The position numbers and the translations under genes were made by a program. A DNA stretch of 51,584 bases from Deinococcales bacterium (GTDB lineage Bacteria; Deinococcota; Deinococci; Deinococcales; JAAFIG01), in NCBI GenBank assembly GCA_031414595.1, contig JANNVX010000017.1, positions 1 through 51,584 of the forward strand, in the 5' to 3' direction. Below are positions 1-51,584 of this stretch, one piece after another (the first letter of the stretch is position 1; each line of letters starts with the position of its first letter). The notes beneath the pieces were generated by a model. The model was not told the DNA's origin and ran no database searches. It saw only the letters and a program-made list of their open reading frames with translations.

Positions 1-2
1 AG

Positions 3-92
3 CCATATCACTTGGCGACGAGTTTTTTCTTTGGCATCTTTGCACTGTTTGTAGTGTTTCTCGAGTTCTTCAGTCGTATGGTGGGCGGTTAG
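3..92 (+). CDS. 3' end of a membrane protein (partial, runs off window)
   Basis: Open frame PYHLATSFFFGIFALFVVFLEFFSRMVGG* ending at TAG 90-92; hydrophobic. Confidence 0.5.
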   Translation, partial: PYHLATSFFFGIFALFVVFLEFFSRMVGG

Positions 93-154
93 AGGTGTGC
101 CTAATCTTGACATTCCTTATTATCTACCTAAAGTTGGTATCATTGACCGCAAAC

Positions 155-264
155 GGGTCAGGCATGCCTGACCCCTACGGTTCAGAACAGGTTTTTTGTC
201 GTAGGGGCAAGGCATGCGACCATGCCCGTAAGGTGCGCGTTTATGGTCAAGAAGCCTTGCCCTA
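155..264. repeat. Inverted pair of GTAG-type REP palindromes (REPIN-like); second copy interrupted by a 36-nt insert
   Basis: GGGTCAGGCATGCCTGACCCCTAC (155-178) and GTAGGGGCAAGGCAT[insert]AAGCCTTGCCC (201-261). Confidence 0.75.
216..251 (+). repeat. 36-nt dispersed structured micro-element, copy 1
   Basis: GCGACCATGCCCGTAAGGTGCGCGTTTATGGTCAAG; near-identical to 35818-35852. Confidence 0.8.
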
Positions 265-301
265 TGAAAGGTCGTTTTTGTTCAAAACCAAATCGGGAAA
301 C

Positions 302-375
302 GCCAACAGCCCGTTAGCAACCACGCCAGTCAGGTGCGTGTATGTGGTCAAGACAGGTGCTGCTTTGGGGTCAAG
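302..375 (+). repeat. Micro-element copy (317-352) nested inside a degenerate variant copy (302-316 + 353-375)
   Basis: GCAACCACGCCAGTCAGGTGCGTGTATGTGGTCAAG followed by ACAGGTGCTGCTTTGGGGTCAAG, which matches the 3' half of the 47642-47678 variant. Confidence 0.6.
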
Positions 376-511
376 AAGGCGCTGTCTTGTGAGCAAGAAG
401 TAATTAAATCCCAAGTCCCTAGAAACCATCACCAGAACTTGCCAGTCACCAGTGTCATAAATTCTCGAGATGATGAGAGCAAAACTCATCGAGTGGCGAT
501 AGCCTTTTATC

Positions 512-1306
512 ATGACTAAAACCTTTCCGCAGTTTTTTTGGAGTGTGGTTGTTACAGGTATTACCTTGGTGATTTTGGCGTTCATTGGGATTGGTGGAAT
601 ACAAAGTTTTCGTGCCAAAACTTATACCACTACTGTCACGGGAAGCGCAGTTAAAACCATTCGGTCTGATTTAGCAGTTTGGTCATTTAGCGTGGCGTAT
701 TCGCAATACGACGAATATAAATCCTTATACCTAAAACTCAAGCCCGTGCCAGAAGCCGTCGAAGCCTATCTTAAAAAGCAGGGAATTGATGCCAGCGAAA
801 TTAAAATTTGGGCTTCGCAGGTAAGTTCAGAAATTCAAACCAAAGAAATAGACTGCACCGCCGCCGATAAAGACTGCAAAACGATTGTCAAAGATAAAAT
901 CGCACTGCGTTATAAAACCGTCTCGAGAACCTATTACACCGTCTCGAGGTACTTTACAGTTGAAAGCAGCAAAGTTGATCTGGTCACCAAAGCCAGCAAT
1001 GCGGTTGATGCGCTGTTTGACCAAAATATTTTAATCAGTAACTCAAACCTCAGCCTGATTTACACCAAACTTGCCGAATTGCGTTTAGAACTGGTCAAGG
1101 CAGCCTCTGAAGATGCTTTTAAGCGGGCGCAGTTAATCGCCCAACCCGTCGGCAGACGAATCACGATGATTGAAGACGGGCGACTTGGTGTCTTTCAGAT
1201 TAACGCCAAAAACGACCCAAGTATTTCTGATGTGGGGAATTTTGACACCACCAGCTTAGAAAAAGATGTCCGTGCAATTGTCAATGCGACCTACCGAATT
1301 GAGTAA
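512..1306 (+). CDS. SIMPL/DUF541 domain protein
   Basis: N-terminal TM, VTGSA..I.SD.A.W motif, C-terminal GVFQI...DTTSLEKDVRAIV. Confidence 0.85.
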   Translation: MTKTFPQFFWSVVVTGITLVILAFIGIGGIQSFRAKTYTTTVTGSAVKTIRSDLAVWSFSVAYSQYDEYKSLYLKLKPVPEAVEAYLKKQGIDASEIKIWASQVSSEIQTKEIDCTAADKDCKTIVKDKIALRYKTVSRTYYTVSRYFTVESSKVDLVTKASNAVDALFDQNILISNSNLSLIYTKLAELRLELVKAASEDAFKRAQLIAQPVGRRITMIEDGRLGVFQINAKNDPSISDVGNFDTTSLEKDVRAIVNATYRIE

Positions 1307-1442
1307 TACCGAATTAACTTAATCACTCTCATTTGACCAAAAAACGGTCAAATTGTCGTTCAAGCGTTAATTCGGTTTCGTTGTCACTCCTGTTAGTCGG
1401 TTAATCAGTCAAAATACGCGACTGATTAACACAATTTGGTAT
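1306..1442. mobile_element. MITE-like element
   Basis: Terminal inverted repeats ATACCGAATT (1306-1315) / AATTTGGTAT (1433-1442); internal hairpins ATTTGACC..GGTCAAAT and GTTAATCAGTC..GACTGATTAAC. Confidence 0.55.
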
Positions 1443-2627
1443 AAGTTGTACCTCTAAGCCCATCAAGCCACGAATCGAAAAATTTGGGCGGTAGGTCAGG
1501 GTTTGGGCTGGCACAACAAAATCGGGGTATTTAACGGCTAAGCGCTCGAGAAAAACCTGCATCTCGAGCCGAGCCAGTGGTGCGCCTAGACAGTAATGTG
1601 CGCCACTGGCAAATGCCACATGCTGACTGGCGTTGACCCTAGCAATATCAAACTGGTCTGGATTCGTAAATTTTGTTGGGTCACGGTTGGCTGCGCCAAG
1701 CATCAAAGAAAGATGTGTGCCTTCGGGCAGAGTATACTCGAGCCACTGGGTATCGGCAGTCAGCAATCGGCTGGTGGCTTGGACTGGGGTGACAAAACGC
1801 AGACATTCCTCGGTAGCATTGACCACCAATTCTGGATGCTCGAGTAGTTTTTGCCACTCGGCTGGATGGTCTGAAAAAGCCAGCATTGCCCCTGCGATTA
1901 AATTGGTGGTGGTTTCAAAACCCGCCGCTAGTAACAGCGCCGCATTCGCCAGCAGTTCTTCACGGCTCAGGCGCTGTCCTTCGGCTTCGGCTCGAGCCAT
2001 TGCCCCTAGCACCCCAGAGGCGTTCTGCATTTTCATGGTTTCGGCAGATTTTTCAAAGTAGGCTAACATCTCGCCAATCTGTTGTTGCAGCTTACCAGCA
2101 TTGGTTTGGTTTAAGGAACTTCCGTCCAACACAATCACCAGTGCATCTGCCCAATTTCTAAACGCCACACGGTCAACGGTTTCCAAACCAAGCAACTTAG
2201 CAATCACCAGCATGGGAAGCGGCACAGCCACATTGGTCAAAAAATCCCCACCGTGGGTGGCATGATACTCGAGTAATTCTTGGCTCAGACTGGCAATCAC
2301 TGCTCGAGTTTCGGACACCGCTTTTGGCGTAAAGGCTTGAGAAACCAAACTGCGTAAACGCAGATGCGAACTCGCGTCATGAAAAAGCATCATTGGTTGT
2401 AATAAATTGGTACTGAACCAATTTTCTCCTGTTTGTCCGAGGCGGTTGGCACTGGCGTTTGGGTGCTTAAACATCGCATTGACCGCCTCTAAACCAAAAG
2501 CAAAAGCACTGCCCCAAGCTGGCATCGGTACAAGTTGTCCGTGTTCTCGAGCCTTTTCGTAACCGAGGTACGGGTTAGATAGGGCTTGTGGTTCAAAAAG
2601 GGCTTGTAAATCGGTCTCGAGATTCAT
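1401..2627 (-). CDS. Cytochrome P450
   Basis: I-helix AAGFETT, EECLR (ExxR), heme motif FASGAHYCLG. Confidence 0.95.
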   Translation of the reverse strand: MNLETDLQALFEPQALSNPYLGYEKAREHGQLVPMPAWGSAFAFGLEAVNAMFKHPNASANRLGQTGENWFSTNLLQPMMLFHDASSHLRLRSLVSQAFTPKAVSETRAVIASLSQELLEYHATHGGDFLTNVAVPLPMLVIAKLLGLETVDRVAFRNWADALVIVLDGSSLNQTNAGKLQQQIGEMLAYFEKSAETMKMQNASGVLGAMARAEAEGQRLSREELLANAALLLAAGFETTTNLIAGAMLAFSDHPAEWQKLLEHPELVVNATEECLRFVTPVQATSRLLTADTQWLEYTLPEGTHLSLMLGAANRDPTKFTNPDQFDIARVNASQHVAFASGAHYCLGAPLARLEMQVFLERLAVKYPDFVVPAQTLTYRPNFSIRGLMGLEVQLIPNCVNQSRILTD

Positions 2628-2678
2628 ATTGCTTAGTTTGCCTGTTCTCTACTCGAGAATCTAGTGGTCGCCTCGACT

Positions 2679-4181
2679 TCAATCGTCATTGGCTTGTTTA
2701 GCCCCAGTCGCGTAAGCAACCATTTCTGATTGTAAAATTTGCCGATTTTTTAATTCTGCGACGATCGCCCCTTGGCGCATCACCAATACCCTATCGCAAA
2801 GGCGCTCGAGATCAGCAAATTCTGAGGAAATCAGGATAATCGCCATACCTTGGCTGGATAACTCGAGCAGCAATTGTTCAATGTCGTGTTTTGCGGCAAT
2901 ATCTACACCTTTGCATGGGTCGTCAAGAATCAGGACTTTGGGATGCTGAATTAAGGCTCGGGCGATAAGGAGTTTTTGTTGTGTACCAGTAGATAAGTGT
3001 TGGCTTGCTTCTGAATTGGTCTCGAGTCGCATGGCATTGGTGATGTCGAGAAAAGTTTGATGTAATTTTTTTAGTATTAAGAAACCGTATTGTGTGTGTT
3101 GTTTTAAGACAGGCATAACAACGTTTTCTTCGGCATTAAGACTTCTAAAGATACTTTGTTCAGTATTATTTTTACTGACCAATGCCATTCCAGCCGCTAT
3201 TGCATCGGTGGGTGATTTTATGGCAATAGTTTGATTGTTGAGTCGAATCTGCCCACCTGTTAAGCGTTCTACACCATAAAGTAAATTCATCAATTGGCTA
3301 CACCCAGCACCAACTACACCTGCTAAACCAAGAATTTCGTTTTGGTGTAAACGAAAATGAGTTGGTTCAAGATGAACTCCATCGGTCAAGTCGCGGGTTT
3401 CAAGGACAATGGTTTGAAGACTTGGTTTGACTTGGCGTTTAGGCAGTGCAAGGTCGCGTCCAACCATCATCTGTACAATGGTTTTGCTATTGATGTCATC
3501 GCGTTCCAGTTCGGCGACATGTTCACCATTTCGCAGTACAGTCACACGGTCAGCTAAAGAATAGACTTCGCTCATGCGGTGCGAGGCGTACAAAATCGCA
3601 ATCCCTTCTTGGCGTAATTGAGTAATAATTTCAAAAAAAGTCGCGGTTTCAAAACTCGAGAGTGCAGCCGTTGGTTCATCGAGCAGTAAAATTTGTCCTC
3701 CAAGCATCAACGCTTTAGCAATTTCTACAATTTGTCGTTCGGCAACACTCAGTTGCCAGACTTTGCTATCGGAGCTAAAAGATGCTTGTAGACGTTCAAG
3801 CATCACTTCAGCTTCGATATTCATTCGTTTTGTGTCGGTAAAAATACCGCGTTTTAATTCGCAACCCATGAACATGTTTTCGGCAACCGTTAATTGCGGC
3901 ACAAGGTTAGGTTCTTGGTACATCAGGTTAATTCCAACGGCTCGAGCCGCCAGTGGTGAACGAATTGGGGTGTTTTGCTGCTGCACTCGGATTGTACCTT
4001 GGTCAGCTTGGATTGCACCTGCTGCGATTTTCATGAGCGTGGATTTACCAGCCCCATTTTCGCCCATCAGCGCATGGATTTCTCCTGCATATAAGGCGAT
4101 ACTCACATTATATAAAGCCCGAACCGCAGTAAAGGCTTTGCTGATGTTGGTCATTTCTAAAATGGGGGCTGCTTGTTTCAT
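2679..4181 (-). CDS. Sugar ABC transporter ATP-binding protein (RbsA-like, two NBDs)
   Basis: GENGAGKST, LLLDEPT; second NBD degenerate (LSTGTQQK, ILDDPCKG). Confidence 0.9.
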   Translation of the reverse strand: MKQAAPILEMTNISKAFTAVRALYNVSIALYAGEIHALMGENGAGKSTLMKIAAGAIQADQGTIRVQQQNTPIRSPLAARAVGINLMYQEPNLVPQLTVAENMFMGCELKRGIFTDTKRMNIEAEVMLERLQASFSSDSKVWQLSVAERQIVEIAKALMLGGQILLLDEPTAALSSFETATFFEIITQLRQEGIAILYASHRMSEVYSLADRVTVLRNGEHVAELERDDINSKTIVQMMVGRDLALPKRQVKPSLQTIVLETRDLTDGVHLEPTHFRLHQNEILGLAGVVGAGCSQLMNLLYGVERLTGGQIRLNNQTIAIKSPTDAIAAGMALVSKNNTEQSIFRSLNAEENVVMPVLKQHTQYGFLILKKLHQTFLDITNAMRLETNSEASQHLSTGTQQKLLIARALIQHPKVLILDDPCKGVDIAAKHDIEQLLLELSSQGMAIILISSEFADLERLCDRVLVMRQGAIVAELKNRQILQSEMVAYATGAKQANDD

Positions 4182-4945
4182 AATGGTTCTGCCAGAACAA
4201 TCTGAAGCCCTCGCTGCTCGAGGTAATCGCGGGCGGATTGTGGTAATTGCGAATCAGTGATGACACATTCAATGTCTCTGATTGAAGCGATGCGTAACAT
4301 CGATTGTTGATTCCATTTGCTTGAATCAACACACAATCCCGTCCAATTGCTGTGCTGTAAAGCAGTGCGTTTTATTTCCACTTCGGGCAAATGACGATCT
4401 GAGATACCAAAGTCTTCATTAAATGCCGCAGCCGCAATAAAGCAGCGCTCGAACCTCGAGGCTTCAAGTAAGCGCAAGGCTTGTTGCCCTACCACTGCGC
4501 CTGTACTGCGGTAAATCTCGCCGCCCAGTTGAACTACTGTAATGTTATCGCTGGTCAAAACCGCAGCGATAGCCACAGCATTAGTGACGACCCGCAGTTG
4601 CTTAAATTGTCTGGCTTGGAGCGCATGGGCGAACTCGAGCATGGTGCTGCCCGCATCAATAAAAATGGTTTCGCCGTCTTTGACAAAATCGGCGGCGGCT
4701 TCGGCAATGGCTTGTTTCTCGAGACTGTTGTGTTGGGCGCGGAGTTGCAAGTTACTGTCTGGGCGACGCAAAATTCTTGCACCACCATGAACTCGTTTAA
4801 TTTTACCTTGTTTATCAAGCAACGAAAGGTCACGGCGAATGGTCATATCGCTGACATCTAATTCGGTGGCTAACGATTGGCTGCTACAAAAGCCGTTGCT
4901 GTTCAGGAGATTAAGGATTTTTTCAAAACGCTCATCGGCGAGCAT
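4178..4945 (-). CDS. DeoR/GlpR family transcriptional regulator
   Basis: VSDMTIRRDL HTH, RVHGGA, IFIDAGST. Confidence 0.95.
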   Translation of the reverse strand: MLADERFEKILNLLNSNGFCSSQSLATELDVSDMTIRRDLSLLDKQGKIKRVHGGARILRRPDSNLQLRAQHNSLEKQAIAEAAADFVKDGETIFIDAGSTMLEFAHALQARQFKQLRVVTNAVAIAAVLTSDNITVVQLGGEIYRSTGAVVGQQALRLLEASRFERCFIAAAAFNEDFGISDRHLPEVEIKRTALQHSNWTGLCVDSSKWNQQSMLRIASIRDIECVITDSQLPQSARDYLEQRGLQIVLAEPL

Positions 4946-5191
4946 AGAAGACCTTCTTTAAGTAAGATTGTTTGTTCATGTTTGTTTGTAAGCCCAGTCT
5001 ACTATTTTTTTGGGCAGTACCACAAGGCTTAGTAGAACTGCGTATCTCGAGCTTATTTATTTTTAATTTATTGGTTTGGAACGTGTTTTATTGTATATAA
5101 AACAGTTTTATAAGAGAGTAGACCAAACCGTGTTACTTTGGTTTCGGTTGATATATTCAAGGCTGGTAGGCTTTTAGAGTTTAATTAGGAC

Positions 5192-5270
5192 TTGACAAAT
5201 ATGTTTGTTTTTGTTTATTCTAATAACCATAAGCAGACAAACAGATACAAAGCAAACGCAAATAAACAAA
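5192..5270 (+). promoter_or_regulatory. Sigma70-type promoter with TGTTTGTT/ACAAA repeats (candidate DeoR operators)
   Basis: TTGACA 5192-5197, TATTCT 5216-5221; TGTTTGTT repeats also at 4969-4988 before the divergent deoR. Confidence 0.55.
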
Positions 5271-5309
5271 TTATTTGTGATTTTCAGAAATTTAATTTAA
5301 GGACTCGAG

Positions 5310-6887
5310 ATGCAGACTACCTATCCTGTCGCACCAACTTTGATGCAGCCACCAAGCAAAATACCTCTACTGGAAATGCAGGGTATTACCAAGCGTTTTC
5401 CGGGTGTAACTGCGTTAAATTCAGTGTGCTTTACTGCTTTTGCAGGCGAAGTTCATGCTTTAATGGGCGAAAACGGAGCTGGTAAATCCACGCTCATGAA
5501 AATCCTAACAGGAGTCTACAGTACCGACGAAGGCAGTATTTTTTTAGCCAAACAACCCTTTATGCCAAGCAATCCACGCAGCGCTCAACGCAGTGGACTG
5601 GCAATTATTCACCAAGAACTCAACCAAGTCCCTGAACTGAGTGTGACTGAAAACTTTTTTTTGGGACGTGAACTCAAAAATTCGTTTGGTCTGATGGATC
5701 ATAAAAAAATGCGCTTTGAAACTATTCAATGGTTAGCCGAACTTGGTTTACACCTCGAACCAGAGCGTTTACTAAAGCACCTACGCGTTGCCGAACGACA
5801 ATTACTCGAGATTGCCAAAGCCCTGAGCTTGAATGCCAAAGTCCTGATTATGGACGAACCAACCACTGCCCTTAGTGGTGAGGAAGTCAGCCAATTGTTT
5901 ACCGTCATTGACCGACTGCGGGTTTCCAATATCGCTATTATTTATATTTCGCATCGGATGGACGAGATTTTTACCATTTCAGACCGAATAACCGTGCTGC
6001 GCGACGGGCATTATATTGGTACGGACACCGCCACTAATTTTAGCCGTAATCGTTTAATCCAAATGATGGTCGGACGTGAACTCAGCGACCTTTACCCAAG
6101 CAGTCAACGCAATCTAGGACAAACAATTTTAAGGGTTAAACAGCTTTGTGTTCAAAAAAGCCAAGGTAAACAAGCCCTTTTGAACCTCGAGTTTAGTGTC
6201 GCGGCTGGCGAAATTGTTGGATTAGCAGGTTTACTCGGAGCAGGACGAACCGAGACACTCGAAGCAATTTATGGTGTTCCAAATAAGAAAACGGTGGCTG
6301 GAAAAATCGAAATTGCTGGTAAACTTGAGTCAATGAAATCACCACACCATGCCATTAAAGCAGGTATTGGTTATGTGACCGAAGACCGCAAAGGGCAAAG
6401 CCTAATTCTGGCTCGCAGTGTCAGCGAAAACACCAGTTTAGCCGCCCTAAAGCGTTTTACGAAAGGATTATTCTTAAACTTAAAACTCGAGCAACAAGAA
6501 AACTTGGTTGTGATTCAAAAACTTCGAGTCAAAACCCCCAGCCTCGAGACCCCAGTTTCGGCGTTGTCGGGTGGTAATCAACAAAAAGTGGTACTGGCAA
6601 AATACTTGTTAAATTCACCACGATTGTTGCTGCTTGACGAACCTACCCAAGGTATTGATGTTGGTGCAAAAGCCGAAATTTACGCAATTATTAACGAACT
6701 GGCACAAGCCGGAACAGCCGTTTTACTTGCTTCAAGTGATATGCCTGAATTATTAGCCCTGTGCGACAGAATTCTAGTGATGTGCGAAGGCAGAATTACT
6801 GGTCAACTCAGTCGCCAAGAAGCAACTTCAGCGCGTATTCTTGAGTTCGCAACCCAATTCAAACCCCAGTATCAGGAGACTTTATGA
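5310..6887 (+). CDS. Sugar ABC transporter ATP-binding protein (RbsA-like)
   Basis: GENGAGKSTL, LSGGNQQK, LLLDEPTQGIDVGAK. Confidence 0.95.
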   Translation: MQTTYPVAPTLMQPPSKIPLLEMQGITKRFPGVTALNSVCFTAFAGEVHALMGENGAGKSTLMKILTGVYSTDEGSIFLAKQPFMPSNPRSAQRSGLAIIHQELNQVPELSVTENFFLGRELKNSFGLMDHKKMRFETIQWLAELGLHLEPERLLKHLRVAERQLLEIAKALSLNAKVLIMDEPTTALSGEEVSQLFTVIDRLRVSNIAIIYISHRMDEIFTISDRITVLRDGHYIGTDTATNFSRNRLIQMMVGRELSDLYPSSQRNLGQTILRVKQLCVQKSQGKQALLNLEFSVAAGEIVGLAGLLGAGRTETLEAIYGVPNKKTVAGKIEIAGKLESMKSPHHAIKAGIGYVTEDRKGQSLILARSVSENTSLAALKRFTKGLFLNLKLEQQENLVVIQKLRVKTPSLETPVSALSGGNQQKVVLAKYLLNSPRLLLLDEPTQGIDVGAKAEIYAIINELAQAGTAVLLASSDMPELLALCDRILVMCEGRITGQLSRQEATSARILEFATQFKPQYQETL

Positions 6888-7879
6888 TTGCCAATCCCAC
6901 CATCAGCAAACGTAACCCTTGGCTCGAGACAGCCCTGCGCTTTCAAGGCTATTTAGGTCTGCTGATTGTCTTTTTGATCGGACTGATTTTTTCACCAGTC
7001 CGCGATGGCAGCAATTTATTTGTAGATCCAATCAACCAAGCCAATATCCTGCGTGATATTGCAGAAACAGGGATTATCGCCGTTGGCATGACCTTTGTGA
7101 TTCTGGTTGGCGAAATAGACTTGAGCGTTGGATCAGTTTTAGCCCTGACTGCCACCTTTAGCGCCGCCATGTTGGTGCGCTTAAACCTTGATACGGGCGT
7201 GGTGATTGTGCTTGGCTTGGCGGTTGGTGGGCTATCGGGTTTAATCAACGGAGTAGTGACCACATGGGTACGAATTCCATCGTTTGTGGTGACACTAGCC
7301 ATGATGAGTTTTGCAAGGGGATTTGCGCGTTTAGCCCTGGGTGGTTTAGCCATACCAGTGATTGCTGGAACAGGCGGTGCGCCAGATAGTTTTTTTGTCT
7401 TTGCTCAACGCTGGTTTGGAATTCCAGTGCCTGCTATTGTGATGCTGGTCGTGGCTATCATCAGTGGTATTATTTTGCGTTTTACACCATTTGGTCGCCA
7501 TGTTTATGCTGTCGGTGGTAATCCGATTGCGGCTCGTTTATCTGGTGTGCGGGTAGATCAGGTTAAAATTATTGTCTTTGTAATCTGCGGTGTTTTAACC
7601 GCTCTAGCAGGGATTATTCATGCCGCCCAACTCAACCAAGGTAGCCCCAACGATGGCGTGGGTTACGAACTCAACGCTATTGCTGCTGTGGTGATTGGCG
7701 GCACAAGCCTAATGGGTGGAATCGGCACATTGGCTGGTTCGATTATTGGCGCATGGATGCTAGGCATGATTGACAATATCTTAGGCTTAAACAACATCAA
7801 CTCAGACGTGCAACTCCTGATAAAAGGAGCTTTGATTGTTGCCGCAGTTGGCTTACAACGCATTCAACGCCGAGCCTAA
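6884..7879 (+). CDS. Sugar ABC transporter permease (RbsC-like)
   Basis: GEIDLSVGS, GGNPIAARLSGV, YELNAIAAVVIGGTSL. Confidence 0.95.
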   Translation: MIANPTISKRNPWLETALRFQGYLGLLIVFLIGLIFSPVRDGSNLFVDPINQANILRDIAETGIIAVGMTFVILVGEIDLSVGSVLALTATFSAAMLVRLNLDTGVVIVLGLAVGGLSGLINGVVTTWVRIPSFVVTLAMMSFARGFARLALGGLAIPVIAGTGGAPDSFFVFAQRWFGIPVPAIVMLVVAIISGIILRFTPFGRHVYAVGGNPIAARLSGVRVDQVKIIVFVICGVLTALAGIIHAAQLNQGSPNDGVGYELNAIAAVVIGGTSLMGGIGTLAGSIIGAWMLGMIDNILGLNNINSDVQLLIKGALIVAAVGLQRIQRRA

Positions 7880-8010
7880 GCGCTCGTTAATAATTAGGAG
7901 GTGATTGTTAAACCTAGAACGTAGAACGTCAAATTCGCCCAGCCACCAGTGGCTTAGACCCAGACACGCAGACCGTGTTTGTTTGGGAGTGTTGTTCAAG
8001 GAGAAGCACC

Positions 8011-8985
8011 ATGAAAAAGACTCAATTCTTTGCCATTGCCGCAGGTCTTGCCAGTGTAGCACTTTTTGGTCTGCAAGCCAGCCAAGCCCAAAGCAAAACC
8101 TTTGTGATTGGTATGGCACAAGCCAATAACGCCGAGCCTTGGCGCGAAGCAATGAACGCACAACTGACCTCGGCTGCCAAAAAAGCTGGAATGCAACTGA
8201 CCATCGCTGATGCCCGCCAGGACAATTCCAAACAAGTTGCCGATGTTGAACGCTTTATCCAACAAAAAGTTGATTTGTTAATTATTTCGCCAAACGAAGC
8301 CGCACCATTAACAGCCGTGGTTAAACGGGCATATGATGGTGGAATCCCAGTGATTGTGCTTGACCGCGCTGTTCTGGGCGATGCCTACACGATGTTTATT
8401 GGTGCAGACAACAAACTGATTGGTGAAAAAGCAGGTACTTATGTTAGCAAATGGTGCCGTGAGAACAAACGTATTCCTTGCAATGTCCTCGAGATTACTG
8501 GTCTTTCTGGTTCGCCACCCTCGGCAGACCGTGGCAGTGGCTTCCGCAAGGGTTTAGCCCTGAACCGCAACGCTAAAATTATCGCCAGCCCGACCTCGGA
8601 ATGGCTGCGCGAAAAAGCTGTCGCCGTGGCTGCTGCTGCTTTCCAAGCCAACAGAAAAATTGACGTAGTATACGGACACAACGACCCATCAACCGAAGGT
8701 GGTTACTTAGCCGCCAAAAACGCCGGAAAAGACCTCTCAAAAATCTTATTCGTCGGAATTGACGCGCTACCATCACCAGATGGCGGGATTATGGCAGTCA
8801 TCGAAGGTCGTTTGGGAGCAAGTTATGTTTACCCAACAGGCTCAGCCGAAGCCATCGAATGGGCAGGAAAAATCCTAACCCAAAATGCCAAACCACCCAA
8901 GAAAGTGGTCTTAGGAACAACCGAAGTCTACCCAAGCAATGCAATGGCAGTCTGCAAGCAATACGACTGCCCAGCCGCAAGATAA
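8011..8985 (+). CDS. Sugar ABC transporter substrate-binding protein (RbsB-like)
   Basis: AAGGAG RBS before ATG 8011, signal peptide, VDLLIISP, IPVIVLDR, GHND. Confidence 0.92.
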   Translation: MKKTQFFAIAAGLASVALFGLQASQAQSKTFVIGMAQANNAEPWREAMNAQLTSAAKKAGMQLTIADARQDNSKQVADVERFIQQKVDLLIISPNEAAPLTAVVKRAYDGGIPVIVLDRAVLGDAYTMFIGADNKLIGEKAGTYVSKWCRENKRIPCNVLEITGLSGSPPSADRGSGFRKGLALNRNAKIIASPTSEWLREKAVAVAAAAFQANRKIDVVYGHNDPSTEGGYLAAKNAGKDLSKILFVGIDALPSPDGGIMAVIEGRLGASYVYPTGSAEAIEWAGKILTQNAKPPKKVVLGTTEVYPSNAMAVCKQYDCPAAR

Positions 8986-9020
8986 GGTCTCGAGCAAATG
9001 TACTTAAAAAATGAACTGTA

Positions 9021-9060
9021 AAGCGAGAGGCTCGAATTATTAGCTCGAGCCTCTTGCTTA
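9021..9060. terminator. Hairpin after the sugar ABC operon
   Basis: AAGCGAGAGGCTCGA...TCGAGCCTCTTGCTT inverted repeat. Confidence 0.55.
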
Positions 9061-9168
9061 CAGTCGAACCCACCTGTTTTCAATAGAACTTTTTCTCGAA
9101 ATGGTATTCAAATCCCAAATGTGGATTCATTCAGAGACTACTAACTCGAGAGTGCGTTAAACTAAGTC

Positions 9169-10410
9169 ATGTCCCTTAATCCAAAACGAACCATATCCGA
9201 ACTCAAAGAACTCCGCGCTTTAACAGGAAACACCGATGGCGCTCAGCGCGTGGCATTCACACCAACTTGGGTAGCAGCAAGGGATTTTCTAAAATCCAAA
9301 CTCGAGGGCTTACCAGTCGAAACCTCGCAGGATGAAGCGGGGAATTTGTGGGTAACTCTAAAAGGTGAATCCGAAAAGGAACTCTGGATTGGTGGGCATC
9401 TCGATAGCGTGCCGAACGGCGGTTGGCTCGATGGCTGCCTAAATGTGCTGGCGGGTCTCGAGGTGCTGCGCCGAATTTCAGACCAGTACAATGGTAAACC
9501 GCCGCTGACCGTCTGCTTAGTAGATTGGGCAGATGAAGAAGGCGCTCGTTTCGGACGGAGTTTATTTGGCTCGAGTGCCGTCTCTGGTTTTTTTGACCCC
9601 GAAGATTTACGCAACCGCACTGATAAAGATGGTATTCGGCTCGAGGACGCAGTTAAAGCGCATGGCATTGATTTAGACAAGGCACTTGAAGCTGGAAAAG
9701 CTGTAACCAAAGCCGCAGCCTACTTAGAATTGCACATTGAACAAGGTCCTGTTCTCGAGAAGCTGGGCTTGCCGCTTGGTGTGGTGCTAGGAACAAAAGG
9801 GGTGGAGCGTCACAGCATTACTTTTTTTGGTCAAGAAGCCCATTCTGGGAGTACCCCAATGAATGCTCGGCGTGATGCTCTGGGCGCAGCCGCCAAACTC
9901 TCGCTCGAGATTCGTGAGATTGCCAAGCAGCATTCAGACGCGGTTTGTACGGTTGGCAGCTTAAAAACGTTCCCCGGAATTGTTACTGCCGTGGTTGGGC
10001 GCTGCGAAATGACCCTAGACCAACGCGATTTAGATGCGACCGTGCTGGCTGGCATGTACAAATCGGCAGTTCTGGCATCAGAAAAATTTTCCCTAGAAGA
10101 AGGTTGTACGGTGCAGTGGAATAAAATTTGGTCTATCGAGCCGATACCATTTAATCCAAAACTGATTGAACTTTGCAATGATGCGATTCTCGAGACTTGT
10201 GGTGTAAGGCATGCTCTGCCCAGTGGTCCTCTGCACGACGCTGCCGAAATTGCTCGAGTTGGCATTCCAACGGTGATGATGTTCGTGCAGAGTTTACGCG
10301 GGATTTCGCATAATAAAATTGAAGATACTTTAGAAGAACACCTTGAATTATGCGTGGTGGCGTTTGATAAACTTGCTTCTAAGACCTTGGCTTGGTTACA
10401 GAATTCTTAA
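9169..10410 (+). CDS. Zn-dependent amidohydrolase, M20 hydantoinase/carbamoylase (allantoate amidohydrolase-like) family
   Basis: GGHLDSVPNGGWLDG, DEEGARFG, ELHIEQGP, SGPLHDA. Confidence 0.92.
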   Translation: MSLNPKRTISELKELRALTGNTDGAQRVAFTPTWVAARDFLKSKLEGLPVETSQDEAGNLWVTLKGESEKELWIGGHLDSVPNGGWLDGCLNVLAGLEVLRRISDQYNGKPPLTVCLVDWADEEGARFGRSLFGSSAVSGFFDPEDLRNRTDKDGIRLEDAVKAHGIDLDKALEAGKAVTKAAAYLELHIEQGPVLEKLGLPLGVVLGTKGVERHSITFFGQEAHSGSTPMNARRDALGAAAKLSLEIREIAKQHSDAVCTVGSLKTFPGIVTAVVGRCEMTLDQRDLDATVLAGMYKSAVLASEKFSLEEGCTVQWNKIWSIEPIPFNPKLIELCNDAILETCGVRHALPSGPLHDAAEIARVGIPTVMMFVQSLRGISHNKIEDTLEEHLELCVVAFDKLASKTLAWLQNS

Positions 10411-11483
10411 AGCATTGGGCGAATCGCGTTCATAAATGTTTCAAACCCAGCAAAATCAAGTTGCTGCTGATTGTCCGATAGCGCTGTAGCTGGGTCTGGG
10501 TGAACTTCGACATGCACACCATCCGCACCAACCGCCAGCGCAGCTTTGGCAAGAGGAATCAGAATATCGCGCCGTCCCGCCGCATGGGTCACATCTACAA
10601 TAATCGGGAGGTGTGTCTCGAGCTTAGCCACTGCCACCGCCGAGATGTCCAGTGTATTACGGGTGGCTTTTTCAAAGGTGCGGATGCCACGTTCGCACAA
10701 CACAATTTGGTCGTTGCCTTCGGAAAGAATGTACTCGGCAGTCAGCAACCACTCTTCGATGGTACTCGAGAAGCCGCGTTTTAACAGCACTGGTTTACCG
10801 CTTTTTCCAACTTCGCGCAGCAAGGCAAAATTCTGGGCGTTGCGTGTACCGACTTGCAGCATGTCGGCGTACTCGGCACAGACCGCCACATCGCGGGTGT
10901 CCATGACTTCGGCAACAAAGAGTAAGTCGTGTTCCCTTGCGGCTTTTGCCCCAATCTCGAGTCCGGGTACCCCCAGCCCTTGGAAACCATACGGGCTGGT
11001 GCGTGGTTTGTACGCCCCACCGCGAAACATCGTGATGCCATGGCGTTTGACAATTTCGGCAGCCTGCATGGTTTGCTCTAAACTCTCGATGCTGCACGGT
11101 CCGGCAATCATGGTTTTGACTCCGCCGCCAAATTGCACACTCAAACTGCCCCTCGAGATAACCACAGCGCTATCTTCGGGGTGCATTTTACGGCTGTATT
11201 TGAGTTTTGGTTTGTCTTCGCGTTCCTCTAAGTCTAAGGATGCCTTAAAAATTTCTTTGAAGAGTTGCTTAATCGTGCTGTTGGAAAACACGCCGGGGTT
11301 GGCTTTCTCGAGCGCCTCGAGCATAACGGACTCGCGTTTTGGGTCAAAGTGAGTGATTCCCATTTCGGTTTGTCTTGCCCCAATTTTTTTGACAATTTCG
11401 GCGCGTTTAGAAAGGGCGGCTAGAATCTCGAGGTTGATGTTGTCTACTTCATTGCGAAGTTCGGCGATGGTTTGGTCAGTCAT
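10407..11483 (-). CDS. aroF: Bifunctional chorismate mutase / DAHP synthase
   Basis: N-terminal AroQ domain (LRNEVDNINLEIL), IAGPCSIES, RGGAYKPRTSPY, LCERGIRTFE. Confidence 0.93.
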   Translation of the reverse strand: MTDQTIAELRNEVDNINLEILAALSKRAEIVKKIGARQTEMGITHFDPKRESVMLEALEKANPGVFSNSTIKQLFKEIFKASLDLEEREDKPKLKYSRKMHPEDSAVVISRGSLSVQFGGGVKTMIAGPCSIESLEQTMQAAEIVKRHGITMFRGGAYKPRTSPYGFQGLGVPGLEIGAKAAREHDLLFVAEVMDTRDVAVCAEYADMLQVGTRNAQNFALLREVGKSGKPVLLKRGFSSTIEEWLLTAEYILSEGNDQIVLCERGIRTFEKATRNTLDISAVAVAKLETHLPIIVDVTHAAGRRDILIPLAKAALAVGADGVHVEVHPDPATALSDNQQQLDFAGFETFMNAIRPML

Positions 11484-11518
11484 GATGGTTTCCTTATCGA
11501 AAGATTGCTTTTACCAAT

Positions 11519-11577
11519 AAAAAACTTCGGCGTGAGCCGAAGCAAAAAGGCATCCCGAGTTGTGTCTCTCGAGTGCC
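11519..11577 (-). promoter_or_regulatory. Attenuator: two terminator-like hairpins in the aroF leader
   Basis: Minus strand GGCACTCGAG..CTCGGGATGCC-TTTTT and CTTCGGC-TCAC-GCCGAAG-TTTTTT. Confidence 0.65.
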
Positions 11578-11607
11578 TTATCTTGTATACCAATTTGCGT
11601 TTTGCAT
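11578..11607 (-). CDS. Putative leader peptide MQNANWYTR
   Basis: 10-codon ORF with adjacent Trp-Tyr codons, -10-like TAGTTT 6 nt upstream, directly before a terminator hairpin. Confidence 0.6.
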   Translation of the reverse strand: MQNANWYTR

Positions 11608-11638
11608 GGTTAAAAACTATCTTGCTTTAGTGGTTTTG

Positions 11639-12436
11639 TCAAGCCTCGTCGTTGTCCTCGAGTAAACCTTTGGCGGCAAGCACCGCATTTTGACGCTCCG
11701 CCATTCGTGCCAACCAAATCCCAAATTCGTACAAAATGATTAAGGGAACACTGATGATGGCTAAGTTTACTGGGTCGCTCGAAGGTGTGGCAAAAGCAGC
11801 CACCACCACAATTGCAAAGACGGCAATTCGGCGTTGATTGATAAAAAACAGGCTCGAGATAATACCGATTTTTGCCAGTAAAAACATAATCACGGGCAAT
11901 TGAAACAAAATCCCAAACATCACCAACGGGGTAATCACATCACTGATGTAATCGCCAATTGGCAAGGTGGTTTTTACACCGGGTAAAAATCCGATTAAAA
12001 ACTGCATTGCGGCGGGTAAGGCGACAAAGTAGGCAAAGGCAATTCCAGCCAAGAAAGCGGCTACCGAACCAAAAATAAATGGAAAGGCATAACCGCGTTC
12101 ACGTTTGGTTAATCCCGGAGCAACAAAAGCCCAAAGTTGGTAAATCAGCATCGGCATGGCAAAAATCAGACCGCCAACTGCTGCCACCAAAAACGAAGCC
12201 GATAATTGCTCGGTGATTCGCAAAGAAATAATTTCAACCTCGAGTCCTTTTCCTTTGGTATAGACTTCGAGCGGACGTTTGAGTAATTCAATCGCAAAAC
12301 CCAGATTGGCAAAAGTAACCACTCCGCCAGCAATCCATGCAACGGCGCTCCAAATAATCCGTAAGCGCAATTCCTCGAGATGATCGAGCAAAGGCGCTTC
12401 CTTAAAAGTTTCGTTTGGTATTTCCCTGGTTGCCAT
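11639..12436 (-). CDS. tatC: Twin-arginine translocase subunit TatC
   Basis: PLLDHLEELRLR, QLWAFVAPGL, FQLP. Confidence 0.97.
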   Translation of the reverse strand: MATREIPNETFKEAPLLDHLEELRLRIIWSAVAWIAGGVVTFANLGFAIELLKRPLEVYTKGKGLEVEIISLRITEQLSASFLVAAVGGLIFAMPMLIYQLWAFVAPGLTKRERGYAFPFIFGSVAAFLAGIAFAYFVALPAAMQFLIGFLPGVKTTLPIGDYISDVITPLVMFGILFQLPVIMFLLAKIGIISSLFFINQRRIAVFAIVVVAAFATPSSDPVNLAIISVPLIILYEFGIWLARMAERQNAVLAAKGLLEDNDEA

Positions 12437-12442
12437 GCGGCA

Positions 12443-12649
12443 TTACGCCTTATCAGTCGAAGGGGCTGTAGGCTTTGGTTCATCCTTAAAGCTATCGTCA
12501 AGTTCGGCGCGGATGTCCTTGCCAGCTTTACGAAATTCACGGATGCCTTGTCCGAGTCCTTTGCCCAGTTCTGGCAAGCGTTTTGCACCAAAAAATACAA
12601 GCGCAAGTAACAAGATTACGATAATTTCGAGGGGTCCTAAGTTTGGCAT
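12443..12649 (-). CDS. tatA: Twin-arginine translocase TatA/TatE
   Basis: LGPLEII..FFGAKRLPELGKGLGQGIREFRK. Confidence 0.97.
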   Translation of the reverse strand: MPNLGPLEIIVILLLALVFFGAKRLPELGKGLGQGIREFRKAGKDIRAELDDSFKDEPKPTAPSTDKA

Positions 12650-12752
12650 GGTGGTTCTCCTTTTGAATCAGTTTTGAGTGGCTTCTTCATCTGCTCATCA
12701 AATCGTACTCGTCTTTTGTGAACTTCAGATGGAGTTTTGACCCAATTTGTTC

Positions 12753-14189
12753 CTAACTTGGTTTACGTGACTCGAGCCACTTTCGGATGATGGGCAATTT
12801 ATTTGCTTTAGCTGACTCGAGTTTTTTGCCCCAGTATTTGACCGCCCAACCTTCCAAGGTCTTTTGAGTGGTTCGAGTGACCCCAAGTGCGCCATCTGAT
12901 ACATCGGTGGTGATAGTGCTGCCAGCCGCAACAAATGCCCCTTGGTGAATCGTCACGGGTGCAACAAGCGTGACGTTCGTGCCAATAAAAGCGCCATCTA
13001 AAATCGTAGTTCGGAATTTGTCCAGTCCGTCATAATTAGCCGTGATTGCCCCTGCCGAAAAATTGACTTCACGTCCGACATTGGCATCACCGATGTACGC
13101 CAAATGCCCAGCTTTTGCCCCCTCGAGCAAATGTGAATTTTTAATTTCTACAAAATTACCGACATGCACATCCGCCTCGAGAATTGTGCCTGCACGGATT
13201 CTGGCAAAAGGTCCAACATCCGAACCGCCACGCAGAACTGCGCCCTCGAGAACACTGTGAGGTTTGACATAAACCACCCCTTCAAGCCGACAATCCGTAA
13301 TGATGCTGTATGCACCAATTTGGCTACCAGAAGCAATACTGGTTTGACCGTTTAGAATTACGCCCTGCTCGAGAATCACATCGTTACCAATGGTCACAGT
13401 ATCATCTATGTAAATGGTGCTTGGGTCACGCATCGTCACCCCATTTTTCATGTGCCAAATGCGAAGGCGGTCTCGCAGGGTCTTATCGGCGGCTGCCAGT
13501 TGCACACGGTCATTGCTGCCCTCGAGTTCGGAACTGTCGGCAATTTGTGCTAGAACCGCTTTGTTGTTTAGGCGGTACAACTCGAGAATATCGGTTAGGT
13601 AATACTCTTTGGCGCTGTTGCTGTTGCCAATTTGGGCAGCCAACTCAAAAGCACTCGAGTCAAAAATATACATCCCAGAGTTCCATTCGGTAATGGCTTT
13701 TTCAGATTCGGTGGTGGCTTTTTGTTCAACAATCCGCAGCACCTCTCCCCTGTCGTCGCGCACAATTCGTCCGTAACCTGTTGCGTCCTCGAGTATCCCC
13801 GTAATCACAGTCATACCAGCCTTGGCACTGCGATGGGCTTCAAGGGCAGATTGTAAGGTCTCGAGCCTCATCAGTGGCGTATCGCCATACAACACAAAAA
13901 TATCGCCTGTATGACCCGCGAGGGCAACTTTGGCACATAAGAACGCGTGGGCAGTGCCAAGTTGTTCGGTTTGCCGTGCAAAGACCACAGGTTCGGCGGC
14001 AAAATAGCTTTCGATGGCTTCTGCGCCATGTCCGGTAATCACCACAATTTGGCTCGGCTCGAGTTGCTTAGCCCGTTCAATCACATGCCCTAAAAGTGGT
14101 CTACCAGCCGCCTGATGCAGCATTTTTGGCAAGCTACTTTTCATCCGTGTGCCTTGTCCAGCCGCTAAAATCACAACCGCGAGGCTCAT
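12753..14189 (-). CDS. glmU: Bifunctional UDP-GlcNAc diphosphorylase / GlcN-1-P acetyltransferase
   Basis: ILAAGQGTRMKS, EYYLTD, GPFA, GNFVEIK; start ATG 14189 overlaps lgt stop. Confidence 0.97.
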   Translation of the reverse strand: MSLAVVILAAGQGTRMKSSLPKMLHQAAGRPLLGHVIERAKQLEPSQIVVITGHGAEAIESYFAAEPVVFARQTEQLGTAHAFLCAKVALAGHTGDIFVLYGDTPLMRLETLQSALEAHRSAKAGMTVITGILEDATGYGRIVRDDRGEVLRIVEQKATTESEKAITEWNSGMYIFDSSAFELAAQIGNSNSAKEYYLTDILELYRLNNKAVLAQIADSSELEGSNDRVQLAAADKTLRDRLRIWHMKNGVTMRDPSTIYIDDTVTIGNDVILEQGVILNGQTSIASGSQIGAYSIITDCRLEGVVYVKPHSVLEGAVLRGGSDVGPFARIRAGTILEADVHVGNFVEIKNSHLLEGAKAGHLAYIGDANVGREVNFSAGAITANYDGLDKFRTTILDGAFIGTNVTLVAPVTIHQGAFVAAGSTITTDVSDGALGVTRTTQKTLEGWAVKYWGKKLESAKANKLPIIRKWLESRKPS

Positions 14190-15202
14190 ACTTTTGGCAA
14201 CTCCACGGCAGCACTCGAGACTAAAGGCTTGTCTGGATTTGAGGCATGTTCTTCCCAAGGTTGCTCAGGTTGATTTTTAATGCGCTGCAACATGATTAAA
14301 CTAATAATAATTAAGGGGATACTAAATAATTGTGTGGTAGTAAAGAAAAACATCCCGATGTCGTCGTTTTGATAGACTTTGAAGCCGCCGCTATTAAGCC
14401 TAAATGTTTCCTCGATTCCAGCCCGCATGATGCTGTACCAAAGAATCGTGTTCCAAAAAACCCAACCAGGGCGGCGTGAGCGCATCCAGTAAAAAATAGC
14501 AATCAAGAGTGCTACGCCAATAAAAACGCCATAAATCTGGGTCAAATGGACAGGACCACGCAAGTATTCAACCCCAGCTTGGCAAAGTGGCGAAACCGAA
14601 ACCTCGCCAGAAGCGGGTTTGCATAAGCCCGGCATTCCAGCCCAGTTGCGTTCGGCTTTGAAAATCCCTAAAATATCTTCACCCCAACCGGGGAACGTCC
14701 AACCAACTGGCAGGGTGGTAATTCGTCCGATGGTGTCTGCACCGTTAAAGAAGTTGCCTAAACGCCCGCCAATAATGCCTAAAGCCAAACCGGGAGCATA
14801 CAAATCTATATACTGGTAAAAGTTGATTTTATAGCGCCGAGCGTAATAAATCAGCACCAAAATACCAAGAATCACACCCCCGTGAATGGATAAGCCACCC
14901 TCGCGGATGTTGGCTATTTTACCTAACCAAGTAAAAGCTGTATCAGTTGATGTATACGCAAAATTACTTGGGCTGGTCAGGACATACCCAATCCGAGCGC
15001 CAACCACCCCCCAAACGACCGACCAGAACACCATGTCAGACAGTAAATTGCCATCTAAGCCACGCCGCTCGGCGACTTTGGTAGCAATCACTGCCCCAAT
15101 CATCACGCCCATGGTGATTAAAACACCATACCAAGCAATGGAGAAATTACTAAGGAACGGAATAAAAAAATTATCAGGGAGCTTAAAAAGTTCGGGATGC
15201 AC
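14186..15202 (-). CDS. lgt: Prolipoprotein diacylglyceryl transferase
   Basis: WYG, GARIGYV, GGLSIHGG, GRLGNFFN. Confidence 0.95.
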   Translation of the reverse strand: MHPELFKLPDNFFIPFLSNFSIAWYGVLITMGVMIGAVIATKVAERRGLDGNLLSDMVFWSVVWGVVGARIGYVLTSPSNFAYTSTDTAFTWLGKIANIREGGLSIHGGVILGILVLIYYARRYKINFYQYIDLYAPGLALGIIGGRLGNFFNGADTIGRITTLPVGWTFPGWGEDILGIFKAERNWAGMPGLCKPASGEVSVSPLCQAGVEYLRGPVHLTQIYGVFIGVALLIAIFYWMRSRRPGWVFWNTILWYSIMRAGIEETFRLNSGGFKVYQNDDIGMFFFTTTQLFSIPLIIISLIMLQRIKNQPEQPWEEHASNPDKPLVSSAAVELPKV

Positions 15203-15284
15203 CTGTTAATTATAAACTGCTTTGTGAGTCATTGTTCAGAGACAAAAAAGTCTCGAGAAAGTAAATCTCGAGACCGAGTCTGGG

Positions 15285-15896
15285 TTATTGCCAAGCGATG
15301 GTGTTTAAGCCCTCAAAGTTACTTAAGGTTATTTTTCCATAGCCACTTTCGATGACACCTTCCCTAGATAATTCACCAATCACTTTGGTGACGGTTTCAC
15401 GCACACTACCAACGGCGGCGGCTAGTTCATCGTGGGTGGCATAGACTTGTTGTTGTCCACTTTCGGTGATGCTGCCTAGGGCAGTGTCGGACATTTCTAT
15501 TAATGCGGCGGCAATTCTCGAGCGCAGGCGTTTGGTGGCAAGTCTTTGAATGGTTAAATACGTGCCGCTCAGGGCTTTGGCTAAACAGATGTTGAGATTA
15601 GCAGCTATTTCTGGGGTGATTAAGTTGACATGAAACATCTCGACAAGGCTTTCGGTGACACTTTCGGCAAAATGGTCTCGCTCGAGACCAGCCAAGGCTT
15701 CTTCGCCAAAAAATTGTCCGGGTTTAATGTAGCGCAAAGTCAGACTATTGCCCTCATCATCCATGGTGTGTAGGCGCACCAAACCACTTTTGACGCGGTA
15801 AATCATTTCGGCTCTTCCAGGATAAAGTACGATTGCACCTGAGCGGTATTGAATTGTATCCATGTTATTTCGTGGGCGTTCAAGAATTATAGCCAT
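15285..15896 (-). CDS. ddrI: Crp/Fnr family regulator, DdrI/LdrP-like
   Basis: YRVKSGLVRLHTMDDEGNSLTLRY, THDELAAAVGSVRETVTKVIGEL; AGGAG RBS before ATG 15896. Confidence 0.8.
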   Translation of the reverse strand: MAIILERPRNNMDTIQYRSGAIVLYPGRAEMIYRVKSGLVRLHTMDDEGNSLTLRYIKPGQFFGEEALAGLERDHFAESVTESLVEMFHVNLITPEIAANLNICLAKALSGTYLTIQRLATKRLRSRIAAALIEMSDTALGSITESGQQQVYATHDELAAAVGSVRETVTKVIGELSREGVIESGYGKITLSNFEGLNTIAWQ

Positions 15897-16265
15897 AAAG
15901 AACTCCTTTGTTTGTCTAAAGAAAGTGTTTTTCCTAAGACTGAGTGTATGAATATGCGTATGAATTTGCAAACAAGAATGTTTTCTTATTCACGAAAAAA
16001 TTTACGCCAACCCACAATTAACTTGTGGGTCACGGCATCATTCAGAAAGTAACAAAAGCTACAAAGTTTATCAATTCTTTAACAGTGCAACACGGTAAAT
16101 AGAAACCCATTCAGGTTGTACATCAAGGAAAAAATTCGTCTGGCAGATGTTTTTTTGCGAACTGTAAGAAAAGTATCTTTTCGAGAGTAAAATACAATTG
16201 AATTCGTCAATAACGACAAAAATTATTCAAAAGTCAGCTTTATTGCTCAAAATTTGTAATCCAAG

Positions 16266-16895
16266 CTACACTAAACGCGATTCTGCCCAAACCCGAAAAT
16301 TCTCGAGCATTTTTAGACCCACTGCCTGAGATTTTTCTGGATGAAACTGAGTCGCATGAAGACAGCCACTCGAGACTAGACTCACAAATGGCAAACCATA
16401 ATCAGTTATCGCACCAACCGCTACTGCCTCGGCTGGCACGTAAAATGAATGCACAAAATAGGCAAAAGCATCCGCCTCCAGACCCAACAACAACGGACTA
16501 TTGCCCACAGCCTGCAACTTATTCCACTGCATTTGCGGTACGGGCAAACCCTTAGGAAAACGCTTCAAATAGCCTTCAAGTAAACCAAGCCCAGCAATTG
16601 CCGATTCTTCGCTGCCTTGATACAAAATTTGCATTCCCACACAGATTCCCAAAAAAGCCTTATTAGAAGCGATATGCGCCCGCAGCACCGATTCAAAACC
16701 CGAGGCACTAAACGCTTCCATGACCTGACGAAAGTGACCCTGCCCCGGCAACACCAAGGCATCGGCATCAAGCGCATCTTGTGGATTGCTCGAGACCAGC
16801 AAAGTATGACCATGACTATTAAAACCAGCCACCTCGAGTGCCTTGGCGGCACTGTGCAAATTGCCCGAGCCATAATCAATCAGCAGTGTTTTCAT
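16266..16895 (-). CDS. hisH: Imidazole glycerol phosphate synthase subunit HisH
   Basis: IDYGSGNL, LGICVGMQ, YFVHSF, QFHPEKS. Confidence 0.96.
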   Translation of the reverse strand: MKTLLIDYGSGNLHSAAKALEVAGFNSHGHTLLVSSNPQDALDADALVLPGQGHFRQVMEAFSASGFESVLRAHIASNKAFLGICVGMQILYQGSEESAIAGLGLLEGYLKRFPKGLPVPQMQWNKLQAVGNSPLLLGLEADAFAYFVHSFYVPAEAVAVGAITDYGLPFVSLVSSGCLHATQFHPEKSQAVGLKMLENFRVWAESRLV

Positions 16896-17178
16896 GAGGC
16901 AGAGTATATTGCAAATCACAGCCAGTATATTGAAGAACTTAAGCAGCTTGGGCATTGACCTCGAGTAAAAGCAACAATCGTAATGCAGGACTTGACTATC
17001 TCGAGCCTAAGCACAGGCGTTAAGCTCGAGACTTGGTTTTTAGGAGCATTCGGGGCAACGTAATGCTAGGGTTGGTTGGACAAGCTATCAATACTGCGTT
17101 TAGGCGCAAGCCAAGTAAAAATCGGTTTTTTATGGTACTCATTTTAATAAATGTGTCCTCGAGTTTATAACCACAGCA

Positions 17179-17299
17179 GTGTTCTACACTCGGAAACGGC
17201 TGCACTCAACAATTGGCTACAAATCGCCTACTGTGTTCGAGGGAAACAGGACTCAAGCTCAAGTACCGACCTTCAAGTCCACGACATCTTGGCAATTCA
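17179..17299 (+). mobile_element. IS3-family remnant (transposase C-terminus plus right end)
   Basis: FYTRKRLHSTIGYKSP matches the IS3 integrase-core C-terminal motif; followed by GTCCACGACATCTTGGCAATTCA, resembling an IS3 IRR ending in CA. Confidence 0.7.
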
Positions 17300-17370
17300 A
17301 ACTTCGGTTAAATGACCCATTGCTGAATACAAAAATACAATGGGTTATTGCTTTTCTATGCGTGAACGAT

Positions 17371-17784
17371 TTAATTTGTGTCTTCATGATGCTCAAATTG
17401 TTGAACTTGTACTGGCATAACTGATAATGGGTTTACTTGTAAAGCAGGGATGAGTTGATCGGCAGAATGCTGAAATGTAACTATAAATGTTGGACGTGCA
17501 AACCATCGCATCCACTTAGGAGGGTAATGTTTTTCGATTTTTAGAATTTTCGGAAAAAACACTTTCAGCACTTGAATACAAAATTGAGGCGAACATGGAT
17601 AGTTTCTCATTATTGTACGCGATTTGAATGTTGAAACACCCGCCAAATCCTCTACAATAACGAGTTTGCTATCACCTCGAAATAAAACGTCACTGACTAG
17701 TCGCATTAGAAACCGTTTTAACTGGTCCTGTTCATTCTGAATATTCTCACGCAAATACTGCATTTCCAAATTACTTTCAAACAT
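17371..17784 (-). CDS. Hypothetical protein
   Basis: 137-aa ORF with AAGGGG RBS-like motif upstream; no recognised domain. Confidence 0.5.
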   Translation of the reverse strand: MFESNLEMQYLRENIQNEQDQLKRFLMRLVSDVLFRGDSKLVIVEDLAGVSTFKSRTIMRNYPCSPQFCIQVLKVFFPKILKIEKHYPPKWMRWFARPTFIVTFQHSADQLIPALQVNPLSVMPVQVQQFEHHEDTN

Positions 17785-18205
17785 AAATCCCCTTATCTAA
17801 CCACTCTGCTCACAAGAAGTTTTTGAATAGTCAAGGTCTGTTGCGCCCTCGAGGGTTGCCATAAAATGCGTCTACATTCGCTTGTGGTATCCATTTGGGC
17901 ATTTGCTACTCCTTTTGGTGCATGTGGTTTGATTCAGTGACCATCTTGTTTTGGTGTGCATTGTGAAGGTAGCACGAGACTACCCACCAACGACCCACCA
18001 AGAAAAACAGGCGCGTGATGATTGTATTTAATTTGAGTCTGATATTATTAAATTTTATGCTTGTTGTGGATACGTTCAGCTAACTCGAGAATCTGAAAAA
18101 TAGCAAATTTTTGGCGGTGGGAGGTCTGCACAGTCCCGACCGACTCGAGACCTCCCGCCTACTTATTTAACCCAATAAATCTTGGCTTGTGAACTGGCAA
18201 AACCA

Positions 18206-19093
18206 CTACTTTTGCAAAACTGGTGTTTTCGCTACTTTTGCAATAATCTCGTACTGAAGAGCTTTTGCGATCAACTCGGTGCGATTCTTGGCTTGCAATT
18301 TTTTTCTGGCAGTCTCGAGCCGACCGCGTACTCCATTTTCGGATAATCCTAAAATAATTCCCATTTTTCGGTCACTGTGTCCGACTGCAAGAAGTTTTAG
18401 AACCTCGAGTTCTTTGATTGTCAGGTCTGGGTTGGTTGGGTTTTTGACTTCTGGTTCTGGGGTTTCGATAAAATTTTTAATCGCTTCGGGATTCACAAAA
18501 ATCTCGGGTTTATGGTCTTCTTGTAATCGAATCAAGGTATTTTGCCATGCCACAGGGTTCTCGAGCGCACAGACTTTGGTTATTCCAACCCCCAGCCAGT
18601 AGGTAGCCGCCGCACTGCCAAGAATATTGACAACCCAAGCAAAAATGCTGCCCTTCTCGAGCATGGTCGGTAACATCGCTGCTCCTGCCGCAGCGCATAA
18701 TCCACCAATAATCGCACTGGGAATCGTGGCTTTCCAGCCAAAGCGCATTCCAATGATGCTCGAGATACCACCAGCAATGCCCACAGCTTGGAAAGCAATT
18801 GGTAGTGAAACCCCGCCAAGCAGCATGGTGATGCCAACGCTCAGGCTTGAACCGAGGATAATGCCACTGATTGCCCCAAAGCTCGAAAGACTTTGATGGC
18901 GCAATAACAAATAGCCACAATAAGTAATGACAGCCGCAACCATCGGTCCGATTAAGCCTAAGTATGGGCTGAGGGTATCGGATTTACTGCATATGGCGAC
19001 ACTGGCGTATCCAATGGCGGTGATGACCGCAAGTTGTACCGAAAATGGTATGGTTACCCGAGTCAGCGCGGGTCGGCGCGTGCTTAAAAACAT
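18206..19093 (-). CDS. Multi-TM protein with C-terminal LuxR-type HTH
   Basis: About 6 hydrophobic segments then LTIKELEVLKLLAVGHSDRKMGIILGLSENGV...KKLQAKNRTEL; GGAGG RBS before ATG 19093. Confidence 0.85.
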   Translation of the reverse strand: MFLSTRRPALTRVTIPFSVQLAVITAIGYASVAICSKSDTLSPYLGLIGPMVAAVITYCGYLLLRHQSLSSFGAISGIILGSSLSVGITMLLGGVSLPIAFQAVGIAGGISSIIGMRFGWKATIPSAIIGGLCAAAGAAMLPTMLEKGSIFAWVVNILGSAAATYWLGVGITKVCALENPVAWQNTLIRLQEDHKPEIFVNPEAIKNFIETPEPEVKNPTNPDLTIKELEVLKLLAVGHSDRKMGIILGLSENGVRGRLETARKKLQAKNRTELIAKALQYEIIAKVAKTPVLQK

Positions 19094-19190
19094 GGTTTTC
19101 CTCCGTAACCACAAGTATGCCAAAAAGATGACAATTGAAAGGTCACTGAATCAGGGTGTTTATAGCTTTATATAGTAACTTTAGTCTAGG

Positions 19191-20750
19191 CTACTCAAGT
19201 TTCCAGATACTATTCGGATCAAGACTGCGTTTTTTGGATTGGCTGCGTACACTATCTTTCCAGCCCAAGGCTTTTCTGGCTCGAGCCGTCAGTTGTTTCA
19301 AGGCACTGTCTGTTACCCCTGGGGTTTCATCTTTACTTTTTAAGCGTGGTGCAAAAAATTCGATGTAAATTTCTTCGAGTTGTACACTGCCACCTTTACC
19401 GAATAAGAATCGCAGAAAATCAAGTGTACCCGAAGATACTTCGCGTGGTACATCATCAAGTAAGAGATCGGTTTTTCGCAAAATTATGATTCGAGTTCCC
19501 ATCCACGATAATGGGGCTGGAATCTCGAGCGAACAATACTGGGCAAGACTCCAGAGTTCAGTCCAATATCGACTTTCTTCTCTTGTTAATCGGTGCTGCA
19601 TCGGAATTTTTAGTAGTAACTCGAGACAAGTGGCTTTGTTACCCAATTGCCGAGCAAGTTCAGCCGACAATAAATTTAAGAAATGCACATCCGCGCCTTG
19701 TAATTGCCTTGTTTGTTCCAATTGCTTGCCTGCTTTGGCAGACCGCCACTGCATTAAATCCAAGGCTGCTAACTCGAGCCGAGCAGGGCTTGGATTTAAG
19801 TTGTTTTTAGCCGCAAAACCTAATGCGGCTTTGAGGATTTCTTTGGCTTGAGTCTGATTACCAGATAAACGCAAAGTTCGTCCTAGATTGGTTAGCACCT
19901 CGAGTTTTACCACTGGGTATGGACTGCGTTCAAAAGCTCGGTTGTACAAAGAAACCGCTTCTTGCCACTCACCCCGAAGCCGATACGAGGCAGCTAGGGA
20001 TTTTATAAAATCTGGGTGTTGCTTAGAAAAATTTGTGTGCCGTGTACGACGCTCTGCATTCTCGAGAAAAGTATGGGCTTTGGGGTCGCATTGCAAAAGG
20101 TAGGTTAAACCAATGTTGCTTTCAGCATAAGCGTGATTCAAAGGATCATTTATCAGTAACTGACTTGCTTCTTGATAGGTACTGATGGCTTGGTCATAGG
20201 CTTCTTGCAAGTAATAACAATTACCAAGAAGCAAAAGTTGAATCCCGAGCATCCGATCCGCCAGCCATTTGTGCATTTCCAAAAAAGCCTCTAGCCAATC
20301 TGGTTGATTTAAGGCAAAACGCATGATTCCAAGTCTTGACCATGCTATCCCTAAATCTTGTCCAGTTAAATGCTGCATGGCTGGTATTAAAAGCTGGATT
20401 CCACTTTCGGTTCTTGCAGTTTTATGTAAGCAAATGGCAAGTTCAACTTCTAAAAATGCTTTTGTTTGTCCAGAATGATAAATGGCGCTGGTAACAATAA
20501 AGTCTTCGGCATTCTCAAATTGTCCCGAGCCGATTAAAGCACGAACGTAAGTTTTTACAAAAGCTGGTTCATGCTGCAAAGATTCTTGAGCAATAGATTG
20601 CAGCATGATTTCTTGGAGGCTTTTCCAATCTTCAAAACGATGAACCAGATAACAAGCTCGAGCTATTAACTGACGCGCAACTTCGGTGTTTCCTGTCTGC
20701 ATCAGTAAAGCCAGATTTGCAAAGATGTGTTTGAGCTTAAGTTTTGCCAT
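19191..20750 (-). CDS. TPR-repeat protein with probable C-terminal winged-helix DNA-binding domain
   Basis: TPR-like LGNCYY..AYDQAISTYQEA, NLGRTLRLSG; C-terminal ALKQLTARARKALG. Confidence 0.75.
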   Translation of the reverse strand: MAKLKLKHIFANLALLMQTGNTEVARQLIARACYLVHRFEDWKSLQEIMLQSIAQESLQHEPAFVKTYVRALIGSGQFENAEDFIVTSAIYHSGQTKAFLEVELAICLHKTARTESGIQLLIPAMQHLTGQDLGIAWSRLGIMRFALNQPDWLEAFLEMHKWLADRMLGIQLLLLGNCYYLQEAYDQAISTYQEASQLLINDPLNHAYAESNIGLTYLLQCDPKAHTFLENAERRTRHTNFSKQHPDFIKSLAASYRLRGEWQEAVSLYNRAFERSPYPVVKLEVLTNLGRTLRLSGNQTQAKEILKAALGFAAKNNLNPSPARLELAALDLMQWRSAKAGKQLEQTRQLQGADVHFLNLLSAELARQLGNKATCLELLLKIPMQHRLTREESRYWTELWSLAQYCSLEIPAPLSWMGTRIIILRKTDLLLDDVPREVSSGTLDFLRFLFGKGGSVQLEEIYIEFFAPRLKSKDETPGVTDSALKQLTARARKALGWKDSVRSQSKKRSLDPNSIWKLE

Positions 20751-20788
20751 TCACATGAGTTTACCATTGCAGTCAGACAAAAGTAGGC

Positions 20789-20968
20789 TTAGCAAACCAT
20801 TCCACCTGGGCAATCACCAACCAATCTAAAGATGCTTGGTTGCGGTTTATTGGCTTGCTCGAGCCGGTGCAGGCTGATTCCAATAAAAATAGCTTGTCCA
20901 ACAATAATCAAAGTGGCAAGGGCTGCAATTCCAATCTTACGAAGGTCTTTTGGGGTAGAATTTAACAT
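20789..20968 (-). CDS. 59-aa secreted/TM peptide ending GDCPGGMVC (not in ORF track)
   Basis: AGGAGAAC RBS, ATG 20968, MLNSTPKDLRKIGIAALATLIIVGQAIFIGISLHRLEQANKPQPSIFRLVGDCPGGMVC*. Confidence 0.7.
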   Translation of the reverse strand: MLNSTPKDLRKIGIAALATLIIVGQAIFIGISLHRLEQANKPQPSIFRLVGDCPGGMVC

Positions 20969-21200
20969 AAGTTCTCCTATCTCGAGTCTTAAGGCTCGAG
21001 TTCAAATTGAGGGCTTTTAGGTGATGGGTGTAACACTTACTTCTCAGGGTGCGAGTTACGCCCATTTTGGTTTTGAATGCTTTTCCAGTATCGCCTCCTT
21101 TCTTGATTTAACATACCAAACCAAAAATTATCCAGTGCTTTGGCGTTATGTGTATAATTTTTCATAATGATTCATAACGTCCTACAAAGGTTTTTTGAAA

Positions 21201-22421
21201 ATGACTATTTTGAAATTCAGAATTTTTGGAGCGCAACTCTACTTGGAACTAGAAGATGGTGATCGAGAAACCAAGCAATCTTGGGATCTAAAAATTCAAG
21301 CCGCTCAGTTCATCGGACTTTTGGCATGGAAACAGTATATCGAAGTCGTTCGCCCCGCCTTTGTGACCACAGACCGGCTTGGCAGTTTAGAAGCATTTGG
21401 AGATTCTGGGATAAAACCCAACAATATCGGCAATTTACTTAATAGCCCAAATCTCAGGGTTTTTAAGGAACGAGACTTGATTGTTGCCGAAAGTGGTAAA
21501 ATAACCATTGGTGCTTGGGGCTTTCGCCACAGAGTAAAAGTCGAACTCGAGAATCCAGATGATTTTGCCAAGCATTTTGCATTGCCAGTTGAAAGAAGTA
21601 TTACTGCTTTTGACTGGCAAGTTGGGAAATTAGCTGCCGCCCAGAGTCAACTCGAGGCTGGGTTATTGATTGGTGCTTTGAGTACCCTTGAAGGTGAATT
21701 GTCCAATGAGGCGCAGTTGTTACGAGCAACTGCTCTTTTGAATCAAAATTGGCTATCGGAAGCCGATGTTATTTTGGATTGGCTCTTAAAAAAACGCCAG
21801 CTATTGCCTCCCAAGCTCCATGATGCAATCCATTTGCAATTTGGACGCAGTGCTTTGAAGCATCGGCAATTTGCCCAAGCTAGAAAATTTGCTCTGACTA
21901 TTAAAAATTCATCCGATGCTTTGATTATGGCTCATGCACATTTACTTTTAGGGTGCGTTGAACTCGCTGAGAACAAACTCGAGAATGCTATTCTCGAGTT
22001 TCGATTGGCACTTCATAGATTTTCAAGTGCCTATTGGTGGTGGGGTGTACTAGCCTGTCAAATCAATTTGGCTCGAGCTTTTTTGTACTGCCAAGATTAC
22101 CCAAATACCAGAGCATGGTTATCTTTGGCACAGTTGACCAGTTTACCAATGGATCAGGTGGTCAAAGCCGAGGTCTTAGAATTATCCCGTGAGCTTGCAT
22201 TGGCTCAGCCAGAATTGGTTTTTGAAGCGCCATTCTTCTCAAGTGGGTCGGTCAGAAATGAATTAAATTTACGACTTGAGATGATAAAAAATACAGACAA
22301 AGAAGAGGCAGCTTTGGCGCATCAAGAACTGATTGATATTCTTGACCATGCAATCAATGCAGTACAACAAGCCGATGGGTTACTCGTACAACAAGCCGAT
22401 GGGTTACTCGAGAAACCATGA
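21201..22421 (+). CDS. TPR-like helical repeat protein (possible regulator)
   Basis: AHAHLLLGCVELAENKLENAILEFRLAL, ACQINLARAF TPR-like segments. Confidence 0.6.
   Translation: MTILKFRIFGAQLYLELEDGDRETKQSWDLKIQAAQFIGLLAWKQYIEVVRPAFVTTDRLGSLEAFGDSGIKPNNIGNLLNSPNLRVFKERDLIVAESGKITIGAWGFRHRVKVELENPDDFAKHFALPVERSITAFDWQVGKLAAAQSQLEAGLLIGALSTLEGELSNEAQLLRATALLNQNWLSEADVILDWLLKKRQLLPPKLHDAIHLQFGRSALKHRQFAQARKFALTIKNSSDALIMAHAHLLLGCVELAENKLENAILEFRLALHRFSSAYWWWGVLACQINLARAFLYCQDYPNTRAWLSLAQLTSLPMDQVVKAEVLELSRELALAQPELVFEAPFFSSGSVRNELNLRLEMIKNTDKEEAALAHQELIDILDHAINAVQQADGLLVQQADGLLEKP
22362..22409 (+). repeat. Perfect 24-bp tandem duplication (VQQADGLL x2)
   Basis: GTACAACAAGCCGATGGGTTACTC twice. 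Confidence 0.95.
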
Positions 22422-23671
22422 ATCAATTGTTGGGAATCTATTTTTTGTTGCTGACCATTGGCTTTGGATTGTTGTTCCGAGCCGCTTGGAATCAACCTCA
22501 TACACTTTTACCCGCCAAAGGTTTTATTATCGCTTTGGCGTTTGCTGCTTTGTGGTCATTTGGAACGGCAGTTGAATTATTTCTATTGTGGTTTTCTGGA
22601 GAATCACAAGTTATTTTGGCACAGACAGGTTTTGTTTTACGAATGATTGGTTTTTATGGAGCAAGCATATCGTTGTATTTGTCAGCTTCGTTATTCGCAA
22701 ATCCGAAACCAAATACGAATCGGGTGATGTTTTTTACGCTTCCTTTGTGTTTTTTTATGGTTTTTTTGATTTTCCATCCTATTTTTAGGTGGCAAGGTCG
22801 GTCTCTGTTTGCGACCGATTTTACAGTACAGCGAACTATTTTGGAATTCGAGCGTTTAGTTTTTGAACCGCAAGTAATTTTAACCCTAAGTTTGGTCTAT
22901 GTGCTTTTCTTATTGGCAATTTCGATCACACCACTGGTTTTTAGTACGACTTCGCAAAAATCTTTTTGGCGAGATTCGGCGCTACTTATCAGTTCTGCAT
23001 GGAGTTTTCCTTTAGTGTTGATGTTTTTCTCTAAGGCTGGTGCGACAGGCTGGGATTTAGGTTCGAGTAGCTTAGCGGTTGCATTATTAGGCAATTGGTT
23101 GGCGTTTCGGCAGAATTTTTTTCTTGATAGTCCTGTCTTAGAAAATCAACGAATGCAGGAATTAGAACTATCACTCAATACTGCTACACAAAAAGCCCTG
23201 GAAGAAAAAGCCCAACAAGCAGAACTTGAAAAAGAACAAGCCTTCACAAAAATTTTTCAATTAGAACTCGAAAAGCACCTTGATCAAGTCACAGGTTTAC
23301 CAAATGCCTCGGCATTTACTCGAGACTGGAAGGCAATACAAGATTTTAGGACTGCTCGAGTGTTACTGGTTTTAGAATCCCAAAAACCAATTCTCGAGAC
23401 CAAAAATCTGTTGCCAAAAGTATTTCAGGAACGTGTTTACCATCTCGAGGAAAGACTTTTTTGTATTTGGCTCGAGATGATAAAAACAGAAGATGTGCAA
23501 GTTTTGGCACAAGAAATGAACTTAGGTCATGTTGGTTTGGCTTGTACCCTTAAACATCCACATTCGCGCTTGCTTGAATTTGCCAAAAAAAGTTTAGAAC
23601 GTGCTAAGGCAGAAGGCAGTATTGTTTCAAGCGAACCAAGTTACGAATTTTGGCAACGGGGTCTGGTCTAA
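22418..23671 (+). CDS. HisKA_7TM-like sensor fused to coiled coil and degenerate GGDEF-like domain
   Basis: 7 TM N-terminus (ALWSFGTAVEL), DQVTGLPNASAF GGDEF start motif, no GG(D/E)EF. Confidence 0.65.
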   Translation: MNQLLGIYFLLLTIGFGLLFRAAWNQPHTLLPAKGFIIALAFAALWSFGTAVELFLLWFSGESQVILAQTGFVLRMIGFYGASISLYLSASLFANPKPNTNRVMFFTLPLCFFMVFLIFHPIFRWQGRSLFATDFTVQRTILEFERLVFEPQVILTLSLVYVLFLLAISITPLVFSTTSQKSFWRDSALLISSAWSFPLVLMFFSKAGATGWDLGSSSLAVALLGNWLAFRQNFFLDSPVLENQRMQELELSLNTATQKALEEKAQQAELEKEQAFTKIFQLELEKHLDQVTGLPNASAFTRDWKAIQDFRTARVLLVLESQKPILETKNLLPKVFQERVYHLEERLFCIWLEMIKTEDVQVLAQEMNLGHVGLACTLKHPHSRLLEFAKKSLERAKAEGSIVSSEPSYEFWQRGLV

Positions 23672-23690
23672 AACGCGGTACGATGGGCGT

Positions 23691-24647
23691 ATGGTTTTAA
23701 TCACTGGCGCAACTGGTTTTATTGGCTCACATCTGGTGGATACACTACTGGCAAAAGGGCAACAAGTGCGGGTGCTGGCGCGTCCAAAAGGTGGTAAACC
23801 CAAGCCTCAAGAAAATTTGGAGGTTTTTGCTGCGCCCTTAACAACCGATGGTTTGTCTCGAGCCGCCGATGGATGCAGCGTGGTCTATCACCTCGCAGGA
23901 ATTACCAGAGCAAGTTCTGAAGCCGAATTTATGTGGGCAAACGCCGAAGGAACACGGGTAGCCGCCGTTGGCGCGGCTCAAGCTGGGGCAAGACTGGTCT
24001 ATGTCTCAAGTTTAGCGGCGGCGGGTACGGGAACAGTTGAACAACCGCGAAAAGTCAGCGATACCCCCGCACCAATTACAATGTACGGGCAGAGTAAACT
24101 AGGCGGCGAAATTCGGGTTTTAGAAACACCCAATCTAGAGTGGTGTATTTTGCGTCCACCGGGTGTTTATGGTCAGCGCGATAAAGATTTTTTATTTGCT
24201 TTTCAAGCTGCCAAGCGTGGTTTTTTTCCGATTCTGGGCAATCCCAAACGAGCCTATACACTGGTTTATGTACATGACTTAATCAATGCCATTATTGGCT
24301 GTGCAGAACACCCAAAGGCTGTTGGTAAAACGTATTTTGCTGGTCATGCTGTCCCCGTTTCGTACAGCACCATCCTCGAGACACTGGCAAGACTTTTTAA
24401 TAAGCCTTTTAACCCGATTTCCTTACCCAACGGTTTGCTCGAGGTCGCCGCCAATGCAGGTGAGCTTGGGCGGTTCTTTGGACAAGTCGGTTTAATCAAT
24501 AAGTCGCGCCAACGCGATTTACTTTCGCCCGGTTGGGTCTGTGATGTCAGTGCGATTGAATCGGAGTTGGGAGTGATGGCGCAAACAAATCTCGAGACTG
24601 GTTTTGCCAAGACCCTCGAGTGGTACAGGGTGAGTAGATTACTTTGA
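23691..24647 (+). CDS. NAD-dependent epimerase/dehydratase
   Basis: LITGATGFIGSHL, YGQSK, ILRPPGVYG. Confidence 0.93.
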   Translation: MVLITGATGFIGSHLVDTLLAKGQQVRVLARPKGGKPKPQENLEVFAAPLTTDGLSRAADGCSVVYHLAGITRASSEAEFMWANAEGTRVAAVGAAQAGARLVYVSSLAAAGTGTVEQPRKVSDTPAPITMYGQSKLGGEIRVLETPNLEWCILRPPGVYGQRDKDFLFAFQAAKRGFFPILGNPKRAYTLVYVHDLINAIIGCAEHPKAVGKTYFAGHAVPVSYSTILETLARLFNKPFNPISLPNGLLEVAANAGELGRFFGQVGLINKSRQRDLLSPGWVCDVSAIESELGVMAQTNLETGFAKTLEWYRVSRLL

Positions 24648-25175
24648 TGTGCCATTGGCAACATCTGTGACCAGATTTTCGAGTCGTATTTTGAGTTCGT
24701 TACTTAGGCTTTTTTTGTCGCGCCAGTCTTTGCCTGTCCAGTCTTGATTGGTGGCGTACACAAATCGCGGTGCAATCCAGACTCTAAAGTCGAGCATTAA
24801 ACTATTCATCATGCCTAATGCGCTCATGTAACTGTTTTTGCCACCTGCGGCGCAAATAAAACCTGCGATAGCGCCTTCAAGATAAGACCCGCCACATAAC
24901 TCGAGTAAGTTCTTAGCGGCGGCGTTACCATCGTAATTGTAAATGGGTATGGAGAAAATAAAGCGGTTATATTGCTGCATTTGGCTTTTAAGTTGTTGCA
25001 CTGTTGGGTCGTCCCAGGCTGCGTCTGTGCCAGCCAGTGGCAATGTGAATTGGCGTAGGTCAAGTAAATCTGCTTGGAGTTTCAAAGTTTTGGCTTGGTC
25101 AAGTGCTACTTGGGCGAGTTGTTGGGATTTACTGTCTGGGTTGAGGCTGGTGGCGATAATGAGAATTTTTGACAT
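24639..25175 (-). CDS. NADPH-dependent FMN reductase
   Basis: ILIIATSLNPDSKS, PIYNY..AAKNLLE; alternative start at 25262. Confidence 0.88.
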   Translation of the reverse strand: MSKILIIATSLNPDSKSQQLAQVALDQAKTLKLQADLLDLRQFTLPLAGTDAAWDDPTVQQLKSQMQQYNRFIFSIPIYNYDGNAAAKNLLELCGGSYLEGAIAGFICAAGGKNSYMSALGMMNSLMLDFRVWIAPRFVYATNQDWTGKDWRDKKSLSNELKIRLENLVTDVANGTSK

Positions 25176-25290
25176 GGTTGTTTCCTTTTTGTTCGAGGGA
25201 TGGTGAAATGCTGTTGGTGCGCGGCTGTGACGAAGGGTAAAGAACCGCATTGTTTGGCTCATAAATTCCTCTTTTGTTGAGTGTAGCAGA

Positions 25291-25331
25291 AATTTAATAA
25301 TAAAACAAGTATTTACTATTTTTAATAAATT
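25291..25331. promoter_or_regulatory. Imperfect palindrome between divergent genes (SufR-box-like)
   Basis: TAAAACAAG-N6-CTATTTTTA at 25301-25324, just upstream of the TATAAT -10 of the regulator. Confidence 0.5.
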
Positions 25332-25344
25332 GTATAATTCAACC

Positions 25345-25992
25345 ATGACTGAAAATCCAACCCTACAAAACCGCCCACCTGCTCAACGCACCATGCTCAA
25401 TGCCCTTAAAAAACGAGGTTCATTACAAACCGAAGAACTGGCTCAAATCGCCAACATCACCCTTTCAGGCACACGCCAACACCTGAACTTACTCGAGGAG
25501 GACGGTTTAATCAGCCATTATGAAATACGCAACGGACGCGGCAGACCAAAACACCAGTATCAACTCACCCCAGCCGCCGATGCACTCTACCCACGCACAT
25601 ATAGCGAACTGACCAATGAAATCCTTGATTACCTCGAGCCAGAAACCTTAGCGACCGTTTTTACTCGCCGACGCGAGCGCCGACTACAACAAGCCCAAAC
25701 CAGACTCGAACCATTAAAAACACTCCAGGCTCGAGTCCAAGAACTGGCACGAATTTTAGATGAAGATGGGTACTTAGCCGATGTAACACTCGAGGAAACT
25801 GGTTATAAAATTGTTGAGCATAATTGTGCGATTTTTGCAGTTGCCTTAAAGTACGGTCAAGCCTGTAGCAGCGAACTTGAGTTTATTCGGGCTGCACTGC
25901 CAGAAGCCGATGTGCAACGCGTAGCCCACATGGTTGCGGCGGGGCATGTCTGTGCTTATTTGGTGCAACCTAAACCTTCCAGAGTTTTGTAG
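25345..25992 (+). CDS. SufR-like HTH regulator with Cys ligands
   Basis: HTH + GRGRP, EHNCAIFAVA, ACSSELEF, terminal HVCAY. Confidence 0.8.
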   Translation: MTENPTLQNRPPAQRTMLNALKKRGSLQTEELAQIANITLSGTRQHLNLLEEDGLISHYEIRNGRGRPKHQYQLTPAADALYPRTYSELTNEILDYLEPETLATVFTRRRERRLQQAQTRLEPLKTLQARVQELARILDEDGYLADVTLEETGYKIVEHNCAIFAVALKYGQACSSELEFIRAALPEADVQRVAHMVAAGHVCAYLVQPKPSRVL

Positions 25993-26001
25993 ACTGTTCC
26001 C

Positions 26002-27078
26002 GTGCCAGAAATTCTTAATCTATTTGAACTCGAAGCTGCGGCTCGAGGGTCTTTATCGCCAATGGCATTTGATTATTATGTCTCTGGCGCGGATGATGAA
26101 ATCACACTGCTCGAGAATTTAGCAGCTTTTAAGCGTTTAGCACTGCATTATCGCGTACTGACAGGGGTAAATGAACGCAAGCTCGAGACTCTGTTATTTG
26201 GGCAGAACATCAGTTTTCCTGTGATTGTTGCACCAACGGCTTTTCAAAGATTAGCCCATCCAGACGGCGAACTTGCTACCGCCAAAGCAACCCATCAAGC
26301 GGGGACAATCATGACCCTCTCGACCATTGCCAGTGCCAGTTTAGAAGAGGTTCGTGCCAGCAGCCCAGAATTGCCATTGTGGTTTCAGGTCTATTTGTAC
26401 AAAGACCAAGCCCTCAATCTCGAGTTGTTGCGCCGTGCCGAGGCTGTGGGCGTGAAAGCCTTAGCATTAACGGTGGATACACCCGTCTGGGGGCGGCGTG
26501 AACGCGATATTCGCAACCAATTTAGTTTGCCAGACGGGATTCATTTGGGTAATTTAATGAGTGGCTTAGATTCTTTGCCCAAAGGTGCTGGTTCGGGTTT
26601 AAGTGCTTATGTCCACGAGATGTTTAAGCTCGACCTCAGTTTTGCCGACCTCGAGTGGCTACGAAACCACACCGATTTACCAATTTTGGTCAAAGGGATT
26701 TGTCATCCCGATGATGCACTTTTGTCGCTCGAGCATGGCGCAAATGGTATTTGGGTCTCGAATCATGGCGGCAGACAATTAGACACTTCCCCAGCCACAA
26801 TTAGTGTTTTACCTCGAGTCGCGGATGCAGTGGCAAACCGCGCTCCAATTATTTTAGATGGTGGGGTCAGACGCGGCACAGACGTGGTTAAAGCCTTGGC
26901 ACTTGGCGCAACTGCGGTGGCGATTGGCAGACCAGTTTTGTGGTCACTGGCAGTTGGTGGACAAGAAGCCGTAACCCATAGTCTCGAGTTATTGCGAGCC
27001 GAAATAGACACTGCCCTTGGCTTGTGTGGTTTTGAAAACCTCGACATCTCAAGAAATATCATTGGAGAACCCAGATGA
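26002..27078 (+). CDS. FMN-dependent alpha-hydroxy-acid oxidase (paralog 1)
   Basis: VAPTAF, LTVDTP, VSNHGGRQLD, DGGVRRGTD. Confidence 0.95.
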   Translation: MPEILNLFELEAAARGSLSPMAFDYYVSGADDEITLLENLAAFKRLALHYRVLTGVNERKLETLLFGQNISFPVIVAPTAFQRLAHPDGELATAKATHQAGTIMTLSTIASASLEEVRASSPELPLWFQVYLYKDQALNLELLRRAEAVGVKALALTVDTPVWGRRERDIRNQFSLPDGIHLGNLMSGLDSLPKGAGSGLSAYVHEMFKLDLSFADLEWLRNHTDLPILVKGICHPDDALLSLEHGANGIWVSNHGGRQLDTSPATISVLPRVADAVANRAPIILDGGVRRGTDVVKALALGATAVAIGRPVLWSLAVGGQEAVTHSLELLRAEIDTALGLCGFENLDISRNIIGEPR

Positions 27079-28127
27079 TTTTGAATTTACTAGAACTTGA
27101 AGCGGCAGCCAAAACAAAAATGTCACCAATGGCATTTGAGTATTATCTCGGTGGGGCAAATGACGAAATCACAGTGTTTGAAAACCGTGAAGCCTTTAAG
27201 CGTTTACTTTTGCATTACCGTGTCTTGACAGGCGTAGGAGAACGCAAGCTCGAGACCAGTTTATTTGGACAAAAAATTTCGATGCCAGTAATTGTTGCAC
27301 CAACGGCTTTTCATCGTCTGGCACATCCCGATGGTGAGCGTGCCACGGCACGAGCCGCCCAGCAAGCCGATACGATTATGACCGTATCAACCAGCAGCAG
27401 TGTCTCACTCGAAGATATTCGTGCCAGCAGCCCAGACACAAAGCTGTGGTTTCAGTTGTACCTTTTTCGGGATGTAGAAGCCAGTCTCGAGGTGCTGCGC
27501 CGCGCCGAAGCGATTGGGGTGAAAGCCCTTGTGCTGACAGTGGATACACCGATTTTAGGACGGCGCGAACGGGATATACGCCAAGGTTTTCATTTACCTG
27601 ACGGGATTCAAATGGCAAATTTTAAGACCGATTTGCCTAAAAGTGAAGGCTCGAGTCTGAATGCCCACACCCATCAGAATTTTAAGATGAATCTGAGTTA
27701 CGCTGACCTTGCTTGGCTTCGTAACCAAACCGATTTACCGATTTTGGTCAAAGGGATTTGTCATCCAGAAGATGCCATAAAATCCCTCGAGTACGGCGCG
27801 AATGGCATTTGGGTTTCTAACCACGGTGGCAGACAACTCGACACTTCTCCAGCCACCATCAGCATTTTGCCTCGAGTGGCGGATGCTGTTGCTGGGCAAG
27901 TGCCAATTATTTTAGATGGTGGTGTGCGGCGCGGCACAGATGTGGTTAAAGCCCTTGCGCTTGGGGCAAATGCGGTGGCGCTTGGCAGACCGATTTTGTG
28001 GTCATTAGCAGTTGGTGGGCAAGAAGCCGTAACCCATAGTCTCGAGTTACTGCGGGCAGAACTGGATTCGGCACTTGGTTTATGTGGTTATGCCGATTTG
28101 CATCTACCAAAAGCATTATTAGGGTGA
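27075..28127 (+). CDS. FMN-dependent alpha-hydroxy-acid oxidase (paralog 2)
   Basis: Same motifs; highly similar to the upstream gene. Confidence 0.95.
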   Translation: MILNLLELEAAAKTKMSPMAFEYYLGGANDEITVFENREAFKRLLLHYRVLTGVGERKLETSLFGQKISMPVIVAPTAFHRLAHPDGERATARAAQQADTIMTVSTSSSVSLEDIRASSPDTKLWFQLYLFRDVEASLEVLRRAEAIGVKALVLTVDTPILGRRERDIRQGFHLPDGIQMANFKTDLPKSEGSSLNAHTHQNFKMNLSYADLAWLRNQTDLPILVKGICHPEDAIKSLEYGANGIWVSNHGGRQLDTSPATISILPRVADAVAGQVPIILDGGVRRGTDVVKALALGANAVALGRPILWSLAVGGQEAVTHSLELLRAELDSALGLCGYADLHLPKALLG

Positions 28128-28177
28128 AAATTAAAACCTCATTAAACCAAGCGACAGCGACATGTTAAACTTTTGGC

Positions 28178-28897
28178 ATGATTAAAGTCACCATTTGGAA
28201 CGAAGCCCGTCATGAGTACAAAAACGCTGTGGTTGCCAATATTTACCCCGAAGGAATTCACGGGGCTATCGCTAAAGCCTTTCCAGCCACCGATTTTATG
28301 GTGCGAACCGCTACCTTAGACCAACCCGAACATGGACTAAGCCAAGAAGTTCTCGACTCAACCGATGTGTTGTACTGGTGGGGGCATATGGCGCATTCTG
28401 AGGTCTCAGATGAAATCGTCGAGCGCGTCAAGGCTCGAGTCCTCGCGGGTATGGGGTTGGTGGTCTTGCACTCTGGGCATTTTAGTAAAATTTTTAAGAC
28501 CTTAATGGGAACAAGCTGCGACCTCAAATGGCGTGAAGCCAATGACCGCGAACGCATTTGGACTGTTGCCCCCGGACACCCTATCGCCAAGGGCTTACCA
28601 GAGTGCATTCTGCTCGAGACCGAAGAAATGTACGGCGAGCATTTTGATATTCCAGCCCCAGAAGAACTAATTTTTGTGTCGTGGTTTTCTGGCGGCGAGG
28701 TCTTCAGAAGTGGTTGCACTTACCGTCGTGGCGAAGGCAGAATCTTTTATTTCCGTCCCGGACACGAAACCTACCCGACCTATCACAATCCACAAATTCA
28801 TCAGGTCTTGGTTAATGCCGCACATTGGGCAGCCCCAAGCAAAGGCGCAACGCCAATCTATGGCAACGCCAAGCCTTTAGAAGCACTGCCTGCATAA
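28178..28897 (+). CDS. thuA: ThuA-domain (trehalose utilization-like) protein
   Basis: [40 protein letters not shown]. Confidence 0.88.
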
Positions 28898-28947
28898 TTG
28901 TACGCCAATCAGATGTTCAATTCGTTTTTCCAGACTACAATTTTAGT

Positions 28948-29643
28948 ATGAAAGTTGTTTTACTTCTTGCCTTGTTTATCTCGAGCGCCTTTGCCCAAAG
29001 GCTGCAAGATGCCCTACTGCTCTATGCCAATGGTGACTTTTTAGAAGCCAGTCAAGTTGCCCAAAAACTCGAGACAACGGAAGGTTTTGCCCTAGCTTCA
29101 CGGGCATTGTACGAACATGCAATGGAATTACCGATTTCTAAGCGCGAGCCTCTGATGGTGCGTTGTGAAAAATTTGCTCGAGAATCGCTGGACTTAAACC
29201 CTAAGAACGCCGATGCCTTTTTTGAACTTGGCGCAAGTGCTGGGCAGTTTGCTTTGCTGCGCGGGACAGTCTGGGCGTTTTTGAATGGTGTGCCGCAACA
29301 AATTCGTGGGTATTTTGAACGCAGTCTTGAATTAAATCCGCGTCATGTCTACGCCATGGTTGCCTTGGCGCGTTGGCACGCCGAAGTGGTGGTGGGTGGT
29401 GGTGGTTTTTTGTACAACGCCAGTGCCGAAGAAGCCCTGAGATTACTGAATTTAGCTGTGCGAACTGAACCAAAAAACATCAATGTACGGGTCAATTTTG
29501 CCGAAACCCTGATGGTCTTAGATAAAAATAATAAAGCCGCCGCCAAAACCCAACTCGAGATTGCCCTGACCCTAGACCCCAAAGATGCGTTAGAACGCAA
29601 AGCCTTAGATGCCGCCAAGCGCGGCTTGGTACAGTTAAAATAA
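28948..29643 (+). CDS. Secreted TPR-like protein
   Basis: Signal peptide MKVVLLLALFISSAFA; LDLNPKNADA, LELNP, LTLDP repeats. Confidence 0.8.
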   Translation: MKVVLLLALFISSAFAQRLQDALLLYANGDFLEASQVAQKLETTEGFALASRALYEHAMELPISKREPLMVRCEKFARESLDLNPKNADAFFELGASAGQFALLRGTVWAFLNGVPQQIRGYFERSLELNPRHVYAMVALARWHAEVVVGGGGFLYNASAEEALRLLNLAVRTEPKNINVRVNFAETLMVLDKNNKAAAKTQLEIALTLDPKDALERKALDAAKRGLVQLK

Positions 29644-29699
29644 GTTTTTTGTCAGGCACTGCACAGGTTTTGTAAGTATTAAGCGGTAGACTGCACATT

Positions 29700-30467
29700 A
29701 TGATTGAAGTTCAGAATTTCGAGAAACGCTTTGGAAGGGTCGCCGCCGTGCAGAATGTCAGTTTTTCTGTGCCTCCCGGTCAGGTCTTTGGTTTACTCGG
29801 TCCAAATGGCGCAGGTAAAACCACGACCATCCGAGCCATGGTTGGTCTGACTCGCCCCTCGAGTGGTCTGGTGCGGGTCGCAGGGTTTGATGTCTGGAAA
29901 GAACCCGTCAAAGCCAAAGCCGCTTTTGGTTATATTCCAGACCGTCCATATTTGTACGGCAAATTAACGGCTCGAGAACTGCTGCGTTTTATTGCTGGCT
30001 TACATAAATTAAAAAATGCCGAACCAGAGATTAACCGTTGGCTCGAGTTTTTTTCTTTGGAGAACTTTGCCAACGAGTTAATCGAAACTTTTTCGCATGG
30101 CATGAAACAAAAATTGACAATTATTGCCGCCATGCTGCCAGAGCCGCCAGTGCTGATTGTGGATGAACCGATGGTTGGGCTTGACCCAAAGGCAGCCAAA
30201 CAAGCCCGTGAAATTTTGGCTGGTTATGCCGCCAAAGGCAACACGGTCTTATTAACTACCCATAGCCTCCCCGTTGCCGAGGCGGTAGCCCACCGTATTG
30301 CGGTGCTGGATAGGGGTCGTGTACTTGCCGAGGGAACGCTTGAAGAGTTACAGAACCGCACCAATGAAGAACGCAGTGGGGTCGAGGGCAATACACTGGA
30401 ACGAATTTTCTTTAAGTTGGTCGAAGAAGAGGCGCTAGAGCGTGAACGCGAAAAGGTTATCGCATGA
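29700..30467 (+). CDS. ABC transporter ATP-binding protein
   Basis: GPNGAGKTT, FSHGMKQK, VDEPMVGLDP. Confidence 0.95.
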   Translation: MIEVQNFEKRFGRVAAVQNVSFSVPPGQVFGLLGPNGAGKTTTIRAMVGLTRPSSGLVRVAGFDVWKEPVKAKAAFGYIPDRPYLYGKLTARELLRFIAGLHKLKNAEPEINRWLEFFSLENFANELIETFSHGMKQKLTIIAAMLPEPPVLIVDEPMVGLDPKAAKQAREILAGYAAKGNTVLLTTHSLPVAEAVAHRIAVLDRGRVLAEGTLEELQNRTNEERSGVEGNTLERIFFKLVEEEALEREREKVIA

Positions 30468-32224
30468 GTCTGGTCTCAAGCAGCCAAGCCTCAACCGTGC
30501 GTTACTCGAGTTCTTTATTAGGGGTTAAATGGCTCAGTCTTAAAAACGCGGTGCTGCGCGGCAATCGCTGGAGTTATTTGGCGGTGCTTATGTTTGTACT
30601 GCTGGTGGCGTGGGGTGAATTTGCTGGCACGACCCGCGCCCTCGAGTACGTCTGTGATGCTGGTCGGGGGTTTTTAGACTTTAATCGCAAATGCTCGATT
30701 ATTGGCACTTCGATTGCTTCGCGGGTTCTCGAGAATGGCTTGTTGGTGCTTGGGGCGGGTGTAACTTTTTCGGCGATTACCACTGCGATTACCACACTTT
30801 ATACCTCCGATGACCTCAATTTTTTATTGGCGCAACCTCTGCCAAGCGCTCGGGTTTTTGCAGTCAAGTTGTTCGATACTTACCTTTCGGCGGCGGGTAT
30901 TCCCAGTTTGTTGTTGGTTGCGCCGCTCATGGCGTTGGGTGTGTTTTTCCAAGCGGCTTGGTGGTATTTTCCACTGGCGTTATTAGCTGCCTTTATTACT
31001 TTTGCGCTCCCTGTCGGACTTGGGGCAACGATTGCGATTGGTTTGATGCGCCTTTCACCGGCTGGACGGGTCAAAGAAGTGGCGACTGGTCTTGGTGTGG
31101 TGATGTCGGCTGGGCTTGTCTACGTGATTCGTGCCGCTCGCCCAGAAGATTTATTAAAGCAACTCAATAACATTGCCGCCGATGATAACGCCATAGATAA
31201 AATCGTTGAGCAATTTGGTGGGGCGGGTAATCCTTTTTTACCCTCGAGTTGGGCAAGTACCTTTATTTGGAGCAGCGCCCGAGGTGACTTTAACAACGGG
31301 ATTATTTTTTTAACGGTGCTGGCAATACTCTTAATGCTGATTGCCCACTGGCTTGCGACCAAAGCCTATTTAGAAGGTTGGGTGCGTGGCTTAGAAAGTT
31401 CTCGAGTCAAACTCGACCCAACCAAGCGCCAAGCCAGTATTTTTGAGAATCTACTTGGGCGGTTCGGTGCGGCTGGGCATCTCATCACCAAGGATGTGCG
31501 CTTGCTGTTTCGTGATGCGACCCAATGGTCACAATTGCTGATTTTGGTTGCGCTGGGCGGGGTTTATGTGGTTTCAGTGCGGGCAGTGCCGGGCTTAGAT
31601 GCCGGTAATGCCGAACAAGCCAAGCTCTATAAAAACGCATTGGGTTTCTTAACCATTGCCTTTCAGGGCTTTGTGATTGCTGGCGTAGGTGTGCGGATGG
31701 CATTCCCAAGCATTTCACTCGAGGGCAGTGGCTATTGGTTACTGCGAACCTCTCCCCTTTCGGCGCGGCAAATTGTGATGGCTAAATTCTGGGGCGCATT
31801 ACCACCGACGCTGTTGCTTGCCTTATGCCTAGGTTGGTTCGCGGCACGCAGTTTAGATTTAACCCCGATTATCACTGCCATGAGCGTACTGGTCGGCTTC
31901 TCGAGTGCCTTTGTAATGACGGGGCTAGGGGTTGGGATTGGTGCGGCTGTGCCTCGTTTTAAGTTCGATAACCCCGCCGAGGTTGCGGTCAGTGCTGGCG
32001 GTTTAATTTACATGGGTAGTGCAATTATTTTTGGTGGCATTCTGACCGTGATTGCCGCCCGACCCGCTTATGTCAGTATTTCGGATGTGCGCTACAGCCA
32101 AGGACTCGAGTATTTTGGCAGCCGCGAAGGGCTGCTCATCCTTGGGCTGATGTTTATTTTAAGTGTCCTAGGCACGATTTTACCGATGTGGTTTGGTTGG
32201 ACAAGGCTCGATAAGCACGAATAA
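30464..32224 (+). CDS. Putative ABC exporter permease
   Basis: Multi-TM, KD.RLLFRD..QWSQ, FPSISLEG; coupled to the ATPase. Confidence 0.85.
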   Translation: MSLVSSSQASTVRYSSSLLGVKWLSLKNAVLRGNRWSYLAVLMFVLLVAWGEFAGTTRALEYVCDAGRGFLDFNRKCSIIGTSIASRVLENGLLVLGAGVTFSAITTAITTLYTSDDLNFLLAQPLPSARVFAVKLFDTYLSAAGIPSLLLVAPLMALGVFFQAAWWYFPLALLAAFITFALPVGLGATIAIGLMRLSPAGRVKEVATGLGVVMSAGLVYVIRAARPEDLLKQLNNIAADDNAIDKIVEQFGGAGNPFLPSSWASTFIWSSARGDFNNGIIFLTVLAILLMLIAHWLATKAYLEGWVRGLESSRVKLDPTKRQASIFENLLGRFGAAGHLITKDVRLLFRDATQWSQLLILVALGGVYVVSVRAVPGLDAGNAEQAKLYKNALGFLTIAFQGFVIAGVGVRMAFPSISLEGSGYWLLRTSPLSARQIVMAKFWGALPPTLLLALCLGWFAARSLDLTPIITAMSVLVGFSSAFVMTGLGVGIGAAVPRFKFDNPAEVAVSAGGLIYMGSAIIFGGILTVIAARPAYVSISDVRYSQGLEYFGSREGLLILGLMFILSVLGTILPMWFGWTRLDKHE

Positions 32225-32263
32225 GTCTCGAGCAGCCAATTTGCAGTTTTGGTGTTTTTAGAA

Positions 32264-32300
32264 TATATTGCAGATGCAAGTAAGTATATTGCAAATGCAA
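32264..32300. promoter_or_regulatory. Tandem palindromic operators upstream of the TA operon
   Basis: TATATTGCAGATGCAA (32264-32279) and TATATTGCAAATGCAA (32285-32300), 21 bp apart. Confidence 0.7.
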
Positions 32301-32311
32301 AATAGGAGCTT

Positions 32312-32758
32312 ATGAATCAAATCTCACGGACACAATTAAAATACCAAAGCATTTTCGGGGCAGATTTAACCATTGAATCGGTACTCTTGCAAAAACCAAT
32401 TCAAGCCGATGAGACCATTCAAGACATCATACCAAACCAACCAAAAGTCTGGATTTTAGCGCTACAAAAAATGCTTGGGGTCAATCAAAACATCGTTCTG
32501 GACTTAATTGGAATGCACCCTTCGCGCCTAAGCCGCAGCAAAGTCAATCGTTTTGAAATCATTGAACGGGCAGCCGAAGTGATTAAAATTTTTAGTCGTC
32601 TCGAGGATACACTAGGCACTCAAAAAGCCCAACACTGGTTAAATGCCCCACATCTACTGCTTGAGGGAAATACACCATTACAACTGATGCGTTCAATTGC
32701 TGGATTAAATAAAGTTACGGATTTAATTTTAGCACTTGAAGATGGTGTCTTTTTGTGA
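32312..32758 (+). CDS. Antitoxin Xre/MbcA/ParS
   Basis: C-terminal AQHWLNAPH..LEGNTPLQLM...LEDGVFL. Confidence 0.85.
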   Translation: MNQISRTQLKYQSIFGADLTIESVLLQKPIQADETIQDIIPNQPKVWILALQKMLGVNQNIVLDLIGMHPSRLSRSKVNRFEIIERAAEVIKIFSRLEDTLGTQKAQHWLNAPHLLLEGNTPLQLMRSIAGLNKVTDLILALEDGVFL

Positions 32759-33240
32759 TTTATGCTTACCGATTAACCAAAAGCCCGAATCAGTTCTATG
32801 CCTTTTCTGGCGAAGGCGCAAAGCGTTACCCCGGACGTTGGAATACGCTTGGCGTTCCAGTGGTTTACTTAGCCGAGCATTTAGCGGTTGCCACCCTCGA
32901 GATTTTAGTTCATTGGCATGAAGTCAGCGAAGTTTCTGGTTATGTCTACTATCAGGTGCAAATAGAACCTTTGGCAATAGAAACAGCCAACATGAACGAA
33001 GTTTCTAAAGATTGGGCAAACGCCACTGCCACCACATCCACCAAAGAATACGGTACAACATGGGCGCAACAATTGCGTTCACCTGTGCTGTGCGTCCCTA
33101 GTGCAGTTGTCCCAGAAGCGAAAAATTATATCCTCAATCCGCTCCACCCCGAATTACTGCAAGCCATTGAAATCAAAGCGCCTCAACCCTACCGACTAGA
33201 TGAGCGCCTAGAGCAACTCCTCAGCAATGCCATGCCTTAA
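32755..33240 (+). CDS. RES-domain toxin (NAD+ phosphorylase family)
   Basis: YRL, GEGA...GRWN, ATLEILVH, VPSAVVP..NYILNP.HP. Confidence 0.92.
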   Translation: MIYAYRLTKSPNQFYAFSGEGAKRYPGRWNTLGVPVVYLAEHLAVATLEILVHWHEVSEVSGYVYYQVQIEPLAIETANMNEVSKDWANATATTSTKEYGTTWAQQLRSPVLCVPSAVVPEAKNYILNPLHPELLQAIEIKAPQPYRLDERLEQLLSNAMP

Positions 33241-33321
33241 AATGCCCTTGCGCTCTTAAGCCTTATTTGCTATATTCTCGAGGCTGCCTCGAAAACTCGA
33301 GGTGTTTATTAGGGGTTCATT

Positions 33322-33474
33322 ATGAAACGTACTTGGCAACCAAATCGTCGTAAACGCGCTAAGACCCACGGTTTTCGCGCTCGTATGTCCACAGCTAATG
33401 GTCGTAGTGTCTTGTCACGTCGTCGTGCCAAGGGTCGTACAATCATTGCGGTTAAATCACCGCGTTTTAAGTAA
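33322..33474 (+). CDS. rpmH: 50S ribosomal protein L34 (not in ORF track)
   Basis: [22 protein letters not shown]...RRRAKGR. Confidence 0.98.
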
Positions 33475-33483
33475 GGTTTTTTC

Positions 33484-33864
33484 ATGACGAAGCCTCGAGT
33501 GCAACCTCTCGAGGCTTCTGTTGTTGCTAAAATACCCTTTAAGCCCGCAAAACTAGAAGGCTTAACCAAGGATTGGCGTTTTCGGCGTATCAGAAACAAA
33601 GGTAAACCCGGACGGGCAAGTATCCTCAGTCTAAAATGGATTCCCACTAAACAAGGTTTATTTGTCGGAATTGTGGCTTCTAAAAAAGTCGGCAATGCCG
33701 TCACCCGAAACCGAATTCGGCGGCGTATCCGCGAAGCCCTGCGCCGCATGGATTTACCGCCACTCGAAGCCGTGATTATTGCTAACCCTGAAGCCGCCAA
33801 AGCCCGTTACCCAGAGGTTGTTAAAGCCCTGTACGCAGCCATGCGTAAAGCTGGAATGAAATGA
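33484..33864 (+). CDS. rnpA: Ribonuclease P protein component
   Basis: [20 protein letters not shown]. Confidence 0.95.
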
Positions 33865-34124
33865 TGTTTGACCCTTTCCAGAACCGTGATTCTAAACGCC
33901 CTAGCTTGGTAGCTCGAGGCTTACTAGCCAGTATTTCGGGGTATCAGAAATTCTTGTCGCCGCTTAAGGGTGCGCCGACTTGTCGGTTTTATCCAACCTG
34001 TTCAGCGTATGCGTTTTTGGCAGTCCAGAGGCATGGTGCGGTCAAAGGTACTTTCTTAGCAGTCAAAAGAATTCTAAAATGCCAGCCGTTACATCCGGGT
34101 GGAATTGATCATGTGCCGGATTGA
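33861..34124 (+). CDS. yidD: Membrane protein insertion efficiency factor
   Basis: [10 protein letters not shown]...[14 protein letters not shown]. Confidence 0.95.
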
Positions 34125-34163
34125 ATCGGGAACTTATATTCTCGTTGGTGCGTAAGGAGCTAG

Positions 34164-35699
34164 ATGAAGAAATTGTTTTTAGCGGCGTTGGCTGCTTTGT
34201 TGTTTGCCACGCCTGCTTTTGCCTTAGAAGCCCAGTGGACTTCGGTGGATGTAAATAAAGATGGTTCACTCGAGACCGTAGCCATTACCAACGTGGCTGA
34301 TGTTGCATTTAATGACCAAGGACAGATTGTTGGTTGGTATGAAAAACTCTATAAAGGCACAGATTATAAGGGTGCTTATGAGGGCAAGCCCAATTTACTA
34401 CCCGTTGGGATTAAAACCAGCACGATTGCTTTAAGTGGCACAGTTAAGTCCGAAAAACCACTGACCAGTTTAGAAAAAACCGCCGATGGTGGAGGGGCTT
34501 TTTTAACAGGCGTGTTTAGGTACAGCCAAGGCAATGCCACAGTTGAGAAAAAATACATCCTTAATTCAAGGCGTTTAACCTTGCAACTCGAGACTAAGGT
34601 TTCGGGGGTAGTGGATTATCAACTCGAGTTTGTTGGTTTGGGCGGCGATGCTCGGGCGGCGGTCAAAGCCTTGGAGACTGGTTCGACCCAGCCCATCAGT
34701 GCTGGCGAAGTCAAACAAGCCATCTATACCAGTTTGCAATGCTGCACCAATTTATTAAATCCCAATGGTCAAGCGGTGGTAGTGCGCCCAGAAACACCAG
34801 TTCCCGCTAAAGTTGGTACACGCCAAATTGAGCGCTTGGTCAACAACAACAAAGAAAACCTTGAAATCTCGAGTATTACCCTGACCTTACCGGGCAATAA
34901 AGTCACGAAATTTGCGATTTACGGTGGTTTTAACGAGTTGGTGCGTTTGCATCAAGAAAAACACGATACCTTGCCGGGTTTGTTTCAACCCAATATTTTC
35001 GGGCAGTTATCGCTTTTTTTAATTGGTATTTTTGAAGCGGTTAAGAATGTGGTCGGTGATTGGGGTTTAGCGATTATTATTTTAACAGTCATTATTCGGC
35101 TTTTAATCACCCCGCTTTTGATGCAGCAGTACCGCTCGAGCGCCGAAATGCAGGCTTTGCAGCCGTTCTTAGTCGAACTAAAAGAAAAGTACAAAGAAGA
35201 CCCACAAAAACTTCAAGAAGAAACCATGAAAATCTATCAGCAAAACGGGATTAACCCCGTGGCGGGTTGCTTGCCTGCCTTTGCCCAAATGCCCGTGTTT
35301 CTGGTCTTATGGAAGATTTTTAGCAATTACGAATTTGACCAAGGATTCTTATGGTTGCCCGACCTTGGCTTACCAGACCCGTTTTATATTCTGCCCGTCT
35401 TGTACCTCGCCTCGAGTGTGCTGGCAACTTGGCTCAGTACCCGTAAAACCCCAGATATGTTTAGACAAATGATCATTATTCAATTTGTCTTTGCTTTTAT
35501 TTACCTTTCTTTCCCTAGCGGTGTGACGATGTACGGTGTGATTGGCGGCTTTATTGGCGCGTTCCAACAATGGATGATGCTCCAACAAGTCGAAAAACAA
35601 GTCGCGGTCAAAGCGGCTGCCATTAACGCCAAGAACGCTGCCGCCGATAAGCCAAGCTCGAGTAAACCCGTTAAAACGATCAACGCCAAAGCCAAGTAG
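34164..35699 (+). CDS. yidC: Membrane protein insertase YidC
   Basis: WGLAIIILTVIIR, INPVAGCLP..QMP, WLPDL..PDP. Confidence 0.95.
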   Translation: MKKLFLAALAALLFATPAFALEAQWTSVDVNKDGSLETVAITNVADVAFNDQGQIVGWYEKLYKGTDYKGAYEGKPNLLPVGIKTSTIALSGTVKSEKPLTSLEKTADGGGAFLTGVFRYSQGNATVEKKYILNSRRLTLQLETKVSGVVDYQLEFVGLGGDARAAVKALETGSTQPISAGEVKQAIYTSLQCCTNLLNPNGQAVVVRPETPVPAKVGTRQIERLVNNNKENLEISSITLTLPGNKVTKFAIYGGFNELVRLHQEKHDTLPGLFQPNIFGQLSLFLIGIFEAVKNVVGDWGLAIIILTVIIRLLITPLLMQQYRSSAEMQALQPFLVELKEKYKEDPQKLQEETMKIYQQNGINPVAGCLPAFAQMPVFLVLWKIFSNYEFDQGFLWLPDLGLPDPFYILPVLYLASSVLATWLSTRKTPDMFRQMIIIQFVFAFIYLSFPSGVTMYGVIGGFIGAFQQWMMLQQVEKQVAVKAAAINAKNAAADKPSSSKPVKTINAKAK

Positions 35700-35908
35700 A
35701 ACCTCCGAAGGTCTTAAATTTTTAGAAATTTTCGTCAAGCACATAAATGGAAAAATAGGGCGAACACGGGGGTTCGCCCCTACCTCACACGTTTTTATGC
35801 CATGATTGTAGGGACAGGCGAACATGCCCGAAGGTGCGCGTTTATGGTCAAGACACCACTGTGTCTGTTCTGTAACTGACGATAAAATGGCATTCTTTCG
35901 GAGGCTTT
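35699..35908. mobile_element. MITE-like element carrying an inverted GTAG-REP pair and a micro-element copy
   Basis: Ends GAACCTCCGAA / TTCGGAGGCTT; REPs at 35758-35783 and 35808-35870; micro-element at 35818-35852. Confidence 0.55.
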
Positions 35909-35988
35909 AACCAAGTAAATCTTCACAGCCCTGTGGTCTTTTGAGTTAAACTCGAGGGCATGACCCTGTTTTTATTCTCGAGGTACTT

Positions 35989-37464
35989 TTGTTAGCCAAA
36001 GCCTTTAGCGCGGCTGTGATTGGAGTCAATGCCATCCCCATCGAAATCGAAGTGGATGTGGCACATGGGTTGCCTAATTTTACAGTTGTGGGTTTGCCCG
36101 ATGCGGCTGTCCAAGAAAGCCGTGACCGAGTACGCGCCGCCATCAAAAACAGTGGTTTTCAATTTCCAGCTTCTCGGATTACGGTCAATCTTGCCCCTGC
36201 TGATGTCCGCAAAGAAGGCTCGAGTTTTGATTTACCAATTGCACTGGCATTACTGGCGGCTCAAGGGCATTTACCACTCGAGGCACTGAACCAATTTTTT
36301 ATTGCGGGAGAACTGGCACTGGACGGCACGGTTCGCCCAGTCTCGAGTGCAATTAACATTGCGCTGTGTGCGTTGCAACAAAAACGCGCTTTTGTGATGC
36401 TGCCACCAGCCAATGCGGGTGAGGCGGCGGTGCTGGATGGGCTTGAGGTTTTTGCGCCACTCAATCTGCTCGAGGCAGTCCAGCATTTATCGGGTAAGCA
36501 ATTACTGAAGCCAAGTGCAGCCGAGGTGCTTGCGCCAGACACCAACAGTTTACTCGACATGTCGGATATTAAAGCCCAAGCTCAGGCTCGGCGGGCGCTC
36601 GAGATTGCTGTGGCTGGACATCATAATCTGCTCTTAATCGGACCTCCGGGCAGTGGCAAAACCATGATTGCTCGTCGGGCGATTGGGTTATGTCCGCCGT
36701 TATCGAACACCGAAGCCTTGGAGGTTACACGCATTCACTCGGCGGCAGGTCGGATGCCCAAAGGACTGCTGCGAACCGCTCCGTTTAGGTCGCCGCACCA
36801 CAGTATCTCGGATGCTGGTTTAATCGGCGGTGGCACAATTCCACGCCCGGGCGAGGTCAGTTTAGCCCATCATGGGATACTCTTTTTGGATGAATTCCCA
36901 GAGTTTTCCCGCGATGCTCTCGAGGCACTGCGTCAACCATTAGAAGACCGCGAAATCACAATTTCTCGCGCTCGAGCCAGTGTAACTTTTCCTGCTGCTT
37001 TTCAGTTAATTGCTGCCATGAATCCAAGCCCGAGTGGAGAATGGCGCGATTCTGCCGACCCAGCGCAGCGCAGGTACTTGGCTAAAATCTCTGGACCGCT
37101 TTTAGACCGCATAGATTTGGTGGTTTCGGTACAAAAACTCAGTCCCGACGAACTGACCAAAACAACTGAATCTGAATCTACGGCGGCTGTACGAACCAGA
37201 GTTTGGGCGGCTCGAGAACAAATGCAGAGCCGCCAAGCCACCGCCAATGCTTTTTTACAGGGTGCTAAACTGCGAAAACACGCCCAACTTGGCATTGCCC
37301 CAGAAAACTTTATCAAAGCTGTAGCCAAACAAATGGGTTTATCTGGGCGTGGTTATGACCGTTTGCTTCGGGTAGCACGAACCATTGCCGATTTAGGCGG
37401 CGCGGAATCTATTCTCGAGCCTCATCTGGCAGAAGCAGTATCATATCGACAACGGGATTGGTGA
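35989..37464 (+). CDS. comM: YifB/ComM Mg-chelatase-like AAA+ ATPase
   Basis: [38 protein letters not shown]. Confidence 0.92.
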
Positions 37465-37469
37465 GTTGA

Positions 37470-38330
37470 ATGGAATTACTGGTTCAAACTTTTCTGAATG
37501 GCTTATTGCAAAGCGGCATTTATGCGCTGGTAGCAACAGGCTTAGCCCTAGCAGTCGGCGTGGTGGGTATTGTTAATTTTGCCCACGGCGAATTTTTGAT
37601 GGTTGGTGCATTTATCAGTTATGCACTTTTAACCGTGCTGGGCATAGACCCAATTTTGGGATTTTTTATCGTCACAGCCGTGATGTTTGCTTTTGGTGCG
37701 TTTATTTACCGCACAACTTTACGCCATGTCTTAAAAGCCCCAGAACTCAACCAAATGCTGCTGACTTTTGGCATTGGGATTGTCCTGACCAATCTGGCAT
37801 TACAAATTTATGGTAGCACCCCACGCACCTTAAACCTCGAGTACCAAGGCTCGAGTTTACAACTTTTTGGGCTAAGCATTGGCTATGCTAGGGGCGCGTC
37901 TTTTTTACTGGCTGCCCTGATTATGCTTGCGCTCTACACCATGCTTTCTAAAACCCGCACCGGTAAAAGTATGCAAGCCATTGCCCAGAACCGCACGGGC
38001 GCAGTGCTGATTGGACTCGAGGTGGATAAACTGTACCTCATTGCCTTTGGCATCTCGAGTGCCTTAGCGGGTATGGCTGGGGTGATGGTCAGTGTGCTTT
38101 TATACGCCAGTCCTTATGTCGGTTTGGTTTATACCCTAAAAGCCTTTGCGGTGATTGTCATGGCTGGACTGGGCAATCTGCGTGGCGTTATTCCGGCGGC
38201 TGTAGTGCTTGGTTTAACCGAAAGCTATGTGCAGACCTATGCCCCAGACGGTGGCGGTTGGGCAGAAGCGGTCTTCTTTGCCCTGATTTTTGCTACCCTG
38301 ATTTGGCGCTCTTGGCGCAGCGTTTCTTAG
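37470..38330 (+). CDS. Branched-chain amino acid ABC permease (LivH-like), orphan in this window
   Basis: YALVATGLAL..G..VNFAHGEF, KAFAVIVMAGLG. Confidence 0.9.
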   Translation: MELLVQTFLNGLLQSGIYALVATGLALAVGVVGIVNFAHGEFLMVGAFISYALLTVLGIDPILGFFIVTAVMFAFGAFIYRTTLRHVLKAPELNQMLLTFGIGIVLTNLALQIYGSTPRTLNLEYQGSSLQLFGLSIGYARGASFLLAALIMLALYTMLSKTRTGKSMQAIAQNRTGAVLIGLEVDKLYLIAFGISSALAGMAGVMVSVLLYASPYVGLVYTLKAFAVIVMAGLGNLRGVIPAAVVLGLTESYVQTYAPDGGGWAEAVFFALIFATLIWRSWRSVS

Positions 38331-38377
38331 CTTAAATCGGTTAAACTCGAGGACATCAACATTAAAGGAGTTTTTTC

Positions 38378-40309
38378 ATGTCAGAAAATCACATTGAATC
38401 TGTACTGCACGAAACCCGCCGTTTTGCCCCACCAAGCGACTTTGCTGGCAACCTTTCGCTCGAGCAGTTTAAGGGCATGTACAAGCACAGTTTAGACAAC
38501 CCCGAGGATTTTTGGGCTGGCATTGCTCGGCAACTGCATTGGTTTGAACCGTGGACTAAAGTTCTCGAGTGGAATGAACCTCATGCCCAGTGGTTTGTGG
38601 GTGGCAAAACCAATCTCAGTTATAACTGTTTAGACCGCCATCTCGAGAAAAACGCGGATAAAATTGCGCTGGTCTGGGAAGGCGAACCGAGCGATGTTCG
38701 CAAACTGACTTATGCAGAACTGCATACCGAAGTCTGTAAATTTGCCAATGTGCTTAAGAATCTTGGGGTCAAGTCTGGAGACCGAATCACGATTTACCTC
38801 CCGATGATTGTTGAAGCGGTGGTGGCAATGCTGGCGTGTACTCGAGTTGGTGCGACCCATAGTGTGGTCTTTGGTGGCTTTAGTGCTGGCGCTCTGGCAG
38901 ACCGCATTAACGATTGCGGCTCGACGCTGCTGATTACCGCAGATGGCAGTTACCGCCGTGGGGCAATTGTGCCACTGAAACAAAATGTAGACGAAGCCCT
39001 CGAGAATGCACCGGGTATTCAGCATGTGGTGGTGGTGCGCCGCACTGCCCACGAGATTACATGGGCGGCTCGAGACCACTGGTATCACGAACTGATGGAA
39101 AACGCCTCGAGTGACTGCGAGGCAACGCCGCTAGATGCCGAACATCCACTGTTTATTTTGTACACCTCTGGCAGCACTGGTAAACCCAAAGGGGTACTGC
39201 ACACCACTGGTGGCTATATGGTCGGCACGTACTTGACTGCCAAGTATGTTTTTGACTTACGCCCCACGGATACTTATTTCTGCACTGCCGATATTGGCTG
39301 GATTACTGGTCATAGCTATGTGGTTTATGGGATTCTTGCCAATGCTGGGACAAGCCTGATTTTTGAAGGCGCTCCGAATTATCCACACGCTGGGCGTTTA
39401 TGGGAAATCATCGAAAAGCACCAAGCCACTATTCTTTACACCGCCCCAACCGCAATTCGCAGTTTTATGCGTGGCGGCGATGAGCAACCAAACCGCTTTG
39501 ACTTGTCCTCCTTGCGTTTACTCGGCACAGTCGGCGAACCAATCAATCCCGAAGCATGGCTTTGGTATCACCGCGTGATTGGCAAAGAAAAACTGCCAAT
39601 TATTGATACATGGTGGCAAACCGAAACGGGTAGCATGATGATTACCACCATTCCCGGCGCACACGACACCAAACCGGGCAGCGCTGGACTGCCGATGTTT
39701 GGGGTAGATGCTGCGATTGTGGATAAAGAAGGCAATGAACTTGGCGTAAACGAAGGTGGATTCTTAGTCATTCGTAAGCCCTTTCCCAGTATGCTCAGAA
39801 CTGTCTACGGCGATGATGAACGTTTCAAACGCCAGTATTACGGCGAAATCCCCAACATGTACTTTGCGGGTGACGGCGCACGGCGCGATGAAGACGGATA
39901 TTTTACAATTGTCGGACGCATAGACGATGTGCTGAACGTTTCCGGACACCGTTTAGGGACAATGGAAGTCGAAAGCGCCTTGGTCTCTCACCCAAGTGTT
40001 GCCGAAAGTGCCGTGGTCGGCAGACCCGACCCAATCAAAGGCGAGGGGATTATTGCTTTTGTGACCCTAAAAACAGGCAAAACCGCCACCGCCGAAGAGT
40101 TACGCGCCCATGTCAGCAAAGAAATTGGGGCAATTGCCCGACCCGACGAAATAAAATTCACCGATTCGCTGCCCAAAACCCGAAGTGGTAAAATTATGCG
40201 CCGCTTGCTGCGCCAAATTGCCAGTGGTCAAGCCATGAGCGGCGACACCAGCACGTTAGAAGATGTCAGTGTGATTCAAAAACTCCAAGCTGCCAACGAC
40301 GAGGAATAA
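38378..40309 (+). CDS. acs: Acetyl-CoA synthetase
   Basis: [32 protein letters not shown]. Confidence 0.97.
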
Positions 40310-40311
40310 AT

Positions 40312-41085
40312 ATGCCTGAAAATATTCTACTCGAGTCCCCGTTTGACGGGGTACGACTTATTCGCCTCAACCGCCCAAAGGTCTTAAATGCCTTAAATAG
40401 CGCCACCATTGCCGAAATCGCATCAGCCCTCGAGGAATTCACAACCGATGAAACTGTGCGGGCAGTGGTGCTAACAGGTTCTGATAGGGCATTTGCGGCT
40501 GGCGCAGATATTTCTGAGATGAGCGGCATTGGCGTACCACAAATGCTGACCCAAAACCGTCATGCCGATTGGTTACAAATAGCGACTTTTCCTAAGCCCT
40601 TAATTGCGGCGGTGGCTGGAGTAGCGCTCGGTGGCGGCTTAGAACTCGCCATGATTTGCGATATTATTATTGCTGCCGAAAATGCCCGTTTTGGACAGCC
40701 CGAAATTAACTTGGGGATAATCCCCGGAGCAGGTGGCACACAACGCCTAACCCATGCGGTTGGTAAGAGCCTCGCCATGGAAATGGTCTTAAATGCACGG
40801 ATGCTTAGTGCCGAAGAAGCCTTAAACGCTGGCTTGGTCTCGAGTGTTTACCCGCCTGAAGTGTTGCTGCACCAGACATTAAACTTAGCCAAGCAAATCG
40901 CGGCTCGAGCGCCCTTGGCTATTCGGGCAGCCAAAGCCAGTGTCAATGCAGCCTATGAGCAGAGTTTACAACAAGGCTTAAGCACCGAACGCCAGAATTT
41001 TATGCTTTTGTTCGGTACACAAGACCAAAAAGAAGGAATGCAGGCATTTATTGAAAAACGCCGTCCCAATTGGCAAGGAAAATAG
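40312..41085 (+). CDS. Enoyl-CoA hydratase (PaaF-like)
   Basis: AFAAGADI, GGGLELA, GQPEINLG. Confidence 0.92.
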   Translation: MPENILLESPFDGVRLIRLNRPKVLNALNSATIAEIASALEEFTTDETVRAVVLTGSDRAFAAGADISEMSGIGVPQMLTQNRHADWLQIATFPKPLIAAVAGVALGGGLELAMICDIIIAAENARFGQPEINLGIIPGAGGTQRLTHAVGKSLAMEMVLNARMLSAEEALNAGLVSSVYPPEVLLHQTLNLAKQIAARAPLAIRAAKASVNAAYEQSLQQGLSTERQNFMLLFGTQDQKEGMQAFIEKRRPNWQGK

Positions 41086-41117
41086 GTTTATCGCTTGGGT
41101 TGTGATAGTTTTACGTC

Positions 41118-41357
41118 ATGCCCAAGCAAATTATGGTTTTCTTAAATTCGCCACATATCAAATCTGCACTGGTTGACGTGCCAGACAATTGTGAATTAAG
41201 CACTTGGATAACCGAGACCAAATCTCGAGACCATTTTATCAGCAGTGACGAGCAGCTTTGGGTCTACAGTGCGATTTCTGGCATAACAATGATTGAAGCT
41301 GTATCTGGAACAACTGCCGTCCAAGCCATGCAAGCCATGGAATCGCGTCGGCGCTAA
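41118..41357 (+). CDS. Hypothetical protein
   Basis: 79-aa ORF with -10-like TAGTTT 6 nt before ATG. Confidence 0.5.
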   Translation: MPKQIMVFLNSPHIKSALVDVPDNCELSTWITETKSRDHFISSDEQLWVYSAISGITMIEAVSGTTAVQAMQAMESRRR

Positions 41358-41358
41358 A

Positions 41359-42108
41359 TTATTTTGCAGGTGGTGCATTCGGGTCTGTCGGTTCGGCGGG
41401 TTTCGGGTCGGTTGGTTTCGGGTCGGTTGGTTTCGGGTCTGCTGGCGTTGTGGGCTTTGGTTCGGCTGGTTTGGGGTCTTCAATCCCCGGTTGTTTGCCA
41501 AAATCATAATTGCTTCGTAAAATCTCAAAATCGGCATTGTCCACTTTGCCATCGCCGTTAAAATCCCCTTTGATTCCGCCTGCCGTTTGGCTTTTGCCAA
41601 ATTCTCTGGCAAAGACTTCAAAATCATCTATATTGACTTTGCCATCGGCGGTTAAATCGCCGTCAGGTGCGTATTGCTGACGCAACAAGGTAATATCGGC
41701 TTCGGTGATGCTGCGTTTACCATCCCAAATCGGCTCGAGCGGTAAACCAAGGCGAATCCCAGTCTCGAGCAGTAAAGCACTTTCAAGGTCAGTTGTGTCT
41801 GGATTAATGCTGACCACAATGCTTTCTTTGCCGTCGCTACCCGTCTCGAGAATTGTGCGGGTTGCAAGGTCTGGATTCAGTTCTGGTTCTGTGCCACCCC
41901 AACGAAATTGCAGTGCCGTCCCCACTTTCGGTGCATCTACTTTAAGCGTGGTACTTGGCACAGCTTGCCATTTAGCGAAGGCTTCACGCACCAACTTCTC
42001 GAAGTTCTCGGGAGCGCCATCTTTGACCACAGTAAAGGCGAAAGGTGCAGCTAAAACTGAGAATGAAAGTACGCAAAACAGAAGATAGAACTTCAAATTT
42101 TTCTTCAT
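41359..42108 (-). CDS. Secreted protein: degenerate matrixin-like domain + type I dockerin + Pro-rich tail
   Basis: GDLTADGKVNIDDF / GDFNGDGKVDNADF duplicated Ca-binding loops; LLLETGIRLGL in place of HExxH; DPKPT repeats. Confidence 0.75.
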   Translation of the reverse strand: MKKNLKFYLLFCVLSFSVLAAPFAFTVVKDGAPENFEKLVREAFAKWQAVPSTTLKVDAPKVGTALQFRWGGTEPELNPDLATRTILETGSDGKESIVVSINPDTTDLESALLLETGIRLGLPLEPIWDGKRSITEADITLLRQQYAPDGDLTADGKVNIDDFEVFAREFGKSQTAGGIKGDFNGDGKVDNADFEILRSNYDFGKQPGIEDPKPAEPKPTTPADPKPTDPKPTDPKPAEPTDPNAPPAK

Positions 42109-42590
42109 CGCACCACCCCAAGGATTTTTTCGAGCGCTGCAATAAACGAGGCTCTGGTTACGGGTTTATTCTCGAGTTGCACGGGTTTGGCATCGGTGTT
42201 TAGAACTGTTGTACCTTCAAGTTGATATGCGCCTTGGTTAAAACCCACAATCGGACTGTCAAAGTTTTTGGTGTACAGTAAAAAAATCCATTCTGAACCG
42301 ACTTTGAAACTTGGTGCGCCCTCGAGTCTGACTTTATCTGAGCCATAAATTGCAAAACTGGGGGTTTCGGCTGTTTTGGGCAGTAAACCCTCACCTCGCC
42401 AGTATTGTTTGGTCTCGAGCAAATAGACAATCCACGGGCGCTTATTACGTTCTTCGCGTTTGACTTCCTTAATCGTGGCTCGGACAATCACTTCGGCTCG
42501 CTCAACTTGGGTTTCTAGGGACAGTTTTGGGTAGGTGGTGGCAAGGGCAAGGGAGAGAAGGCAAAAGGCAAAAGGCAAAAGGCGCTTCAT
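42105..42590 (-). CDS. Secreted hypothetical protein
   Basis: Signal peptide, LSLETQVERAEVIVRATI, P.FKVG.E..FL, VGFNQG.Y. Confidence 0.7.
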   Translation of the reverse strand: MKRLLPFAFCLLSLALATTYPKLSLETQVERAEVIVRATIKEVKREERNKRPWIVYLLETKQYWRGEGLLPKTAETPSFAIYGSDKVRLEGAPSFKVGSEWIFLLYTKNFDSPIVGFNQGAYQLEGTTVLNTDAKPVQLENKPVTRASFIAALEKILGVVR

Positions 42591-43348
42591 GGTTTGTCTC
42601 CTGTGGGTGGCGTGGTGGGAGAGGTTGGGGCTGGTGGTTTTGGTAACTCGAGGGCGGCTTTACTCAGTAAAACATTCTTAGCCCTGAGTTCAAAACCTAT
42701 TTTCCCCTCGAGTTTTAAGGGTTTTGCCAGTGCCAGCACCACATAAAAAACCGTGGCTGGGCGAACGCTGGGAATATCTTCGGATAGAGCAGCATCTATT
42801 CTTAAAACATTGCCCTCGAGACGAGAGAGCATTAAGGGTCTGCCCGCACTTGGCTCGAGGCGTTTTAGACTTGCTCCGCTTGGCAGGGAAATTGCGACCC
42901 GCATTGAACGGACATTCTTAGGGATTTTAAGGATGAAGGGCAGCCGTACTTCGTCGCGTACTTGGGTCGGAGGGATGCTCCACTCGAGACTCGGGGCGGG
43001 TAAGTTACGCACTTCTAAACGCAAATCTTGAAATTTATTGGCATTGCGTGAATCTATAATCTCGAGTGTGAATTCAAAAGTTTTTTGTTCATTGATTTTT
43101 AATTGCAATTTTGGTGTGCCTTGTAACTTTGAGCCTTGCAAAGAAATACCATCTGGTAATTTCCCCTTGGCAATTTTTAAGGTGTATGCCCGTTGTCCAC
43201 CAGTCACCCGTAATTCCTCGGAATATGATTCGTTGTTGTACGCCAAAGTCAAAGCCGTGTTGACCACGGTTATGGTATTGGCATCATTTTTGGCATCATT
43301 TGTGCCACAAGCCACAAGCAATGCCAAGAAGAAAAGAAGAAAACGCAT
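42587..43348 (-). CDS. Lipoprotein with putative Ig (He_PIG-like) domain and possible cohesin-like beta domain
   Basis: Lipobox LVAC, VTGG...Y...GKLPDGISL...LQGTP. Confidence 0.65.
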   Translation of the reverse strand: MRFLLFFLALLVACGTNDAKNDANTITVVNTALTLAYNNESYSEELRVTGGQRAYTLKIAKGKLPDGISLQGSKLQGTPKLQLKINEQKTFEFTLEIIDSRNANKFQDLRLEVRNLPAPSLEWSIPPTQVRDEVRLPFILKIPKNVRSMRVAISLPSGASLKRLEPSAGRPLMLSRLEGNVLRIDAALSEDIPSVRPATVFYVVLALAKPLKLEGKIGFELRAKNVLLSKAALELPKPPAPTSPTTPPTGDKP

Positions 43349-43423
43349 TCAAAGCAGTCTAAACAGGCTTTATGAGGACAACTCGAGACTTGGCTGAGTT
43401 GCTTGTCCTCGAGCAAAACAGTT

Positions 43424-43581
43424 TGGAAATTAGCGTTTGTTCTGTCAGTGAAAACTCCCGAAAATCGCAATTCTTTAGCGCTTAGCTTGGCAGTATTATC
43501 GCCTGTGCTGTCAGTGGACAAAGTATGTTATCGTTTGTCGTGTCAGTGACCATAATTCTATTAGCGTTTATACTGTCAGTG
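43424..43581 (+). repeat. Transposon end with five TnsB-type binding sites
   Basis: ATTAGCGTTT-N4-TGTCAGTG consensus at 43429, 43474 (weak), 43495, 43527, 43560. Confidence 0.85.
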
Positions 43582-43607
43582 ATTTTTTATGATATAATCA
43601 CACGATA

Positions 43608-44192
43608 ATGGCAACAGCGTACTCCAGTGGAATCGTAAGTCGCAAAGGGCATGTTCTATTAACCCGTCTTGGAGTAACTTTACCCTTTGAAAGTACCATC
43701 GAAGAAGCATTTGCGCGTATTCTGGATTTTGATGCCAGTGTTGTCGCTGTTCAACGAGCCGAACCAATCAATTGTTATTTGTCCGACGGACAATCTCATG
43801 CTTATACATCCGATTTTGTAATCACATTCGCCAACCAATCAAGAATTGTGGTGGACTGTAAGCCTCACAACTTACTTCAGGCAATTTTGCAAGAAGAACT
43901 TGAAAAATGGCAAAGTCGCAGCGACATCTACCGTCGCCAAGGTACACCATTATATATTGTCACAGACAGAGATTTGCCTGAATCAGCTAGAGAACAAGCC
44001 AGCGCTTTTGGACCATTCTATAATGTTGGCGTAGATGTCACAATAAGAGACAAAATCTATGAATTTCTAAAAAGCCGACCTGCCATTCCACTCAGTGTGC
44101 TGCGTGAGCAAGTTAAGGTGCTTGCCCAGCACCTTAACCTTGGAATGTCTCGAGGCTCACGAGGTCTCAACAGCATTTTGCTGGGGCGATGA
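43608..44192 (+). pseudogene. tnsA: TnsA-like endonuclease (N-terminal domain), probably truncated; frame ends inside CRISPR repeat 1
   Basis: FESTIE...LDFD..V....EPI....G..HAYTSDFVI...VVDCK matches TnsA_N PD-(D/E)xK pattern; extended -10 TGaTATAAT at 43590-43598. Confidence 0.8.
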
Positions 44193-44348
44193 TTGAAACA
44201 TTGCTGTATCAATCAGTGGAGGTAAAGATAGCCAGTCTCAACAGCATTTTGCTGGGGCGATGATGGAATTTTTGCGCTGGAAAGTGTATAATCGCCGTCT
44301 TAGGTTATTCTAAGTTGATTGAAACCGATTTACATAAGGAATTACAGA
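44164..44348 (+). CRISPR. Minimal CRISPR array: repeat, 35-nt spacer, degenerate repeat, then atypical repeat + 23-nt self-matching spacer
   Basis: GTCTCAACAGCATTTTGCTGGGGCGATGATTGAAAC (44164-44199); copy 44235-44270 with 3 mismatches at the 3' end; GTCTTAGGTTATTCTAAGTTGATTGAAAC (44297-44325). Confidence 0.8.
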
Positions 44349-44393
44349 GTGCTTAGCTTGAATTTCAAGGCTTTATGGATGTTACATAATAAT

Positions 44394-44542
44394 CACTGAC
44401 AGCATAAGCGATAAAAATTAGGTAAAATTCCATGTAAATCATGTCTATAGCAGCTTAAACCTACATTTTGACTTCCACTGACAGAATAAACGCTAATGAC
44501 AGCCTCAACGCTAACCACTGACAAAATCAACGCTAATTGCCA
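44394..44542 (-). repeat. Opposite transposon end with four TnsB-type sites
   Basis: CACTGACA-N4-AAACGCTAAT-like at 44394, 44476, 44497, 44516; terminal CA at 44541-44542. Confidence 0.85.
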
Positions 44543-44586
44543 CAGTTCGTACAAACGTCATCCAAAAAAACGGTAGACTATCTACC

Positions 44587-45210
44587 ATGTCTGTAATTCC
44601 ATACGTGATAGAACAAACAGGACGCGGTGAACGTGTCTACGACATCTACTCGAGACTTCTCAAAGACCGCATTATTTTTGTCGGCACACCCATCGAAAGC
44701 CAAATGGCGAACACGGTGGTTGCCCAATTGCTGCTGCTCGATTCGCAAAACCCCGAACGCGAGATTCAAATGTTTATCAATTGCCCCGGCGGAGAAGTTT
44801 ATGCTGGGCTTGCGATTTATGACACGATGCAGTTTGTCCGCGCTCCCATTCGCACCACTTGTGTTGGTATCGCCATGAGTATGGGCAGCGTTCTGCTGAT
44901 GGCTGGCGCAAAAGGCAGACGCACTGCCCTGCCCAATAGCCGAATTATGATTCATCAAGGCAGTGCTGGTTTTAGAGGCAATACCCCCGACCTCGAGGTT
45001 CAAGCTCGAGAAGTTCTGGCATTGCGCGACATCATGACTGGGTTATATGTCAAACACACTGGGCAATCTGGCGAAAAACTAATGCGCGACATGGAGCGCG
45101 ATAATTTTATGACCCCAAATACCGCCAAGGATTACGGCTTAATTGATGAAGTGGTCGAAATCATGCCCAAAAGCATTGGTGACGCACTCAGAGGCTCAGA
45201 TGAGCTTTAG
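44587..45210 (+). CDS. clpP: ATP-dependent Clp protease proteolytic subunit
   Basis: [39 protein letters not shown]. Confidence 0.97.
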
Positions 45211-45243
45211 GACTCGAGCGCTAAAAACTCAGGAGCATTGCTA

Positions 45244-46470
45244 ATGGCTCGTTGTTCTTTTTGTGGTAAAGCCGCCCATGAAGTTGAGCATTTAATCGAG
45301 TCGCCGCGTGGCAGTGCTTGGATTTGCAATGAATGTGTGGCTCAGGCTTCGGCAATGCTGACGGCGGCAAAACCAGCCACACCCGCTAAGTCCGAACCGT
45401 TTGTTCTCGAGCATGTACCAACCCCAAAAAGCATTAAACGCCACTTGGATGAATTTGTGATTGGGCAAGATGCAGCTAAAAAAGCGGTGGCAGTGGCGGT
45501 TTTTAATCATTATCAGCGCTTGCTACACCCAGAAGCCGAATTGCAAAAATCCAATATTTTACTGATTGGCTCGACTGGCACAGGTAAAACCCTGATTGCC
45601 GAAAGTGTTGCCAAAATGCTCGAAGTGCCATTTGCAATTGCCGATGCCACCACCCTGACCGAAGCCGGTTATGTCGGTGATGATGTCGAAAATGTGCTGG
45701 TGCGTTTACTTCACGCGGCGGGCATGGATGTTGGTAAAGCCGAGCGCGGTATTATTTATATAGACGAAATAGATAAGGTGGCTAGAAAGTCCGAATCGGC
45801 AAGCATCACCCGAGATGTTTCCGGCGAGGGTGTGCAACAAGCCTTACTTAAACTTCTCGAGGGAACGGTTGCCAATGTGCCACCACAAGGCGGACGTAAA
45901 CACCCTGGAGCAGAACTGGTGACAATCAACACCCAGAATATCCTCTTTATTTGCGGTGGCGCATTTGATGGCTTAGAAACGATTGCCAAAGCCCGCTTAA
46001 ACCAAAACATTGTTTCGTTCGCTAGGGTTGCCGCCAACGAAAACAGTGCGGTCGAGTTTATCCCCGAAGACCTGATTAAATTCGGCATGATTCCAGAGTT
46101 CGTTGGGCGTTTACCACTGGTTGTGGCGCTGAGAACCCTTGATGAAGCCGCCCTGATTTCGATTCTGACCGAGCCAAAAGGCGCACTGGTTAAGCAGTAC
46201 AAACAACTCTTTAAGTTGGCAGGAGTCAACCTCGAGTTTGCGGTGGAAACCCTCAAAGAAGTGGCAGCCAGAGCCATTGGGCGCGGTACTGGCGCACGCG
46301 GCTTGCGGGCTGTTCTCGAGCCAATGATGACCGAAATAATGTTTGAACTGCCCTCGGATAGTGTTACAAGCCTAAGCATTGAGCCTAAGCATTTAGATAC
46401 ACCGCTTGATTGTCTACCAACACAGCATCTGTTACAGCTTGAAGCCACTACACTTAAGAAAAGCGCTTAA
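45244..46470 (+). CDS. clpX: ATP-dependent Clp protease ATP-binding subunit
   Basis: CSFCGK..ICNEC Zn finger, [34 protein letters not shown]. Confidence 0.97.
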
Positions 46471-46489
46471 GGTTTTTTGACCACGTAAA

Positions 46490-46518
46490 AATCCCATCTC
46501 GAGACTCGAGATGGGATT
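46490..46518. terminator. Hairpin between convergent clpX and repeat-protein genes
   Basis: AATCCCATCTCGAG-A-CTCGAGATGGGATT perfect inverted repeat. Confidence 0.75.
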
Positions 46519-46534
46519 AACAAAATCAAATAGC

Positions 46535-47431
46535 TTAATCTTCGCGGCGCTTGGAAAATCCGTGGTCACGGCGTTTGCCACCAAAACCACTTGAACTGCT
46601 CGAGCCACGCGAGTCATCACGGGCTGGACGCGAATCATCACGGGGTCTAAAGCCACCTTCACGCGGGGCGCTGCTGCCACCAAAGCCACGTCCAAAGCCG
46701 CCGCCTTCACGCGGCGGGCGCGAATCATCACGGGGTCTAAAGCCACCTTCACGGGGGGCGCTGCTGCTGCCACCCTCTCGAGGACGAAATCCACCCTCTC
46801 GAGGTGCAAAGCCGCCACCGCGAGAATCGCCGCCACCACGGGAGTCTGGACGGAATCCACCTTCACGGGGCTTAAAGCCACCATCACGGCTTCCACCACC
46901 AAAGCCGCCACCTTCGCGGGGCTTAAAGCCACCTTCACGCGGAGGGCGCGAATCATCACGCGGACGGAATCCACCTTCACGGCTTCCGCCACCAAAACCG
47001 CCACCTTCACGAGGACGGAATCCACCTTCACGGGGCTTAAAGCCACCATCACGGCTTCCACCACCAAAGCTGCCACCTTCGCGGGGCTTAAATCCACCTT
47101 CGCGTCCAAAACCACCTTCGCGTTTCGGGGCTGGGCTGTCGCCAATCGCGGCTTTTTCGAGCTTCTTTTCTAGTTTACGGACAATTGTGGTCAGTTCTTC
47201 GATTCGAGCGGTTAAAATACCCAATTGCAATTCGATACCACTGACCACTTCTTCATCCATCCCGTCGAGGTCGGCATCGGTTGCCAATTCATACGCCTCT
47301 TCGGTATCATCATCGGTCAAGGACAAATCTTGATCTTCAGTCATGGACAATGTATCGTCCTCTAAATCAGTTTCATCTGGGGTTAAGTTCTCTTCGATAC
47401 CATCGTTCACTTCTTTTTTCTTTCTCGGCAT
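46535..47431 (-). CDS. Low-complexity protein: acidic N-terminus, coiled coil, long REGGF(R/K)P repeat tail
   Basis: AGGAG RBS before ATG 47431; D/E-rich segment, LGILTARIEELTTIVRKLEKKLE, many REGGF repeats. Confidence 0.8.
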   Translation of the reverse strand: MPRKKKEVNDGIEENLTPDETDLEDDTLSMTEDQDLSLTDDDTEEAYELATDADLDGMDEEVVSGIELQLGILTARIEELTTIVRKLEKKLEKAAIGDSPAPKREGGFGREGGFKPREGGSFGGGSRDGGFKPREGGFRPREGGGFGGGSREGGFRPRDDSRPPREGGFKPREGGGFGGGSRDGGFKPREGGFRPDSRGGGDSRGGGFAPREGGFRPREGGSSSAPREGGFRPRDDSRPPREGGGFGRGFGGSSAPREGGFRPRDDSRPARDDSRGSSSSSGFGGKRRDHGFSKRRED

Positions 47432-47536
47432 AAAACTCCTATAAACACCGCCCGAGTTCTCTCGAGCATGCAAGCGATAACTGTACACAAAACCCGTGGG
47501 CTTCCCTAGGGCAAAAAGGAATCACCACTTACTTAT

Positions 47537-47804
47537 GGGTGCGTCTCAAGATTGGGGATTGCTAATAAATTAGCTCTCAAACAGCCTCCTAAAAGCAAAT
47601 CGAATCATCATCTGCTCTTACGACCCTCTCCCAACTCGCTTCTTGACCCCTACAGCAGCACCTTCGGGCTTGGGTCGCTTAGGCTCGTTACCCTCTCCCG
47701 CGTGCGGGAGAGGGTCGTTGCGAGTTCACGAGCAACGGGGAGAGGGTGCTTAGAAGTCGTGGGTTTTCATTCTGTAGCAAAACCCCCAATTCTGAGATGC
47801 ACCC
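47537..47804. mobile_element. MITE with ~28-bp TIRs carrying a CCCTCTCCC-type palindromic repeat and a micro-element copy
   Basis: GGGTGCGTCTCAAGATTGGGGATTGCTA / TAGCAAAACCCCCAATTCTGAGATGCACCC; flanks CTTACTTAT / CTTTCTTAC. Confidence 0.75.
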
Positions 47805-47808
47805 CTTT

Positions 47809-47854
47809 CTTACCAATGAAGTATGGGACTACTTACCAATGAAGTATGGGACTA
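47809..47854. repeat. Perfect 23-bp tandem duplication overlapping a stop codon
   Basis: CTTACCAATGAAGTATGGGACTA twice. Confidence 0.9.
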
Positions 47855-48622
47855 CTTGCCAATAAATTTGGCTGGACGCTTCTCTAAAAACGCCGTCACA
47901 CCTTCCTTAAAGTCATGGCTGACACCGGCAATGTCTTGAAGTTGCCCTTCGTACTCGAGGGCTTCTTCAAAAGTGCTGGTCATGGCTTTATTTAAGGCGC
48001 GTTTGGTCAGTCCAATGGTTAAAGTTGGACCCGCCGCCAGTTTTTCTGCCAGTTCGGTGACTCGAGCCATAAAGTCTGCGTCTGGATAAACCCGTTCACA
48101 CAGCCCCATGGCGTAGGCATCTTCGGCTTTGACTTTTTCGGCATTGATCATTAAATCAAAAGCACGGTTGTAACCCACCAAACGCGGTAAGAACCATGTG
48201 CTGCCCGCATCTGGAATTAAGGCAATCCCACTGAAGGCTTCAACAAACACGGCACTCTCGGCAAAAACCCGAACATCCCCAGCCAAAGCGATACTTGCCC
48301 CAGCCCCAGCCGCCATGCCATTAACGGCGGTTACAACTGGCTTAGCAATTGAACGCATCCTCGAGACGACGGGTCTAAAAGTTCTGTCCAAATGCTCTTT
48401 TAAGCTGCCACGAATCCCAGCTTTTAAGTCAGCCCCACTACAAAACCCACGCCCGTTACCCGTGACCACAATACAACGCACGTTTTCGTCGCGTTCGGCT
48501 TGGGTCAGGGCTTGCGCCATTGCCGAAAGCATTTCTTCGTTGGCGGCATTTAAGGACTCAGGGCGGTTCATCGCCAAATAAAAAACGTTGTTCTCGAGCC
48601 GAGTAGCAATTGTTTCAGACAT
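47852..48622 (-). CDS. Enoyl-CoA hydratase/isomerase (PaaG-like)
   Basis: RGFCSGADL, AAGAGASIAL, IALIPDAGSTW. Confidence 0.92.
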   Translation of the reverse strand: MSETIATRLENNVFYLAMNRPESLNAANEEMLSAMAQALTQAERDENVRCIVVTGNGRGFCSGADLKAGIRGSLKEHLDRTFRPVVSRMRSIAKPVVTAVNGMAAGAGASIALAGDVRVFAESAVFVEAFSGIALIPDAGSTWFLPRLVGYNRAFDLMINAEKVKAEDAYAMGLCERVYPDADFMARVTELAEKLAAGPTLTIGLTKRALNKAMTSTFEEALEYEGQLQDIAGVSHDFKEGVTAFLEKRPAKFIGK

Positions 48623-48680
48623 TATAGAACTCCTTAAAGAATAGAGGAAAGACGCGAATCATGGATGGATAAGGATTTAT

Positions 48681-49682
48681 TTAATCGTACTCCTCGAGTT
48701 GCAGGGCTTGCACAGGTGGGTCACGTAAATCATACTCGAGACGTTGCCGAATGACCGAAGGAAGTAATGGCAATGTGCCAAGCGATTCAAGTTTAACCCA
48801 CGTTGGAACATACAAATTGGTTGCGGTTTGTTTCTCGAGTAGTTCAGGGGCATCAAAGCTAAGTTTGGCTTCTCCACTGATGTACTCTGCCAGAAAATAA
48901 TGTGCCACACGCTGACTGTTAGGATTGTATGACTGATAAAGTTTTTGTTTTAAGCTAAACTCCAAACTGGTTTCCTCGAGTAATTCTCGAATCGCGCTTT
49001 GTTCAAGAGTTTCATTGGCTTCGGTACTGCCACCAGGAATCACAAAATAAGTCCCACGATTTGGTTTATGGCGCTGCATCAGCAATACCTCGGGATTTGG
49101 GTTGTACCTGACAATAAAACCACCGGCTCGGGTGCGTTGCCCATGGGCTGAACTGGTTTGTTGCCCATGGGTTGAGGCTCGAGTTAGTTCTTTGCCTAGA
49201 ATCGTGTACGGCACAAGTCCGGGCGTAAAGTCAACCGAGTCGAGTAAAGTCTGATAGCCATTTTTACGATAAAACTCGAGGGCTGCCGTGTTATTGACTT
49301 GGGTACTCAGTGCAATTTTTGGGGATATCACCGTTTTTAGAAGCGCATCGTGCAACGCCTGAGCTATGCCTTGCCGCCTTGCCGCTTTGAGAACCCCAAG
49401 TTCGACCAAGCACCAAGTTTGCGAAAGATTCACCAAGCCAAGCAAGCGATCATGCCACCACTGCCCAGCATCAACCACCGAACCAAAAGCAAAACCTTGG
49501 ACCACCCCAAATTCATCTCGAGCCAAGAAACCACGCCACTGCGGGAATGTTGTTTGGCGCAAGAAAAACTCGATACTTGCAGCCATTGGTTCGGTATTGC
49601 CACCCCACACACGCTGATAGACACTGACCACCTCAAAAAAGGCTGGGGTATGCGGATAGAACGGCTCGAGAACAAAAGACAT
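48681..49682 (-). CDS. GNAT acetyltransferase - NUDIX hydrolase fusion
   Basis: ELGV..AARRQGIA, NTAALEFYRKNGY; Nudix box GGSTEANETLEQSAIRELLEETSL. Confidence 0.85.
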   Translation of the reverse strand: MSFVLEPFYPHTPAFFEVVSVYQRVWGGNTEPMAASIEFFLRQTTFPQWRGFLARDEFGVVQGFAFGSVVDAGQWWHDRLLGLVNLSQTWCLVELGVLKAARRQGIAQALHDALLKTVISPKIALSTQVNNTAALEFYRKNGYQTLLDSVDFTPGLVPYTILGKELTRASTHGQQTSSAHGQRTRAGGFIVRYNPNPEVLLMQRHKPNRGTYFVIPGGSTEANETLEQSAIRELLEETSLEFSLKQKLYQSYNPNSQRVAHYFLAEYISGEAKLSFDAPELLEKQTATNLYVPTWVKLESLGTLPLLPSVIRQRLEYDLRDPPVQALQLEEYD

Positions 49683-49705
49683 AAAAGTAGAAGGTATCTT
49701 AAATG

Positions 49706-49735
49706 AAAAACGGCAACCAGAATTGATTGCCGTTT
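49706..49735 (-). terminator. Terminator downstream of the tRNA 3' fragment
   Basis: AAACGGCAA...TTGCCGTTT with T-run on the minus strand. Confidence 0.6.
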
Positions 49736-49743
49736 AGCGTCTT

Positions 49744-49788
49744 TGGTGGAGGTGGAGGGATTCGAACCCACGACATCCTGCTTGCAAA
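49744..49788 (-). other. 3' half of tRNA-Ala(TGC): att-site duplication of an integrated element
   Basis: Minus strand TTTGCAAGCAGGATGTCGTGGGTTCGAATCCCTCCACCTCCACCA (anticodon loop, T-arm, CCA); no D-arm or 5' acceptor upstream. Confidence 0.85.
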
Positions 49789-50313
49789 GAAGCTAAGGCG
49801 CGTACTGTACAGTGTTTTCTTGTGTCTGGTAGTGCGTTCCTTGTTTTATGTGGTGTTGCCTTATGTTGTCTCTTGTTGCCTGTCCTGCGGTCAGTTCTGC
49901 GGTCAAAAGTAGCTCGAGAAGAATTTTTAGAAAATTGACACAGGTTATAAAAATGTTGCTGGGTACTTTCACGCTTGGTTTTAATCATCTTAAAATTTCT
50001 ACATCGTGCTTTGCGGTTTGGTTTGAATCTATTACTTATCACTAAATAAATCAACATTGTCATACACGACTTAAAATGAAACTAAGCCACTTGAAAAACC
50101 TTAGGCTTTCGCATACAGTTACCCCAAGATGTGACATACCACAACACCTTAAAAAAACCCAGTCAATACACTATAAAACGTGGTGACACCAAACAAAACA
50201 CCGAAAACTCAGTAGCGCTAGGTCTGATCAACTCAACGCGCTACCGAGACCCCAAACAAAAGGGTGTAATCAAATTACACCTAACCGACCCCAAGGGGAA
50301 AGGTAGGAAAAAT

Positions 50314-50502
50314 ATGAACCAATCGGAGAGCCAAGTCCCGAAACTCGCGTACAGCGTGAAAGAATTCGGGCAAGCCGTGGGCATCGGGCGTAGCCTCGCG
50401 TATCAACTTGTTCGGAGTGGCAAGATTAAAGTTCGGCAAGTTGGAGACCGTTTAATTATTCCAGCCAGTGCAGTTATGGAGTTTCTTGAGGGGTCAAAAT
50501 AA
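50314..50502 (+). CDS. Excisionase-like / HTH_17 DNA-binding protein
   Basis: KLAYSVKEFGQAVGIGRSLAYQLVRSGKIK..VG.R.IIP. Confidence 0.85.
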   Translation: MNQSESQVPKLAYSVKEFGQAVGIGRSLAYQLVRSGKIKVRQVGDRLIIPASAVMEFLEGSK

Positions 50503-50840
50503 TGTCCCGCGTCGTAAGCGCGGGACTCTCGAGGGCAAAACAATCTGATACCAAAAGTGTAGCACCTCGGGTCAAAAACTTAAAGCCGATTACTGACACC
50601 ATCACTTGGGAGCAATTGGGCGGCGGACTCGAGTACACCGAAGTACCCCTATACCCAGTTGCCCAAGTCCAACCACAGCCAGTGGTAACGAATCAGTGTA
50701 CTTGCGCTAACAGCCTTTCATGGTGCGGTGCGCGGCACAACCCATTTAGGATTGAATGCTCGAAATGCGGCGATTCTTGGAACGTGCCGCAATGGACACG
50801 CCACTTGGAGCAAGCTGTTGCAAGGACGGGTGTACTGTGA
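50502..50840 (+). CDS. Hypothetical protein with Cys motifs (possible Zn ribbon)
   Basis: CTC...C...CSKC; translationally coupled on both sides. Confidence 0.6.
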   Translation: MSRVVSAGLSRAKQSDTKSVAPRVKNLKPITDTITWEQLGGGLEYTEVPLYPVAQVQPQPVVTNQCTCANSLSWCGARHNPFRIECSKCGDSWNVPQWTRHLEQAVARTGVL

Positions 50841-51448
50841 CCCCAGTTTCTAACGAAGCACTCGAGCGATTACAGGCAGGGTGGTCAGTTATTCCATGCG
50901 GTAATGATAAAAAACCGCTTGGTGCGTGGAAAAAATACCAATCAAAACCAATGGACAGCCAAGAAGCACAAACCAGATTCAAAACTGCCCCCGCTTTTGC
51001 TGTGATATGCGGCAAAGTTTCTAACCTAACCATCTTGGATTTTGAACAAAGCAGTCTCGAGCATCCTGAAGTTAAAGCCTTGCTCGAGCTTGCCAAGGGC
51101 GCACCCATGGCAAGGAGCGGCGGCGGTGGTGTGCATTTGTTCTTTGCCCATACAGGTGAACGTAACAAGCCACTTGAAATAAACGGGCAACACATCGGAG
51201 ATATACGCGGCGAAGGTGGTTATATCGTGCTACCCCCAAGCGCTCACCCAAGCGGTAATAAATACCAATGGATAGCCAAGCCAGATGGCGACCTCAAGCC
51301 GATGAGCCGAAAAATAAAAACCATGCTCGATCAAATGACCAAACCCAAGGAACAGCCCAAGACCGCACCAAGTAGGGCAATAGAATCCAAATCCTCGAGC
51401 CAAGATGCAATAAGCAAATATGTACAGGCAGCCCTCGAGCAAGAATAG
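50837..51448 (+). CDS. Bifunctional DNA primase/polymerase (Prim-Pol), probably truncated
   Basis: GWSVIP..KKPL..WK, AVICG..SNLTILD, GGGVHLFF, DIRGEGGYIVLPPS.H.SG..Y.W. Confidence 0.85.
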   Translation: MTPVSNEALERLQAGWSVIPCGNDKKPLGAWKKYQSKPMDSQEAQTRFKTAPAFAVICGKVSNLTILDFEQSSLEHPEVKALLELAKGAPMARSGGGGVHLFFAHTGERNKPLEINGQHIGDIRGEGGYIVLPPSAHPSGNKYQWIAKPDGDLKPMSRKIKTMLDQMTKPKEQPKTAPSRAIESKSSSQDAISKYVQAALEQE

Positions 51449-51584
51449 ACGTTATCGGAAATTAGGATAAACTATTCGAGTGCTGCATTACGACAAACTC
51501 GTCAAGAATAAAACTCGCTTCTTAGCCCTGACTGGACTAACCAAAAAAGAATTCCAAGCCTTACTTCCATACTTTCAAGAAGCG

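Follow-up and report, generated by a model that had tools for sequence, protein, structure and literature searches.

A 1119-bp element upstream of clpP in a Deinococcales genome: a probable remnant, left by internal deletion, of a type I-C CRISPR-associated Tn7-like transposon

Transposon ends, a TnsA-like reading frame and CRISPR repeats lie together directly upstream of clpP in the genome of a Deinococcales bacterium. This locus raises the question of what kind of element it descends from and how that element came to clpP. The analyzed stretch, hereafter the window, comprises 51,584 nucleotides (GCA_031414595.1, contig JANNVX010000017.1, positions 1–51,584, forward strand). The Tn7-like mini-element occupies positions 43424–44542 (1119 bp), is bounded by TG...CA, and is flanked by a perfect 5-bp duplication, CAGTT, read from the sequence at 43419–43423 and 44543–44547. 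These boundaries agree with those given by an initial annotation of the DNA. The terminal arms (43424–43450 and 44516–44542; TGGAAATTAGCG... / ...CGCTAATTGCCA) are 27 nt each and 85% complementary. The target gene clpP (44587–45210, + strand; PF00574, E 4e-76) is followed downstream by clpX (45238–46470; ClpX zinc finger and AAA_2). An uninterrupted site in a relative, which the initial annotation had proposed to look for, was found in G005, the congener most similar to the window's genome (G000) across the stretch, with 96% identity on the clpP side. G005 lacks the element, and its flanks are 25 bp apart with a single CAGT, the site reading CAGT-CGTAC against CAGTT-CGTAC in G000, a difference of 1 nt.

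The tnsAB-proximal ("left") end covers 43424–43581 (+ strand) and consists of the terminal inverted repeat (43424–43450) and dispersed TnsB-type sites. The array-proximal ("right") end covers 44395–44542 (- strand) and consists of packed TnsB-type sites with the terminus ...TTGCCA. A 22-nt end motif had been counted five and four times at the two ends. Four clear copies were found on the left (43429, 43495, 43527, and 43560) and four on the right (44393, 44475, 44493, and 44515), and the count of five holds if a degenerate copy at 43476 is included. With a looser pattern, the left sites lie at 43431, 43476 (the weak, degenerate fifth), 43497, 43529, and 43562, i.e., +8, +53, +74, +106, and +139 from the terminus, and the right sites are located at +8, +30, +48, and +130. 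In the whole genome (4.49 Mb), the motif occurs 17 times with up to three mismatches: seven times in the mini-element, twice at the end of a second element on contig C14, and eight times as scattered singles. The inverted termini, the several asymmetric TnsB-type sites and the 5-bp duplication are hallmarks of Tn7-like elements. The mini-element is single-copy in its genome, and no match to its whole length was obtained from a plasmid collection by blastn. No identical copy appeared elsewhere in that collection or in protein searches of 1.84 billion representatives, and an Rfam scan of 43300–44700 returned no family.

The transposase gene of the mini-element is represented by a truncated ORF of 194 aa (43608–44192, + strand), in which residues 1–174 form a TnsA domain and residues 175–194 are a tail derived from the array leader and the first repeat. 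The ORF passed the Pfam profile PF08722, TnsA-like_N, with 28.8 bits (cut-off 26.5; E 1.9e-6). Moreover, its AlphaFold model (mean pLDDT 85.5) retrieved Tn7 TnsA at Foldseek ranks 1–3 (1t0f, 1f1z; E 1e-8 to 2e-7) and, at the fourth rank, 9bw1_M, a chain of a TnsABCD–DNA transpososome entry. The profile and structural matches together place the ORF in the TnsA-type restriction-endonuclease-like fold; a TnsA-domain profile searched against PDB sequences gave nothing at E ≤ 1. In the TnsA alignment, no variation was seen at E52, D69, and K85, whereas at position 83 the mini-element has D and its relatives have E; these four are probably the active-site residues. The ORF is 42–45% identical to the N-termini of TnsAB proteins of 820–866 aa, with the homology stopping after ...VLAQ. 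A protein word search for longer relatives returned two TnsAB proteins only (41–47% identity), and one for near relatives returned only the window's own protein. In an exhaustive HMMER search of the 1.84 billion representatives, 64 proteins were obtained at E ≤ 1e-3, none of which besides the query exceeded 49% identity. The TnsA-like ORF and the 36-nt CRISPR repeats of the initial annotation were both recovered, but the ORF is the N-terminal domain of a TnsA–TnsB fusion truncated by deletion and not a stand-alone TnsA.

The position of this deletion was determined from metagenomes of two studies other than the source (runs X5, X6, and X7). Their contigs match 43424–44129 at 94–99% and then diverge, and the in-frame translation of the X6 and X7 continuation can be aligned to the consensus of the TnsAB family; the contigs are 150–590 nt long at 2–7x depth, with 30 nt of continuation examined. 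As they run past 44129 into tnsAB, the left junction is fixed at 44129/44130, where codon 174 of tnsAB (44129) now abuts the array leader (44130). The X5 contigs also hold the array and the right end at approximately 98%. Because the parent-like contigs are 94–99% identical (98–99% in X5), the deletion appears to be recent, and an undeleted parent seems to exist. A repeat-pattern search of the metagenome contigs gave 10 matches, all single chance matches with no second repeat; thus, the parent was not recovered among them. Judging from the C14 relative, the deletion presumably also removed the TnsB part, tnsC, the cargo, tniQ and cas5/8/7. TnsB (DDE) and TnsC/TniB, both present in that relative, are absent from the mini-element, as are TniQ and the Cas effector genes, which makes it a derivative of a CRISPR-associated transposon (CAST) and not a complete one. 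The mini-element retains the two ends, the TnsA domain, a homing guide, and two repeats with one spacer, and it cannot move by itself. With a probability of roughly 85%, we consider it to have arisen by internal deletion from a Tn7-like CAST of type I-C whose transposase is a TnsA–TnsB fusion, and to be non-autonomous as it stands. Descent from a CAST by internal deletion had already been proposed in the initial annotation and is supported by the C14 kinship and by the contigs that continue beyond the junction. The subtype is a tentative assignment by kinship, with the TnsA domain 42–47% identical to those of the relatives and the repeat identical to that of C14 at 26 of 36 positions.

The complete relative, 48.8 kb in length, is located at 10220–59038 of contig C14 in the same genome; it ends in terminal inverted repeats, and CCTAT is duplicated at its two flanks. 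The initial annotation had suggested searching upstream of clpP for a full-length element with TniQ and either Cascade or Cas12k-like genes; the C14 element indeed carries TniQ and Cascade genes, but it lies beside tRNA-Met. Its order is the tnsA–tnsB fusion, tnsC, 40 kb of cargo, TniQ–Cas5c–Cas8c–Cas7c, a mini-array, and an atypical repeat together with the homing guide, which matches the adjacent tRNA-Met. The right-end sites are at +8, +48, and +130, and the +30 site of the mini-element is unmatched there. The transposase is an 837-aa TnsA–TnsB fusion whose N-terminus is 44% identical to the TnsA domain of the mini-element. Used singly against PDB sequences, it gave nothing at E ≤ 1e-3, and TnsB was found only with a 12-sequence TnsAB profile, which matches the TnsB parts of PseTnsAB and Tn6677 TnsB at 6e-18 to 3e-12; Mu-transpos_C is present in 12/12 profile members. 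TniB/TnsC (PF05621, 2.5e-31) and TniQ (PF06527, 4.5e-16) were identified, along with Cas5c (114 bits, cut-off 85), Cas8c (Pfam Csd1, 196 bits) and Cas7c (277 bits, cut-off 182), the latter three passing TIGR01876, PF09709, and TIGR02589. Searches for Cas1 and Cas3 found no match anywhere on C14, and the TniQ query found no second TniQ/TnsD match on this contig. The same four-ORF TniQ–Cas5c–Cas8c–Cas7c layout, judged by ORF length only, is present in three other genomes (G004, G014, and G010). A TniQ search of one genome per species gave three loci, which are the three already known confamilial genomes; it rests on two peptide patterns, which find positives and cannot prove absence elsewhere.

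The C14 element also bears on the effector type. Type V-K CASTs use Cas12k with a tracrRNA and have no TnsA. In the initial annotation, the layout, with the transposase at one end and the array at the other, and the repeat start GTNNCAAC were described as V-K-like, and both would suit a relic of a V-K-like or new Cas12k-type CAST that additionally had TnsA. We regard such an origin as highly improbable. The C14 relative encodes TniQ and Cas5c/Cas8c/Cas7c, a type I-C Cascade instead of Cas12k, and the other relatives share this layout by ORF length. The ORF of the mini-element is the N-terminus of a TnsAB fusion, whereas V-K elements lack TnsA, as the initial annotation itself had noted. Moreover, the mismatch at every sixth guide position described below is a property of Cascade and not of Cas12k. 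A V-K type is not supported for the repeat either: the typical repeat of the mini-element folds into a stem-loop, after which its 3' tail stays unpaired and ends in (A/C)TTGAAAC, an ending shared by the canonical I-C array of the host. Whereas the C14 element carries the I-C gene set, the mini-element can be compared with it only through the repeat (26/36, 3' TTGAAAC).

The array of the mini-element (44164–44270, + strand) consists of repeat 1 (36 nt, 44164–44199, from repeat detection), a 35-nt spacer (44200–44234) and repeat 2 (36 nt, 44235–44270). The last 6 nt of repeat 2 are degenerate, its 3' end having been lost to a second small deletion; the G004 relic and the X5 and X6 contigs carry 35–190 extra nt at 44263–44268. 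The 34 nt ahead of the array (44130–44163, + strand), assigned by position only, are presumably the leader remnant and are not conserved in the G004 relic. The atypical repeat (44288–44325, + strand) has a different stem-loop and the conserved 3' end TTGATTGAAAC; the partial third repeat end TGATTGAAAC at 44316–44325 is its 3' end, and counterparts are present in C14, G010, and G014. Just upstream of it, an extended -10-like box, TGTATAAT (44285–44292, + strand), was read from the sequence. It is kept in G004 and G001, and a consensus promoter scan did not call it.

The host has its own canonical type I-C locus on contig C18 and further arrays on C82/C101 and C11, the repeats of which also end ATTGAAAC, and the repeat of the canonical array has the same 3' end as the repeat of the mini-element. 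This shared ending could be explained if a protein-targeted Tn7-like element had passively taken up a piece of a host array, the match at clpP then being due to chance. Capture of a host repeat had been named in the initial annotation as an outcome that would speak against a CAST. However, only the C14 CAST repeat was within 10 mismatches of the mini-element repeat among the repeats of this genome. Furthermore, four independent elements show a match between guide and flank, each time with the same offset and strand and on the same side, and C14 gave no second TniQ/TnsD match. Passive uptake is accordingly given very little credence.

The homing guide of the mini-element, 35 nt in length (44326–44360, + strand), matches the reverse complement of 44578–44612, a protospacer on the - strand that spans the clpP ribosome-binding region and codons 1–9. 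The match covers 21 of 35 positions overall and 15 of 17 over positions 7–23, and the protospacer sequence is conserved in G005, G004, and G001. The first guide position pairs with 44612, which leaves a distance of 70 bp to the last base of the element. A guide that adjoins the 3' end of a repeat and matches the flank was found at four of the five right-end loci (mini-element, C14, G010, and G014), with position 1 at +70, +69, +68, and +66 and PAMs of TGT, CTC, TTC, and TTC, respectively. In all four, the PAM-distal end of the protospacer faces the element. The array end faces the target, as the initial annotation had placed it. No flank-matching guide was found at the fifth locus, on contig C136 of G004. 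An internal copy of the flanking tRNA is present in that element instead.

In shuffle tests, equally good matches arose in 1/2000 (mini-element), 6/2000 (C14), and 2/2000 (G010) trials, compared with 1963/2000 and 151/2000 for two ordinary spacers used as controls. Across guide positions 1–18 of the four loci, mismatches fall in 9 of the 12 cells at positions 6, 12, and 18 and in 9 of the 60 other cells (Fisher p = 8e-5). Tolerance of every-sixth-base mismatches is reported for type I Cascade and for the TnsAB-type I-D CAST in the available text of PMC9881144. The guide of the mini-element also mismatches its target at positions 1–4, the usual seed. Because of these seed mismatches and a TGT instead of a TTC PAM, canonical I-C Cascade is not expected to bind. 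This point, like the locus on C136 of G004 with no such guide, counts against the reading of the mini-element as a type I-C CAST copy. A shifted register of this guide (start 44328, TTC PAM, +68) was rejected as the primary reading and is considered the less likely one, since its start no longer coincides with the boundary of the repeat and the mismatches then lose their every-sixth-position pattern. The short array, the atypical repeat and the attachment-site guide at a fixed distance are features of CASTs, and the guide matches appear to fit an RNA-guided homing rule. The concept of an attachment-site spacer ("att-spacer") is found in the available parts of PMC9881144 (Fig. 8 legend) and PMC11300857.

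Relatives at clpP itself bear on whether the mini-element arrived whole or already reduced. The clpP site has been used repeatedly: in G004 and G001, decayed copies are found exactly as many nucleotides away from clpP, with other flanking pentamers. The G004 relic has all four right-end sites (+8, +30, +48, and +130). An unlikely alternative is that the mini-element is a mobilizable, guide-carrying unit that is moved in trans by full-length relatives and reached clpP in its present form; it would then supply a homing crRNA itself and might also supply TnsA as a stand-alone domain. In line with this, neither end lacks any part, the termini being TG/CA, and the duplication shows no mismatch; the reading frame of 194 aa is uninterrupted and gives a good predicted TnsA fold, with a promoter-like site from the promoter scan at 43546–43574 in the left end upstream of it. 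The -10-like box of the homing guide is retained, the C14 end sites resemble those of the mini-element so that cross-recognition is possible, and the deletion looks young by the 98–99% identity of the parent-like X5 contigs. However, there is one genomic copy with no identical one found elsewhere, the array itself bears a second deletion, and no cognate TnsAB is present in the assembly, the sole family member being that of C14 with 44% identity in the TnsA domain. Moreover, the relics in G004 and G001 each have different deletions, which points to decay in situ. A deleted copy of a type I-C CAST remains the preferred reading.

Under this preferred reading, the parent would have made a crRNA from the atypical repeat and the 35-nt guide near the array-proximal end. 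A Cas3-less I-C Cascade (Cas5c/Cas8c/Cas7c) with TniQ would have recognized and bound the protospacer that this guide matches, where clpP begins. TnsC and TnsAB would then have inserted the element 66–70 bp from the PAM-proximal edge, making the 5-bp duplication, with the packed-site end oriented toward the target. Transposition activity of the family is suggested by these sequence features. In a broader proposal, for which the chances appear evenly balanced, uncultured Deinococcales would carry a functional, previously uncharacterized and purely RNA-homed CAST lineage, a type I-C system of six genes (TnsAB, TnsC, one small TniQ, and Cas5c/Cas8c/Cas7c, no Cas6) with privatized guides that retain base pairing just at the positions probed by Cascade. 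The mini-element would be a recent offshoot that still has its guide and may be mobilized by relatives. If so, guides that mismatch the target at each sixth position and, for two of the four, also at their first bases would allow coexistence with a host Cas3-armed I-C system that shares the repeat 3' end, and the clpP and tRNA genes of the host would be spared from cutting.

There is demand for RNA-guided transposons as tools, since they could insert large DNA while avoiding double-strand breaks, and among type I effectors the I-C Cascade is the one encoded by the smallest number of genes. The mini-element alone is a decayed copy of modest interest, and its value lies in pointing to the intact C14 element. 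In the literature searched, type I-C CASTs appear only as putative systems without arrays, guides or attachment sites, as far as the available texts describe them (bioRxiv 10.1101/2021.08.16.456562; PMC11300857), and their targeting mode could thus not be told. The C14 element supplies the missing parts, namely, both ends, the duplication, the array and the atypical repeat. The guide–target pairs of the four elements give a spacing rule of +66 to +70, candidate PAMs (TTC and CTC) and a mismatch pattern. With ends, array and guide–target pairs at hand, the function of the family is directly testable. In the available text of a survey of 6,549 Tn7-like elements, CAST hosts were only Proteobacteria and Cyanobacteria (PMC8649781); the present finding extends CASTs to Deinococcota. 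It also raises the question of how a CAST avoids autoimmunity when its host has a CRISPR system of that subtype as well.

Compared with known systems, the C14 family has only a general layout in common with the V-K CAST ShCAST, namely, a short array near one end, and ShCAST TnsC appeared as a weak PDB match only (E 6e-4). With I-F3 and I-B1 CASTs, it shares an atypical repeat beside a self-targeting guide for vertical homing and the tolerance of mismatched guides; those CASTs differ in their separate TnsA and TnsB, Cas6-dependent effector and other target genes. Work on the I-F3 type was reported by Petassi et al. 2020.

In the case of type I-C, nine putative CASTs from metagenomes were reported by Rybarski et al. 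2021 (bioRxiv 10.1101/2021.08.16.456562). Like the C14 element, these are Tn7-like transposons with Cas5, Cas8c, and Cas7 and without Cas3 or Cas1/2. The available text describes TnsA, TnsB, and TnsC followed directly by TniQ, with no array, self-targeting spacer or attachment site, and the accessible part of a 2024 paper still describes I-C CASTs without arrays or attachment sites (PMC11300857). In contrast, the C14 element has a fused TnsA–TnsB, its TniQ heads the cas operon approximately 40 kb away at the other end, and it possesses a mini-array as well as an atypical repeat adjoined by an attachment-site guide. On the published descriptions, the family appears distinct from the nine loci. 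The "undescribed subtype" suggested in the initial annotation is thus qualified: putative I-C CASTs had already been published in 2021, although those have TnsA, TnsB, and TnsC as separate proteins, with TniQ beside the tns genes, and neither arrays nor attachment sites in the accessible descriptions. By its gene content, the C14 element appears to be a relative of this barely described class, with the fused TnsAB in uncultured Deinococcota as a new variant feature.

The fused transposase is shared with PmcCAST (I-B2) and McCAST (I-D) of Cyanobacteria, which, according to the available text of Hsieh & Peters (PMC9881144), also have a Cas3-less type I effector, a small TniQ, a short array, tRNA attachment sites and the every-sixth-position mismatch tolerance. 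At the sequence level, the TnsAB kinship is remote, the 12-sequence profile matching 9bw1_M (a chain labelled Integrase in the TnsABCD–DNA transpososome) at 7e-6. As described in the same accessible text, the cyanobacterial elements use I-B2 or I-D effectors with Cas6, whereas C14 carries I-C genes, and they home with a second, large TnsD-type TniQ, whereas C14, with one TniQ match, appears to home by guide RNA. The hosts also differ, being Cyanobacteria there and Deinococcota here. The insertion distance downstream of the PAM is 75 ± 6 bp for McCAST (PMC9881144, available text) versus 66–70 bp to the last base of the element in the present family.

The element occupies positions 43424–44542 of the window (1119 bp), upstream of clpP; it starts with TGGAAATTAGCG, finishes with CGCTAATTGCCA, and has CAGTT immediately beyond both ends. 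The 27-nt terminal arms are 85% complementary, and a 22-nt end site occurs in four copies by the left end and four inverted copies by the right end. The left-end sites are dispersed, whereas the right-end sites are located at +8, +30, +48, and +130 (bp from the element end), mirroring the asymmetry of Tn7, in which the sites of Tn7R are packed and those of Tn7L dispersed. The 194-aa ORF at 43608–44192 passed the Pfam TnsA-like N-terminal model; in a structure comparison of its AlphaFold model (18 sequences, mean pLDDT 85.5), the best three PDB matches were Tn7 TnsA, and the fourth was a chain of a TnsABCD transpososome entry. Between this ORF and the right end are two 36-nt repeats, 71 nt apart, along with the 3' end of a third. 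The element, ends, CAGTT flanks, repeats, and TnsA-like ORF of the initial annotation were thus confirmed in place, except that its fifth left-end copy was degenerate and found only with a looser pattern. In the neighborhood, two secreted or lipoprotein-like ORFs were observed upstream, at 41359–42108 (-) and 42587–43348 (-), one with a proline/threonine-rich tail and the other with a He_PIG Ig-like domain. Moreover, a 317-aa ORF at 46535–47488 (-) consists mostly of REGGF(K/R)P and GGS repeats, as in an RGG-like low-complexity protein, and an antisense ORF overlapping it is a repeat artefact.

The TnsA-like ORF also matched contig C14 of the source genome within an 850-aa open frame (44% identity). 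The complete element on this contig spans 10220–59038 (locus L007 5220 to locus L009 14038; 48,819 bp), with termini TGTGAATT.../...AATTCACA, CCTAT on both sides, and right-end sites found at +8, +48, and +130. One end carries an 837-aa TnsA–TnsB fusion and a 275-aa TniB/TnsC; the other carries TniQ, Cas5c, Cas8c, and Cas7c, downstream of which are a three-repeat array, an atypical repeat, and the transposon end, with a tRNA-Met 47 bp beyond it. The TnsB part gave weak Pfam matches from the single sequence; a 12-member family profile matched the TnsB portions of solved I-F3 CAST (CRISPR-associated transposon) transposases at 6e-18 to 3e-12, and Mu-transpos_C was present in 12 of the 12 members. 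Searches of the genome for Cas1 and Cas3 gave no match on C14 and gave matches elsewhere (contigs C18 and C82). Judged by its gene content, the C14 element is a type I-C CAST. The initial reading of the window element as a CAST relic was borne out by this relative, which carries TnsAB, TnsC, TniQ, Cas5c–Cas8c–Cas7c, and an array; the V-K-like type proposed with it was not, the family being instead I-C with a TnsAB fusion. The C14 cargo of ~40 kb includes a GAP1/DO-GTPase1/DO-GTPase2/GASH GTPase-associated conflict system with a SIR2-EAD1 protein, a 3646-aa RHS/PT-HINT protein followed by a SUKH-family partner, a subtilase, a secretin, an Xre-MbcA-type antitoxin, RNase HI, and a beta-lactamase-family protein.

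The kinship of the two elements is seen in both end sites and repeats. Across the whole 4.49-Mb assembly, the 22-nt motif had 17 matches with ≤3 mismatches, of which 7 were in the window element, 2 at the end of the C14 element, and 8 isolated. The repeats are identical at 26 of 36 positions, and both fold into a stem-loop with an unpaired 3' tail that ends TTGAAAC. The possibility that the repeat came from a canonical host locus as passive cargo had been raised; within 10 mismatches, however, no sequence of the source genome other than the C14 repeat was found. The host has a canonical type I-C locus (C18 193403–200850) with Cas3, Cas7, and Cas1, then a few degenerate repeats ending GGATTGAAAC. 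Two further host arrays with other repeats were observed on contigs C82 (from 70753), C101 (from 1), and C11 (from 14152), with a second Cas1 on C82. Because end sites and repeat tie the window element to C14, the repeats of the host arrays differ, and CAST and host Cas7 are only 42% identical, the array was concluded to be the transposon's own rather than captured host cargo. The CAST and C18 repeats have a common 3' end, making crRNA cross-use or autoimmunity a live question.

The insertion site was compared using a 2.7-kb region as a query against 40 relatives, of which three congeners (G005, G004, and G001) were informative. G005, the closest to the source genome over the searched stretch (clpP side 96% identical), has the expected empty site: 25 bp separate its flanks, CAGT (not CAGTT) occurs once, and the element is missing. 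In G004 and G001, the array remnant and right end persist in decayed form, 85–87% identical to window 44263–44542; the right-end sites of the G004 copy are at the same positions as in the window element. As these copies lie at an identical nucleotide distance to clpP, have different flanking pentamers (TCCAT in G004), and each carry their own set of internal deletions, the site before clpP was used repeatedly, or long ago, in the genus. In the G004 relic, a further transposon terminus (...GCGCTAAATTCCA; L022, contig C259, 3244–3273) is oriented like a right end. It borders an ABC permease gene, lies 35 bp upstream of the relic's first repeat, and may mark where an older, tandem element ended. 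Left of the insertion site (window 43380–43418 and the homologous flanks), tandem GCTGAGTTGC...CCTCGAGCA units of ~24 nt were also observed, with one copy in the source genome, two in G005, two in G001, and three in G004.

The element in the window is a copy that has decayed and presumably can no longer move by itself. In the protein alignment, the homology of its ORF to TnsAB ends after residue 174 (...VLAQ); the array leader and repeat 1 supply the coding sequence of the final 20 residues. The whole stretch was present in four public runs, which may be its source. In X5, X6, and X7, runs from two other studies, short and shallow contigs matched window 43424–44129, with 1 difference in 150 letters and 4 in 342 for X5 and 94–96% identity for X6 and X7, and contigs of each of the three runs departed from the window at exactly 44129. 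The X6/X7 continuation, known from a 30-nt consensus, was translated by hand in frame as CSYSDLDATL; relatives have (C/R/K)S(L/F)(S/P)(Q/E)(L/I)(N/D)(S/G)(S/T)L at this position. In one X6 contig, which starts at the left terminus, the flank differs. X5 matches the array and right end at ~98% identity and has an additional repeat-spacer unit, as well as 35 nt at 44263–44268 that are missing from the window. The alignment stop and these contigs led us to conclude that the deletion junction lies at 44129|44130 and that an undeleted parent occurs in nature. Deletion in place is favoured over a later move of the deleted element to clpP because there is one copy per genome and sister species carry differently decayed copies.

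Guides following a repeat 3' end were searched against the flanks of five right-end loci and found at four (the window element, C14, and G010 and G014 of the same family). In the window, the 35-nt guide lies directly after the partial repeat end at 44316–44325; its reverse complement matches the clpP ribosome-binding region and codons 1–9 at 21 of 35 positions, including 15 of 17 over positions 7–23. The guide-target geometry recurred: position 1 lies at +70 in the clpP 5' end for the window element (PAM TGT), +69 in tRNA-Met for C14 (CTC), +68 in the 3' end of an ABC permease gene for G010 (TTC), and +66 in a tRNA 3' arm for G014, whose guide is on the opposite strand (TTC). The PAM-distal protospacer end faces the packed-site transposon end in all four. 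Of 2000 shuffles, 1, 6, and 2 scored as well as the window, C14, and G010 guides, respectively, compared with 1963 and 151 for two ordinary-spacer controls. Within guide positions 1–18, mismatches occupied 9 of 12 cells at positions 6, 12, and 18 versus 9 of 60 elsewhere (one-sided Fisher p=8e-5). In type I guides, every sixth base is flipped out, and mismatches there are reported not to lower transposition of a TnsAB-type I-D CAST (PMC9881144). Against homing, the window guide is mismatched at positions 1–4 with a PAM other than TTC, and the G010 guide at positions 3–6. At the fifth locus (L050, G004 contig C136), likewise against homing, no guide matching the flank was found; instead, the flanking tRNA recurs inside the element. 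This right end abuts the tRNA gene; the second copy (~80 nt), oriented like the first, lies ~270 bp inward from the end, and the two (reverse strand view 6476–6555 and 6827–6905) show compensatory stem differences. Under the homing reading, Cascade-TniQ would bind the guide's target and recruit TnsC and TnsAB, which would insert the element 66–70 bp away, and the parent would have inserted at clpP this way. Since the host has a Cas3-armed I-C system with an identical repeat 3' end, guides unusable by canonical Cascade-Cas3 could possibly guard it from self-cutting.

The order TniQ-Cas5-Cas8-Cas7 was also found, by ORF lengths only, in three other genomes of the family, G004, G014, and G010; in these, an array or atypical repeat and then the right end follow the cas genes, and a typical array was looked for but not found in G014. 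Among 201 genomes of the order, strong TniQ matches (E≤1e-39) were obtained in only four, the source genome, G004, G014, and G010; the remaining 11 hits were weak and partial, in larger TniQ-family frames. On G014 contig C418, the guide and a degenerate repeat (L051, ~8357–8400) lie on the strand opposite the cas genes, and cas7 is separated from the right end by two additional ORFs (192 and 482 aa).

Cyanobacterial elements with fused TnsAB transposases have been described, I-B2 and I-D CASTs among them, and these home to tRNA genes by a TnsD-type protein (PMC9881144). Our literature search found no description of a TnsAB-type I-C CAST or a Deinococcota CAST; subscription journals and supplementary tables lay outside it, and a prior description is possible. 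Hu et al. 2024 (PMC11300857) still treat type I-C CASTs as putative and array-less. The window element is valuable for bringing to light a type I-C CAST family that is complete in its genes, bears an array, has targeting rules that can be read, and is open to direct test. The nine metagenomic type I-C loci of Rybarski et al. 2021 (bioRxiv 10.1101/2021.08.16.456562) are reported to have TniQ beside TnsABC and no array, self-targeting spacer, or attachment site, whereas the C14 element has a TnsA–TnsB fusion, TniQ at the opposite end with the cas genes, and an array.

Follow-up and report, generated by a model that had tools for sequence, protein, structure and literature searches.

The window, the whole 51,584-nt stretch of DNA analysed here (from the genome of a Deinococcales bacterium, G000), contains a Tn7-like element of 1,119 bp (43424–44542) directly upstream of clpP. 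The element has two transposon ends, a truncated tnsA gene, a short CRISPR array, and an atypical repeat followed by a short spacer resembling the start of clpP. The features of the locus are as follows.

43419–43423, left copy of the target-site duplication (CAGTT), identical to 44543–44547
43424–43581, + strand, tnsA-proximal transposon end with terminus TGGAAATTAGCG and four 22-nt TnsB-type repeats (family D4)
43429–43450, 43495–43516, 43527–43548 and 43560–43581, tnsA-proximal end repeats (family D4, inverted relative to family D3)
43608–44129, + strand, tnsA′ stub, codons 1–174 of a gene encoding a TnsA-TnsB fusion
44130–44163, + strand, leader remnant upstream of the array, starting at the deletion junction 44129/44130
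44164–44199, + strand, CRISPR repeat 1, 36 nt, with a hairpin and ending in GATTGAAAC (fold −9.4 kcal/mol, z −2.1)
44200–44234, + strand, array spacer of 35 nt between repeats 1 and 2
44235–44262, + strand, repeat 2 (repeat family D6), its 3′ end lost to a second small deletion
44287–44292, + strand, exact TATAAT hexamer, 4 nt ahead of the atypical repeat and also conserved in G130 and G131
44297–44325, + strand, atypical repeat with a distinct hairpin (CTTAGG/TCTAAG) followed by an 11-nt tail, TTGATTGAAAC
44326–44348, + strand, attachment-site spacer of 23 nt, an inverted imperfect image of clpP codons 2–9
44393–44542, + strand, CRISPR-proximal transposon end with four TnsB-type repeats (family D3) and terminus ...CGCTAATTGCCA
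44393–44415, 44475–44497, 44493–44515 and 44515–44537, CRISPR-proximal end repeats (family D3)
44543–44547, right copy of the target-site duplication (CAGTT, 5 bp, read from the sequence)
44587–45210, + strand, clpP, intact (Pfam CLP_protease, E 4e-76)
44590–44612, − strand, protospacer-like target at the start of clpP, with position 1 at 68–70 bp from the last base of the element
44611–44613 (TTC), 44612–44614 (GTT) and 44613–44615 (TGT), − strand, register-dependent PAM candidates
45238–46470, clpX, following clpP

Boundaries and internal deletions of the element

The element is Tn7-like in having four TnsB-type repeats per end, a 5-bp target duplication, and a corresponding empty site in G129, a congeneric sister species (clpP identity 95%). 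In G129 the flanks are joined and the element is absent. Comparison of the window with G129 yields an exact CAGTT duplication, and the empty site differs from the window flanks by a single T within a TT run. The left terminus is fixed independently by a contig from an unrelated study (run X6), in which homology begins exactly at 43424 and the preceding flank is different. TGG/CCA termini were chosen on the basis of the exact duplication and this break in homology; the termini, in inverted orientation, are TGGAAATTAGCG and (opposite strand) TGGCAATTAGCG, corresponding to a terminal inverted repeat of TGG[A/C]AATTAGCG. Termini of the TGT/ACA type, at 43422 and 44544, are ruled out because no target duplication results. 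Rfam has no matches in the region 43300–44700 (E ≤ 1). The hexamer CTCGAG occurs once in the element compared with 5.2 occurrences expected at the host rate (P = 0.03), a deficit that suggests a foreign origin.

The tnsA′ open reading frame (43608–44192) encodes 194 aa and has one Pfam match of note, to the nuclease domain Tn7_TnsA-like_N (E 1.9e-6). Its product is 42–44% identical to the N-termini of 820–842-aa TnsAB fusion proteins. The alignment holds through residue 174, and the final 20 residues are unrelated and are encoded by the array leader and repeat 1, with the stop at 44192. Contigs from runs X5 and X6 match the window as far as 44129 and then continue as a different, TnsAB-like coding sequence; translated by hand, this continuation gives ten residues that appear to fit the D-x-T-L block of the TnsAB alignment. 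Another contig in the same comparison matches from 44130 onwards and differs before it. These loose ends at 44129 and 44130 place the main internal deletion junction at 44129/44130. Between repeat 2 and 44263, X5 and X6 and the genomes G130 and G131 contain additional sequence that the window lacks; repeat 2 has therefore been clipped in the window by another small deletion. Among 28 open reading frames examined from 21195 to 46470, tnsA′ is the only transposition gene, and tnsB, tnsC, tniQ and cas genes are all missing.

Probable guide spacer, clpP target and PAM

The array repeats of the window belong to a family otherwise found next to type I-C cas genes. Fourteen repeats, from the window and from the arrays of four relatives (C14, G126, G138 and G130:C136), align as one family, and the changes in their hairpins are compensatory such that pairing is kept. 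The array spacer (44200–44234) has no significant match among phages and plasmids (best E 0.4 and 0.08, respectively). The atypical repeat and its spacer have the positions and sequences originally reported for them in the earlier note; the repeat has a hairpin different from that of the array repeats, shares their tail, and is single in the genome at up to 6 mismatches. The TATAAT hexamer upstream of it is a possible separate promoter for the guide, judged from its sequence and position; it was seen only by eye, and a promoter scan lists none for the guide, the −35 region being poor. No repeat or terminator was found 3′ of the spacer: 44349–44380 and the corresponding regions of G126 and C14 fold no more stably than shuffled sequences (z of −0.02 to +0.8), and all three are T-rich. 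A structured 3′ boundary of the crRNA was dropped from consideration, as there is neither a downstream repeat nor a significant hairpin. A contig from an RNA library (run X20), which may be DNA, covers only 44365–44515, outside the guide.

The gene that the spacer resembles, clpP, is present in all 19 genomes of the family. The insertion point is 44 bp upstream of its ATG, such that both the clpP reading frame and its −10 sequence, TAGACT (44574–44579), are left intact, as the earlier note had claimed. That note had also aligned the reverse complement of the spacer to 44590–44611 with four substitutions and one extra base, and had placed a GTT (the reverse complement of 44612–44614) 64 bp from the duplication at 44543–44547 and 69 bp from the last base of the element at 44542. 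The alignment, the GTT and both distances were reproduced independently. Its statement that the substitutions affect only wobble positions is true in part: they are at synonymous third positions (of Pro, Tyr, Val and Ile codons) when a 1-nt gap is introduced, but not in the ungapped alignment. Ungapped, the spacer matches clpP at 16 of 23 positions, including an exact 11-mer and a run of 15/17.

How much weight this match carries depends on where it is found. Shuffling the spacer 20,000 times gives 37 sequences that reach 16/23 somewhere in the 200-nt flank (correct strand) and only 3 that do so at 66–71 bp from the end, the distance seen in the relatives. Genome-wide uniqueness does not extend to the full 23-mer, which has 119 other ungapped genomic matches at 16/23 or better (17 of them at 17–18/23); the 17-nt core, with up to two mismatches allowed, has just one other site in the 4.49-Mb genome, and this is clpP. 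The match is thus significant because of its position and not through its uniqueness in the genome.

The identity of the PAM depends on the register. In the ungapped register the PAM is TGT, with mismatches at positions 1–4, 6, 9 and 12; the spacer is too long by 2 nt for the TTC register and by 1 nt for the GTT register. In the YTC register the PAM is TTC in the window, G131 and G126 and CTC in G130 and C14, and position 1 is at 68 bp from the transposon end in both the window (TTC) and G130 (CTC). The spacer of G130 is identical to that of the window (in G131 it is partly deleted), and in the GTT register G130 reads GCT. YTC therefore fits all copies and GTN does not; the GTN PAM of the earlier note gives way to a PAM that is probably TTC/CTC, displaced by one base from GTT. 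TTC is the canonical type I-C PAM.

The window guide has the 68-bp distance and the TTC, yet its spacer is off that register by 2 nt, and there are mismatches in the seed. With the spacer displaced by 1–2 nt, depending on the register, and mismatched at PAM-proximal positions, the present guide and clpP form a pair that is probably non-functional, and, judged by its sequence, the guide in its present form is probably no longer active against the clpP of its own host. An origin of the spacer in a foreign clpP allele, as suggested earlier, is plausible but unproven: a clpP allele from another family (G243) matches 18 of the 19 tested spacer bases and has the same Pro, Tyr and Val codons, but the PAM-proximal bases are explained by no clpP allele seen unless an indel is invoked. 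A perfect clpP guide may also be self-destructive through the resident Cas3-bearing type I-C system, the repeats of which share the tail; on this conjecture there would be selection for changes in the seed.

Intact relatives and the type of the element

Strong matches to a TniQ profile (E ≤ 1.5e-73) occur in four of 364 genomes of the phylum (G000, G126, G138 and G130). All four are of one family, and each match adjoins Cas5c/Cas8c matches. The intact relatives have a common layout of tniQ-cas5c-cas8c-cas7c, a short array, an atypical repeat, a 22–24-nt spacer and a transposon end, with the matching target 67–69 bp beyond that end.

One of these, C14, is on a contig of the window's own genome; it is complete at 48,819 bp and flanked by a CCTAT duplication. 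It encodes TnsAB (837 aa) and TnsC (TniB-type, 275 aa) and has a cargo of ~40 kb that includes GTPase/SIR2-type defence genes. The cargo is followed by TniQ, Cas5c, Cas8c, Cas7c, two to three repeats, an atypical repeat, a short spacer and the end, next to tRNA-Met. No cas3 is present on this contig; in G000 as a whole a single cas3 passes the family cut-off, and it belongs to a separate canonical type I-C system on contig C18. The C14 spacer matches the tRNA-Met at 18/25 positions beside a CTC PAM, and its position 1 is separated by 69 bp from the final base of the transposon. Of positions 1–22, just 6, 12, 18 and 19 are mismatched. Every sixth base is unpaired in type I Cascade, and mismatches at 6, 12 and 18 are therefore tolerated. 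This pattern is the strongest sign that the short spacers are real guides.

The second, in G126 (same family, other genus), encodes TniQ, a 950-aa Cas5c-Cas8c fusion and Cas7c, and continues with three to four repeats, an atypical repeat, a 24-nt spacer, TnsB-type repeats and the end, beyond which is the 3′ end of an ABC permease gene. Its spacer matches the permease gene 3′ end at 17/24 positions beside TTC, 67 bp from the transposon end, with mismatches at positions 3–6, 18, 21 and 24. In each of the two relatives whose guides were analysed, C14 and G126, GAAAC immediately precedes the spacer, and the match to the flank is on the opposite strand.

These relatives bear on whether the resemblance to clpP arose by chance, the 23 nt being no clpP guide at all and the element having landed by a protein-directed or untargeted route. 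The modest ungapped score, the 119 genomic sites that equal or exceed it, and the unpaired seed are what such a reading would predict. It is nevertheless very unlikely, given how rarely shuffled spacers reach this score at the distance used by the family, the same arrangement in two other elements (at tRNA-Met and at the permease gene, 67–69 bp), and the reuse of the clpP site in three species. In addition, TniQ of the relatives is short (319–336 aa), and no TnsD-sized selector was seen in their guide modules.

The relatives also determine the type of CRISPR effector to which the element is assigned. CRISPR-associated transposons (CASTs) of type V-K use Cas12k with a tracrRNA, have a GTN PAM, insert 60–66 bp away and are not known to carry tnsA. 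The earlier note had placed the element with the V-K or I-D CASTs, that is, as a remnant recognising a GTT PAM with the spacer register beginning at the C that follows GTT. The GTT at 44612–44614 (reverse complement) is indeed present in the window and also in G131, and its distance of 69–72 bp falls inside the 75 ± 6 bp given for the I-D element McCAST in the available text of Hsieh and Peters (PMC9881144), according to which McCAST likewise encodes a fused TnsAB and has its target beside the end opposite the transposase. This assignment is highly improbable, however. G130, with its identical spacer, has GCT where GTN is called for; the repeat family adjoins cas5c-cas8c-cas7c and not cas10d or cas12k; and the intact relatives have TTC or CTC with the spacer directly after GAAAC. 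Judged from the stub and the relatives, the element departs from type V-K in its tnsA stub, its cas5c/8c/7c-associated repeats and the absence of GTN from the GTT register in G130; judged from the relatives, it departs from type I-D in their type I-C effector genes and, again, in the G130 sequence.

The element at 43424–44542 is, with good confidence, an internally deleted, non-autonomous remnant of a type I-C CAST that was guide-homed to clpP. Of the tnsA/tnsB and tnsC genes of a type I-C CAST, which are present in C14, the window element has only the 174-codon tnsA stub, and the tniQ-cas5c-cas8c-cas7c genes present in C14, G126, G138 and G130:C136 are likewise missing from it; because the element has no cas gene, the type I-C link rests on the likeness of its repeats, TnsA′, ends and layout to those of the relatives. 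The central claim of the earlier note, a CAST guide module with the 5′ end of clpP as its attachment site, is supported by the layout and distance of the relatives, the empty site in G129, and the remnants at the same spot in two other species.

By analogy with the relatives, the parent would have had the order end, tnsAB, tnsC, cargo, tniQ, cas5c, cas8c, cas7c, short array, atypical repeat with short spacer, end. A Cas3-less type I-C Cascade with TniQ, loaded with a short atypical crRNA produced from this module, would have bound the first clpP codons beside a YTC PAM, and TnsC and TnsAB would have inserted the element ~68 bp beyond, its CRISPR-proximal end oriented towards the target. A later deletion (at 44129/44130) would then have removed tnsA from codon 175 on and all that followed as far as the array leader, and repeat 2 would have been clipped by a further small deletion. 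The window copy is probably a decayed, inert stump rather than a working system.

Copies at the clpP site and comparison with described CASTs

The survey of clpP upstream regions covered 17 of the 19 clpP loci of the family, those of G139 and G141 being cut short. Three of the 17 are occupied (in the window, G130 and G131). The remnants in G130 and G131 are at the identical spot, and each has different internal deletions; they keep only the part comprising the array, the guide and the end, and their left boundaries differ. The guide-plus-end segments of G000 and G130 are identical at 272 of 280 positions (97.1%), whereas identity between their clpP genes is 84.6%, and only 60% for third codon positions. 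The 6–7 nt at the junction are unlike, and the spacing to the ATG is 44 nt in both. A segment 97.1% identical beside diverged clpP genes and junctions excludes vertical descent of neutral DNA. Judged from these sequences, the simplest reading would be that a single lineage of elements inserted at this site on separate recent occasions; transfer of the segment by recombination is a possible alternative for the likeness of G000 and G130.

The similarity of these copies is also what would be seen if the 1.1-kb element were a living, guide-carrying satellite (a mini-CAST) mobilised in trans by C14 or another autonomous type I-C CAST. Such a satellite would be protein-less, would keep both ends, a promoter-driven short crRNA and a residual array, and would re-home to clpP across species. 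It would account for modules of 97% identity in two species, 68 bp from YTC, despite clpP differing at 40% of silent sites; the four TnsB-type repeats at each end and the exact target duplication agree with it, as does the coexistence in the same genome of intact C14 with related repeats and ends. Several observations make it unlikely all the same. The element is single-copy in G000, unlike a MITE-like multi-copy element, and the differing left boundaries in G130 and G131, where only the part with the array, guide and end remains, indicate that these are not copies of the same mini-element. The same left end is joined to an undeleted tnsAB in X5 and X6, and the deletion is therefore secondary. 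TnsA′ is only 44% identical to TnsAB of C14, the TnsB-type repeats of the two differ, and the seed of the window guide is mismatched.

For the preferred reading, a decayed type I-C CAST, an intact clpP-homing parent was sought, and none is assembled in the 364 genomes of the phylum. A scan of genome contigs with the repeat pattern returned three stretches, namely the G130 remnant, the G131 remnant and one unrelated single match, and scans of metagenome contigs with the repeat pattern and with the exact spacer returned none in either case. A TniQ-profile locus scan returned only G126, and a protein search for longer homologues returned two proteins (47% and 41% identity) and no parent. Among these sources, the short X5 and X6 contigs alone hint at an undeleted parent.

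Type I-C CASTs were reported by Rybarski et al. (10.1101/2021.08.16.456562), in the available text of which nine systems from metagenome mining are described as being without a CRISPR array, self-targeting spacer or attachment site, and as having TniQ beside TnsABC. A later preprint, as far as its available text goes, likewise describes type I-C CASTs without recognisable arrays, and the accessible part of a 2024 review (PMC11656645) gives them a one-line mention. The elements described here are like those systems in being Tn7-like and having TniQ, Cas5, Cas7 and Cas8c without Cas3 or adaptation genes. Relative to the published descriptions as available, they differ in that TniQ of the relatives adjoins cas5c at the far end from the fused TnsAB, and Cas5c and Cas8c are fused in G126; in having arrays of 2–4 repeats together with an atypical repeat and a 22–24-nt spacer; and in having attachment sites at tRNA-Met, a permease gene 3′ end and the clpP 5′ end. 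It is possible that the relatives overlap with the nine published systems.

From what is accessible of the review (PMC11656645), the I-F3 and V-K CASTs similarly have a guide outside or at the end of the array, with a divergent repeat and a conserved site just beyond one transposon end, and in the preprint (10.1101/2021.08.16.456562, available text) the homing spacers of I-F3c and I-B4 are similarly shorter than the array spacers. The present elements differ from I-F3 and V-K in having a type I-C effector, for which Cas5c would process the crRNA with no Cas6, a YTC PAM, a distance of ~68 bp from the PAM-proximal base, and no repeat after the spacer; in the window, moreover, it is the 5′ end of a protease coding region that is targeted and not a tRNA, ffs, glmS or the 3′ end of a gene. 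McCAST, as presented in the available text (PMC9881144), is like them in its TnsAB fusion, 5-bp duplication, end opposite the transposase facing the target, and similar distance (75 ± 6 bp from the PAM). The same text predicts non-TGT/ACA ends for some relatives, and the ends here are TGG/CCA. McCAST differs in its Cas10d-type Cascade, GTN PAM, and reported chromosomal homing to tRNA-Leu 29 ± 1 bp after the tRNA. The literature searched for CASTs, clpP and homing gave one unrelated review only, and contained no functional study or RNA-guided transposition assay for type I-C CASTs.

Type I-C CASTs have been known only from database mining, and were reported to be without arrays, guides or recognised attachment sites. 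The locus and its relatives suggest a homing rule for them, in which a short atypical crRNA and a YTC PAM direct insertion ~68 bp away with the CRISPR-proximal end towards the target. C14 is an apparently intact type I-C CAST for reconstitution and G126 provides a version with fused Cas5c-Cas8c; the small number of proteins that a type I-C CAST would require makes it interesting for programmable DNA insertion. As an attachment site, the 5′ end of clpP would be of a new kind, since it marks where a conserved gene starts and not where it ends, and the three differently decayed copies there hint that occupying this site may be costly.

Type I-C loci elsewhere in the host genome

The genome from which the window derives (G000) carries a second type I-C CRISPR-associated Tn7-like transposon (CAST), 48.8 kb in length and apparently intact, on contig C14 (10220-59038; loci L116, L007, L008 and L082). 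It is flanked by a target duplication of CCTAT, encodes TnsAB and TnsC together with TniQ-Cas5c-Cas8c-Cas7c, and has a short guide that matches tRNA-Met. Its cargo is of defence type and includes GAP1/double-GTPase, SIR2, a 3,646-aa ORF and an Xre-type antitoxin. The same genome has a canonical type I-C CRISPR-Cas system at the end of contig C18, and both of its visible repeats have the 3′ tail GGATTGAAAC, which is common to the CAST repeats.

C18:~192000-201110 (L011): Cas3, Cas5c, Cas8c, Cas7c, Cas4, Cas1, Cas2

Hexamer composition and other features of the window

The palindrome CTCGAG is present in 241 copies in the window, where 6.3 are expected from shuffles, and in 23,235 copies genome-wide (5.2 per kb), seven times the count of the next palindromic hexamer; its density in the C14 CAST is half that of the host. 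Nearly missing are GGGCCC (0 copies), TGCGCA (2) and CGATCG (3). The window further contains a toxin-antitoxin gene pair with a 4-nt overlap, and a periodic repeat coding for the C-terminal low-complexity tail of a protein with a dockerin-type domain.

32312-33240: Xre/MbcA/ParS-type antitoxin gene, then RES-domain toxin gene
41359-42108, minus strand: ORF with dockerin-type domain
41363-41478: repeat with a period of 15 nt, at the 3′ end of that ORF

CAST-related loci in other genomes

The CAST guide module of G126, which belongs to another genus of the same family, encodes a single 950-aa protein in which Cas5c is fused to Cas8c (L040, G126:C161, 836-3688). No other match of the Cas5c/Cas8c search has the two proteins fused.

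At the clpP locus L013 of another species (G130:C259) there is a second end-like terminus (...CGCTAAATTCCA) ~60–110 nt upstream of the first CRISPR repeat. It has the orientation of the clpP-proximal end, and the sequence after it is similar to the flank on the clpP side; it may be a vestige of a previous insertion or of a tandem one.

L042 (G130:C136, 1-730) and L020 (G132:C79, 1260-1650) each contain a pair of tRNA-Arg(CCT) genes, and one gene of each pair has Tn7-type end repeats directly at its 3′ end. These are followed in G130 by a CAST-family array and cas8c-cas5c-tniQ, and in G132 the transposon end alone is left. The tRNA-Arg(CCT) gene may be a further attachment site, with decayed copies.
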